The notes beneath the pieces were generated by a model, which saw only the letters and a list, made by a program, of their open reading frames with translations, was not told where the DNA came from and did no database searches. A DNA stretch of 63,436 nucleotides, filler included, from Rhabdomonas costata (lineage: Eukaryota), in assembly GCA_019059605.1 (NCBI GenBank). It is 34 parts of 34 records of this genome, joined end to end, with 100 filler letters (N's around TTAATTAATTAA, not from the genome) between each part and the next. Parts side by side here need not be neighbours in the genome. Positions count along the whole stretch, not along the records: positions 7,479 to 9,247 come from JAHMHO010009320.1; 33 more parts are not named here. One strand, 5' to 3'. Both the position numbers and the translations under genes were made by a program. Below, piece after piece: positions 1-63,436 of the stretch; within the stretch, counting starts at the first letter, position 1, and every line of letters begins with the position of its first letter.

Positions 1-538
1 TTGTGGGTGTCACTGGAAAGGGTTATTGGTCAGAGAAACATGACGTGCAAGTGCTAGGGCGTGAACTTCCCACAACTTTCAAATGTACAAGTGTCATTTT
101 TGGAAGACAAGCTGCTAAACTCGAAACTCTGAAATTTATGTGCAGAAAGGACAGACTGACAATCAGAGAAGTATTTAAAGCACAGGCGCACCGAGAAAAA
201 CACCCGCAATGCGCCATCAAAAAACGCCGGACCAGTGTTTGTTTGCGGGAAGCTCAGATGAGCAACGGCACCAGCCGCGTCAGCACCATGCACCAGCCTA
301 ATGTGTGCGTGCCGGCAGACCAAGCAGTGCTTAAAGTGGCGGTTTCCCGACGATAAGGAAGCGGTACGTGTGTGCGGGTGTGTTGGGTATATAGCGCTGG
401 CTGTTGAATGATTGACTGTTGGTGACCGCAGTGGACTGGCGGGGGCCCCCGACGTTGGCCACGGTTGCTCGTCCATTTGTGGGTGAGTGGGTGGGTGCGC
501 GTGTGTGTGAAGACTTTGCAGAGAAAGCAGAGCAAAAC

Positions 539-1722
539 CTCGCGAAGGGCCAGCCTTCTTCTCCAAGATACGCTTCAGCTCCGGGGAGGCAAACACCTGG
601 GACACCAGCGCTTTCACCGAGCTGTGCGCTTGGTCCGTGCCAGGGGTCATCGTCAGCGCTGTGGGTCGTCCCCAACCCCCTCTTCCGCACACTCTGAACC
701 ACCCAAAAGACAAAAAACCATCCCAGTTGCGCTGGCCTAGCGACCTAGTTTGGTGTCTTAATCCCACAGCGTTACCCCCATCGTGTTAGCGCTGGGCCCG
801 TGGGGAAAAGCACAGCTTGATACTTGGCATGGCAGGTTGTCCAAAGGAAGTACTGTCATTTACGATACAATGAACCAAAGCCAGGGAGGTTTTGCATAAC
901 AGAGTGAGGTGTGTCAAGCCACACATCAAGAAGTCAAGTGAGAGGGGAGACCGAGGGAGTGGCGGGAGAAAGGAGCGGGATAGAGGGGAAACAAACAAGG
1001 CCAAAGAGGAAGGAAAAGAGGAAATGAAAAGGGAAGGGTCGTCACACACACCTCCTATACAGCTGCTTCGGAGGGGGGAGGGGGGGGGGCTGGGCCTCGT
1101 GCCCTCGTGCTCCAGCTCTACACGGGATATACGGGAGAACATTCCTCGGGAAGGCTCAGCTGAACCGCGAAAGATCCGATTCAGGTTGGTGTCCTCCAGG
1201 AAAAGCACAATAGACTGCATATCTGGCCTCTGAGAGAACAACACACATGTAACGGGGGGGGGGCACCTCTGCTGGGGACTAGGCGATGAAGGATCGAAAG
1301 CAACAGCCCGTCGCAGTCCCAGCGGCTGCAGCAGGCGGTGTCCCTGGCTCTTTGAATTTGATATGCTTTGCACAGGATTAAATTACCCTATTTGCCGGGA
1401 GGAATAAACGTTCCAGCAGAAACCCAGCTGAAACTGACGGAGTCGGCGACATGCAGCCAAAGGAGAGCACGCAAGAGAACGAGAGCGACCGAGATCAGAG
1501 AGAATAGAGGCGGAGCTGAGCTGCCCTATACCCACAGAAATAGCACGTCCTCAGCCGCCATCTGCGCGAAAAAAGGAGGGGAGGGCAACACACCTTCTCG
1601 ATGGGGAGAAAACATGGCTCAATGAGGTGCCTCCACACAGATGGGGGGCAGTTCTCGGGCCGGTGAGGAGGAAGCTCCCCGGCTGCCCAGGACGAGGGCA
1701 GAGCCTGCCCGTCCCGCAGGGT
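539..1722 (-). CDS. Protein kinase (TKL/tyrosine-kinase-like) C-lobe and tail, partial, multi-exon
   Basis: Exons 1722-1594 and 1229-~1103, joined by a GT-AG intron, give ...LPPHRPENCPPSVWRHLIEPCFLPIEK|RPDMQSIVLFLE, matching subdomain X-XI (PxxCPxxxxxLxxxCxxxxxxRPxxxxIxxxLE). A further exon 658-539 is inferred from phase only. Confidence 0.7.
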
Positions 1723-1770
1723 CTAAGGACACAAGCGCCCACCAACCAGATACAAGTGGACAACAAAACC

Positions 1771-1870
1771 NNNNNNNNNNNNNNNNNNNNNNNNNNNNNN
1801 NNNNNNNNNNNNNNTTAATTAATTAANNNNNNNNNNNNNNNNNNNNNNNNNNNNNNNNNNNNNNNNNNNN
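1771..1870. other. Artificial contig linker (first of 33): N44-TTAATTAATTAA-N44
   Basis: An identical 100-nt spacer with stops in all six frames recurs about every 1.87 kb (1771, 3640, 5509 ... 59700, 61570). The intervening contigs are all about 1767-1772 bp, consistent with a length-sorted concatenation. Confidence 0.99.
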
Positions 1871-2169
1871 TGTGTTGGTGCATGGGATCTGTAGTTTCTA
1901 GCGGTATGTCATGGGTTGGGTTGGGTGATGGCCACGGCTGCAGCAGCTCCCGCTGCAGCGCAACAAGCTTCACCAGAGAGCACTGAGATGCCCTCCCATT
2001 GGGGGCCCGGCCACCTGCTTCAGCACCAGTGGACACCCCGCAATGGCGCTGACACAGGTCGTTGTGTGGGACAGCTCTCACTCCACCGCTGACAGAAGCT
2101 CCGTGGCAGAGAAGCAGAAATGTGGGGAGAAGGACTTGCCCACGTAGTCCGCATCCGACGACTCTCCAA

Positions 2170-3215
2170 CCGAAAAGTCCAAAGCAGGAGGGCTCGCAGA
2201 GGGTCGCGCGACGCATTCAGGAAATAGTCTGAAACGTCGAACTCAGCAACGTCCCCCAGGCAAACGTCGGACTTGCCAGCGCAGCCAACCACCTGGCGGT
2301 GCCCACATATGCATTTGTCACATGGTGTGGGATGAGCGGACCTTACCACCTCGTTGGCATCATTGGCACGTCCAGCTTTTCGAAGGACGCCACGCAGTGG
2401 GTGAAGGTGGTGAGCCACGAAGCTTGACCTGAGGAGGTAAGCTGGAGAGCGTGCTTTCTGTTTGATGGTAAAATGAGAAGGCAGGCGGAATGGCCACATC
2501 TTGAATCCTCTGCGAGCAAACAGCTTCAATGAGTCTATGGTATGCTCTTCCCAGGCACCATGCAAAGAGCAGGGAGGGCAGAAGGTCACCTGGTACGGAT
2601 GAGTGAGAAAGGAGTCACAGTGCAGCTCGAACCATGCATGACGACAAAGAGCAATAAGTCTCTGCGGGCGCCTCTGCGGGTTGCGGTGAATCTGCAGATC
2701 CAAAAACCCGGCGACGTACACGGTCTTCAGCGCAGGTGGAAGAAAGCGCTGTTGCAAGAAACGCGGGAGGGAGGCAGCCCATCGTTCTAGCTGTGGGAAG
2801 AGCTCCTCCAAAACAGTTTGCGCACGTTCGCGGCAGCTACGAGAAACCCTGCAACACTGCTTTTTAATGTGTGAGAATCGACTGTTGCACCACATGCAGT
2901 GAAGGAAACACACATTTGAAGTGGACGCGCTTTCAAAAGAGTGGTCAGAGCTTTGCAGCACGGGAGATGCCAGTCTCGCGTCACCACGTGGCAACGAAAT
3001 CGAGGATGCCCGTGAAGAAAACTGCAGGAACACAGCACAAGACGTTCCACCGAACCTGCGGGGGTGCCAAAACTGAAGTCACGTGAGAGTAAACTGCTCG
3101 TTACCTCGAAGAGGTCATAGTTTTCATTCCAATACAAAACAGTCATTAGCTCGTCAGCAGAGAAGGTCCAGAAGTGAACGGAGGTAAAACGGCCGATATA
3201 TTCGGAGCGAGGTGA
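2170..3215 (-). CDS. Hypothetical multi-exon protein fragment
   Basis: Phase-compatible AG/GT-bounded blocks (...LYWNENYDLFE|gtaacg; ...FLTHPYQ|gtgacc; SSFVAHHLHPL...ANEV|gtaagg; cag|VVGCAGKSDVCLGD...). No family recognised. Confidence 0.4.
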
Positions 3216-3739
3216 ATCCTTCGAAAAATAGGTGGAGAGGCGGCAAGGCAAAAGCGGATCGCTGGAAGAACCTCAGAACGCGGCGTGTTGAGAAAGCAAT
3301 CGGTGACATCTCATTCAGCAAAGAAGCTGGATTGGATCCCAATGCCTTCAACCCTACGGAGGTACCACGTGAGGGGAGCCACGCCACACAAGCTGAAGTG
3401 CACCCGTGATGACAGCAAAACAAGGCGTTTGGAGCGACGAAGTTAGCAACCACCCGATCGACACCAACCCACCAACCCAGCAACCCACACCCAAATCCAC
3501 ACACTCCTACCCACTCATAAACACCCCACGTCAACCCCTCCAAACCCAACACACCACTCAAAGCACCCACTCACAAGCCACCTACACCAACCAGACATGC
3601 TCCACCTCACAGCCCTATGCACAACCAAGACCAACAACANNNNNNNNNNNNNNNNNNNNNNNNNNNNNNNNNNNNNNNNNNNNTTAATTAATTAANNNNN
3701 NNNNNNNNNNNNNNNNNNNNNNNNNNNNNNNNNNNNNNN

Positions 3740-4335
3740 GAGAAAGCCGCCGCCAGGATGGTCGAGTGGTTCGGCTGGATGTTAAAGTCTCCGGCCACCA
3801 CGACGGGGACCTCGCCGAGTGAGGAGGCCACGGCCAGGACGTCCCGCAGCAGGTCGTCATTGCGCCTGTTGACCTCGGGCGTGTAGTCGCTGGCGTAGCC
3901 GTACACGCTCATGAGGTGGAGCAGGCGGCGCCCAGAACCGTGGGGGACAGTGGCATGGCACCACCGACCCGTATCCCAGAGCTGCCGCTCCAAGTCGCCG
4001 TGCGGAGGAACAAGGCGTAGAGGAAGCCCTTGTCGTGCAAGAACAGCTACTCCTCCAGCAGTAACGCACCAGACAGAGGTGTTGCGGGAGCCCTCCAGCA
4101 GCGGCTGCGCCTTCCCCCAGGCAGCTTGCCATCCGCGTTCCCGAAGGCGGGCCGCCATGGAGCGCTGCCCCACCTCACCAAGCCTGGTCTCCTGGAGCAG
4201 CAGCACGGACCCCGGGAATGCCACCACCGCCTCAAACTGCGAGTTCAGCGAGGTGACATTGGCCGACACCACGTCCAGGTGACCCGCCGCCGGGCCGGGG
4301 GACCCGCCCCGCCGATGACGACTAGGAGTCGTCAT
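3740..4335 (-). CDS. LINE ORF2 N-terminal apurinic-like endonuclease (partial)
   Basis: APE motifs in order: VVSANV, LLLQET, GGVAVL, SVYG, VVAGDFN. The ATG at 4335 overlaps the end of ORF1. Confidence 0.9.
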
Positions 4336-5083
4336 CTTCCATGGAGTCGCGGACGGAGCTGCCTCCTTGAGGAGGCGCCGGGTTCGGGGAGCGAGATCTC
4401 GACTCGGACATTTCGGTGTCCTGGCCTGAGTCATCGGCCGATTTCTGGGCCTGCTTCTTCCAGCCGGGCTTCGAAGGCGTGCAGGTTGCGGAGGGAGCGT
4501 GGGGACGCTTAGCTTTGGCGGCGGAGGAGCCCAGGGTGGCAACTTGCGCTTCCAACGCCGCAATCCTTTGGAGGAGTTCGGCGCGTTCGGCGGCCCATCG
4601 GGGAGGGAGGAGAGTGATGGGGGCAGAAATCGGGACGGGGAGGGCTGCAGGCGCGGCTGGCGCCAGGGAGGTCGGAGCCTCGAACTGGGGGTTTTGAGGA
4701 ACTGAAGAGGAGCGCTGGGCTTTGCGTTCCTTCGCGAAGGCCTTCTTTTCGCGCTGGAGCTGCGCGCGCTCTTCCTGCAGCTTCTGCCGCTCGTTGGTCA
4801 GGGCCTCCTCGACCAGCTGTCGTAGCAGCACTTCCATGACACCGAGGCCCGGGACCGCAGGGGGTGGGGTCGGGCCGGTGGTCGGAGCCAGCCGGGGCGT
4901 ACTCCGCATGTTGGGAGTGGTGGTACCTCCGGTGGGGAGAGGTGTCTCGAGCTCGTCCTCGGAGGCGGGGACTAATGCTGGTGGGGCCCGCGGCGTCTGG
5001 GACGCACCACGGAGGCCCTTGCGGGAGGCGGCGAGATACGACTGGGCCATAGAAGGGGCAGTCCTCAGCTGGGTGCCCCCCAT
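4322..5083 (-). CDS. LINE ORF1 protein (253 aa, coiled coils, Pro/Ser-rich)
   Basis: Intact ORF with heptad-like segments (LLRQLVEEALTNERQKLQEERAQLQREKKAF; ERAELLQRIAALEAQV) directly upstream of ORF2. Confidence 0.75.
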   Translation of the reverse strand: MGGTQLRTAPSMAQSYLAASRKGLRGASQTPRAPPALVPASEDELETPLPTGGTTTPNMRSTPRLAPTTGPTPPPAVPGLGVMEVLLRQLVEEALTNERQKLQEERAQLQREKKAFAKERKAQRSSSVPQNPQFEAPTSLAPAAPAALPVPISAPITLLPPRWAAERAELLQRIAALEAQVATLGSSAAKAKRPHAPSATCTPSKPGWKKQAQKSADDSGQDTEMSESRSRSPNPAPPQGGSSVRDSMEDDDS

Positions 5084-5641
5084 GGAGGTAGGAAGGGCAG
5101 AGATCGCTATCTCGACTCGTGGTTGCTACGGTTCAGACTCACTGGTCAATTTTTTCGAAGGAAGGTGGAAGTTGTATTGCCTGTCCCTGCCCAAGGAGTG
5201 GCTTACACCAATACACAACACCTCACGAGAACTCGGCGTTTATGCATTACAACACAGCATTCATGAATGGGAGAACAGCGGACTGAGGCAAAATTAGGTG
5301 GCTGCATAGAAGGAAAAGCGTGCATTGAAATCAAACAAGAAGGAAGCAAGACGTCCCGTGAAGTGAACAAAAGAGCAAAGCACAACGCGCGGATCCCGAG
5401 TTCCACACAGGACATACAGCTGGCTCAGAAAGGGGAGGGGGCCCCCACACACGGGGTTCTCCCTCTGTTGCAGGCCGCAAAGCCTGTGGCGTCATACCCC
5501 ACCAAAAANNNNNNNNNNNNNNNNNNNNNNNNNNNNNNNNNNNNNNNNNNNNTTAATTAATTAANNNNNNNNNNNNNNNNNNNNNNNNNNNNNNNNNNNN
5601 NNNNNNNNGTGTTGGGTGTGTGTGGGGGTTGGGTTTCTCAG

Positions 5642-7353
5642 GACTGCGGGGTACGCCGGGATTGTCCGCCTGCGGTGCTCCAAGGGGGTGCGGGTGAAGG
5701 AGTACCTGGGGCACTTCCTGTGCCAGGACCCACAGGACATGGACGTGGCAGGTGCGCTACTGCTTCTCTTGTTTGTTGGGGTTGTGTCCTCTCCATGAAT
5801 GGGACTCCGGGCTCGATCCCGTTCTCTGAGGCTTCCTTTGCTCAGGAAGTTCCCATCTGTTTTACGCACTGGCTTTGTTTGCCCTCCTCCCCATTTCTTC
5901 CCGCAGGCATTGACTGTGACAAGGCTTTTCTGGCGGAGCTGCAACATGGTCTGTTTTTTCGTCTTTCGGGGTTTTATGTTTTTATGTTTTAGCAGTGTAT
6001 CGATTTAGAAGTCAGCTGAGAAGAGACAACGATGGATCGTGATGGCGTCGTGTTAAAGTCGAAAGGTCAGATGGACTTGGATCTGAAATGGCTGAAGTGG
6101 GGCACTTGCATTACGCCTGTTGTCTTTTCAGAGGAGAAGCTGGATCCTCAGGGCTTCGTGTACCTGCAGTGCGCGCTGCTGTACACCAATCGCATGGGAC
6201 GCAGGCGGCTTCGCGTTCACACCCTCCGAACCAACGTGGCCTCGAACCTTCCCAACCTTTTCCGGTACGCACAATTCTGCCCTACCAATGGTTTGAGTGA
6301 AGTTTGAGTATGCGCAGTGGTGTGCGCTGCTTCGCGTTCCGCTGGTTGAGTGAAGTGAGGTGCTATGTTTCCGCAGGGGTGCGGATCTGGATGGCACTGT
6401 GGCCTGCCTATCGCGCCGCACGGTGATCAAGGCTATCAAGTCCGGAATGCCGACGTATGTAGCCCCTGATATACTCTGCTTCTCAGTTCACGATAGTACG
6501 ACAGCACTCCGGACTCTGACATGAGGCACTGCGGAATCGTGCTGGTCTTTTCGCGTTGCTCCTTTTCTTTTTCGCTTTTCGGTCCCTATATTTGCACACA
6601 ACCCATCGGAAAGACCAAGGTCCATCCTGTCTCTCACTCCTTCCTTGCCTTTCCCTCGCTGGTTTTGGTGCACGGGTGCTCGGAACTCTGTGACTCAGAA
6701 TTAACTGGTGAGGTTGGAGAGTGGTCTTCCCTCTGGCTCCTTTTCTCTTTCATCTTGTGTTATCTGCCACAGAGCGCGGGACTCCCTCACAAACACCTGC
6801 GTGGAGCTGCTGGCGTCATACCGCCGGCACTGCGCGACGAACCCCTCTCAGGGGCAGCTTATTCTGCCGGAGGCCCTGAAACTACTGCCGATCTACTGCC
6901 TGGCCCTTATCAAGAGCAGCACCTTCCGGCAAGGTGCTTATCCCGCCTGCCCTCGTGGCACTCACGCTCGCGCGCAGACACGCATACACAGAACACTAAC
7001 ATTGCACTTCAAAATTTTTTGTGCTTCTGCTCTGCCCTTCACTGCAGTGTTTTCCTTTGGTGCCGATAGAATCTAATGTCTTCGTGTTCGAGAGAGAAAA
7101 AGAGAAGTGTGGTGGTGCCGATAAATTGGAAGGTGAAATGAAGTGTTATTTCCACCTTCGTGCATGGTTCAAGCCAATTTAATGGTAATGACAGGTGGCA
7201 GGTGGCAGGTGGTACCCTTCTCCCTTGACAGGGACCGATGTGAGACTCGACGAGCGGGTTCAGGAGATGCACGACCTTCTCGCTCTGAAGACCACTCACG
7301 TGTTAGCGTGGATCTACCCTCGCCTCTTTCCACTCCACCTGATGTCTGCTCTG
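5642..7353 (+). CDS. SEC24: COPII cargo adaptor Sec24, internal fragment, 6 exons
   Basis: GT-AG exons 5642-5751, 5907-5948, 6132-6264, 6377-6454, 6773-6933 and 7232-7353 splice in frame: RLRCSKG...YLQCALLYT...RRLRVHT...LFRGADLD...LASYRRHCA...GQLILPEALKLLPIYCLALIKS...DER...IYPRLF. Confidence 0.95.
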
Positions 7354-7478
7354 GTGTGCCCAATACCTATTCCCACACNNNNNNNNNNNNNNNNNNNNNN
7401 NNNNNNNNNNNNNNNNNNNNNNTTAATTAATTAANNNNNNNNNNNNNNNNNNNNNNNNNNNNNNNNNNNNNNNNNNNN

Positions 7479-8904
7479 AGCCCTGCCTCATCCCCACCGG
7501 CGACAACGTCGCGGCACAGAGAGATCATCGCAGATGAGCTCCATTGCGACGCCCCACCTCCTCCGCGCTCACCGCCCTCCTTCAGCAGGCGCTGCAGGTA
7601 GCCAGAGGCCTCAGAGCGTTGCCCTGCAAGCTGCCGCACGGCAGCCGCGAGGGGGACAAAAAGGGGGTGGGTGCCCACACGGCTGAACCAGTACGAACGG
7701 TAAAGAGGGCAGTGGGGCGAGGGATGCCCCAGGGCAATTTTTATTAAACCAAAGGGAGGCGAAATGTTTAGGCTGGAGCGGAGGGAACAAGGCAGTGAAA
7801 AGATCACTTGGCCTATCGGAAAACTGAGACGATAAGTGGATTTGGTATTAATGTGTACGCCGGTGTTTAGTCAACGTCCGCGCAATGGACAAGTGGGAAA
7901 CTACTGAGTGTTCACGCATGCTCATACTTACCGCAATGACAAAACCTGGGAAAATCGTTCCAACACTACCGCTGTACCCAGCAATTCAGTGCAAATCACT
8001 CCAGGGCGGTCGTCCCACTGCGGCCCCTCAGAGGGGTGTGCTGTTGTTCCAGCCCGTGCCGAACTCCCCCTCGTGCTCACCCTCGGCGCGGTGCACCAGC
8101 CCGTGCACGTAGGTGGCCTCCGCGGCGGCAGGGCTGTCGAGCACCGGCGGTGTGGCCCCGAACGCCGTAGGGGAGGGCCAGCTGAGTGGAGTGACCAGGT
8201 CATGGGCCTCGTCCAGGCCCCCGACAATGAGGTACAGCAGGGCCGCCTGTGCCCACAGTTGTTCAGCAGTAGACAGGTCTCACAGCGAAAAGCCTCAGCA
8301 ACAGTGAGTTTCTGAACTGTGTGCAGACAGGGGGCCAGCAGATCCTCAGATAGGAGGCTAAAATCTTCACCCTATTCACTGGGTGCTTTCCGGATGTGCA
8401 CCCTGGCCCCCCGGTCCATAAGCGAACCAGAGCAGGAGCCATAGCGGAAGATAAGGGATGTCGTGAGTTGGATTAGGTTGGGTCTTGAGCTGAGTTACTG
8501 GCTTCCCACCCTGGCCGAACGTATACGCCATCGGATTCTGAAGGGTTCTATCTTCGGCTCTTTTTGAGGTCATCTAGGGCCTGGGTGTTTAGAAGGTCCA
8601 TGTTTAGAGCCCAGGAAAACTTTATGCCGGCACCCACCCCGGTACATTTTCGAGAGCTTTGTGCATGTGGAAAAAAGTGAAACTGAAGAAAGTAACAAGC
8701 ACTCATACGCACCACAACAGTGGCCATGTCGGAGCTCCCCAGGGCAGAGGACTTCAGCCCTTGCACCGGCTTCGGGAGGCGGTTGGGGTCCAGTCTACCC
8801 AGGGGCTGGTAGCTCATGCTACGCCCCTGAATCTGCACTGGGCCACTTCTTAGAAGCTCCAGAACATAGGTCACAGCGGGCAGGGCGCGGGCTTCCGTGG
8901 CCAT
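7479..8904 (-). CDS. Conserved hypothetical protein of the 'LDEAH...HRxEG...NxxYWF...HP' type, 3 exons, partial
   Basis: Exon 8904-8713 (MATEARALP...ATVV|gtgcgt), exon 8246-~8040 (AALLYLIVGGLDEAHDLVTPLSW...YVHGLVHRAEGEHEGEFGTGWNNS) and exon ~7696-7479 (SYWFSRVGTHPLF...). The motif order matches an uncharacterised family I recall from bacteria and algae. Confidence 0.75.
7697..8039 (-). other. Putative non-conventional (non GT/GC-AG) intron with base-paired ends
   Basis: Needed to join GWNNS to SYWF, because read-through meets TGA three codons later. There is no AG at the acceptor in any register. Positions 8010-8029 are an imperfect inverted complement of 7705-7720. Confidence 0.7.
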
Positions 8905-9791
8905 CCCGGTGACAAAATTCAGAACAATCAAATGACCAAAAGATCAAGAAATGAGAGTGCTATCTAGAATTTCCAGGAAGTGTGAGGAGGGCTGAAAGTT
9001 GAAGAAGTCACGAGTGCAACCATGAAAAACCATAAACTTATAATATGTCACTCACTCTTTTGTAATTCTCAAACAATCAACAGCCCACACGCTGTTGATC
9101 CTTCCGGGAATGCAGAGAGCATCTTTGGAGATGGAGACACAAACAGGGGGATATACACATGCTGGTCCGGCCCAACACCGCCACCTTCAGCAACCGACCC
9201 TTGCTTTTCGATGAAGCTCGCAAGCCAAAAGTAGGTGAAAAAACACANNNNNNNNNNNNNNNNNNNNNNNNNNNNNNNNNNNNNNNNNNNNTTAATTAAT
9301 TAANNNNNNNNNNNNNNNNNNNNNNNNNNNNNNNNNNNNNNNNNNNNGTGTTGGGTGTGGTTGGTTGGTGGTTTTTATAACCGAAATAGGGCTTTTTGGA
9401 GGCCTCTTACTTCAATGATGACTCGCGGCCCAACATGGGCGATGTCCAATGCATGCATGCTCCATCTCCGTAGGCGGATTCCAGTGCGCGTGTTTTTCTT
9501 TTCGGTTTTGGATTTGTCCACGGCGGCTTTTCTTCTGGTCGCGAAATTGTGTTATTGAGGTCGGTGAGGTATCGACCAATTAGGTTTTACCGAAGGCACA
9601 TTGTTCCTGCTATGCATATGCCAGTATCGTGTGCACCCGCTTGCACAGCTAGCACAAAGTGCACAACCCATCCCGAGTGGATTTCTCAATGGGGTTGGCA
9701 GATCACTAGTGTTATATATGGGTGGGAGTATGCTCTCCCGCAGGCCCCATCGCCGACTAAAGGTCCCAACGCCACAGAGGGGAAGCAACAG

Positions 9792-10481
9792 GTCGACACC
9801 TTCTCTGCGGAGCAGAGCTCCCTCACTGCAGAGCTGACGATGCTTCGGTCTTTCCACCAACCCCTCTCGATTTCTGGCTTTTCTCACAAGATCAGAGCGG
9901 AAAGGAGCATGATTGTTGCTCCCGTTGTCGCACAAGGGGGTATTCTAGACGACAGGGAACCCATAGGACCTATGACCCTTCAAGTCAGCAATCAGCACTG
10001 TCAGGCAAATGACTCCTGATAGTGAAATGAAAGGTGTTCGGTGGATCCATCTTGTGCATTCACCGCAGCTAATCCATCACCATCCTGACATGTGCCCACC
10101 AACGAGGTCATCACTCACATCGGCTATGCCTGCTGCAATGCTCAGATTTTTTTGCCTCAGGAAGCGAAGCTTTGTCTTGAAGCAGAAGCAGAAGGAGCGG
10201 CAGGCCACAATCGCCACACTGCAGCGCCAGATCGCCGAGGTTGGACTCCAATCTCGCACTCTCTCGCGCTGCGCACCCCACGCCACTGTACGGGCACCCG
10301 AATAAAACAACAAAGACGCGAACCGTGCGAACCCTATCATGCAGTTCTCTAAGCTCACCAGCCTTCTGTCCCTTTCTGGGGAGCCTGGTTGCACAGCCAC
10401 TGTGGTGAGGGTGTTTCCTTCCACAGGCCAGGGCGGCTCTGCAGGAGTCGCCTCGGCCTTCGTCCGGGTCCGGGAGCCCGT
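9792..10481 (+). CDS. Hypothetical coiled-coil protein fragment
   Basis: Phase-compatible GT-AG exons give VDTFSAEQSSLTAELTMLR|KRSFVLKQKQKERQATIATLQRQIAE|ARAALQESP... Confidence 0.5.
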
Positions 10482-11918
10482 CCCCGGTGAAGGCTCGCGG
10501 CTCTCGGGCTGGACATTCTGCGGCATCTCCCCCTTCCCCCGTCCTTTCATACTCACCACATAAACCCACCTATCATTTGTCGTTGTGTGTGGGAATGGGA
10601 AAGGTAATTGGGGTAATTTGGCAAGGTAGCGACATATATTCATTGATTCGCACACATGTTTCTCTTTGATTATCACTTTCTCTCGTTTGTTTGTCAGTTG
10701 GGTGGGGATTGCAGGGCAGTGAGACTTTAGCATATGGACAGAAGTTGCCCTTTGCACTCACCTGTTAGCGGCTTCGGGTCGTGGATTGGAGAAGCCTGAC
10801 GCTCGTGCACCCACCCCATACATTCACACACACACTGGATCATGGTGGAGCCTTTTTGCTTGATTCGCACGGAGTCTGTCTGTGCAGGCAATCTCTGAAA
10901 TCTGTTCCGGCACCGAAAATACGAATATGCGCGCCACGCCTACACACATTCCTACAGAGCAGAAGGATTCAGAAGGAGCTCCCTGCGAGCCCACGTGCGG
11001 GCGAATCTTCCTCGCCGACAAAGAGCGAGGACTCCCAACTGGACATACGGGTGTGCTTGCTGCCACCCCCCCCTGTCATTCCTCTTCTCCCAACCGTCCT
11101 TAGGAATGGGTTTAAANNNNNNNNNNNNNNNNNNNNNNNNNNNNNNNNNNNNNNNNNNNNTTAATTAATTAANNNNNNNNNNNNNNNNNNNNNNNNNNNN
11201 NNNNNNNNNNNNNNNNGAACCCCCGAAGGAGCTGGGCACCCTCAGCTCTCCTGCCGTCAGGGGACGCAGCACACAGCTTCATGTCCGCCGAGCTACAGAC
11301 CCGGTCATACCTTTCATTGGGAGGAATAGCCGTGATGCAATCTGCATATTTCATATTTCAGCATCAGTCATGATATTCACTCGGATTGATCGTTTTTTGC
11401 ACTCTGGGAAAAGTGTGATACTTCCACGTTTTATCCCCCGCTGCTCCTTTGATCGATCAATGGAAATTGGGCGTCGGTTTAGAGTGGTCCCCACTACCTT
11501 ATCCTGGAACACTGGGGTAAGTAGAATTTACTGATTTCCAATTTCACTCCGTTTGGCTTTTTCATCCCCAAAATTCACATCTTTTCGCGTTCCTCCTGTG
11601 CCTGTGCCGAAGTACCGTTATTTTAGAATCTGATTCTGACATGGACCAAAGTTTTGCAATATAACCTTGCCTCGGAATCAACTATGATCTTTTTCGCACT
11701 TTGAGTCCCATCAACAAATGTAAGGGACGCATGTCATCTTCCATCTCTCTGGCATCATCTTCTTGCAGCATATTCCTGGACACACTCGGTGGCAAGCACC
11801 ATAACACATTTTTCAATATCAGGCAGCTTTCGAACATATAGCTGTTGTCCAGTCACAGGGGGCCTGATCTTGGGGAGCTTTCCCGTGTGATGAGCAATGC
11901 GTGTTCCGGTTTTCTCAG

Positions 11919-12170
11919 GCCCCTAAGGACGCCGAGCTGGACTTGTGCGTCCTGCTGGGGCTTCGGGTGGACACCTGCGTGACGGTCACAGACACCACGC
12001 CGGACGGCCAGGCTCGAGGTTGCGGACTGCGGAGGCACGATCTTCTGGTGCAGGTCGGCGGCAAGCCCGTGGCCTCACTGGCAGATATCCGGGCAGTGTT
12101 TGCCCGGGCCAACCCTGGGGACCGCGTCCACTTCAAGGCGCTGCGGTGCACGCACCCCGTGGCGGTGTGA
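11919..12170 (+). CDS. PDZ-domain protein, terminal exon
   Basis: The cag| acceptor is followed by LGLRV...VTVTDTTPDGQARGCGLRRHDLLVQVGGKPVASLADIRAVF...PGDRVHFKALR...*, which fits the PDZ pattern. Confidence 0.75.
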   Translation, partial: APKDAELDLCVLLGLRVDTCVTVTDTTPDGQARGCGLRRHDLLVQVGGKPVASLADIRAVFARANPGDRVHFKALRCTHPVAV

Positions 12171-13374
12171 TTTTGTTTGCACGTCCACCACCCCCTTCCT
12201 CCAGGCTTCTGGCGCGAACGGATCCTTAAGGCCAAAGTGGAGGGACGTTCTCAGACACCGGCTCTTACGCGGTGGTTTCCGCGTTGTATTACATGGAACA
12301 AGTGGGAACAGGCACCTTTGTTGTCGGTTGGAGTGAAACGGATAGATGGCGGATAGGACAGCAAGACAGGCAGGTTTTTACGCTTTTCTGCCTCCCCAAT
12401 ACTCTAGTGACCGTTAAACATCACGTTTTGATTCTCGGACCTGTTTATAACTCCTTCGACCTATTGAAAAATCGTTAATAATGACTCTAACTGCTTCTTT
12501 TTAGATACTTTGCCACCTTTCCATGGTGGCTGGACTGAGTACCCAGACAATTGTATATTGTTTAAGCTAAGACTCGACCCCCCCCCTCCCGTGGTACGTT
12601 TACGTACGTGAACCAAAAACCCTCCCGGAAATGGAGCCGGGGGCACTTCCCCGCCAACGCACCCACCCCCCGCTTCGACCGCGCTGGGGAATGATCTCCA
12701 CGGCTGGTCTCCACACCCATAATAATTCAGTCCCTTTTTTCTCAATCCCTTTTGTACTGCAGTGTATGGCAGTCTCCTGGGAACCGTTCCCCTTCAGAGC
12801 AGGCAAGGTCACGGAAGTCCGCTGCGCTCCGTTTGTGGTTCACGTTCTCAGCCTCGCGCCGGCCGTTGAGCACAACTGAAGGGAAGCAAGGCTGTCATCA
12901 CAAATCCATGCACTATGCTTAAGGGTGATGGGTGTGATGCTTCATGTTTCCTCTGACTCTCTCAGGTGGCCGGCTCCACCACCCCNNNNNNNNNNNNNNN
13001 NNNNNNNNNNNNNNNNNNNNNNNNNNNNNTTAATTAATTAANNNNNNNNNNNNNNNNNNNNNNNNNNNNNNNNNNNNNNNNNNNNGCTTAGCTAAGGACT
13101 CGCAACGGCAGGATGTGGCCAGAACGAGTAGGATAGCATTAGTATAGGGGCGAAGGCCAGTCCGGGGCCGGAGCCGGTGGCTGGGGCGGGAAGGAGCCTT
13201 CAACGATAAGTTTTTAAAATACGCTAACGGCTACCGCTAGTGACGGTAACCCCAACCCCAACCTCCAGAGCACCGCGTCTCCGAAAACTGAGGCCGCTGC
13301 GGCGCTGAGAAAAAGTCGCGAAAAAGAAAAGTTGTAGTGAAGTGAGAGTAGGAAACAGTGGTACTGAGCTTGAC

Positions 13375-14141
13375 CTGGTCACGGGTTCGGGTGGTCACCG
13401 TGAGGTCACTGACGCAGCACAACGAGGACAAGGCTTCTCCGCGAAACCCGAACGTTTCCAGCCCAGCCAGGTCGGCGAACTGGCTCAGCTTTGAAGTGTG
13501 GTGTTTCAGGGTGAGCCCCTCGTAGTCCGAAGGGGAGATCCCACACCCGTCGTCACAGACCTTTGAAAATTGTAAAGATCGGAAGAAAGCATACGTAGAT
13601 GCAGAGCTGCACCGGTAATCGGCAACCAGCTCTTCTATCCATCCTATCTTTCGGTGCTCATGCTCTCCTTCAATCTCCTTTGCTGAACCCCAAAACCTAC
13701 ATGATGCTTCAGAAAAAGTTCAGCAAAGACGCTTGAAAGCATTGCACTCGAGGGGAGAGAGGCAGTAGCCGTTACTGCGGTTTAAAAGGTTTCCAGTTAG
13801 CACTTCTGCGACATGGGAGGGTGCGCGAGGCAAATCAGCCGGATCGCTGCGGTAAAAAGAATAGTGGTCGAAAACAATGAGCCTGAAACAAAGGAGGTGA
13901 ACTACATTAGCCTAGTTCCACCCCGAAATCAAGAGCTTAGTCCGTAACGTTTCGAACTGAAGCCTTTGGTAGCATGGCCTCTTCATGAATGCGCAAGGGT
14001 GTAACATCTCGATTTATGGTGCTAAATAATGGTGGAAAATGGGCAACGGAGATCACGACTCACAAATGGGTTATACGGAGGGGAACAGGAAGATGCTTCG
14101 ACATTGATGGGAGCAGGGGGCCGGCATTTTCCTCGCGTACG

Positions 14142-14177
<36 letters not shown>

Positions 14178-14450
14178 TGGCGCACCCGGCCATGGAGAAT
14201 TTTTCTGGGGAGGACTCGAGGTCCACTTCCCCTGAGCTCCCAATCTTCTACGGGACATGGGCCCATTGGGCCGCACACCTTTGGGGGTCAATGGTGCCCT
14301 CCTCTCCCCCCATCTCACACTGGGTCTCTCGCGGAGCACCTCAAGTGAGTCCAAGCCATAGTTCCTCAGGCGGAGCTCCACAGTGGTGGCGCCAGCGTCC
14401 AGGCTGTTCTCGATCAACTCCTTGCACGCCGTGGCCAGGTCCAAAATGAC
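13375..14450 (-). CDS. PMS2: MutL-family mismatch repair protein PMS2 (yeast Pms1 type), N-terminal GHKL ATPase exons
   Basis: Exon 14450-14340 ([22 protein letters not shown]...YGLDSLE) and exon 13560-13375 (VCDDGCGI...[14 protein letters not shown]...[13 protein letters not shown]), GT-AG intron. Confidence 0.92.
14145..14268 (-). repeat. Dispersed repeat with (TG)n tail, copy 1 (in PMS2 intron)
   Basis: A 33-nt identical core (tttttctggggaggactcgaggtccacttcccc), similar flanks and a (CA)n run are shared with 57046-57192. Confidence 0.85.
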
Positions 14451-15278
14451 CTGAAATCGGGGCACCATAGGCCATCACGAGGACATGGCACAACGTGTCG
14501 TGTCACCGTGTGAGATCACCGCTCCAATCCGAGCAGGCGGTGGACACAAGGAAAACCACATGGCGGTGTAAGCCTACCAGAGGACGAGTCGGTTGAGGGC
14601 ATTTCTAGTGGAGTATGGAGGGATACTGCAACCATGAAGCAGGTAGTAGGCACGGGGGAGGGGAATACCCAAGCCCTGTGTAGGGATAAGGGATAAGTGG
14701 AGAGCCAATGTCGGCATTGCCCATCAACAAGACAAGCAAAGGTTGCGGGGAAAACCCGAAGCGGCACAACATTGAAGAGGCTTTGCTTCATACGCTGCAA
14801 AGTTATTCCGCTTCGATCGATACACGGGGACAAGTGTGCACACGTCCCCCCCCACCNNNNNNNNNNNNNNNNNNNNNNNNNNNNNNNNNNNNNNNNNNNN
14901 TTAATTAATTAANNNNNNNNNNNNNNNNNNNNNNNNNNNNNNNNNNNNNNNNNNNNTTTTGTGTGGCGAACTGGCGAGCGACAAATGCATGAAAACTGTA
15001 CCTGGAGCTGTGTTGCCTTTAAATTGTGGTTTTTCGCGAAAAGTTACTACCCGCTACGCTCATTCTAACTGCACCTACAGTATCTTTTTGTTTTGTTCTA
15101 ACAAAAAACCCGTTCCTGAAAATTTGCCAATACCGACAGGAAAAACTCTGATCTTTAAGAGAGTGCTCGAGCAACGACTAGTCCACAAAAAGTTCTGCTG
15201 CGCCAAAAACAACCAGAACCACAACCAGAACCAGAGAGGATTCACTTGAGAAAAATGAAAATAATTCAGCTTGCAAAC

Positions 15279-15960
15279 CTGGGCCGTATTGCGGTAATGC
15301 GCCATCTTGTTGTGCTCGTTGCTGAACTGGTCGGGCATGAAGTACTTGTCGGGCTCCGCCGCGATCATCTCCCGTGCCTTCATGATCGCCCCGTCCGTGC
15401 CCATGTTTGCCGGGGTCAGCGTGACCTTCGCGCCGTAAGCCTGGCAAGGATTGAGTTTCGTTTGATTTACAAGCGTTTTCTAGCGTTCAGAATTCGTGTG
15501 GAGAATGGTATTCTCTAAAATCTACACGACCGCAGAAGTCAAAAAACGGATGCTGAAACTGAGCTTGCAGTGAGTGATGCAAAAGCCCCCATCACATATT
15601 AACACAATCTCCCACCCAGCAGAGAAAAAGGCCCAATACCTCGAGGAGCTTCACTCGCTCCACAGACACGGCCCGGCTCATGACGATCTCGACTGGGTAA
15701 CCCTTCACAATACCGGTGATGGCCAGCCCGATCCCGGTATTCCCAGAGGTGGGCTCCAGGATCGTTTTTCCAGGGGTCAGCTTACCCTCCGCCTCCGCCT
15801 GTGTGATCATGTTGAGAGCTATCCTGTCCTTGATGCTCCCGGTGGGGTTCCAGCCCTCCAGCTTGGCATAGATCGTCACGTTAGGGTTGGGGTTCAACTT
15901 GTTGATCCGCACCAAGGGAGTGTTCCCAATGGTCTCCAAAATGTTCTGATACACCTTCAT
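15279..15960 (-). CDS. PLP-dependent cysteine synthase (CysK/CysM family, CysM-like), 5' two exons
   Basis: Exon 15960-15640 (MKVYQNILETIGNTPLV...AKLEGWNPTGSIKDRIA...EPTSGNTGIGLA) and exon 15440-15279 (AYGAKVTLT...PDQFSNEHNKMAHY), GT-AG intron. Confidence 0.95.
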
Positions 15961-16620
15961 TTGGGGTTTGACGGGGGCGATCCACTTTTTTCAAATGCCG
16001 ATGCGAGAAGAGGCAAGTCCGCACACACCACAATGAGTGCAGCCGCAAATGCCAATAAAAATAAAAAGAAGGAAGGACGAACCGCTAAGTAATACACACG
16101 TGTCAGCGCATATCTCAACTATTCCTCACTGTGCTGTTCGCAGACAACCCAAGTTGAAGAGTAAATTGCCTTTTGAACCTCAAGAGAAACTTCTTCTGTC
16201 GATCTCGACGGAAGGGCGAAAGGTGGAGTGCAGTGGGCTTTGGGCTTCGGGATTTCCCTTGAACTCGCTGAAGTGACACACTGCTCGGGTCCTCCAGTGC
16301 TGAAGGCTTCTTTCGACAGCCACTGCACTTGCCCATACATGCCTCAAAATCTTTTCGGTTCTGTTTTTGTGGCTTACTCCTGCTGTGCTGTGCTGTGCTC
16401 GCAGGAAACGCAGGAAAAATATACACCGGCCGACCGAAAAAAATGCGATGCAAAAAAATGTAAAAGGAAAGATTGCATTCCAATCTAATATTTCGGGTCC
16501 ATTTTGTCTGCATTAGCTTTCCATTTTGCAAGGTGGAGCACATGAAAAGCGGAAGCTTCAGAGGCATCATCCTAACCTCAGCACAGCCCTTTGACCTGTG
16601 TCTACATTAGGGGCAGTGCC

Positions 16621-16718
16621 GGTACAGAAGGTACAGAAACAGAGGTCCTTAAAACCAGAAAAAGAAACGCAGTTCTTTTTCTGGTTTTAAGGACCTCTGT
16701 TTCTGTACCTTCTGTACC
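16621..16718. repeat. Perfect 46-bp inverted repeat (6-nt loop) at contig end
   Basis: 16621-16666 is the reverse complement of 16673-16718. Confidence 0.9.
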
Positions 16719-17951
16719 CACAACCNNNNNNNNNNNNNNNNNNNNNNNNNNNNNNNNNNNNNNNNNNNNTTAATTAATTAANNNNNNNNNNNNNNNNNNN
16801 NNNNNNNNNNNNNNNNNNNNNNNNNGTGGGTGGTTTCACTGATGGCGATGTCTTTTGAAGGTCCCATGGGACTTACTAAGAAAACGGAATTGTGTTAAGA
16901 TGAGAGGGAACACGTGGATGTGCGCTCTCAAGGCATGAGGAGCTCCATACCGTCAAGCACACACAGGCAAGGCGGGAGGCACTCACCGTAACTCCTCCAG
17001 CTTCTTTCGTCGCTTCAGAGTGGAAGTGGCCTTTGAGGTCAGCGCCCTCTGCTGAGAGAGCGCCTCAATCTTGCGAAAGTCCGCGGGGGTCAAGATCTGA
17101 CGCACCAAGGTGGAGGGTGAAGGGCGCAACGCATTTTTTGGGGGGGGGGCGTTCAACGCTTTTCCAACCTAAACGATCATGTACAAGACTAGGACTTAAG
17201 TATCATCTTCTCGTATTTTTTTGGGGTTCACGAGCACTATTTGGAGGCCCAACACTCTTTCTGATGCACTTGAGCAGATGAGAAAAAAAAGAGGTGCGGT
17301 AAACAATAGGAGATGGGAGAAATAAAGAAGAAGAAAAAGAAGACTTCCCACCCGAGCGGCGTCCACACGCGGGGGAGGCCCCGCCGGTTTTCGCCCACGG
17401 GAAGGAGGGTTGGCAGAGGCGGTGCGCTGACCCCCAGGGGGTGTCACAGCCGAGGCTGGGTCCTTGCCTCCATCACTCAGACCCGGGCTGTCGCCATAGC
17501 TCTCGCTGTCGCTGCTGCTGTCGCTGTCAACGGCGCCGTCAGCTTTGGTGGTGGTCTGCGAACCAAAGGCATAACATCATCTCATAAACTTGGCTGCCAA
17601 GAGAACTGCAGGTCCAATCCAACTGCAACGGAGGCCGCGGGCCAAAGCCGAAGAGCTGGAGGGGAACCAAGCGAGCCCGTCAAAAGAAAATCTGGACAGA
17701 CAGCATCTAAGATAAAAACTTAAAAAAACCATGACTGTGACCATTTTCGCTCATGTAATTCCTCCTTGACTACTTGGGCCCTGAACATGGTCTGTGGAAT
17801 TTGTTAGGATGACGAAAAAATGGTGAGCAGATGACAAACTACTGAAAGGCAGAAAAAAAAAGCAACAACGCCGCAACAGACAGCAACGAGAGCAGCGCAC
17901 CAGAGCAAAGCGAATAAAATGGGACGCACACCACAACGTCATCCAGGTTTA

Positions 17952-18393
17952 CCAGCTCCGGAAAGTTCTTGTCATCATCATCGTGATCGTTCCCCCCATC
18001 AGGGCCCATGGCTGGCTTTCGGGACTTCCTCGGCTTCGGCTTTGCATCCTCCCCCTCAGGGAGCTCACCCTCATCATCTTCCGACTGCTCTATTCCTTTT
18101 GCCGAAGCAACAGAAGGGGTGGATGGCACCAGCCTTGGTGCCCCCGCGCTGTCCGTCTCTGCATTTCTCATGTATAGGCTTCCACCCACCGGTCTGGAAG
18201 AACCGCGCGGGTGTGACAGATCACCCAGCCCAGCGATAGAAGAAGCGCCCTTGGGGGGCTTGTATTTTGTCATGCCTGACTTCCCTTTCTTCTTTGCAGG
18301 AAGCTGGCCCGAGGAATCCGCAGCCTCTTCTCGCTGTTGATGAAGCAAGGCGGTAAGCACTTCAACCCGAGCCTTCAGCTCCACCACCTGATC
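17952..18393 (-). CDS. Hypothetical protein exon (coiled coil followed by low-complexity charged region)
   Basis: Long open exon QVVELKARVEVLTALLHQQRE...KKKGK...DDDDKNFPEL|gtaaac. No family recognised. Confidence 0.45.
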
Positions 18394-19594
18394 CTTGGAA
18401 AGTGAAAAAAATACTATTCCAACGAATATCAGCGAAAACACCTCAGCGAGAACATTTGGGAAGGGAAGGAGGAAACGCTAAAACCCAACACGAGGATTGT
18501 CATAAACACATTCAGAGAGAAGTAAACGTTGCCCACATGGCAGCACGTGGTTGACCATACACCCAGGTACACATTCCAGCTCTACCCCACACCCNNNNNN
18601 NNNNNNNNNNNNNNNNNNNNNNNNNNNNNNNNNNNNNNTTAATTAATTAANNNNNNNNNNNNNNNNNNNNNNNNNNNNNNNNNNNNNNNNNNNNGTTGGT
18701 GGGTTATCGTTGGGCAGAAGAGAAGTTATCCAAAACTGGATTGGCATGAGCGTGCCGCAGTGATGCAGGTCTATATTTGAGGGGAGCCCATTAGCCGAGA
18801 GAAATACAGCACTGCTCCGGCTGACGCTGCACTGGGAACCTCCCGCACCAGAAGTAAGCCTCTACATTTTTTATCCCACACCGGCAAGGCGAAAATCCGA
18901 CAAGAAACAAAATTATAGAAATAGAGAAATAAAATCCAGAGCGTATTGAGACGGTTTTCATACGGTTTAACGTTTTCTTTTTTCTTTGTTTTTTAGCTGT
19001 ACACAGCTGTCAGCCTTTTTTTTCACGCGAAGTAAGTCGAAATTACAAGACTAAATGCTTTGATCTTACCCCGACGTGAGTATGGGTGGGCAAACATGGG
19101 GAGGGGGGGGGTCCGGACCGAAGACTCGAAGATAGGCGCTAGCTCTCGCGAAAAAAAGCTTGACCTGGCTAGCGTTCCACTTGCCATCGCAACGCCCCAA
19201 AATACGTGTTTTTCGCCCCGATTTGGGCCCTTTTGCAGCTATCCCGACCGTACTATTGGCACCCCGTTTGTGGGGGCATGCCCTGTGCAACTGGTCAAAA
19301 AACAATTCTGATTGTTCGCCAACAAAAGACGGTCGAAATCGGTCACACACTGCCACATACCTCCCAGTTTCCCAACACCCACCTTTCAAATTAAAAAAAG
19401 TTAGAGACAAGGGACGCACTTGAAAAAGACGGCATGAAACGGTTACACCCTCTGGGAATCCACTGGGGGTCCGTTGTATTTTGGAGATAGTGGTAGGTGT
19501 CACGGTAATCGCAACTAACTACAATGGTCGGGGGAAGCGCCGCCGCAGAAATATCAGCAAATTTTAAAATGACACATCCTACGGGAAACAGTAC

Positions 19595-20268
19595 CCACGT
19601 ATTCAGGAGTTCCGACAATGCTGCTGCAACGGCAGAGGTGACAGTGCAGGTCCTTCTCAACATCCTTGCAAATCCCCATGTCTGCAAGCCGAAGGTGCCC
19701 TGAGAGCAGCATCCACATCGAGTGCAAAAAAAACCAAAAACAGGAGCAGTAAGTTTTTGTCAAGTACAAGGAGTTCCATGAGCGCAAAATAGATCAAGCT
19801 GTCTGAGGTACCTTGCAGCGGTTATATCAAGCAAGGAAATGGTCGGAGCCCGCATGTTTGCGTTGCGTGTGCTGTTGAGGTTGTGCTGCCTTTTTGGTCC
19901 TTTGGTGACTCTTCCCACCCACAACCCCAACAGTGTGTGTGTGTGTGTGTGGTGTGTCTGTGTGTGTGTGCGTGCGTGCGTGCGTTTGAAAGGAGTTTGG
20001 GGCGGAAGGGGGGCATTGCAAAAAGTGTTACAATGAAATTTCTGGAATTGCTCATAATTTTCAAAGCTGCACACCTTCCTCATCCATCAGAATGTTTTCT
20101 GCCTTCAGGTCGCGATAGCATATTCCACTGCTGTGCAGATACTCCAGAGCTAAAAGTATCTCCGAGGCCCAAAAGCGCGTTAGAGGTCCGTCCAGGCGAC
20201 TTTCGGGGGCCTTTTTCAGGTAGTGCGCCAGGTCTCCGCTGGGAAGATATTCCAGAACGAAGAACAAC
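19595..20268 (-). CDS. AGC-group Ser/Thr protein kinase, internal exons
   Basis: Exon 20268-20075 (LFFVLEYLPSGDL...EILLALEYLH...ICYRDLKAENILMDEE) and exon 19699-19595 (GHLRLADMGICK...IVGTPEYV), GT-AG intron. Confidence 0.92.
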
Positions 20269-20579
20269 CTGAGCAACGCACCATGGCTTTCGTAATTCTC
20301 CTTCGGTCGGTCGCTCGGTGCTCTTTTTGACACACACGAGAAATAGACACACACAGACAATGCTTTTTCACAAAAATTTCTTTTCACAACCTGCAAGGTG
20401 ACTTTCAACAAAAAAGTCAGGTGTTCAGCATCAGAGAGCAAAAATATGCAGACAAAAACACNNNNNNNNNNNNNNNNNNNNNNNNNNNNNNNNNNNNNNN
20501 NNNNNTTAATTAATTAANNNNNNNNNNNNNNNNNNNNNNNNNNNNNNNNNNNNNNNNNNNNGTGTGGGGTCAGGGGGGG

Positions 20580-22017
20580 CTTCAGCCCGCAAGAGGCCCC
20601 TGTGCGCGACCTCCGCGGCCTGCGGGCTAAAGAAGAAGTCCTGTAGGGCGAAGATGGAATCGGGCACAATCACGGCGCGGAGGGAAGAGGTGGTGCACCG
20701 CAGGGCGGTGGGGCCTGCGCCGCACCGGTAGTGCAGCTGAAAGACACCCTGTAGTGGTAGAGGAAGATGAAATCAGTGCAATCTCAAACCCAGGCGGATG
20801 CGTGGGGGATGCGAATTGCTCCCTAATCGCTTCGTCAAATGAATAGCAAATCTTGCCCATGAATTCCACTGGCCGATCGCTGTGGGCGGCAATTCAGGAA
20901 CATGGCGTGCTAATTCGAAGGCAAAGGTCATCATATGAGTGACCTGGGCGCCTTTCTTACCTGAGACCTCAATCAAATTAGCTCTCATCAGCACCGCAGC
21001 TACCGCGCGGGATCCTGTACCGCCACAGCCTTCCAAGTTTATAACTTACATCTCACTCGGACACATCCGCTACCATCCGGTTCCCCTTCTGGATTTCCCT
21101 ACCTTTGTAGAAAGTTGCTAACGGAGAATGGAGATGGTTGTTGGCCTCACCCCTCTCACCTTTGACAGGCTTTGACGCAACCATGGCAATCACATAAGAT
21201 TTTGGATGAATTGACATCTTTCGCGGAGTTGGCCAGGGGGATACTTCATCTCATGCTCCGTTTTCAACCGCCTCGCAGCCGGTGGCGTGCCTGGCGCTTT
21301 TGCGCCTTGTGCACCCAAGCGCACGAAACCACCTTAAACAGCTTCTGGCTGGGGGCCGCACATACCTTTGCACACTAAAAAGAGCACACGGTGGCGGTGG
21401 TGGGGTGCACACCTCAGGAGAGCCCTCCTGAGACTGCAAAACCACGGGGTGGGCCTCGGCGCAGACGCGGCAGTCCCGGACTCGCAGTGAGCTCACCCCT
21501 AGTTGGAAGTCCATCCCGCTGGCCCAGGGGTTTGGGCCGTGGGTCTGGTCCACGGAAATGTGAAGATCCCCTGGCCACACCCAAAAAAATACACGTATTC
21601 TTCATGAGTCATATCATCTTTTTGGACTTGGGACAGCGAAAAAAATAGAAGAAAAGCTTGAATGAAATAGAACACCAATTCCCAGGTGCTTTGTTGCTTT
21701 TTATGCTCCCTGACCAGTGGTGCGTGTGTGCGCATGCCCATGAAGAGCTTGGCAAGCTCTGGGCACCCAGGGCACTCCAGGGTCAGCTCTAGGCTCTGAA
21801 ACCTCACCACACTGCGGCGGAAGAGCTGCCCCGGGGTAACCCTACCGGCCCCAGCGGAGGCTGGCGAGAGCACCCCAGTATCGGTGACAGCGGCCGCCGG
21901 GCAAGGGGTTGCCACAGGGAGAAGGGGCTCGGCCTGGTAGACGTTGTCACTGAGGAACGCGAGGAGCAGGAGGTAGGTCTGGTCGTCAAGGCGGGCAGCC
22001 AAAGGTCCGAAGGCGCC
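20580..22017 (-). CDS. VPS13-like bridge lipid-transfer protein, internal fragment
   Basis: Exons 22017-21738, 21570-21413 and 20736-~20580 give LDDQTYLLLLAFLSDNV...LELTL...LAKLFM|GDLHI...VSSLRVRDCR...|...LRAVIVPDSIFALQDFF, resembling a VPS13 repeating beta-groove unit. Confidence 0.6.
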
Positions 22018-22430
22018 CTGCAAGATCCCCAAACGACAAGGATGGAGTCACTCCCAAGGATTGGCAGCTAGAAGAGAAGAAGAAAACTGCAAAGGGCTGT
22101 TGGAGAGGTGTGAAGACTGCTAATGCCTCGGACGTAGGTAGGGGTGTTACAGCGAAGTAGAGGAGACAAGGAGAAGAGACGAAAGACATTGTCTTCGCTG
22201 AGGAAAAATCGACGTGCGAATACAAAAGGCAAAAGAGAGGCAGCCCCAGTGACGTCAGATTTATTTATATCTGACGAAAATGAAAGAAAATGAAAGATGA
22301 GGACCCCAAACCACCAACCACACCCAACACNNNNNNNNNNNNNNNNNNNNNNNNNNNNNNNNNNNNNNNNNNNNTTAATTAATTAANNNNNNNNNNNNNN
22401 NNNNNNNNNNNNNNNNNNNNNNNNNNNNNN

Positions 22431-23293
22431 CTTCGCCGTGGCTGCCGCCGTGCAGGCCGGGGTGGGGGTGCTGCTGGTTCTTGCGCCCTTAGCCGTGCGC
22501 CGGCTCACCACCCGCGCAATCACTGTGCGCCACGTCCCCCTCCCTCCTTCGCTGCCGTGTCGCCAGTGCGGGGGTGAGGGTACGGGATTGAAATGGGGTG
22601 GATTTGGGAGCGATGCAAAGCAGAGTGAGTGGCATTATGAAGCTGAGCTGAGGGCTGAGCAAATGAAGGGCAAGCACTGGGGATGGGCAAGGATAGGGAA
22701 CAACTTGGGAGGATGGAGATGCAGAAGCTATGGACTGAACGCGCGGAACGAGCAGATTAGGTGGATCAGTTGTCCTTCTTTCAGATACGACGTTCGTTAA
22801 TACATAAATAATAAATATTACGCCGTTGAGTGAGCGGTTGGTGGGTCCTCAGCCGGGAGCAACTCTGTGGTGTTTTGCGCCTGGCGAAACTGCCGTGTTT
22901 TAGGGTGTTTGGCGTTTACAGGTGCTTATGATGCTCTTCTCCGTGGGTCTGGCAGCGCTGTGGGCGCTGGTGTGCTGGTCATTGTTCCTGGACTTTGCCG
23001 TTCGCTCGGACTGCTACCAGGTTCCCTTTCATCGAACACAGCGCTGCTACAAATACATCGTGACATCCTAACCACAAATTTAAGCGGGTTGCTGATGAAT
23101 GGGCTTCCGAATGGTTTGGGTGAAGATTCGTTTCACTCGAACGGCTTCCCACTCCACGGTTCAGCAAGAAATAACCAGTGTCATCACATCATCTTGGTAA
23201 GGAGGGCTTGGTGTGCATTGAACTGTGAGCAGTAACAAATTTCCATTGCAAAGCAGTATTAAACAAATAAGCAAATCATGACTGATAACTTTG

Positions 23294-23327
<34 letters not shown>

Positions 23328-23620
23328 CAGCAGCAACAGCTAGCGCCCAACCCACACCTCCTGTCTATGCCTTGGCATTCATCATCTTTGCGGTTCCTCT
23401 GCGCGTTGGTGTGCACCAGACCGGGCCTGGACTGGGGCTGTTCGTGCAAATCGGGGCCTTCGGGCTGGCCCTGGTCACGCTGGCCGTGGCGATGACCTTT
23501 GCGTACTGCATTCTCCCGCCCCCCTCGCGGCGGTATGACCAGGCCGCGATGTTCAGCTCGGTGATTCCCCGGGAGCTTCCCCCGGACCCAGAGCCCCCAG
23601 ATGGCCCGGTGCCCTCGGAC
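22431..23620 (+). CDS. Multi-pass membrane protein fragment, possibly amastin/claudin-like
   Basis: Phase-0 exons ...GVLLVLAPLA|VLMMLFSVGLAALWALVCWSLF...SDCYQ (22922-23020)|TGPGLGLFVQIGAFGLALVTLAVAM (from 23420) give three hydrophobic segments. Confidence 0.45.
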
Positions 23621-24835
23621 AGTTCCCAGGACGGCCGGGCTCACCCCCACTCCCAGGCCTGGCCACAGCGCAGACCTCCACTCTTCGGCTTCCGAGCGCC
23701 AGCCTACCCACCCCCGGCAGCCCCTACCGCTTTTGGTTTGGGTTCAGGGAGGAAACCAAGGATCCCGCAGAGTTTGGTCGTACCCCCGTGGCAGTTGCAC
23801 GGTGGGCACAGCCTTCACACAAGGACGCTCGTGGACGTGAGTGCTGTAATCGATTCAAAACTGGCATTTAGGGTGGGGTGTATGGGTAATGGGTAGAAAT
23901 CACCGATTAGTTGGGGGTACGACTTGCCTTCACCATGTAACCTCCGGTAGAAAAAGCTACGCCCCCGTGTCTCAGGGAACACCCCAATATATTTGGTGAT
24001 TGGTAGTGCTAATCATAATAATTTCCGCCGTCCTCCCTCCCCTCTGAACCATCTTTGGACTGCGAACAAGGTGGAATTTGCTTTCATGGGATGTCATCAA
24101 GTCTTTCGGTAATCACTGAGCCTTAAATGAAACCAACTAGGATCCCTCTTCTCCTCCCCGAATCCAAGCACACGTCTGACCAACCAACCCAAACACCCAA
24201 CNNNNNNNNNNNNNNNNNNNNNNNNNNNNNNNNNNNNNNNNNNNNTTAATTAATTAANNNNNNNNNNNNNNNNNNNNNNNNNNNNNNNNNNNNNNNNNNN
24301 NGTTGGGTGGTTGCCTTGAATCGCGCAAAACTGAAACGTTCAAACCCCAAGGCCAAGGCGGACGCGGCGACGGAGAACCAACTTCCCCACTTCCCCGAGG
24401 GATATATTCACTCTCTCCTTTCTCACGCCTTGTGCAAGCAGTGACTTTTGATGCCCTCAACGTTTCAGTTTTGCGCGATTCAAGGCAACCACCGCTGGAG
24501 AAAAAGTTACCAACATTCCTCTCGACCGTTTTTGGGTTGGGGAAGTAAATTAACTCGTCATCTAAAAAGGTGACTTATTTATTCGTGCAGACACGTCTGC
24601 CGAACCTTTAGTCACATGGAGCTTCCCATGATAAATCGTCCTTCGCCCTTCTCCAGATGAAAGCACAAAACGAGAAGGAGTTTCATGCTCATATCAAAAA
24701 ATTCAAGCCAATTAAGAACTCCCAAAGCGAAACAATTAAGCTGATCCCATTTCACCCGAAAAGCCGAAGGAAATGCACAGAAGCACAGTGCAGAAGCAAT
24801 GAAAGAACAGAGCAGAGCAGAGCAGAACAGAATAC

Positions 24836-25842
24836 CGTCTTTCCTTGCCCAGATTTTGCGCGAAGGAGAACGTCCGTGCCTGGTAAAAAAGCACCAAACT
24901 TCTTTGTCTGGCAAACCGCATGCACAGAATGAAATGTTCAACGACAGCATTGAAGAACCAAACGCCACTTCACGCTTACGCTTTTTGGGTTCACTACTGC
25001 AACACCAGCAATAAAAACTTCAAGCCATGACAGAAATCTCACCCTTTTCGTTTAAGCTTCAATAACTCTCTGACTAACACGTCAGTCGAATGTTAATCTT
25101 CTGTGCAGGCAGAATTGAAGTTGCATGCAATTGGTTCGCCCACCAGAAAACCAAACACTGTAGCTCTCGGAGGGACGGATCCATTATACCCCCCCCCCCT
25201 CGACCCGAACCAAAACCAGTGATGGCGAATGAAACGCAAAAAAAAAAAATCTGAAAAGGCAAATAATTCAGCATCTTTGTCCCCTCTTCCCCTCGTGGAT
25301 CAATGTTGGGAGAAAAACAGCGCACATATCGCACACCTATCTCGGCATTGACTCTCGGCATTGACTTTCCGGGGATAGGGGGACGAAATTGACTGCAAAT
25401 GCCTATTTTTTTTTCTCATTTCGCCTATTTTCAGCTCAACATCAAATCACAGGGCATGCCCGCACAAACGGGATGCCAGTGTTCATTGAGACGCAAGTTA
25501 AAAATGAAGTCCCCAATGGGGGGAGGATAGAACGGGTTTTATCGAGTCAATTCAATGCGCGTCTAACCACTGCAGCTCAGTTGAAACAACACGGACATTG
25601 TGGCGCAGACATTTATCTTTTCTCCCTTTTCTCACCCTTGAGGAAGGCATTGGACCCGCAGAGTTTCAGACGGCTTTAACATTTCAGCTTCTTTTAAGGA
25701 CAGGACGACAAACCTTTCAGCATGGCACTGAAACTGGCTGCCTGGATGGCAGCAAGGTTGGAGAACTTCATCTTATCCAGTGCGTATAAAACCTCAGCTG
25801 AGAGCCCATATGAATCGAACCTAATATCCGTCGTAATCGCGC
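24836..25842 (-). CDS. DEAD-box RNA helicase, Q-motif and motif I exons
   Basis: Exon ~25842-25714 (FDSYGLSAEVLYALDKMKFSNLAAIQAASFSAMLK) and exon 24879-24836 (GTDVLLRAKSGQGKT), GT-AG intron. Confidence 0.85.
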
Positions 25843-26758
25843 CTCCCAGGGAGGGAGATTGCACATGCCCAAAGTGAGAAAACAGTTCCATTTCAAACAG
25901 CGAGGCCAAACCACGGGATCCAACCCTGAGCAAACCAAAAGAACCCCCAACCACAAACATGACAAGATGCTGAGTGAAAACAGTGAAAGTGACAGAGTTA
26001 CATAGCGGTGCACGGCGCTGGATGGCGCTTTGGCAGGTCATTCGGTAGTTAATGGGTTGACCCCAAAACCNNNNNNNNNNNNNNNNNNNNNNNNNNNNNN
26101 NNNNNNNNNNNNNNTTAATTAATTAANNNNNNNNNNNNNNNNNNNNNNNNNNNNNNNNNNNNNNNNNNNNAGGGGGTCCCGCACGTCCGCGTGAAAAAGG
26201 ACGGTGAGAGTCTGCTGATGTTGGGGATGCATACCGCTGGCCGGTTGGAACTGCTTCCGTGCATACTCTTGCCAAAGGGTGATTGCGGCTTTAGCGTTTC
26301 GCGGGACACTCGGATAGTACCATTTTCTGGTGGTGAACTGTCTACGGTGTACCGCAGATGCATTATAGCGTCTGTCTCACCGCCAATGGGATGAGATATT
26401 TTGTTTCAACCAATTACGTCTGAAAACGCAAGACGTGAAAGAACGACATTCAGCGACTTTTTCCTCTTCTAAAAAACGCACCCGAGACGAAAATCGAAAG
26501 CCGCGCTGTCTGGGGCCTGACTACATCGTCCGTAAGCAAGACCACACAGCAGACTATATCAGACTGAAACCTACCACATTTGGCCTTTCCCGAAAGGTCT
26601 CACACTGACAGTCTTAAACCCAACGTAAAACTTGTAAGCAATTTAATGACAAAAAATCAATCTAAAAATCAGTCTAAACATCCCTACGACCCCCCTCACA
26701 ATGCTAACTTCACTTCGTTTGTGCTTTGTCGAGGAAAATGCCAGCGGTATGCGTATAG

Positions 26759-27460
26759 TTCGCTCTGCCTTCATACGTTGTGACCGCGGCTGAAGAAGGG
26801 TTGGCGGAGGTGAGTGAGAAGCTTTGGGCTAGCTTGACTTTCGCTGCAGTTAAGCTCTGCTTGAGGATGCGTCCCCAGAGCGTAGCACTCACCACCTTTG
26901 GCTTTGGTATGGTAAGTCAGGACCATGTGCAACTGCAGGGCCTGTTATCTGCACTACCGGAAGCTGCAGTGCGCAGTCTCCCGGAGATGTCCCCCAGCGA
27001 AGTCGCGATGTGTGTTCAAGGTTTCGGCGAGATCTACCGCAACTCCGGAAGAGCAGGGAAGTTGTGGGTTCCTGGTTCCGGCCTCCTTGAAGCCTTGGAG
27101 AGTGCATTTTTGATAAGCACTGGGAAGGGGCAACTAGACCCCCACGCGCTAATCTGGGCGGCGCAGGGCTTCATGGCATTGAACTCCGAAAGCCGTGAGA
27201 TTTGGCTGACGTTGGAACAAGCAGTGGTTCGCCAAGCCTCTATTTTCACTGGTTCTGTTCTGGAAGGTCTTGTGCGGGCGCTTGCCAGGCGGAGAGAGGT
27301 GGGACATGCAGTCTGGGCGGCACTCAGGAAAGCTTTGGACGGCCAGCCTGAAGGTGTGGTGGACCCTGCGGTGACGAGGATGTGCTCGACAGCATTGGAG
27401 GCTGCCGCAAAGAGGGCGAGCAGGCTGCGCAAGAACTTTACAGTTTATACCATTGCCTGA
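26759..27460 (+). CDS. Alpha-helical repeat protein (HPR/OPR/FASTK-like), long terminal exon
   Basis: About 37-45 aa periodic units: MRPQSVALTTFGFG, MSPSEVAMCVQGFG, LDPHALIWAAQGFM, FTGSVLEGLVRALA. The start is approximate. Confidence 0.55.
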   Translation, partial: FALPSYVVTAAEEGLAEVSEKLWASLTFAAVKLCLRMRPQSVALTTFGFGMVSQDHVQLQGLLSALPEAAVRSLPEMSPSEVAMCVQGFGEIYRNSGRAGKLWVPGSGLLEALESAFLISTGKGQLDPHALIWAAQGFMALNSESREIWLTLEQAVVRQASIFTGSVLEGLVRALARRREVGHAVWAALRKALDGQPEGVVDPAVTRMCSTALEAAAKRASRLRKNFTVYTIA

Positions 27461-28504
27461 AAAGTATTTGTGTTGGAACGTGGTGTCTATGTTTGTTACG
27501 CTAAAGCAGCTGTAGTCTTTGGTTCACGAAACGCTTTTTGATTTTCGAGCGTGCATGCGCATATGAGAGATCCGCTTGCCGGTGTTATTCCTGGTGTTGC
27601 TGGATTTGATTACGCCAGACCATAAACATAATGTTGTCTGTCTGCCATATCAATGGGTAACCGAGATGGTGCATGGTGCACACACATGAGACCGGTGTCT
27701 GGGGTGTGGCGAAGAAGGCACGAATGCGAGGAGAGCATGCGTGTGCGGTGCGGTTGATATCATGCACGATGCATGATAACAACACACACACACACAACAC
27801 ACACACACACACAGCGCGTGCGCCCGTCAGTCCCCAGTGGTCACCAACAACCAAGCAACCAGGCAACAGCCAGCAATGCGCCCAACACACGCATGCACGC
27901 ACGCACGCACGCACGCACGCGCGCGCGCGCACACACACANNNNNNNNNNNNNNNNNNNNNNNNNNNNNNNNNNNNNNNNNNNNTTAATTAATTAANNNNN
28001 NNNNNNNNNNNNNNNNNNNNNNNNNNNNNNNNNNNNNNNTTGTGTATGTAAATTACAAATACGGCGCAAGAATTTCTGATTTTTGGGTGTAAATCGGCTT
28101 CAGTTTGCCATAAGATTTTGATTTTGTTTGTTGGTTTCAGTGGTACACTCTTGCTATTATAGAGTTTATTTGCGATATTCATTGCAGGCTCATAAGCTCC
28201 TGCTGAGCCGTGCGTAGACAAACTCTGCGGAGCGCAATGAACCAATCATAAGAATCGGGGAGCAAAATGGGCTGTATCTAGCGCATAATGGCAAGAAACT
28301 GAAACTTGTTTACTCTCTTAGTTTGCCCACCGATTATTAGGGGTCTCTTATTGTCTCATGCGTTCATCACACATGGGATCCGGAAGTAAGGCCTGCCGGG
28401 GATTTATGTGCGGTGGTGTAGTCCTATCGTCAGAACAGACCGTGAGAGAGTGAGAGAGAGAGGGGGGGGGATGCATCATTGGCGGACTTTTTCTTCAAGA
28501 AAAT

Positions 28505-28552
28505 AATGGCAATGGCAGTGGCAGTGGCAATGGCAATGGCAATGGCAATGGC
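28505..28552 (+). repeat. Hexamer tandem repeat (TGGCAR)n
   Basis: About 8 units of atggca/gtggca. Confidence 0.9.
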
Positions 28553-28660
28553 TCTCATTGGCACTGGAGTGCTGAGAATGTGTTGAGCGCTGTGCTGCGC
28601 CGCTGGGTGCCCTCCGGCGGCTCGTGTGAGTGGGTTTGTGGGGATGTCCGGTGGCCGCAG

Positions 28661-29800
28661 GCTACGATGCCATGGGTAGGGTCACCGCGGGCCACAGCAA
28701 CCGCGTGTACTCCGTGCTCTTTGCCGACCAGAACATGCTGCTCAGTGGGGGCTGGGACAGGTCTACCCAATCCTCCACCTCTTCATCGGTGGCCCTTTCT
28801 TCTTCCCTTCGCGATCTTCGCGCTTAGCGCATGAGCGATGTTCAGAAGGTTGTGTATCCAGGTGGTGTCTGCAGGTTCTGCAGGTTGTTCACCTGACGAG
28901 TCCGCGTTTTGTTGTTCCCCTTGTTTTGTTCTTGGGAGAGCATTGCGTGAATGGATGTGCGAATGCAGGGGTTTGAGCAGAGATCTGGAGCTCCACAGAA
29001 CTGCGGTGTAATGCACCATTGAGATTTCCCAAGAACCTTCGTCCAGCACTAGAGGGGTGAACTGCATTGGTACCCCTGAAAAGCGGTCAGCCAGTTTGAA
29101 TTGAGAGACAGGTTTCCTTTTTTTTTAGACGGCTTTCACACCACCCAAGAAAAAGCAGAACGACAGCAAAGCTTCGTCACAGGTACCAAACCTGCAGGGT
29201 GAAAACGCAGGAATGTCACATGTTGAAAGAAAGGTAGTTTGGTTTTCTGCTTTGCTCAACGTCCTCTAAAGTTCTAACACCGTGCTTCCAGCACCCCAGC
29301 ACGGCATCCTGCTCCGCCACAAGGGCGGGGGGAACCCCGTGATCGGAGACACGGCGAAGCAAGGCCACACCAAACCTTCGCACCTACCATCTGGGAGGGT
29401 GCCTTCGCTGCACAAACACACACACACACACAAAAATATATAGGGCTGCACGCACTGCAGCAGTGAAGCCCCGCGGTCCCCTGGACACTGTAAAGGCAGA
29501 AAAGACCTCCACCGAAGCAATGCCTATTACACGTAATGTGCAGGTTGAGGGTGTGGTGGCAACGTTTTGAGAAGCCCAGAACACTACAGGTTGTCATGAT
29601 CTCATACCACACCACATCTCAGAGCTTATGTCCTGCTTTATCAGGCAAACGGCTCTCGCCGCTCCACCTCCGACTGGTGTGCGTGTATTTTGAGGGAGTG
29701 GGGTGCGGGGGGTGCAGGACGGTGCAGGTGCACGACATCCGCTCAGGCCGTGCCGTGCGCACGCTGTTTGGGCCCCACGTCAGCGGGGACGCCCTGGACC
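28661..29800 (+). CDS. WD40-repeat protein, internal exons
   Basis: Exons 28661-28760 and 29718-29800 give GHSNRVYSVLFADQNMLLSGGWDR|TVQVHDIRSGRAVRTLFGPHVSGDALD. Confidence 0.9.
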
Positions 29801-29960
29801 CCCCCACNNNNNNNNNNNNNNNNNNNNNNNNNNNNNNNNNNNNNNNNNNNNTTAATTAATTAANNNNNNNNNNNNNNNNNNNNNNNNNNNNNNNNNNNNN
29901 NNNNNNNTTTTGGTGTGATCAACGGGCTCGGTGTGCCCGCAACAGTGTGCGGCAGCGCAC

Positions 29961-30937
29961 TGCCTTTGTCGTGGAGATCCCCATGGCCTGGTAGAAGAGG
30001 GAGCCAAGCGCGGGCACCGCCGCAAGGATCTTTGTGGTGTGCACCCCTCGGCTGGTATGGTCCAAGGTCTTGATCCGCGGGAAGTGCTGGGCCCCGACCT
30101 CCCGAGCCAGGTCCCCCAGCCCTGAGAGAAGGAGAGAAGGAGAGAGAGCGTGCGCGCAACAGATCACAGGTAACTTGCCATCGCCTTCTGACATGAAGCA
30201 TCGTTTTCCCACCGCTGCACATCGACCATTAGAGGGTATTCCCAAAGCGGAGGGGTCACCTCGCCAAAATACAGTGTTGTAATTCCGTGGAGGACAGATC
30301 GACACACTCACAAACACACCCTGGCCCTCCCCGAAGATCACGATGTGCGGCCTGGGCCGCAGGTGCGCCCAGCTGCGGAGGGCGTTGGTCTGGATCATCG
30401 CGATGTGGGGGTCCACCATAGGCTTCGGCGTGGTGAAGATGGTGAAGGTGCTCTCGTCGAAAGTCCCGTGTTCCAGGTCCACCTTGCCATACAGCTCGGA
30501 CTCGGCGTAGGTTTCCGCGCTGGAGTCGTTCTGGTACCTTTTTTTTTCAAATATGCGTGTGCGTGAACATAGCAGGATAAACGTCTCCTGGAAGGAACCA
30601 TCTTGCAGATGTTGTTTCTGTCCTGCGTTGGCAGCTCATCCACAAACGAACAGAGGTCACGAGAAAAGGAAAACAGCACCATGCAACTAAACCCGAAGTA
30701 AAAGGAGCATCACTTGTTGGCACCCCTTTGCCATCCTCACGTGGGCGCGGACCGGTTGTCAGGAATCAGAAACCGAATCTGCTCCGCCTCCGCGTCGTCG
30801 CTCTCCTCGCGGGGGAGCTGCTCCTGCTGGGGAGCTGCCACAGCTCCCCCCTCGGCCAAGGGGCCACCCACACTCCCGGGCTCCTCCCGCAAGGGGCGCG
30901 CTGCGGGCAGGACCACATGTTCAGCGGCATCTTTTAC
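29961..30937 (-). CDS. Putative GT-A fold glycosyltransferase domain protein, partial
   Basis: Exons 30537-30320 and 30121-29961 give FTIFTTPKP...IAMIQTNALRSWAHLRPRPHIVIFGEGQ|GLGDLAREVG...VPALGSLF. This resembles the 'TTPKPF...IQxNAxxSW' glycosyltransferase-like family. The DxD motif lies beyond the contig. Confidence 0.65.
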
Positions 30938-32701
30938 CTGCATACATTCGCGGGCATAGTTGAATACAGAAATTTCTGCATGAATGGTGCAACCTGCTGT
31001 TCCATCTTATCTCCCCCCCCGCTTACTAGTTAGCAGGAACGAAAGAGAAAACAGGAGTGCAACGGGCAGTAAAATAGTTGCTCAAACGTGGTTCAATGCG
31101 GAGGAATGATCCCCTCCACGTGCCTGCCGTGCTGCGGACACAGTGACGCCTCCCGTGAGGGAATTCAGTCATTGCTAACCGTACAATCGGAGAGGAGAGG
31201 GTGGCCATGGTAAACGGGAAAGACACACACAACAGACGCACAAAAAGCCGATGGACCTCGAAAACAATAGGGTCCATGTGCGAACCCACAGAGGCCAGCG
31301 TCGCGGGAGTCCGGTTGACCAGCACCCACTCAAACGTAAACCGGGGAGGGAAAGCAGCCTGCCACAAACAAACACAAGCGACGAACAAAAAAATACTCCA
31401 TAGTTGTCACATCAGAATTTGGTATTGTTCATTGTTCATTGGGGGAGACGAGCAATTCTTGAATTTCTCACAAAAAAAGGCCAAACCATCCATAGCAACA
31501 ATCACAACGAGCAAGTCTAGATCCACAATGAAGATCACAAAGAACCAGACATGGGGATGCGTGGTCCCTTTGGGCTGCGACTCGAATAACTGAAAAAAGC
31601 ATGTCGCTTTTCACAAAACGTTCATCCCACGTGCGGAGCTCAGCGGTGCAGCCCACCCCCCCCAAACACCCCACACNNNNNNNNNNNNNNNNNNNNNNNN
31701 NNNNNNNNNNNNNNNNNNNNTTAATTAATTAANNNNNNNNNNNNNNNNNNNNNNNNNNNNNNNNNNNNNNNNNNNNTTGCGGTTTTTTCGGCGAATTTTA
31801 CGTTCTTTTTACGATGATGAGGTTGAAATTGACCTTTGGCCTACTATGAGGCAGACGTGTCTGCGGGGGTGCAGGTGGTCAGGAAAGTTCCTTTCAGGTT
31901 TTGGCCTTTTTCCAGCCTCCTGTATGGTATCGCTGTGAATGATTTTGGTTCATGGTGTTGCCTAGTAGCATTTGCTACGCAGCAACAGTAGTGGTACCCT
32001 GCAACGGAGAATTTGTCAATGGGTGGCTTGAACTATCAAGAACTAGATCACCATCAGGACCACTTAGGACGAACTCCGTAGACGCGATAATCAACCCAAC
32101 CAGTTCAGTCTGACGCAAGTTCAGATTCACACCCCAGCAGATCAAAAGGAACACGAGAACCCTCAAGCACACCCAACGATAACAGCAACCTCGCAACACA
32201 CCAGTGACATCTGGCATCACACACAGCAGCATTCCCATACCCGTGCACCAAAGAAGAACTCGCGGCACTTTCTCCTCCTTCTTAAATCTTGTTGGAAACA
32301 CTGAGTAAGCTGTGTGAGCCATTTATCCTTTGACTGACGGACCCGGTAAAACACTTTTTTTCTGCTTCTCATTTTGTTTATGTTTCCCGTTGGTTTCACC
32401 TTGGTGAAATTGAGAAATCGTCAGAGTCAAAACGTTTAATGTCCGAAATTTTTTACGATTTCTTTTTTTGCGATTTTTTATACGTTTTTCGGAACCCTGG
32501 ATTTTACGTTTCATTTACGTTTTCTTTTCTCGTTTTTTTTTTTACGAACCAACCCTGGTCAACCCTGTCCTAACCCCACCGCGCTGTATTTTCCTCCATC
32601 CGATCCCTCTCGCCCCCCTCCGCCTGCATCCCGTCCCTCCTCGTGCTTGGCTTCTTTGCAAGGTAATGCAGCAACCTTCTCCTCCGTGGCTCAACGCATA
32701 C

Positions 32702-32703
<2 letters not shown>

Positions 32704-32733
<30 letters not shown>

Positions 32734-32780
32734 CATACATACATACATACATACATACATACATACATACATACATACAT
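32704..32780 (+). repeat. (TACA)n microsatellite
   Basis: About 19 perfect units. Confidence 0.97.
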
Positions 32781-33954
32781 TGCATTTCAGTCTGCTTCTC
32801 AGATATTTCGTTCAGCCGTGTCCTTTTACGTGTCCTTTTACTGCAGACCGACCGACAATCTAATTATTTGCAGCGGTCTTTCTTAGGGGGAGTGCGGTGT
32901 GCGTGTGTGTGGATGGGGGAGACGCCGACCCTACCAGGAGGGGGGGGATTGCCAAAAGCAGTCCTTGCAGCATAGTGCCATCGATCCCAAAGTACAGCCC
33001 ACAGTTAAGTCCGACACTCTCAACCATCAATCCCGACCTACCCGCCATTTCGCGAATGCATTTATACTCAAACCAAAGTATAAGCACTGCTGCCCCTCCC
33101 CTCGCCGCACCTGCTTCAGAAATTTCATGGCCTCCCACTCTGCCAGCTCCTCTCGCTCGCGGTGGGTCTTCTCCTCCGAAACCAGGAAGTTCAGCAACAT
33201 GGCGCTCAAACCAGTCAGAGGCTGGCGAGCGACCCCCCCCACACACACAACCAACAAGCCCAACAACCCCACTGCCACCTCATGCCCCAATTCTCTTCAC
33301 AAGCGTCTTTTCCCCATGAGCCCGCTGCAATAGGTTTTTTCATGGAGGCCAGCTCAAAATGGGTTGATTGCAACGCACTCCCATGAGCATCAGTCGTGGC
33401 ATCGGTGTGTATCCGCGGGTGCCATCCCCCCCCCCCCAGGCTCGAATCCGCATGACAGGCCATAGAGCCAAAGTGGGGAAGTACCTCTGCCCTTCACCTA
33501 ACGGCGAACCGTTAAGCACTCTGTCAGCCTTATAGCACAACCACAANNNNNNNNNNNNNNNNNNNNNNNNNNNNNNNNNNNNNNNNNNNNTTAATTAATT
33601 AANNNNNNNNNNNNNNNNNNNNNNNNNNNNNNNNNNNNNNNNNNNNGTGTTTGTTGTCTGTCTCTGCCCCCCCGCAAGTGAACGCCTTTCACAACGCTGC
33701 TCTGGTTATTTGGTTGTGGTACTGGGTCTTTTCCGTCACTCCTTCGTTGCGCTCAGTCGTTCCTCCTACTTCCGTGATGCTGATACCTACTACGGGCTTG
33801 CCTCGTAGTAGGTATCAGCACCTCGACATGCCCTTCGTGGTATTCCGTGTGGCTGCGACCAGTACGGCTGAGGCAGGATGCCCAAGGAGTGACACAACCA
33901 ATTCTATGGGCTTTGTCCACTCGTCTGAGCATCCTCATCCTCAATCTGCCACGT

Positions 33955-34854
33955 AAATGCTCTTGCACTTTCATCTGGCTCCCTGTAGACGAGCTGCCAG
34001 CTGTTTTATCGTTCTCGTCGAAGGTCACCATTCCCGCCTTGTCCACCTTGCAGGCCGACTGCACCCGCTGCGCAATGGACCAAGATTCTGTCGTTACGGT
34101 AATGTCAAAACAAAACACAAAAGAAAACAAAACAAAAGCACATAAGAGTATCAGTATTAATCTTAAGTGCCGTGTTTTCGAGAAGTGCTTTTCATGCTGC
34201 ACGATATAACTCCACTTTGCACGCTTTAGAACAACAAAATACCTGGTGCCACGATTGTGGACCACAATATTTATTTGCTTTTATTTGACCGGTTTATCGC
34301 ACCATGTGTTGGGTGCAGGTTGGAGAATTCCCACCAGCAAAGCGGAGCTGGCAGATTCCCTTCTGGAGATCTATTCTTTTATCCACTACCCTCGATTCGT
34401 AGCCGGTTCGTTAAACCACCGACTCGAACTTCAAACCGACGCAAATTGGGGCAATTCACAGTACTGGTATTTTACAGTATAATAAACTTCACTCCTTTCA
34501 TTTTAGACATTATGGCCTTCATTTGCACATGGTAACCTTCACTTTGCACAGCCTCACTTGGTTGATGAAGTTACCTGATTCGTTACAGCGTTTTTCAACG
34601 AAAATTCCGTCTATAACCATCCAGATTGGACGAAAATCATCAGGAAGTAGCGTTTTTTTCATTCTGGCACCGTCGTCGTCGTGTTCGCTGGAAGCCCTCG
34701 TGGACGCCGCCTTCTTGGTGCATTTGGTTGTCGGGAGTTTTCTTTGGCCCGCTTGTCTGCGGGTCAGGGGTAAGCAGGAGACTTCTGCAAGCACATCCAA
34801 CAAAATAAAATCCTTGGACTGGAGTGCCAAAAGTGCCAAATCAGCTCCTGTACC
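33955..34854 (-). CDS. Hypothetical protein exons
   Basis: AG/GT-bounded open blocks GTGADLALLALQSKDFILLD...GNFINQ|gtgagg and SWSIAQRVQSACKVDK... No secure family. Confidence 0.4.
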
Positions 34855-35519
34855 TTGAAGAAATGAAGAAATGGAGAGCAAAAAAAAGTTGAGGGTCCTC
34901 CGGAAGCAACGCACTGCATCTGGACTCCGTGAGTGAACATGATGCTGTCTGGTTTTCAATTGCCAGACGCACCCGTGAAAAGGTGGGGGTTCTCTTCATA
35001 ACACCTTGGACACCTCCACTGTGTTCCCGTGCCCCCACTTCTTCTTGGAGTGGTTCACGAAGATATGACCACCGGAATAGACGTTCTCATGCCCTGCGTT
35101 TGAATTCAGAAACGAGAACTCACAGAAAGAAAAAGAAACGGGGAAAAGTAAACGGTCGGGATGGCGCACCCTCACGAAAGAATATTTACAATTGTGTCTA
35201 GTTTGTCCAAACAAGAAACGTCAAACAACCAGGCCGCGGTGGTGAAGAGCAGAGATCTCCCGCGGCGCAGAACGGTATCTAAGGCTGTTTGCAATAATTA
35301 GGACAAAAAGACGTGGACAACCCCGGCAACCCCGAATAGAGAACGCAGAACAAACAGCAAACAATTGGGCCGCGGTGGGGAAGGGCGGGCAGCTCGCGCG
35401 GCACGCAGAACTGTNNNNNNNNNNNNNNNNNNNNNNNNNNNNNNNNNNNNNNNNNNNNTTAATTAATTAANNNNNNNNNNNNNNNNNNNNNNNNNNNNNN
35501 NNNNNNNNNNNNNNGGTTG

Positions 35520-36059
35520 GTGTTACGCTTATCCTCTAGGTGTGTGTGCCGTACCATGCCACCATTATGGTAATGTCAACCATGTCATAGTGTCTGTAAC
35601 AGACCAATGGGTTGATGCATGGATGCCAAGCTGCCATGCCATGATGCCAACACCATCACCGTGGACTCAAACTGCGGGATAATCAGCTTCCAGAATGACA
35701 GGACAACATCACTCAGGGCTCGATCCACCACAACATCATCACCACTACGCATAGGGTTGACGTGGTTGCTATACCACTACCTATACAGATGTTAATGACA
35801 CCATGGCCGTGACAAACCGTGACACAACACCACCACCGTTAGTACATTGGATTACAGGGTTTTTGCGGACATAACATCACCCTAGAGAGGATTACATTAT
35901 GCCATGGCCCATAACACAGAATCGGCACAAAAAGCAGGAGGGTTTACAAGGCTGTGACACCTCTGCCTACCACCTACTGGTACAGACACTATGACATGGT
36001 TGACATTACCATAATGGTGGCATGGTACGGCACACACACCTAGAGGATAAGCGTAACAC
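35520..36059. repeat. About 79-bp inverted repeat pair (35520-35598 / 35981-36059)
   Basis: The arms are reverse complements apart from one indel. The left arm begins at the contig start. Confidence 0.9.
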
Positions 36060-37780
36060 TACACTCTAATCATGGACCTAAACCATGACCAAACACCATG
36101 ATATAAACACGTGTATGCGTAGAACTACAATTATGGCAACAAACCATAGCCTGGTCATGCCAAATACCCACGTTGTGGTGCCAGTGGCCATACAACAGTG
36201 TCCTACCACACAGCCTACTACTACTTTGGTTGCCAATTCTACCGCGACATGTTCAGATTCTACCTGACCACACGCGATGGCTACACGTGTGATGCGGGAT
36301 GGTGGCACGAACCTAACGGCCGACTACCCGTCCTTTCATTATCCCCCACGCATAATGTTGTATATGGGATTATGCAACCTTTACCAACCTGTGGCGTGAT
36401 CACACAAATAGCCCCACCCAACCCCAGAATCTAAGGCGTAGCAATAGGAGATGAGCAACCTGTACCGTTCCCACTGAGCCATCCTCTCTGGTAACAACAC
36501 CCAAAGTCGATAACGAAGGCCAGCTACTCATGAAGGTCCTTGGAAAGTGGCATCAGTGACAACACCCAAGCTCCAATTGCCGAAGGACACCCAACAGGTA
36601 ACCCGCACAGCACCACCAAGCACACACGCAACGTTGCATTACCATCCTTGTCTAAAGCGCTAGAACCATCACCCCTACGCAAGCCACGCGAACCCACCAC
36701 CCACCACCCACCGATGCACTACCAATGCACTACTCACGATACCCTCTCCACTACACCATAGACAGATACAGAAACGGAGACAGAAACACGAACCAAACAG
36801 TACCGATACACTTCCCACGATACCCTCACGAAGTCACGCTCACATAACCCGAACCCAGAGACGCGAAGGACTGGACATGATAGAGAGGTAACCTATCCAC
36901 TTTCGCTTGAAGCATCCTTGCCGTGAACCTGGCGCAGAGTACACGTCTGGAGTTGACCATACCATCACCCTATGCTTCAATGCGGCAACATTTACCGTGT
37001 TTGTTGGAGAGTCTATTGAGGTGCTCCAAGCGGGGCCTCAGATACCAGTCCTGTGACTTAGAACTGAGTGTTCCAGTGGTCAACATGTTGCGTTTCTTGC
37101 GTACTTACATCCTTGCGCGTAAACCCAGCCCCATACACAGAACCTCCCATGGAAACAAGAATGCCGAAAACGGAGACCTAAGACCAAAGGCAGAAACCAA
37201 AATCCGAAGACCAAACCCGAAGACCGAAAACCAAAACCCGACACCCGAATGCAAAACCCAAAACCCCCAAACACACCAGCACNNNNNNNNNNNNNNNNNN
37301 NNNNNNNNNNNNNNNNNNNNNNNNNNTTAATTAATTAANNNNNNNNNNNNNNNNNNNNNNNNNNNNNNNNNNNNNNNNNNNNGGTTTTGTGTGGTACATT
37401 TGGGGGTGTTTTAATCGATATTATCATGCTGCCATCATATTTTCTTTGCTGAGGTAATGTGCAGTTTGGTTTCGTGGACCAATTCTCCTGTTCGTTCGTG
37501 TGTACAAGTGCACAAGTGCACAAGTGAGGCCCGAGAGGAGTCATCGCATAGAAAATTCTTTCTTCTGCGGCGTTCTATTCTTTTCCGTTTTTGCAGTGGT
37601 GCTTTGTGGTCTGTTAAAAACACACACACTTCAGTTTCTTGACTGGGGAACCTGTGACTGTGCTTTCCACTGTTGAAACCATCTTTGCTTGACATTCACG
37701 GGAGGGTGCGTATCTACAGGTGCAGCTCGTGGGCGTGGTCAGCAATAGTGCAGGCGCACAGGTTGGACTGGTGACTACAG

Positions 37781-38431
37781 AGGCCCTTGGCGATGCCCCT
37801 CAGAAAAGCCGAAGCAGCGCTGCCCGCCAGCAACTCGCCGTGGCGCTGTCAGATCTGGGCACCCAGCTGAAGCTGACGGGAAAGCCAGCGGTCTGTGACA
37901 TTTTTGAGAGATCCCCTCCATTGCGATGTGTGCATACGCTGGTCTCGAAAATGTCACGGGGTGACGTTATGGGCCTTTTTGTCGAAGGCTGTGGTTATTA
38001 TTTGTGTTAAGCTGGCCTGCGCCAAATTTCAAATCACAAATTACATCCACGTGGTTCCACCTTCTTTTTTGAAGAGGCCACCACAACGAACAGGTGAAAC
38101 GAAGCCAAGCACAGAAAATAAAAAGAAACTTATGAACATGGAAAAGATCTGAAACCTACTTCAGTTTTGCCGTCATCGGTGAATTTTCAAATGGATGGAT
38201 CCAATCAGGTGTGTGTTGCGCCGATCAAGTGTCTTTATAGCAAAAGCCTTTACGTGTGTTACTATTTTTTGTTGCAATCCCAGGTGATCGCTTATCGTCC
38301 GATAACCTGTTTCGACTATAACTTCTGACAGAAGCTGAGCCCGTTGTGCTTATATCTTTTCGGGGGGGGGGGGTTCCCAGGAGGCCAGGGCGCGCTACCT
38401 CGAAGCTCTGGAGTACAACGACAAATATCCG
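37781..38431 (+). CDS. SPINDLY-like TPR protein (O-fucosyltransferase family), TPR exons
   Basis: Exons ~37781-37890 and 38381-38431 give AARQQLAVALSDLGTQLKLTGKPA|EARARYLEALEYNDKYP, close to the SPY TPR segment I recall as LAIVLTDLGTSLKLAG...EGIQKYYEAL. Confidence 0.7.
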
Positions 38432-40862
38432 GTATTCCTTTGTTGGGTCAATCGTCAACGTGCGCTCAAAAGTCCTCAGCACCATGTCTACTCCTTCACA
38501 TTCGGAAAACCAACCCCCAGCTCAGGAATGGGATCGCACAGCACAAGCCGCGTTGATTTTGCGACTTCCCTTGCTCACTCTTATTTGTATGGATGCTGAC
38601 TTCGAGCTCAAAAGCTTCTTCCCCAAAATCGGTGAGCAGTTGGGACGGGTTAAGCTTTGTGATCGGTTATCTTGTGTAAACTTAGTGCCCCGTTCATGAG
38701 TGAAATTTCTCCGGGGATGAAGCAGGACTTTCTACCTCTGTGTACGAAAATCTTACAATTGCCCGCTGCCCACCAGTCTGGACCTCGCAGGAAATACTTT
38801 CTATTGCGGTGGTTGCGGTTCCAGCCTTTCACTTTCCCTCGAGTCCTCAGTGAAACAACAAACCTGTACATGAAGCAAAGTAGCGACATGCACGGGCGGT
38901 TTCCGTTTCTGGGCCCACGCGCAAAAAGAAATCTAATTACACATATACATGGAAGGTCAACCACAACCCCTCCCCGAAACCCAAGACTAACGCGTTCCCT
39001 GTCACCCTACTCTTCACTTGTTCAAATTGGCAGATCCACAGAAGAAATCAGGCTCTTCTGCTTCACTGTCCAATAACATTGTGGCCGCTCCTGCCTTCCT
39101 GGGGGTGATCTACCGATCCACGACCCCGCACCCGCAACGGTAGCCAAGAAGNNNNNNNNNNNNNNNNNNNNNNNNNNNNNNNNNNNNNNNNNNNNTTAAT
39201 TAATTAANNNNNNNNNNNNNNNNNNNNNNNNNNNNNNNNNNNNNNNNNNNNTGTGTTGGAGTATGATGCTTGGGTTCATCGAATGAGTAGATGAAGGACG
39301 GAGCACTGTTAGCTTGTGGAGGTGTGTCCAGCTGTGGTGTAGCTGCTTTTAGTCAAACCTCCCGCAGTGATATCGTGGACACCCGCGCAGCTACCGTTGA
39401 ACCGCTTGCGGGTCTGCGCTTGTTCTTTAGCGTTACACGGAATGTGTGGGTTGGTGGAGACCTAGAGTTGTAGTGGAGGTTCTGGAGGCAACGTAATATG
39501 AATATAAAACTGCACAGCTTCCGCGAGTCAAAGAGCACGCATATGCACATGTTTTTGATGGGGTCACGTGGGGTTACATGTTGACGGAAGTGTGTGAGCG
39601 TGTGTTTGACTCAGTTGGCGCCAGCAGCAGTGGTGAGGATGTGCAGAAATGCTTGCACGGGGCTTGTGTCATGGCGTACCTACCAGGCGCTGCCAGTTTA
39701 AAGTGTACGGTGTGTGTGACTGTCATAGGCGCTGTTCGTGTCAATTGCATCAAATATTGGACGCGGGTGTGGATTAGATGTCCACGCACGTGCGGGGACG
39801 CTAATTTGGTCCTTTCTGTGGACGCGCGATAGACGTTCGTACACGCATGTGATCTCATTACTAGTCTTGGTTCTTGTGGTATCGTGTAGTTCTCTGTTAC
39901 CTACGGAAGTGAAGCGCAGCCCTACCAGAAGTGTTGGGTGTGCGCGTAAGTTTGCTGACGCATTGCGTTATTGTGGTTCTGTAGATGAATCTGCTTTACT
40001 ACTGTGTGATACGGCTAGCCTCTTTCCTTCTATGCAAGGATGTGGATGTAGAAATGTCCTTATGGTGTACCAATGTGCTTTGCTATCATCTGTGCGTTAC
40101 ATTCCTTGTGAGTGCATTTCTTGCGGGATCTTTCCTGCTTTTTCCTTTGTTGCTATCTAAATCGAAATCGAAATTAATGTAATGATTGTACCTGCCCCAC
40201 AACCCTCGCTGAACTGCACACAAGTTGAGTGGTTGATATGGATGCCTGACATAGGAACCAGAGCAACTGGTCAACTATTGATCAGAAGACCAAAAAACTG
40301 AAAGATGGACTGGTAGCGAGGTGATCATACAAACAAGTCGTTGAAGCGCTGCATCAAAAAGACATTCTGGAGTGTCCACTTAAGAGGCGGATTATGTTCA
40401 CGTCATATCCTACATGGAGTCCTGCATGGCGGCGTACGCAGCAGAGGCGAATATCGTCCATTATGGTGAGTTCAACCTCCAGCACGCTTCTTTGCCGTGC
40501 CGTAGGCCCAGTGACTTGGCGCCAGGCATTCACAAAATCGTCCAGGTTGCCTGATTTCAATTGCACAACAATTCATCACGCCGTCTGTTTAGTCAATTTG
40601 TAGCATTCGTAAATGGCGATAATTATGCGCGGAACGTTCGACAGACTAGGTTCACAATGGCGCTTTGCCATGTGTGTGTGGTGTGGTGTGGTGTGGCCCT
40701 GAGGATCAGAAGGAGCGTCACCCATGGGTTCTCTTACTAATCTGTTGATGGGGTTATTGTATTTTGCTTTCTTAGAAACATCAAAAGTTGGCAGTGCGTT
40801 GACATTTAAAACTTTCCCGTTATAATTAGTGAATAAGCGGAGCTGATATGTCATATTGAGGT

Positions 40863-40961
40863 GGGAAGCACTTTAGGTTGATGCGCGAGATTTTCCTCTA
40901 AGTCCGTTCCACGGCAACGGACTTAGAGGAAAATCTCGCGCATCAACCTAAAGTGCTTCCC
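40863..40961. repeat. Perfect 46-bp hairpin with 7-nt loop
   Basis: 40863-40908 is the reverse complement of 40916-40961. Confidence 0.92.
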
Positions 40962-41429
40962 TCCTTATACCAAGGGTAACCAGCGGTGCGTTGCACCTTG
41001 CTTTGTCCCAAACCAACAANNNNNNNNNNNNNNNNNNNNNNNNNNNNNNNNNNNNNNNNNNNNTTAATTAATTAANNNNNNNNNNNNNNNNNNNNNNNNN
41101 NNNNNNNNNNNNNNNNNNNGGTTATTGTTTTGGTGTCGTTCGACGCTGATGGAATATGAAGCAAAGCAGCATTCTTCCGAGAGTCGAACCGAAAACATCT
41201 GTTCTGGAACTTTCCGCGGGTAAAAGACCAGGGAAAATCACAACAAAAGGACAAATGTCATCAGTCGCACAGCCTGAAACAGCCGGACACATGCGCAACC
41301 TTGGTGCACCCGCCGTGGCGAAGTGCCTTGCTACCGCTCGGGGCGTTGGTGTGATAATCGTGACGGTGTTGTTGTTGCGTGTGTGTGTGTGGGTGGGTGG
41401 GTGTTTGGGCAACAGCAACCAGCGTGACT

Positions 41430-42760
41430 GGTAGTGCTGCGGATGGCCTGCGCTGCGGCGACGTGGTTGTTGTGGATACCGTTAGCTTTCAAGAGGTGGG
41501 GGTCCTGGAAGCACGCGGGTCCGCAATAGAGGCCCTGGCCTTCTCACCCGATAGTTTTCGCCTGGCCGCCGCTTCAGAGCAGGTCGTGAGGAGTGTGTGA
41601 ATGTGCATGTGCATGATGATGATATCAACTATTCCGGACATGTCACCTCGTCTCACATCTGTGTCTTGTTTCTGACATCCCCGACACCACTCTCCTTTCT
41701 CCTTTCTCCTTGTTTGCTCTTGAAAAAAATGACGGTGTCTTCGCTCACTGTTCGATGGGGATAGGATGGATGCTTTTGCAGGCTCATTGCACACAGCGTG
41801 TCCCCCCCCCCAGGGTGACGCAGGCAAACACTTTTTTGACCCTAACTGCACCGAACACTTCATTTTCTCACATCACATTGTTTCCATCAATCATTTTTTG
41901 TGGCCACCCTCCCTCGCTCTCCATGATTGTGAACCGGAAATGAGGTCATACCTACTTCTCTTGTGGGCAACAGTAATGAGTGATTTTTGGCACACACTAC
42001 CTTGTGTGGTGGGAGGGAAACAGACATTTCCGAAGGAAACCATATTTGTATCCATGGCAAGCTCCGTACCCAGGATTTTGCATGCGATGTCCACAACAGT
42101 GTTTAGTAATGCCTGAAGGGACACACACAGATGCCTGAAGTGACTTGTGGAAAACTTGTATACATATACATAAACTCATCAAAAACCTAGTATTTCAGCA
42201 GTTGTTCCTCTGCAACAAATGCACTTCTTCCGTCTCATCCGAATGCAGCACAAAGGGCAGGGGCGGCATATTTGCTTTTTTGTGTGCAGGGCACGGTGAT
42301 CTGTGTGTTTGACACCAGCTCTTGCCGTGCCGTGCAGACTCTTCGGCGCGGTTCCTCTGCGGCCACTATAACTGGGCTCTCATTCAGCTCCGACGCCGCA
42401 CTGCTGGCCGTACTCTCGGATAAGGGCACCGTGCACCTGTTCCAAGTTACAGAGAAGTTGCCCTGCCATCTTTCCATCCTTGCGCCCCCCCCCCCCAAAG
42501 CTTAATCGCCCAGCTAGCCAGGCAACATTATTCGTACTGAAGTCCGACAACGCGCGGTGCAGTTCTTATGGAGCGTTATCGAACCCGTTCTTCGAACTCG
42601 ACTTTTTTCAGCAGCCAGTCATTTTTTTCTAGTACCAAGGGGTAGTCGGCACTGTGACTTCTTTCTTCTCTGCCGCAGCAAGAAGAAGCGAAAGGAGAGC
42701 TTCACCGTGAGCAAGCTCAGCACACTGTTGGACAGCGCCAGAAGCGCGACCCATGTGAAG
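41430..42760 (+). CDS. PROPPIN (ATG18/WIPI family) paralog A, divergent, partial
   Basis: Exons ~41430-41582, 42290-42456 and 42679-42760 give GDVVVVD...IEALAFSPDSFRLAAASEQ|GTVICVFD...LRRGSSAATITGLSFS...LSDKGTVHLF, containing the LRRG signature. Confidence 0.85.
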
Positions 42761-43299
42761 GTGAGACACCCAATGGTGGGGGATGGGCCCGCTTATTGGA
42801 GGTTATACGGGAAAACGACGTTATACCGAACAGTAACGTTATACCGCATCAAAACGTTAAACCATCCCCCCCTCCTAAAAAAACAACNNNNNNNNNNNNN
42901 NNNNNNNNNNNNNNNNNNNNNNNNNNNNNNNTTAATTAATTAANNNNNNNNNNNNNNNNNNNNNNNNNNNNNNNNNNNNNNNNNNNNGGTTTTTGTTTCA
43001 TTCCTCTTGTCTCGAGGAATGATACAGAAAGTCAAAACATTTTGCATTTGCACAGCGCTTGCGCTGTGACAGTTCGAAGACTGCAACAGGAAAAGAAATT
43101 GTCCAGCAATGCGAAGAGATGAGAGGGACATCAAGGAAACATCTGCTTTACCGCAGCTAAAGTGTCAGCTAAACCCAAAGAAACGGATTTGTTTTGCAGC
43201 ATGGCACAGCGGCAGTGCTAGCGACACAGGGGCGTCAACGAAAGGACGGAATTGCGTGACGATTCAGCATGGCAACATGGTAGTGCAAGAAAGTGGAAC

Positions 43300-44739
43300 C
43301 TCTTTTATTAACGTTGGACGTGAGGCCTGAAGGTCGAATATCCGAATTAATGTTCCCTGAAAAAATACAATCAAGGGATCATCCATCCGAAACAAGGCTG
43401 CACAACGACGACAACCCGCACTGAAAGCAAAACATATAAAACCACACCAACAAAGCCGCATTTGGACGATGTGCACAAGAAGCATCCTTTGAACAAAAAC
43501 GCTGCCAAGGAACGCAACCAAAGCACAATTTAGCAGAGGAGATTTGAACAATGCGCAAAATTAACGAACAAGATTATAGGTGGGCGTGATTATGTGCAAA
43601 AGCAACCTGTGGTCCATATCAACTCAAGAATGGCAACATAGAGACAGAGAGAGGGGATAGAGAGACAGGATTCCTTTTCTTATCGAATTTCACACCACCT
43701 CCCAAGAAATAGCAGAAAATCATCAAAGAGAGAATAGTAGACACACACAAAAAAAAACAGAGAGAGAGAGAGAGAGAATAGTGCATGGAACCTTCTCAGA
43801 GGCAGTTGCCAGAAAGGTCCCATTGCTGTTCAGCGCCAAGCAGGCCAGCCCGTTGTTGTGCGCTTTGAAAATCCTCGAATCAGACTCCAAGGGGTCAATA
43901 TTGACCACTCTCACATGCCCTGGGTATGTCCATGCCCATGTTGGTGAATTTATTACAGATTGACGTGACTAAGCTTTCATAAGTTCTAGCGAATGTCTTC
44001 CTGCCTCCTGCTTTGCTCACCCGCACATCCGCGAAAGTGAGAAGAGGGGCACCTGGTTGCAGCGAAGGGATCGCCAAAACAGCCCCTGTGTCCTCCAGGG
44101 AAGTCGCCACTATTCCTGCGGAGAGGTTGCAACACAGCCTGACCTAGGCACAACATATCACACTCCGCTCTGCTGCACCCGCAAATTGAAGAAAGAAGCC
44201 CCCCCATTATCGCCACGTTTTCCTCAACCAAGGAAACCTTTCAATGAGCATCACCCGCCCAGGTTTCCAGTGGCTGCAGTTTATCTGGAAAGACACTACA
44301 AGAAAGCGAAACTCATCATTACTATTCAGAGCCAGAGTAGCAGCGTTTCAATCCAAGATTAAGACCATTTCTTTGTTGAACAAAACCTTGTTGTGATGAA
44401 ACTATTTCGAGGCAGAATTACTGATCACCTCAGCCGTTTACACGTGCAAACAGTTTGTGTTTGTGCGTGTGGGCGTGTGGGTGGAGCTGAAACCGAAGCG
44501 CCTGAGGTAATATGTTGTGTTATTGTATGCTCGTTTATGTTTCATCGCAATCGCCTCACTACATAATATTAAGGTTCTCTGTACAGCGACAATGCTCTCA
44601 AATTGGTTGCAAAAAGTAAAAAAAAACAAGTCAAAAAGGCGGGCTGCCTCGGGGATTCGCAACGGTGTCGAACTTAGTCAAGACCTCAAACTTCTTAAAG
44701 CCGTATATGCACACGGCGGAGGACGTCACCACGATGATT
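43300..44739 (-). CDS. PROPPIN (WIPI3/4, Hsv2-like) paralog B, partial
   Basis: Exons 44739-44648, 44115-44053, 43919-43792 and 43356-43300 give IIVV...FDTVANPR|GIVA...LAIP...|GHVRV...AHNNGLACLALNSNGTFLATASEK|GTLIRIFD. Confidence 0.9.
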
Positions 44740-45015
44740 CTGACGAAAAAAAAACNNNNNNNNNNNNNNNNNNNNNNNNNNNNNNNNNNNNNNNNNNNNT
44801 TAATTAATTAANNNNNNNNNNNNNNNNNNNNNNNNNNNNNNNNNNNNNNNNNNNNGGTTTTGGTGACGAGGCAGCGCTCGGACGATTGGCGCCTCTCTCG
44901 CTCATACCCCTGTCTCCTTCCTGAGGGATTCTCACTATCTTCGTTGGTTTTTTCCAAACATTTTAGGTAATTTGGCGCTCTTCGTTTTTTTCCCACAAAA
45001 ACTGCGGTCCAAACT

Positions 45016-46352
45016 ATGAGCGGGGGCACCCCTGTGCTCGTCCCTGGGGATACCCCGGGGGCTATGTCCTCCTCCGCGGAGAATCCCTTTGTGGGGATGT
45101 TTGAGGTCAGCAAGCACGCCGTGTGGAGCGTGTCCACGGCAAAGCACGGCAATGGGGTGCAGCAGCTTCTGGACGGCAGCCCAGAGACCTTTTGGCAGTA
45201 TCCTGTTCTTTTTCGCCTGTTGTTGACCCGCTTTTTTAGACTCGGGGCGAAATTGGAGAAATTTCGTTGTGTAAAATTTCGGACCAAAACATCCTGCTGT
45301 ATATACATGCCTGCTGTATATACAAAGACCCTAGGCTTCGGCTTCGCCCTCCGACAAAGACTGAACTTTTGTTTAAAAAAAAAAGCCAAAAGATTAAAAA
45401 AATTCCTTGCATTAAAGTTTAAATCGCTGCTTTGCGTTGTCTGATTTGAGTTGAAGTCGAATTGCTGAATGCATTTTCTGATGCTGTGATGGACGGAACG
45501 CAGATGGGATGCATCGAAGCGTCCCAGAACAGTGGTCGAGCTGTTGATGTAACGCCTTGGAATCGGATGTCGCTGCGTTTGTGCTGATTGACTTTCACTC
45601 AGGGTAAAATGGGGTATCGGGAACGACTAGCTTACTTCGATTTTTGGTGGACGTTTGTGAGCTTTTTCTCGCGGCCTTGAGCATTTTACGGAAGTGTGCG
45701 CCCCTTCTGAGCTTTTTCGGCTTCTGGCCGTTTTGGAGGTTCCTGGGAACGCATTGCAGGGGAAGTGGACAAGGCTGTTGGGTGACCATGGCACAGGTCC
45801 GATGGAGCGCAGCCCCACGTCATTGACATTCAGTTCAACCGCCTGATGAGGATCTCCGAGCTCGCGCTCTACCTGGACTATGTCCTAGACGAGAGCTACA
45901 CCCCGCGGAAGTTCTCTGTTCGCTGTGGTACCCCACTTTCCGATCCTTCGTGCGGCTTTTTGGCTGTTCCCCGGCTGCTCACTTTTTTTTTGGGGGGGGG
46001 GTCTCAGGAACCAGCTTGCAAGACCTCCATGAGGTGCACGTCCTGGAGATAGACGAGCCCAAAGGCTGGGTCCGCGTTCCACTGAAAGGGGATGACAACA
46101 AGTAAACTGCGGCTGCCTCTTACCCACCCACTCCACACCACACCCATTTCGCCCAAAAATTGGTCGCCTGATGGATTGTCGGAGGTGCACGATCTCTGAG
46201 TAGAGGGGGTTTGCTGAAGTGCTCATGGAGGTGGGGCACTCGTGTTGGGTGGTCGAAGCCTCAGCTCTTTCACCTTCTTGTGTTTGACTGGGACAGGGAC
46301 TACGTTTGTTGCAACTGCGTCGAGATCGCGATCCTGGAAAACCATCAGAATG
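45016..46352 (+). CDS. ANAPC10: Anaphase-promoting complex subunit 10 (Doc1), first 4 exons
   Basis: Exons 45016-45197, 45797-45927, 46008-46101 and 46297-46352 give AVWSVSTAKHGNGV...TFWQ|SDGAQPH...DESYTP...|GT...EPKGWV...|ILENHQNG. Confidence 0.96.
45309..45351 (+). repeat. Short dispersed repeat, copy 1 (second copy at 52727-52774)
   Basis: gcctgctgtatatacaaa(a)gaccc.agg(cctg)cttcggctt.gccctc occurs on two different contigs. Confidence 0.8.
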
Positions 46353-46411
46353 GTAGGCGGCCGCTCTCCTTTTTTCCGTCCTGCTGTGAAGTGATATTTG
46401 TTTTTTTGCCC

Positions 46412-46611
46412 AAACAGGACCCTGTGTGGACGTGAATGTCTCTGGTTTCTTCCCATCCCGGTGCCCCATTCAGATGCGCAGGAGGATTGAGGCTGAGTGT
46501 TCTCAGTTCGCTCTAGTTCAGACAGACCCATGGAGTCGGTTCCATCGCACAGGATGGGGCACCGGGATGGGAAGAAACCAGAGACATTCACGTCCACACA
46601 GGGTCCTGTTT
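46412..46611. repeat. 58-bp inverted repeat pair at contig end (46412-46469 / 46554-46611)
   Basis: Perfect reverse-complement arms; the right arm ends 12 nt from the contig end. Confidence 0.9.
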
Positions 46612-46732
46612 AGACAACAAAAANNNNNNNNNNNNNNNNNNNNNNNNNNNNNNNNNNNNNNNNNNNNTTAATTAATTAANNNNNNNNNNNNNNNNNNNNN
46701 NNNNNNNNNNNNNNNNNNNNNNNGTTGTGGAT

Positions 46733-47533
46733 ATGACTGAGCCGATCATGGCTAGTGCCCCCCTGCTAGCCGTGGACGACAACCCGATTAACCTGAAATT
46801 AATTTCCAATATGCTGCGAAAGCTGGGCACCTCCTGCGACCTTGTGAACAGTGGCGACGAGGCCTTGGTGATGTGTGTGGCAAAGCAGTATCGTGGAATA
46901 CTGCTGGACTGCAATATGCCAGCAAAAGACGGGTGCTTGTGCATATCTTTAATTCTGTATTTTTGTTTTTTTTGGGGGGGGGGGGGGAGGTCTGTGGCAA
47001 TACCTGTGATCTGTTTGTACCGAACCACAGGCAAGAATACTATTTTCTTCTGTGCCATTGGCAACTGACACAACTGTCCCCAAGTCCCAACATATGAACC
47101 TGGTTTTGTTTAGTCTCTATTCCGATTAACCTAACCCCGAAGGGACAGCTGTTCTCGGACCTTTCCAGCGGTAAATGGGTATTTTGGTTGGCCGGTATTG
47201 GTTGTTTGGGCCGTATTTTTTTGGGTTGTTGTGCTGAGGTTCACCCTAACGTGTGAACGAAAACCTAATCGGTGATGATGTGGTGTCAAGAAATGTGTGT
47301 ACTGTTTTTATTTTTTTTGGGGGGGGGATTGGGATAGGTTTACCACGGCGGCTGAAATTCGCCAGCTGGATGGATATGGGGCTGCTCTTCCCATCGTTGC
47401 CGTCACCGCAGACGTCTCCGATGAGAGTCGTCAGCGATGCCTGAGCTGTGGGATGACCGACTACCTGGCAAAGCCCTTCACCCTTTCCGACTTGAGGGCC
47501 GTGCTGGCCCGAAATGGGCTGATGCCACCGTGA
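46733..47533 (+). CDS. CheY-like response-regulator receiver domain protein, 2 exons
   Basis: Exons 46733-46932 and 47338-47533 give LAVDDNPINL...ILLDCNMPAKDG|FTTAAEIR...LPIVAVTA...GMTDYLAKPF...*. The acidic pocket, phospho-Asp, Thr and Lys are all present. Confidence 0.93.
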
Positions 47534-50500
47534 TATATGGCTCTGTCTTCATGTATATTTTCTTTGGACCCGAAAGTACTTGTACAGTCAGTAAATATGA
47601 GGGGGAGTGGGGGGGAGGGGCGAAGTCGAGAAAGAAGGCCCAGGATGCTACCTTCCCCAGGCCCTGGGTTGACTGAGTTGAGTGCGGACCGGGTGGATCT
47701 TAAAGTGGGAGGGGCTTTGGCCACCGAATACAGATCTCCACAATTGGTTCTGTTTGTTCGCTCCACGTCTCTGTGAAAGTTTTCTTCCTTTCTCGCTCAC
47801 GTCTCAGAGCCCCGTCAGCACTGTGGACAGTACGTGTGAGAATTATGCGGATTGTTGTTTGCAGAAGCTTTTTTAACGAAAGCTTTATTTGTGTGGTGTG
47901 CTTACTGAGTTTGGTGAGTGGTTAGGTGGAGCATAATCGTTCCGTTTGCGTTTGGAGGCGGCAGAGTGCGTGGGTATTTTCACCACCACGAGGCTGTTTA
48001 TTTTTTAGGGCACCCTCGAGACGGGTGGAGGGACGGGCTTTTTTCAATTATTGTGTTTCCTTTGGATTGGAGCGGTGGTTTACGGTCCTGCTTGCTGAAC
48101 GTTTTTCCTGCTGCAATTTGTGAATGTGCGTTCAATTTGGCATGATTGTTTTGTACTAGCTGTGGAAACACCACTGAAGAGACCAGTGCGTTTTACTTTT
48201 ATACACGCTTCTCGGGCTTTACATGAAAAATTTGACGGTCCAGAAGAATGTCTTGGCCTGTTGAGTTATTTGGTTTGAAGTGGGTCGATTGTGCGGTCGC
48301 GGGCACATCCGGAAAACATTCATCTGTGCGGTTGATTGAAAGCAGACATGATTGCTGTTCGAAATGATATGTTTTTATGAGAGGTGGGTAGGGATGGGAA
48401 GATCTGCTTTTCATGAGTAATTGCTAACTTGTTTGACCGCGAGCCCCCCCCCCCAGAGGAAAGAGAGTGTGTAAATGTTTAAAAAACCCANNNNNNNNNN
48501 NNNNNNNNNNNNNNNNNNNNNNNNNNNNNNNNNNTTAATTAATTAANNNNNNNNNNNNNNNNNNNNNNNNNNNNNNNNNNNNNNNNNNNNGTGTGGGTGT
48601 GTTTGGGGTGGTGGTGAAAATGCACCACTGCAATTCTAGAATCAGTCTTCTACATCTCTCTAGTTCTGACAGGGAAAGTTTTTTTACTGCGACTTCGGTG
48701 CGCGGGAGACCCCAACATACGAGGGGTGGTCCCTTGCTTTGCTCAGGACCAATTTCGGTTTTGTAAATTGCTGGTTTACTGTATTGCATTCTGGCCTGAA
48801 CGAAGGCGGACCGTGCTTATACACCAAGAAGCTTTTTCTGGTGGTCGCAGTGCAACGTGCGTTCAAACGGGAGCAGGGCCAAAAGGGCAGCACTCAACGG
48901 GCATACACAGCCGCGGGGCGCAGAAAACGGTCGGAAAGCAAGCTTACATCATGGTTCCGAATGCAGGCGGTGCCCGTGGGAAGCAGAGAAGGCAATCAAA
49001 AAACAAAATGCAAAATAGATTGACGAGCAAGTTATAATTATCAAAATACCACGAGAACATGAAGCACCTGATATAAACACAAACAGCTAAATGGTGGAAA
49101 TGGCCAACGGGCGGCCCGATGAATTGATAGCTTCGACTGAATGAGTGATTAGCCGTCTACCTGGGAGGCCACTACAGAGCCGAGGTATGTCTGCCCTTGG
49201 CATCCTCCTCCATCTGACAAAAGAAAAAATAAAGGGTTGTGGAAAAATAAAAGTAAACGTTCGCGTTACGTGAGGTTAGTCGGGTGTTTAATTATCCAAT
49301 GTGCGAGTGAAGATAAGGTTGAAGAAAAGTCGAATGAGTAAAACAAGCACATCAGGATATCTTTATTGAATCCAGCGAGACGTTTCCAGCTAATCATGCA
49401 GCGAAACACCCATAATGATAACAGCCGTGGCGGTGGTGGACGAGACGGAGGGAGTTACTAATGGTTGTTATCATGTTATCGCTCTTCTAAACCTGTGAAA
49501 AGCGACGACCCCCCCCCCAAAAAAAAAACACCAGCTTTATGAGGGCACGCCTGGGGTGGAGGAAGCCCACAGCACGGTGTTGCTGGGACCTTGAAGCACA
49601 AGCATGCCGCAGTCCAAGAGGTCCAGCCTAGAGGGCCGCACCCCCGTGCACTTTGTGCACGCAAGGCCACTGCTCCAGACAATCGTTCCGGAGCTGCCAA
49701 AGAGAGGCAGAACAATGCACAGGAATCGTCAGGGGATTAGGGGCTGAAGAAACCCATTGGAATTGGTCCACCATTTCTGTGATCATCGCACCATCATCCG
49801 CGGGGGCCCATAGCAATATTGAAGCCATGCAATATTTCTCCAAACTTGTACCTCACACTATAAGGTTGGCGAACAGAACATGTCGCCAAGTAGCAAAAAC
49901 CACTACGTTGAGATACAACAAGCAGCGTGCAAGACACCGCAGTGGAGCAGCAGGGAGAGCGAGATGCAAACCACAGCACCCAGAAGAAGGGGAGTGGAGG
50001 GGTGCACCTGTGCCTTGTGACCAGGCCGATGGAGGGTTCCATAGAAAGCCCGAAGGATGGGGCCCCGGGTCCGTCCGCTCTGCCGTGCTGCCGGGCTCCT
50101 GGCGGGCAGGGGCCAGACGACCACAACACTGTGTCCACGTCTCTCGCAGAGTCATTGCCGCCCGTGAGGGAAACCTCCAATGAACCGCAAGCGGTGAGGC
50201 AAGCGAGAGAGTGCCCCTCTGGGGAGCTGAGGCACTGTTGGGAAAATAGCACCTCAGACGCGGACAGGCTGCTGCAGGGCAGACGCACTGCACGCGCGCG
50301 TACAGTCCCACACGCTGCGCACACACATATCCCACCCAATTATATTTACCCCCAAAAANNNNNNNNNNNNNNNNNNNNNNNNNNNNNNNNNNNNNNNNNN
50401 NNTTAATTAATTAANNNNNNNNNNNNNNNNNNNNNNNNNNNNNNNNNNNNNNNNNNNNGGGGTGGTGGGGGGACCTACCGGAAGCGCAGCGGGTTGCGAA

Positions 50501-51644
50501 TTACCCGCCGAGGAGTGGTGAACGCGTTGCTAAACGCCGCCATGGTGGGAGGAATGCTGGCGCTGGCGATTTTGTAAACTCTAACGGGGTGCTACTCAGG
50601 CACACAAGGCTTCCCTTTTTACGGGTTCGCCTCTGACCTGGGGGTTGGGTTCTTTGTGTGCATATGTGGGGTGCGCTTGTCGGGCGTCAGTTTCTGAGCC
50701 AATAGTGGTGGATACCTTCGGGTTCCGCCCTTTCTGTGGATGGGGTCCTCAACTCCGTCTGTCTGTGTTTGTCTTTGCCTCTTTCTAGCCGTATTTTTTT
50801 TGTTCTGTGTTGCGTTAGGTCCCGCTGCGTTTGACTGTGTGCTTGAGGATCCACTCTCTCTGGAAGTCTTCCCTATGCAGTGGCCGAAGTTTTCCAGCAG
50901 CAGCAGCAGCAGCAGCCAGGGGAGCTTCAGAGTCAAAGAGGTACTTTGTGCGAAGCCAAATGGCGACCGCGTGCTGCTCCGCCAACTCGAGCTCTCAAGT
51001 ATTCTTCGACCTTCGGTCCTGAGTCCTTACTTTTGCGTGACCCAAGCGCGCGCCGCACACCAACGCCAGTGGGTAGCGGAAGACCAAGTGGGACGGAAGG
51101 CCCACCATGTCGAACGTGGAATAGGGGTGCACGGCGCACGGGGTGGACGGATGAATAGAGTAGGAGTTTGGTGGCCCGAACTTCTGGTGGTTTTAATCAT
51201 TTTTAAAGTCATGAGCAGTGCTCAGCAGAGGGAATTTAAGCTCATTGTTTCTGGAAGACCTCCTTTCCTCGCCCACAAGCTTTTTCGTCCCAAATCCGTT
51301 TCTGTAGTTAGTGCGTTGCCTTTTTCGACTACCGTGTGTTATTTCCAGGCGCTGGCTTTCAGCCAGTTTTCCCCTCTTGCCTACATTTTTTTGTGTGCGC
51401 ACACTCTCTTCTGCTGTGTTTATGTTTTTCGGTTAGCGGCTTTCTCCAGCTGCTTTCCATGCACGAGTGGTGGTGCGGTGGTGGTTTGCGAGCCAAGCTT
51501 TCCTGATAGCGAGATTCTCAGAGCGGAAAGGAGGGGATTAACGAAATGTAGTCAATTGCTGACCTGACCTAGAGGAGGTTGCCAGGACATGGAAAACTTG
51601 TTTTCGGGTTGGAGCTGTGACTTTATGAAAAGGAGGTACTTTGA

Positions 51645-51982
51645 AGAAGCCCCCCCAAGAGAGTTCCGACTTTTCTTTTGGTCGCCACCACTTCTTTTTC
51701 AAGGGGGCAGCTAGCAGGGTCAGATGCACGAAGCCGACTTCACTGATGGCAAGTAATGTTTTTGTACTAGCGAGCGACATGGTTGTGATATTTGACAGCG
51801 GTGAGCCCCCCCAAGAGCTGATTCACTTTTTGGTCGATTCCAAGTTTGGGTTTTGCCGGACCACGTCTTTTGCTTTTTGCCAAGCAGCGACCGGAATTTC
51901 GGGACTGACGCCGCCGCTGTCTAGTGGGGCGCTTGCAGCATCAGATGCGCGAAGCCGATTTCACTGATGGCTAGTATTTTTT
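51645..51982 (+). repeat. Degenerate local direct repeats
   Basis: gccccccaagag...ttttggtcg at about 51649 and 51805, and cagatgc.cgaagccga.ttcactgatggc.agta at about 51721 and 51942. Confidence 0.7.
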
Positions 51983-52926
51983 GGGGACCACATTAATTTT
52001 TTGAGTCAAGAAAATCGTTGTTGATGCATTAATAATCCGATCCATCATTAATGCCTTTACCGTATCAGCGTCGCCAACGTTTTCGCACCCCTAATGAAAA
52101 AACGACGCCGATATACTCTTGAACACCACCACCCTTCAAAAAACCCTCAAAGTGAGAACGTCTCATAAAAAGCCCTTATGAACAGCATAAGCAAAAAGGA
52201 TCAACAAAAAAACCAAACACCCAACCNNNNNNNNNNNNNNNNNNNNNNNNNNNNNNNNNNNNNNNNNNNNTTAATTAATTAANNNNNNNNNNNNNNNNNN
52301 NNNNNNNNNNNNNNNNNNNNNNNNNNTAGTTTTGTTTTCCTTGTCTGGGATGTCTTTTTGCCTCGGAGCGCAGCGAAGCGGCCCAAGATCCCAGGTGCTA
52401 GTGCACTGCAGTCTCCGAAGTCCCCGAGGTCCCCGAAGTGAGTAGATTTGGTCTCGCAGGGGATTACGCGCGGTGTATCCCCGAGGTGACCGGTTATCCT
52501 ATTCTGGCAGCTCTTTTTTTTTTGCAGTGCTATAAAGCGCGCTATAAATTCTTGGAATTTTTACATCGTTGTGAGTGCTGTGGTAAACCCTCCGCTGCGG
52601 CGGGCAAGAAGCGGCGCAAAAGGTTTACGAAAGAGCCGCCCAGGGGCACCACCACCTTCCGAGGGTGAAAGGTCGGGACTCTCCTGACTTCATGGACCGG
52701 CCACGCAGCGTTTCGGGTGTCGGGAGGCCTGCTGTATATACAAAAGACCCCAGGCCTGCTTCGGCTTAGCCCTCTACAAGGGCATCATCATAGCGACCAT
52801 AGCGATTTTTTTCTTATATCACTGCTATAAAGAGGGGGGGGGGTCGGCCCAAAATCATTGTTAAGTCGTCGAAAAAGGCGCTTCTTGGGTGTCACCAACC
52901 ACTCCTTCCTTCTCTCCTGTTTCCAG

Positions 52927-53933
52927 GCTGTACTGGGAAAGGCTCAATACCTGGAGATGAAGAAGGATTACAACGCTGCCCTGGAGCTCCTGAACAGGGT
53001 GAGCTGTGAGCTTTCCTCGGCGTTGCCGACACTGTTCACTTCAAACCTCTCTTCGCCTTGGATTTGTTTTGCTTGCAGGCTGTGGTTTACTTCCCGACTT
53101 TTATTCCTGCGCTGATTGTGAAGGCCAAGATTCTGATCAAGGCCGGTGACTGGGAGCACGCCTCGGAAATCGCGCAGCGCGTGCTGAACAAGGTGTGATC
53201 AGGATTTGCATGTTTGGGATGTTGGATCGATAAAAGCAATTGATTTGTAGGGACGGGTTTCGGACGACGGGGGTGTTTGGAGTTGCCTGTTGGTGTGAAA
53301 TTTCACGGTTAATGGAAAACAATTCCCTCATATCTTCATCGCAGATCGTCTTGCCTTCAATTAGATCGATAGATAGAATTAATAGATAATAGTAATTAAT
53401 ACATAAATAGAATTAATAGATAGATTAATAGATAGAGGTTAATGGAGCGCAACACTCTCGAAATCCAGCGAAGAAAACATGGTTGTTAAGCAAGAAAGAT
53501 TTCATGCTATTGCTTTTCTCGATGTGGATGTGATGAGGCCCAAGAGATAGCTGTTGTTCCGGTGTATTGCAGGGGCACAACTTGTGCTTCCTTGATTCGC
53601 TCACGCGTGACGCGTGTGTGCAGACCCCATCCAACCTTGAGGCCACCCTGCTGAGTATCCTCTTTCTTTTGGTCCGCGAATGCCGGCCATCAGTGGTGGT
53701 CTCCGGAATCACCGATCTGATGAAGGTTCTGGCTTTTCGATGAAGTTGGAACCATTTTTATTCGTTGATTTTTCACCCGAGGGTGCGCTGGAATACCATT
53801 CGCTGAAGAATCAAACTTCCACTTCCGCGTGAAACTTTCATTCACAGCTGATCGACCAGCAGGAGCCAAAGAACCCACGGCTTTACTACAAGATTGCGCG
53901 TGCCTTTGCTCGGCTGTCAAGCGGAAACCCGCA
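52927..53933 (+). CDS. IFT139: Intraflagellar transport complex A protein IFT139 (TTC21B), internal exons
   Basis: Exons 52927-52998, 53079-53192, 53624-53725 and 53848-53933 give AVLGKAQYLEMKKDYNAALELLNR|AVVYFPTFIPALIVK...GDWE...|...NLEA...RE...|LIDQQEPKNPRLYYKIARAFARL. Confidence 0.9.
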
Positions 53934-55818
53934 GTATGCGTTGCTTGGTTTTTCTTTGCTGTGGGCAGCGCCGTTGTCTTGCCTCGACCTCATCCGCTTC
54001 TTTTTTTGTCGGTGCAAGTGTTTGTCGAGGTTCGCGGGGCATTCCTCAGCTGAATTTGGCCTCACCCCATGCTTTCATTCTGGGACCACCCAACNNNNNN
54101 NNNNNNNNNNNNNNNNNNNNNNNNNNNNNNNNNNNNNNTTAATTAATTAANNNNNNNNNNNNNNNNNNNNNNNNNNNNNNNNNNNNNNNNNNNNGGCTTT
54201 TACGCTTCGTCCGTCTTCGCTGGGGTATCACTTTCTCAGCTTTCCTGGGACATGATAGTCCATCTCTCCAAGAAACTTGCTCAATCAAGAAACTATACCA
54301 CGGTGACACGCCTCAAAGTACTTTACCACGCTGACACGGTGGGGGACGGGGCACATTGTGATCGGTTAAAAAGCTAACTTCGACGACCGCTCACTTTTCC
54401 ACACCTGCCTGAAAGCAGAGAACGCCGAACGCGGCCCTCTCCCGTCTGTGTTCTTCCGCTCGTCGTTGCGCTTCCTTGGGCGCACGGCCGCCCAATGATC
54501 CTCACCCCACCGTAAAACAAGCTTTTTTTGCGGGAGGCGACGAACGACGCTCGCCCGTCCTCTTGCGATCTCCGCTCGTCTCTTTGTGTCTGCAGTAGCT
54601 GCTGCGCTCCTTGTCCCCGCGGGGGAACCATTTTTGCTGCGCCGAGTATTGGCAAGAGCCGGTCAAGTAGCGCGAAGAGGCTGAAGACCCCACTCCCGAC
54701 AAGTTCTAAGAGGAAAATGCGTTTTCAGTTTCAAAAGCATGTTTATGTGACACATTTAAATAAGCACAAATGCAAAATGCAACGCAAATGGGGGGGGGGG
54801 GGTAAAAAAACATTTCAAAATTTTCAATATTATCAAGTTTCTTTTTCGGAAACTTCTGATTAGCTTTTCTTTAGAATATATTTCTGATTCGCGAAACATC
54901 AGCTTGAAGCAAAAGGGGGTGCCCACAAACAAATGGGATAGTGCTTTGCCACTTTGCGTGATTTAGGTAATCGTACCCGTAAAGCAGAGGTACCTACCAT
55001 GTTTCTTCGAATTTCATGTGCGGATTTCTGGGGGGTTTCCCCGTTTCATTCTTGATTTATTGACGCCGAAACCCAGATACTTCGACTTGTAGCAGAGTAT
55101 CAGTTGCAAAACACTGCCACCATTGCTGCCTGGTTTCGCCCCCCAAAGCACGTTGCTGCCGACATGTCGGAACATATCGGAAGGAGGGGGCTTCTCCCAA
55201 CCTGAGCAAAGTGAGTGGGCGTTCAGAAAAACAAACGAAATTTTTTTGTCTGCTTGCTTTGCTCAACCCAGAGCGCGATGCTGCGAATTCGGCGTCTCCA
55301 CTTTGCTGCTCCCAAGCGAGCGGTCTTCCAACTGCGCGCATTCCAGCTACTGTGTGTGGTGAAGAAAGCTTCTGAGATTCTCTCTAGTTCGTCGGGCACG
55401 GGCTTAGCTTTCAGACTGCTCGTGAAATTGCCCCCACCCCCCAACTGATCATCCTTACTTCAGACTCCCCAGAACGGGGCTTTTATTAGGAATCTCGACA
55501 GCAAGGCCGACAAGGGTGTTTTCATCACGTCTCCACGAAAAAGTGCCCTGCGCTCCCTTTTTGTTGGCCTGGTCGGTTTTGCTCCACCCAGAGCACAGGT
55601 GAAGAGAGGTGAAGAGGAGGTGGTGTCTTCTTCCAAGTGAGGAGTATGGACTGGTGTTGCTGGCCACCTGACTTGTCGGCGCGCACTTCCCCCCCCCCGT
55701 TTGGTCCCGGGGCGACTCGGGGCAACTGTGCCCAGCCCGCAACCCGCTCAAAAAAGTTGGCTTCTTCCCGCAGCTCTTCTCGCGCCTCTTCGCCTTTTCG
55801 CCTCCCTCACCCGCCAAG

Positions 55819-55943
55819 ATGAACACCCGTGTTCTCCGAGTGGCCCCCGTTGTGGTGCGTGGCGTGCGCTTCGCCAGCGCCAGCGCGGAGTGGAACGGCA
55901 CCCTGAAGCAGGGCAAGGGCACCATCAGCGTGCCCAGCAAGGC
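55819..55943 (+). CDS. OsmC-family peroxiredoxin N-terminus with putative mitochondrial presequence (truncated by contig end)
   Basis: MNTRVLRVAPVVVRGVRF (Arg-rich, no acidic residues) is followed by ASASAEWNGTLKQGKGTISVPSK, matching the OsmC start AxWxGxLKxGKGxxS. The catalytic Cys residues are not captured. Confidence 0.72.
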
Positions 55944-56636
55944 GTGTGCTGCCTGCAACGNNNNNNNNNNNNNNNNNNNNNNNNNNNNNNNNNNNNNNNN
56001 NNNNTTAATTAATTAANNNNNNNNNNNNNNNNNNNNNNNNNNNNNNNNNNNNNNNNNNNNACGTGACGCTGATGCTGATGTCGATGCCTACCACTGCTGC
56101 TGACACGCTGATGTTGAGCGTAGGGTAAGTTGAAAGAGTGAGTGGGTGTCAGACGCGATGCCAAGCTGAGGGTGAGAGTGTGGATGTTGGGATGTTGGGA
56201 TGTTGGGTGTCAAGGCGTAAGGTTGATGCTAGGGTAATGGTGTGATGGAAGGGTGAGTGCGTAGGGAGTCAGGGCGTAAGGGTTGATGGAGGGATGGAAG
56301 CATGGGGTGTAAGGGTGTAGAGGGGTTGATGGTAGGAAGGATGATGGATGAATGCTGCCTCAGATGCTGGGATGCTGCCTTCATGCCTTACCTCGATGCC
56401 TTCATGCTATGGTAGGGGCTACTCGATGCATGGATGCTACCTCGGCATTTGCAACCCGCACTATCAATTTCGTGAGGGCCGGAGATTGCAAGCGGGGAGG
56501 GGGGAGGGAGTTGCCGCATCGAAATGCACTGTCGGGCCTTTATACCAAGAAAGGATCTAACAACTGCTCATGGAGCAAGACCGACACTCCATCCCCTGAT
56601 GGCTTGTGCGCCGGGGCATCTGCGTCTGATGCATAC

Positions 56637-56919
56637 CCTGGTTGGCCACCTCGAAGGTGGCGGTTTTCTTGGTTCCAAACAGGCAGGGCCCGAAGTTCAG
56701 CCCGTGGCTGGGGGTCAGGAGGTACTTGTTGAAGAACGCCTTCACGGAGACCGGGATGGGCGCAGAGCCGATCAGCTCCCCAGACTTGGGCTCGGTGAAC
56801 CGGATCTCGCAGTCCGGGCTGCTAGTCAGCACGACCTCCTTCCGGGTCGCGAATAGCATCTCCACCTTGGCGCTCTCCCGGGGCTTCAGCACGCCCTCGC
56901 TAGGCTCCAGCTTCAGCAC
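56637..56919 (-). CDS. HYDIN: HYDIN-like central-pair protein, one internal exon
   Basis: cag|VLKLEPSEGVL...IPVSVKAFFNKYLLTPSHGLNFGPCLFGTKKTATFEVANQG|gtatgc resembles the HYDIN ASH-repeat junction (FSKYxIxP...NFG...GTRK...FxIENxG). Confidence 0.82.
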
Positions 56920-57045
56920 CTGTTGGGTGGTGTGGTGGTGGGACAACACCCCTAAGGCACATTCGAAGGCTCAACCAGACCCTCTGTACTAAGTCATTGT
57001 CCAAATGTTCCACCGCTATCGGTTCCCCTCTACTGCGGACACACC

Positions 57046-57048
57046 ACA

Positions 57049-57093
<45 letters not shown>

Positions 57094-57192
57094 TCACTCA
57101 TTCACTTGGTGCACTTGGCAAGTTTTTTCTGGGGAGGACTCGAGGTCCACTTCCCCCTTGGGCTCCCACCTTTCGATGGGGCATGGGCCCAT
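57046..57192 (-). repeat. Dispersed repeat with (TG)n tail, copy 2 (in HYDIN intron)
   Basis: Shares the 33-nt core and the (CA)n run with 14145-14268. Confidence 0.85.
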
Positions 57193-58418
57193 GGTACCTG
57201 GTCCCGCTGTCTTGTCACGTAGGGTTGGTTTACCCCATGTGACCCCCGATCCACAGTGTAAGCAGGGCCTTAGGGAACCTCTCACACACCACGCTTGGGC
57301 GCACAGTCATCACTCTCTCGCCTCATTGTAACTATATTGTGCACCTCATCCCTTCGTTACACACCACCACCAGGACGGGCAGCAACTTACTCCATTCCGT
57401 CGACCATGGGGCCCGAGAGACGACTGAGACATCGAGTTGGGAAACATGTGCCCGTGACGGAAATAGCTGTATAGTCATAAAAAAAACAAAAGCAATGCAG
57501 AGCCACATCCGCACCGTATCCTCAACGAACTTCAGATTGGGCTCCTGATTATTTGGCTCCTTTTTGACATATCCCTGTGGACAGTGGGATCTCGCCCACT
57601 ATTGGATGCAGGGGTTTGTGACAAAACGGAACACTTTTTTTTTGACTTAAGACAGGGTTCAGGGAGAAAAAAGTGGTACTCCCGTATGTAATCACCGATG
57701 TGAGTAGTTACGTACACAAAGAAGGGTTCGCAAGAAACTTTTGAAATGCTTTGTTGACCCCAAGGGCCACATGTAAACCGAAAAACCAGGGTTGAAGCGC
57801 AGCAAAGGTAAAATGAGGCATTACCAACAAAANNNNNNNNNNNNNNNNNNNNNNNNNNNNNNNNNNNNNNNNNNNNTTAATTAATTAANNNNNNNNNNNN
57901 NNNNNNNNNNNNNNNNNNNNNNNNNNNNNNNNGGGGGGGGGTAGCTGCGCGGGAGGGCGGTGACGGTGAGGGTGCCCGAGGAAGTGATGCGAAAGGTAAA
58001 TTTCTTCGCTTCACCAAGAGTGTGCGTGTGTGCGTGTGTTAGGAGAAAACGGTTCAGTCTTAAATGCCCAGTCTGGAAGGTCGTGAGACTGAACGATAGA
58101 TGTGTGCGGAGAATGCCGATAGAACTGCAAAAAGGCAATGCCGGAAGCCGGAAGTAGGGGCCGCAGCCCCTAACGTGTGGTTAAGCCTTTCTGTGCCATT
58201 TCGTAGTAGTATGGAGGAAAAGTCACAGGGAGCGAGGCTTCTCCGGAAATTCGGAGGGTTGGTTGCCATATAGCAAGGTTTGCGGTCAATTAGCCTTGTT
58301 AAGCGATCCACTGCAAACCCAATTCTATGCAGAAATCACCTGCGAGAGCGTAAGGACCCGACAGATACACCCGGCGGAAAGAATCCATAACACCCACACC
58401 AACGCCACCGAGGCATAC

Positions 58419-59266
58419 AGTGGAGTGTGGTAGGCGCCCGGGGTGGGGTCCCGGGTCTGCCGCAGAACCAGCAGGCACAGCACGGCCAGCCCGTAGAACA
58501 GGAACACGCAGAAGCTGAAGTAGCTGATCAATACCTTCAGTGCCCCCGCGCAGGTCGCGATGCACACCCACCCGCACTGCACCACAAGGGCCCGCGTCGG
58601 GGCCTTGCTGCGGGGGTGCAGGTGGTGAAACCAGGACGGCCAGATCCCATCGGCGGCCTAAAATGCAAGTACAGAGTGAAGCGGATTACATTGGGGCAAT
58701 GCTCCCAGGTTTGCGGGCGAGACCTGTCTTTCGAGCAATGATAGTAGATGGGAGCTGCACACAGTCCACAATGGCCCGTCCAAAAAAAAGCGAAGACACC
58801 ATTCGGTCCACGGGCATGTACTAATTCACATTAATTAATTAAAGCTCTGTCCCTGGAGCTCTTCACGTGGACGTGGTATTTAGAGACCCCTTTGGATCTA
58901 AGTCTGCTCACGATCCTGTAGCGTTTACCCACCCAACCAAACCACCCATCTATAAGCACATACAGCGCGGTAGTAGATCTGTGAGCCCGTCAGGATGGAG
59001 CCGTTCAGCGCCCCCGTGCACGAGATCGAGATCGCCACCCCGACTAGAACCTGCCCCAGCTTGCCCAGCACGCGCTGTCCCAGAGCCACGGCCACCACCG
59101 GGGAGTGCGCCACCACGGCGGGGTCCAGGCTGCCCAAGTAGATTAGGGTCACGGTGAGGTAGATCGCGACGATCGCGCCCACCCCGTAGGCGATGCATCG
59201 TGGAAGGGTTCGCTGGGGCTTCTCCAGCAGCCCGGTGGCGTAGTTCAGGCCGTTCCAGCCGTCGTA
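58419..59266 (-). CDS. APC-superfamily amino acid permease (LAT/SLC7-like), internal exons
   Basis: Exons 59266-58964 and 58657-~58419 give YDGWNGLNY...EKPQRTLPRCI...SCTGALNGSILTGSQIYYRA|AADGIWP...APTRALVVQ...LLVLR...YHTPL. Confidence 0.9.
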
Positions 59267-59799
59267 CTGGATTTAAAAAAGGGGCTGGAAGCCATCCTAC
59301 TGCGCACCATGGGTTCCCTACTCATTCCCACCCTAGAGCTTTCTGCCTTTCTTCCCCCACGAATTGCCTTCTTTCCCTATTGCCCGTCTCCCAAACGCCA
59401 CGAGTTTCACATTCCCTAACATGGACGATAATATAATGTGATCCAGCCTGGAGAGTGACACATCGGTACCGCCAGACTATGGTGGCGCCGTGAGTTGACC
59501 TTAACGGGGCGACTCAGACGCGCCTCACCAGACTACACTCTCTTTTCTGTCACGCCCGAGATCAGTCCCTGTCATTTCCCTGATTCACCCCCCCCCACAC
59601 ACACACCGCGATGGCTCATTCGTTTTGCGGAAGTGGCTGTCTTCGCCAGCCACATGGGACACAAAGCCTGCGGTACCCCACCCCTGACGACCCGCTTTCN
59701 NNNNNNNNNNNNNNNNNNNNNNNNNNNNNNNNNNNNNNNNNNNTTAATTAATTAANNNNNNNNNNNNNNNNNNNNNNNNNNNNNNNNNNNNNNNNNNNN

Positions 59800-59833
<34 letters not shown>

Positions 59834-59896
59834 ACGTGTATGTGTGCGTGTGTGTGTATGTGTGCGTGTGTGTGTGTGTGTGTGTGCGTGCGTGTG
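59800..59896 (+). repeat. Interrupted (TG)n microsatellite
   Basis: Seen directly. Similar CA/TG tracts occur at 19933, 23295, 27782 and 27890. Confidence 0.95.
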
Positions 59897-60387
59897 CCAA
59901 TTCATGCACACAAATCAGTGCGTGTGTGCGTGTGTGTGCCGCTGTAGCGCCTTGTGCAAGGCGTGAAGTCGTGCGGCGGTAGAGCACACACTGGACTATC
60001 ACATGAACGCATTCCCCTGGTCACCTCTGCGAAAGGAAAGGATGCTATTCCATCCATACAAACCACTCTCTGTATATATGGATATGTGGGTTTCACTCTT
60101 GGGTTGTGCCCAAGAGGCTCCACATTCGCTTCGACGCGAGCACCTGCTCTTTATTAGAAGTGGAAAAGGAGTTAGGTGTGCATGTGTCCGCCCCCTCTGC
60201 CACCATCTAGGTCCATTGTACTTTAACCAGAATAGTCTGAAAACGAATTTTGAAAACAGCAGCAAACCGCCCGATCATCTTTGCCGCCAGCGTATAGCTG
60301 ACAAGCAGAGAGTGATCCAAGGCGCCAAGCTGGACTGGATTCGCCTGCGTGTACGGCGTGTGCGGTGTGGGGGTGGGCATTTCTCAG

Positions 60388-61390
60388 CAGCGGCTGGACT
60401 TCCGGCATGCCGAGTGCAGCCTGCCTGGGCTGCTTTCCGTGGTGTCGTCGTTCACGCCGTTCTTCCAGTCCAACCCCAGCCCCAGGAACCTCTTCCAGTG
60501 CCAAATGGCGAAGCAGACCCTCGGCATGATGAGCCCCGCCCGCAGGTACCCTCTCTTTATCTCCCTCTCCCCATCCCTTGCCGTCGAATCTGACTTTTGC
60601 AGCTTGGTTTGAATTCCCATGGTGAAGCTCTGCGGAAACCTAAAGCAAACGGGAAAATGGTTCGGGTTCGGGTAAACTCTCTGCCTCAAACAGTTGGTGG
60701 GTTTGCGCGATCGATTGTCTGATCTGCTGTGTTATTTTCCCTTCTGTTTTTTTTTTCTGCTTTCTGGTTTCTGCTTTTGATTACCGTCAATTCAACAGTC
60801 AGAATTCATCCGAGGCCACCATTTGCCAACGCCTCCCCACCTACGCCACCACCACCCACCACCCAAATTTCCCATCGCATCCTCAGATGAATTCAAGTTT
60901 CTTGTGATCTAGTTCGTAATCTAACCCTCTGCCCAGTCCCAATTTCACAACCCAACCAAGTCCGATCTTGTCCCCTAGCGTTGCTAACCCCAATCCGTGC
61001 GTTCCTGAACTTAAATTGTGACCGAATGCCCTAACCATTCCCTGATATCTTTAATGTCAGCTTCAGAATCTTAGCCCACAAACCTCTTGCTCAGGAAAAT
61101 AGAACTTTGACATTATGATTTTTTTTGGGGGGGGGAAGACGCGAGTTTCCTGTTTTTGATTATTCGCGCCGCGTGAGGAGCATTCCCAGCGCAGCTTTCA
61201 TCGCTTGTCCACCTCCGCCCAACCACTTTTTGTACATAGCCTGCGGTATGACAACAAGTCCTACGAGCTGCGCTGCGGGCAGCGCCCCGTAGTGCAGACA
61301 GAGTCCTTCAGTGCGCTGGCAATGGACTCCCGCCCCACCGTCACCAACGCCGTGGTCGCCATCGCGGCCTACTCCGAGTACGACATGGAC
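60388..61390 (+). CDS. RPA2: RNA polymerase I second-largest subunit, internal exons
   Basis: Exons 60388-60545 and 61240-61390 give LLSVVSSFTPFFQSNPSPRNLFQCQMAKQTLG...|LRYDNKSYEL...QRPVV...TNAVVAIAAYSEYDMD. SPRNxxQCQMxKQ together with DNKxY is the Pol I pattern. Confidence 0.9.
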
Positions 61391-61551
61391 GTATACCCGC
61401 ACCCACCCACCACCCACACCATCACACTCTCCCGCACGGACATGCCCACATGGTTGCTCTCACAAAAAACACCGCAACCCAACTCAGCCAGGGGCCCGGA
61501 GGCTGCAGAGTGCGTGCTTCCCACGACTCCCGTGCAGCAAGACACCAACAC

Positions 61552-61569
61552 ACCAAACACACCCACCAC
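61552..61569 (-). other. WGA universal-primer remnant at contig end (example)
   Basis: ccaaacacacccaccac is nearly the reverse complement of TGTGTTGGGTGTGTTTGG. Similar remnants occur at 5609, 9348, 22310-22330, 24189-24201, 48591 and 52213-52226. Confidence 0.8.
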
Positions 61570-62127
61570 NNNNNNNNNNNNNNNNNNNNNNNNNNNNNNN
61601 NNNNNNNNNNNNNTTAATTAATTAANNNNNNNNNNNNNNNNNNNNNNNNNNNNNNNNNNNNNNNNNNNNGGGATAGCTAGGGTGGTGGCGGTAACGTTGC
61701 GGGTGATGGGCCGCAGCCAGGGTAGCGCGGCCTCCCAGTCGGGAGGTCGCAGGAAGGTCCCGCTGGCGTCCGCCAGGGAGCTCCCTTTGCCCCGAAGCTC
61801 CTTCCTATGAAGAGAGAAAGAGGAAATGCAGTCCATGTACTTTTCTCGACCACATCTCCATTTTCACATGAGTGTCGGCATTGCATTAAACATCCACAGC
61901 GCAACACAGTCCTGCACTACGGTGCTCGTAACAGACAAATGATTGGCACAGTGGTGAGAGTTCCCCGAGCCGCACGGCTTGATGCGGATTGGAAATTCAC
62001 CCCGCCATCAACAGTAGCATATGCACAACATATCTTCCCTCCTATTGAGCTCACAAACCACAAACCAGCTTTCTATTTGAAATTTGAAGAAGCACAGGCT
62101 GCAGCCGTCGTTTAGGGGGCCATGACA

Positions 62128-63029
62128 CTCTCCGATGTAGACGCGGGAGTTCAGATACTTACCAGTGGTGTATTTTTGCCCCCCTCCCCACTCTCCTGTA
62201 TCAAGCGGTCTGCCGTTTTGTGCCTTGTAATGCAGAATCAATGGGTGTGTGGTGGGGCGGGTCTCATGCCGCTTCTCCTTCAGCCTTCGTAACAAAAGGC
62301 GGGCCTTCTTGGAGCTCGTGCTGAGCCCCTTGTAGACGATCGCCAGCTTGTTGTCGTTGATCACCGGTGGAGCCATCGCAGCGGCCTGGAGCGACCCATC
62401 CACCGCACTCCACCATCAGCCCATCAAACTCCGGCACACGTTGACTGCAGAGTAGCTACAGAAAGCCGACAGAGGCTTTCGTTATCCCGGAGCGGTGAAC
62501 TTTCGGTTTTTTGTGCTTCCACTGGCTTTCTCGCGCTGCTCCCCGTGCAGTGAACACGAGGAGAGGGGAGGATAATCATTTTGGAAAAGGGGAAGCAGAA
62601 AGGAAGGTCGAGAAACGGGCTGGAGCAAGGCGGTGGATTGTAGGTCACGATCAACCCCTTCAACACCACCAAATACACTACTGAGGAAAAATTCAGACGC
62701 ACCCACTGGCTACGCCACCGCCAAACACCGCGCAGATGCCACCCACATATGACTGGCGTCTGGCAGTCCAGCAATTCCCCCCCCCCACACCATCTTCGCC
62801 AGGCGGGCGGTGCGGAAGCGGACGTAGGCCTTGGCCCGGCCCTCGTCCTCCTCTCGGGGCAGACACAGGTAGACATGCTCCACGGGGTCCGGTCCCAGCG
62901 CAGGGCACACGAAGGCCCTCTTCAGGCGGCTGGCCGGTGTATCCCGGGGCAGGTCCAGCACAAGCACGTCGCGCAGAGTCTCATGCTGGTAGACGTCGCT
63001 GCGTCGCGGCATCTCCGGAACCACTCCAA
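62128..63029 (-). CDS. RRM-containing protein, partial
   Basis: Exon 63029-62791 (VLVLDLP...AKAYVRFRTARLAKM), an exon from 62385 (AAAMAPPVINDNKLAIVY), then RVYIG, a likely second RRM beta-1 strand. Confidence 0.65.
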
Positions 63030-63436
63030 CTGTGCGGTGGGGGAAGGCGGGTGAATGGAGGCAAAATGGCAAGATTATCCCATCCTCACCTCAAATCCGA
63101 TAGATCCAATTTTCGGCGGTCAAACCGTATCTACCCTCCGTGGTGATGCAAGTTGTTGCTGGAGGGTGCAATAATTGCTCGACTCTGGGGAGAACTCAAG
63201 CGAGGTGGCTGTTTCAACATTGGGGATGCACTTTCGAAAGAGAAAGACAAAAGGTTTTTGAAGGAAAGAAAAGCCCTATGCAGGAACAGACCCAAACCTA
63301 CCGCCAGCCCTCCCCTCTTCCAATCCTTCCCAGAAAGTGATCATACAATTCTGGAACGCCGCCATCCTGCGCTCCACGGGGTCCACCACCTTGGCCTGGG
63401 CCTTCTGCTGCCTCAACCGCTTAGAATCTACGAAGA

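Follow-up and report, generated by a model that had tools for sequence, protein, structure and literature searches.

A candidate nonconventional intron of atypical geometry in a conserved gene of the euglenid Rhabdomonas costata

Introduction

To our knowledge, the enzyme or complex that excises the nonconventional introns of euglenids is still not known. The first experimentally defined cis-code for these introns (2025) rests on two Euglena species only, E. agilis and E. gracilis, in which it reads 5'-N3-CDG.../...CH'G-N5-6|R and in which a one-base change of the 3-nt 5' spacer abolished splicing (PMC12501133). [quoted passage not shown] Unpaired termini are counted in only 131/4498 and 436/11,653 nonconventional introns of E. 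gracilis (PMC11170887).

Euglenids have structure-guided nonconventional introns alongside GT-AG ones. The R. costata draft genome report lists seven putative nonconventional introns in this species, four of them very likely, and describes every intron of six well-studied genes as conventional (PMC8219788). In the related hemistasiid diplonemids the spliceosome itself is suspected to use non-canonical sites that a helix brings together (PMC12621601).

Here we describe a 343-nt interruption of an R. costata gene that has paired ends and departs from the Euglena spacing. R. costata is a primary osmotroph, non-photosynthetic and distant from the Euglena lineage. A spacer-rule-breaking intron from such a distant euglenid would separate the universal parts of the code, for which end pairing and pyrimidine/purine steps are the candidates, from the lineage-specific ones, for which the 3/5-nt ruler is the candidate, and the 343-nt intron would offer a concrete substrate for the existing Euglena knock-in assay.

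Results and discussion

The gene and its host

The window, by which we mean the whole stretch of 63,436 nt that was analysed, consists of 34 short contigs with N linkers between them, and the gene lies on the minus strand of the contig at 7479-9247 (Table 1). Exon 1 and part of exon 2 match exactly a transcriptome-derived protein, P0001 (EukProt Rhabdomonas costata RCo024653; lineage Euglenida), so the contig belongs to a euglenid, R. costata, and, as judged from this identity, exons 1-2 are expressed. Since exon 1 and the first 48 residues of exon 2 equal P0001 throughout, intron 1 is confirmed as a spliced GT-AG intron, and its initial annotation as normal stands. P0001 is the sole transcript-derived protein and ends at 8103, 63 nt short of the exon 2/3 junction.

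The gene is a conserved, uncharacterised one. It has 234 homologues at E<=1e-3, and against a local HMM made from 65 homologues exon 1 aligns to positions 3-74 (GC3 0.74), exon 2 to positions 75-142 (131.9 bits, GC3 0.88) and exon 3 to positions 143-202 (28.5 bits, i-E 5.3e-09); the final ~40 residues of the family fall beyond the contig end. GC3 in exon 3 is 0.71, compared with 0.50 in the in-frame, intronic stretch immediately upstream. Pfam gave no family for the three exon translations or for five full-length homologues, the sole match being a sub-threshold one to LGFP. When metagenomes were scanned with exon 2, 595 stretches fitted the pattern, of which 0 were confirmed.

Table 1. Coordinates of the gene and of the predicted structural elements around its second interruption (positions along the window)
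Feature	Position	Strand	Details
Exon 1	8713..8904	minus	ATG 8904-8902; 64 codons; translation identical to P0001 residues 1-64
Intron 1	8247..8712	minus	Conventional GT...AG (GTGCGT...CACAG), 466 nt; P0001 reads through the exon 1/exon 2 junction
Exon 2	8038..8246	minus	AALLYL...GEFGTGWNNS and the two first bases of the next codon (register c)
Predicted exon-exon helix, 5' exon arm	8038..8072	minus	End of exon 2; pairs with 7661-7694
Candidate nonconventional intron	7695..8037	minus	Register c; 343 nt; HMM positions 142/143 contiguous across the segment
In-frame TGA	8028..8030	minus	Closes the exon 2 frame on intron retention, or on a cut at the inner CAG/CTG by the Euglena rule
Predicted intron-end helix, 5' arm	7998..8029	minus	GAGGGG..GCAGTGGG.CGA..GCCCTGG; includes CAG 8020-8018
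Predicted intron-end helix, 3' arm	7703..7735	minus	CCTGGGGC.....TCG.CCCCACTGCCCTCT; includes CTG 7712-7710
Predicted exon-exon helix, 3' exon arm	7661..7694	minus	Start of exon 3
Exon 3	7479..7694	minus	x-YWFSRVGTHPLF..., extends to the contig end

A 343-nt interruption without canonical borders

Exon 2, on the minus strand, runs through ...HRAEGEHEGEFGTGWNNS and TPL into the TGA at 8030-8028, and the expected continuation, SYWFSRVGTHPLF, lies in a different frame that the removal of 343 nt restores; the stop three codons on and the resumption 343 nt downstream, both claimed initially, were verified. As exon 2 ends at HMM position 142 and exon 3 starts at 143, exactly 343 nt have to be removed. 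The family aligns through the junction with no insertion in NNSxYWF, as had been expected: the spacing N-[AS]-x-[YF]-W is retained in 105 of the 111 listed homologues that bear the HRxE anchor, and the six that the regular expression missed are divergent or truncated, none having extra residues.

The junction, placed by protein homology, can be drawn in registers with the borders AG..AC, GC..CC, CA..CG, AC..GT, CA..TT, AC..TC and CC..CG; the register borders first listed were correct, and none is GT-AG, GC-AG or AT-AC. Four registers, 8039..7697 to 8036..7694 (a-d), give equally good proteins, b and c yielding the same mRNA. [quoted passage not shown] The segment has a GC content of 0.51, equal to that of the confirmed intron 1, as against a GC3 of 0.71-0.88 in the exons.

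With the last base of the upstream exon placed anywhere in 8100-8025 and the first base of the downstream exon anywhere in 7760-7671, 2151 donor/acceptor pairs stay in frame and free of stops, and three of these have canonical dinucleotides (GT-AG 8065/7682, GC-AG 8077/7682 and GC-AG 8095/7682). All three remove the conserved core GEFGTGWNNSxYWFS and score 152, 145 and 128 bits against the family HMM, whereas the 343-nt models score 211 bits and every alternative <=175: a cut by the Euglena code at the outer pair discussed below scores 175 with N6 and 157 with N5 (frameshift), and a cut at the inner pair, truncated at the TGA, 165.

These scores bear on the idea that the spliceosome removes the segment, either at non-canonical sites joined by the helix or at a canonical pair (for example GT 8064-8063...AG 7684-7683) to give a shorter isoform, which we consider quite improbable. 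The three canonical in-frame pairs do exist, and in diplonemids whose spliceosome is complete ~97% of the introns are non-canonical and end-paired (PMC12621601), but the canonical pairs lose the most conserved motif of the family at a cost of 59-83 bits. The borders are not GT/GC...AG as in a conventional U2-type intron, and the 5' end, ACCCCT, is unlike the three conventional donors of the window, GTGCGT, GTATGT and GTACCC. The closest AG upstream of the acceptor is at 7774-7773, 76 nt from 7697, in keeping with the original claim of none within about 70 nt. Pyrimidines make up 26/32 of the final 32 nt of the intron, a C-rich stretch resembling the C-rich tracts described for conventional Euglena introns (PMC11170887); this pyrimidine richness is accounted for by complementarity to the G-rich 5' arm.

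Two other canonical readings were tried. A micro-exon, cag|GTTTTGTCATTGCG|gtaagt, had been named as a possible rescue of canonical splicing, and the string is present inside the segment, but the model was rejected because its outer sites would be the same non-canonical ones, its 14 nt shift the frame and HMM positions 142/143 are contiguous. A CT-AC reading (GT-AG on the opposite strand), worked by hand, breaks the frame.

Pairing of the intron ends and the flanking exons

The two ends of the segment pair around a CAG:CTG core, as initially annotated, and we located the arms (GAGGGGCCGCAGTGGGACGA and TCGCCCCACTGCCCTC, meeting at CAG 8020-8018 and CTG 7712-7710) and mapped the duplex. Pair probabilities in the 5' arm are 0.81-0.99 over the core (8021-8002) and ~0.43 in the outer part (8029-8024), and the stem contains mismatches and bulges as well as G-U pairs. 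The duplex of the first and last 40 nt has an energy of -37.0 kcal/mol. Among 3000 pseudo-introns of 343 nt drawn at random from the window (mean -15.9) the fraction that pairs as strongly is 0.003, and among 3000 shuffles of the same ends (mean -24.2) it is 0.0027. The comparison with shuffled sequences proposed at the outset thus gave a split answer: the end pairing exceeds chance (~0.3%), as in euglenid nonconventional introns, and the fold of the entire intron is ordinary (z = -0.22; 39/100 shuffles as good).

The exons flanking the segment pair as well. Their 36-nt flanks form a helix of -33.4 kcal/mol, with pair probabilities of 0.99 in the outer part and ~0.3-0.55 near the junctions, and the pairing is modestly significant (p = 0.016 by synonymous-codon resampling, 0.011 by shuffles and 0.037 against GC-matched natural pairs). 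A structure of two local hairpins is more stable by 1.0 kcal/mol. The composite exon and intron helix, interrupted at the junctions, reaches -71.5 kcal/mol, a value attained by 0/800 natural pairs, 0/59 GC-matched pairs and 1/500 shuffles; the corresponding composite duplex of intron 1, at -43.1 kcal/mol, is ordinary. With one helix formed by the intron ends and another by the flanking exons, the two junctions would lie face to face between them. Against Rfam, 0 matches reached the gathering score anywhere in the window and 0 reached E<=1 in 7600-8150, so membership of its structured RNA or self-splicing intron families was not found.

The form of the arms also speaks to the chance that the 343 nt or their junctions are a chimera from whole-genome amplification and short-read assembly, which we rate as very small. 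The published R. costata draft genome, a highly fragmented one, derives from DNA that had undergone whole-genome amplification (PMC8219788), and near-perfect inverted repeats stand at or near several contig ends of the window (35520-35602/35977-36059, 46401-46469/46554-46622 and 24306-24340/24459-24493). The arms described here, however, match imperfectly and include G-U pairs and bulges, unlike the exact copies expected of an amplification hairpin; the insert lies mid-contig between two exons that share a strand and follow each other colinearly in the order of the family, and its GC matches that of intron 1.

Geometry compared with the Euglena code

In register c the first stem pair is +9/-9, the CAG/CTG lies at +18..20/-18..-16 and eight bases are unpaired at each end; the offset of the stem from the junctions, which the initial annotation had contrasted with Euglena, therefore persists on the homology-inferred junction. 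In Euglena the CAG/CTG position is +4..6/-8..-6 and the unpaired bases number 3 and 5-6, whereas here they are symmetric, the terminal 10 nt are unpaired (0.0 kcal/mol for the terminal 10+10 nt in all four registers) and a substantial exon-exon helix adjoins the junctions. The triplets at +4..+6 read CCC, CCC, CCT and CTC in registers a-d, none of them C-D-G, and those at -8..-6 are not C-H-G; a purine does begin the downstream exon in register c (G7694).

Cuts made by the code at the CAG/CTG pairs that are present would, unlike in Euglena, lead to the wrong product, neither pair giving a functional mRNA. The inner pair, CAG 8020-8018/CTG 7712-7710, with N3 and N5 matches the code perfectly up to the exon purine and is in frame, leaving 8 extra codons with the TGA among them. 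The outer, exon-located code pair gives a frameshift with N5 and with N6 a loss of seven residues, NSxYWFS. The 5' CTG at 8031-8029 and the 3' CAG at 7685-7683 were also tried as a code pair: they form a 5-bp stem, an exon-starting G comes only after a 6-nt spacer and the frame holds with N6 only, and the pair was rejected on homology since it deletes YWFSRV.

That the inner cut leaves a stop in frame is also what a dead or dying gene copy would show, carrying in its coding sequence a MITE-like inverted-repeat element that is not precisely removed. We think this unlikely, and attach the same low probability to the corresponding view of the transcript, in which the element either stays or is cut at the inner CAG/CTG by a rule of the Euglena type, both products ending at the TGA. 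Exon 3 occurs in no protein on record in a set of 5.8 billion proteins (searched at lengths of 124-2000 and 38-123 aa, hence 38-2000 aa), and the first and last 7 bases of the segment are imperfect direct repeats (ACCCCTC/ACCGTTC, 5/7) that adjoin the inverted arms and resemble a target-site duplication. Yet the frame is restored only if both copies of this "duplication" are removed, contrary to what a simple transposon footprint would predict. The exons on either side are undamaged, keep a coding signal of high GC3 and are conserved in full across the family, and exons 1-2 are expressed. The element has no second copy in the other 33 contigs, a weak search as it covers just ~60 kb (blastn of 7650-8090 against the window returned chance matches of 11-12 nt only). 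Should the 343 nt prove to be an unspliced insertion, the locus would be an unremarkable, broken copy of the gene in an assembly that is fragmentary.

A candidate nonconventional intron and its possible excision

On the family alignment and the predicted folds, we consider the 343 nt, most likely 8037..7695 on the minus strand, to be probably a genuine euglenid-type nonconventional intron of atypical geometry. As in Euglena introns, the host is a euglenid, the borders are not GT-AG, inverted repeats near the ends include CAG:CTG with an extended helix behind, both junctions in register c are pyrimidine/purine with a purine-first downstream exon, and a conventional intron coexists in the same gene. 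Because homology demands a 343-nt non-GT-AG excision and the ends pair significantly, the structure-guided second route that had been proposed for this locus fits, as do the end pairing and the host; the route would be the one already known in euglenids and not a new one.

We infer a sequence of events in which the spliceosome would first remove intron 1, the pre-mRNA would then fold into the two-helix structure and the euglenid nonconventional-intron machinery would cut at C8038|A8037 and C7695|G7694. The exons would be joined as ...AGC ACG TAC..., encoding NNS-T-YWF, and the intron released, probably as a circle as in Euglena. Since the geometry departs from the Euglena rule, recognition, if the intron is spliced, would either tolerate this or use another ruler, perhaps the exon helix. 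More tentatively, R. costata might splice nonconventional introns by a different geometric rule, in which a symmetric internal loop of 8 nt per side sets the cuts. Under this conjecture the loop might be held between the exon-exon and intron-end helices with pyrimidine/purine steps at its edges, and the cuts might not be counted 3 and 5-6 nt from the intronic CAG:CTG. If that were true, the machinery would read structure and not a fixed ruler, or the ruler would have changed between euglenid lineages.

Comparison with other introns

The general premise of the initial annotation was that euglenids have non-conventional introns defined by end pairing, and for R. costata seven candidates are reported (PMC8219788). 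Compared by description only, they share with the present candidate the species and the non-GT/GC-AG borders, and a stem-loop is drawn for an example (PMC8219788).

The introns of hemistasiid diplonemids are likewise euglenozoan, lack conserved terminal dinucleotides and have GC-rich pairing ends, and their flanking exon sequence also tends to pair (PMC12621601). They differ in being short (median 37-91 nt), paired within the terminal 9 nt and ~97% of the introns of their genome (PMC12621601), whereas the candidate intron is 343 nt long, rare in its own genome and lacks pairing in its terminal 8 nt. Introns derived from MITE-like elements or introners, as reviewed in PMC11282704, resemble it in their terminal inverted repeats and in a possible degenerate direct repeat outside them; unlike them, it has no second copy in the window and includes both direct-repeat copies in the segment to be excised, and the spliceosome takes introners out at GT-AG sites (PMC11282704).

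Other introns and repeats in the window

Pfam-guided classification covered 10/52 candidate ORFs and placed two further introns elsewhere in the window, both GT-AG. Together with intron 1 these make the three conventional introns whose donors are given above, and their acceptors are CAG, TAG and TAG. Helix clustering across the window gave an output dominated by low-complexity repeats. A 60-nt RNAduplex scan of the 34 contigs returned 3439 window pairs at <= -38 kcal/mol, mostly contig-end inverted repeats and GC-rich repeats.

Gene structure and length of the candidate intron

The 343-nt segment that interrupts a three-exon gene fragment on the minus strand of contig 7479-9247 is probably a real euglenid nonconventional intron with an atypical, symmetric geometry (the host is the euglenid Rhabdomonas costata; Euglenozoa, Euglenida). 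All sequence statements of the initial annotation, which had described a non-GT-AG intron with base-paired ends, were correct when rechecked. The host family is widespread in eukaryotes, ~200-260 aa long, and carries the motifs LDEAHxxVTPxSW and HRxEG..GEFGTGWNN[AS]xYW; five full-length homologues gave no Pfam family match save one sub-threshold LGFP match. Exon 2 searched against 1.84 billion representative proteins returned 234 matches at E<=1e-3 (96 at E<=1e-10), the best being P0001, a 112 aa R. costata protein (EukProt EP00906, RCo024653) identical at every residue to exon 1 (64 residues) and the first 48 residues of exon 2. As P0001 is transcriptome-derived and reads across intron 1, it documents the splicing of that intron, rightly called a normal GT-AG intron at the outset; it ends at 8103, 63 nt before the candidate junction, and so has no bearing on the latter.

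Features of the window and their positions
Feature	Position	Strand	Details
Host gene exon 1	8904-8713	minus	profile positions 3-74
Host gene intron 1	8712..8247	minus	conventional, 466 nt, GTGCGT...CACAG
Host gene exon 2	8246-8038	minus	profile positions 75-142, 131.9 bits
Candidate intron	8037..7695	minus	343 nt, register c
Host gene exon 3	7694-7479	minus	profile positions 143-202, 28.5 bits, i-E 5e-09
Direct repeats	8030-8037, 7695-7701	minus	ACCCCTC / ACCGTTC, 5/7
Amino-acid permease gene fragment	58328-59272	minus	Pfam AA_permease_2, profile positions 201-301 + 303-404
Permease intron	58963..58658	minus	conventional GT-AG, 306 nt, GTATGT...TTTAG
RNA polymerase Rpb2 domain 6 fragment	60316-61567	plus	Pfam
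Rpb2 intron	60546..61239	plus	conventional GT-AG, 694 nt, phase-2, GTACCC...CATAG
Inverted repeat	35520-35602 / 35977-36059		83 nt, 99% identity
Inverted repeat	46401-46469 / 46554-46622		69 nt, 96% identity
Inverted repeat	24306-24340 / 24459-24493		35 nt, 100% identity
ORF, weak SDA1 match	16986-17168	minus	Pfam, 27.6 bits, just below cut-off
ORF, weak WD40 repeat match	28630-28824	plus	Pfam, 19.1 bits
ORF, 267 codons	4325-5125	minus	high GC3

Of 150 listed homologues, the HRxE anchor followed by enough sequence is present in 111, and 105 of these keep the N-[AS]-x-[YF]-W spacing; the remaining six, divergent or truncated sequences, show no extra residues at this point. A family profile from 65 homologues (length 190-300 aa, motif present, P0001 excluded) was run on all of the contig's 66 stop-to-stop ORFs. 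Its positions continue unbroken from exon 2 to exon 3, bearing out the expectation that NNS-x-YWF reads without insertion, and exactly 343 nt must therefore be removed. Spliced models with this removal score 211 bits, every alternative <=175 bits.

The other placeable introns in the window are GT-AG in three of three cases (intron 1 and those of the permease and Rpb2 fragments, the latter two placed by Pfam coordinates, with 10 of the 52 candidate ORFs scanned). Canonical dinucleotides occur in 3 of the 2151 in-frame, stop-free donor/acceptor pairs around the gap, all three losing the family core motif, and we regard spliceosomal removal of the segment at odd or alternative sites as quite improbable.

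The protein is equally good for four cuts of 343 nt (8039..7697 to 8036..7694), two of which, registers b and c, yield identical mRNA. Register c alone among the four places each junction between a pyrimidine and a following purine, its terminal exon bases are paired to one another, and its spliced junction CAGCAC|GTACTG is a palindrome (10/12); each of these arguments is weak alone. The pyrimidine/purine pattern is reported in 49-55 cases per position among 55 Euglena introns, with a purine at the downstream exon start in all 55 (PMC4770533).

Helices flanking the junctions

The structural signal of the candidate intron resides in its ends. The first and last 40 nt form a duplex of -37.0 kcal/mol, a value attained by a fraction of 0.003 among 3000 pseudo-introns (343-nt segments drawn at random from the window) and of 0.0027 among 3000 shuffled versions of these ends, whilst the stability of the whole intron is ordinary (z = -0.22). 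Pairing of the flanking exons is a new observation of the present analysis, involving 36 nt on each side at -33.4 kcal/mol (p = 0.016 by synonymous codon resampling, 0.011 by shuffles, 0.037 by GC-matched natural pairs). The composite duplex of 8075-7998 with 7735-7658 reaches -71.5 kcal/mol, matched by 0/800 natural pairs of the same spacing, 0/59 GC-matched pairs and 1/500 shuffles; the same measure for conventional intron 1 is -43.1 kcal/mol.

Within the composite duplex the exon helix closes with C8038-G7694 and gives way to a symmetric 8x8 loop (ACCCCTCT / TACCGTTC), beyond which the intron helix runs inward from G8029-T7703 with 6+8+3+7 pairs, CAG at 8020-8018 facing CTG at 7712-7710. 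In the full fold of 8075-7658, pair probabilities are 0.81-0.99 for the core intron helix and 0.99 for the outer exon helix, and only ~0.3-0.55 for the junction-proximal pairs, where a pair of small hairpins competes locally and the fold with an unbroken helix is 1.0 kcal/mol less stable than the minimum. What is firm is that two robust helices bracket both junctions; the 8x8 loop in its detail is a model.

Paired ends could also mark an inverted-repeat insertion, unspliced or mis-spliced in a dying gene copy, a reading we consider unlikely; GC3 in exon 3 is exon-like at 0.71, against 0.50 in the in-frame stretch just upstream. Imperfect direct repeats adjoin the outer side of the inverted arms and resemble a degenerate target-site duplication, though each copy falls within the 343 nt to be removed, and they may reflect chance.

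Comparison with euglenid nonconventional introns

Euglenid nonconventional introns are described as having variable non-canonical borders and a secondary structure that draws the two ends close, with removal by an unknown mechanism (PMC3935182, PMC4770533), and as being excised later than conventional ones and seen as full-length circles (PMC11282704, PMC12501133); they are reported to form 71.8% of introns in E. agilis (PMC12501133). The candidate intron fits this broad definition, and the structure-guided second splicing route first proposed for it is right in kind, being this known euglenid route. It does not fit the Euglena code 5'-N3-CDG.../...CH'G-N5-6|R, defined by knock-in mutagenesis in E. 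gracilis, where a one-base change of the 5' spacer is reported to abolish splicing, whilst the 3' spacer tolerates +1, -1 and +2 reduce splicing and +3 almost abolishes it; the code fits 61.2% of annotated nonconventional introns (PMC12501133). Here, by contrast, CAG/CTG stand at +18..20/-18..-16, pairing in the stem starts at +9/-9, and the terminal 10 nt are unpaired (0.0 kcal/mol) in all four registers. In E. gracilis, such unpaired termini are reported for 131/4498 and 436/11,653 nonconventional introns and 4075/11,527 GT-AG introns (PMC11170887). Two code-compliant cuts are present at the locus, both with bad products: the inner (8023..7705, 319 nt) keeps the frame and retains the TGA, and the outer, using exon-located CAG/CTG (8046..7684 or ..7683), either shifts the frame or removes NSxYWFS. 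Judged from its sequence, the candidate could plausibly be a new variant of the geometry. In R. costata, all 29 complete introns of six well-studied genes are reported as GT-AG, alongside seven putative nonconventional introns, only four of them 'very likely' (PMC8219788); our literature search on rhabdomonad nonconventional-intron geometry returned as prior work only that study and an rDNA paper.

Contig structure and other observations

The window comprises 34 contigs of ~1.77 kb each (about 1767-1772 bases) rather than one chromosome stretch, joined by linkers (e.g. 7379-7478, 9248-9347) of N44, a 12-base TTAATTAA-type / TTAATTAATTAA sequence and N44, so any linker-crossing feature is artificial. 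The candidate intron is confined to one short contig, together with the exons matching the profile on either side, and that it arose as an amplification or assembly artefact appears very improbable. Three near-perfect inverted repeats at or adjoining contig ends may be whole-genome-amplification hairpin chimeras or genuine terminal-inverted-repeat elements. The weak SDA1 conserved domain and WD40 matches both fall in high-GC3 ORFs, on two contigs other than that of the host gene. Contig 3740-5508, which holds the 267-codon ORF, has many strong long-range duplexes between 60-nt windows (-56 to -64 kcal/mol) and looks like GC-rich, internally repetitive sequence.
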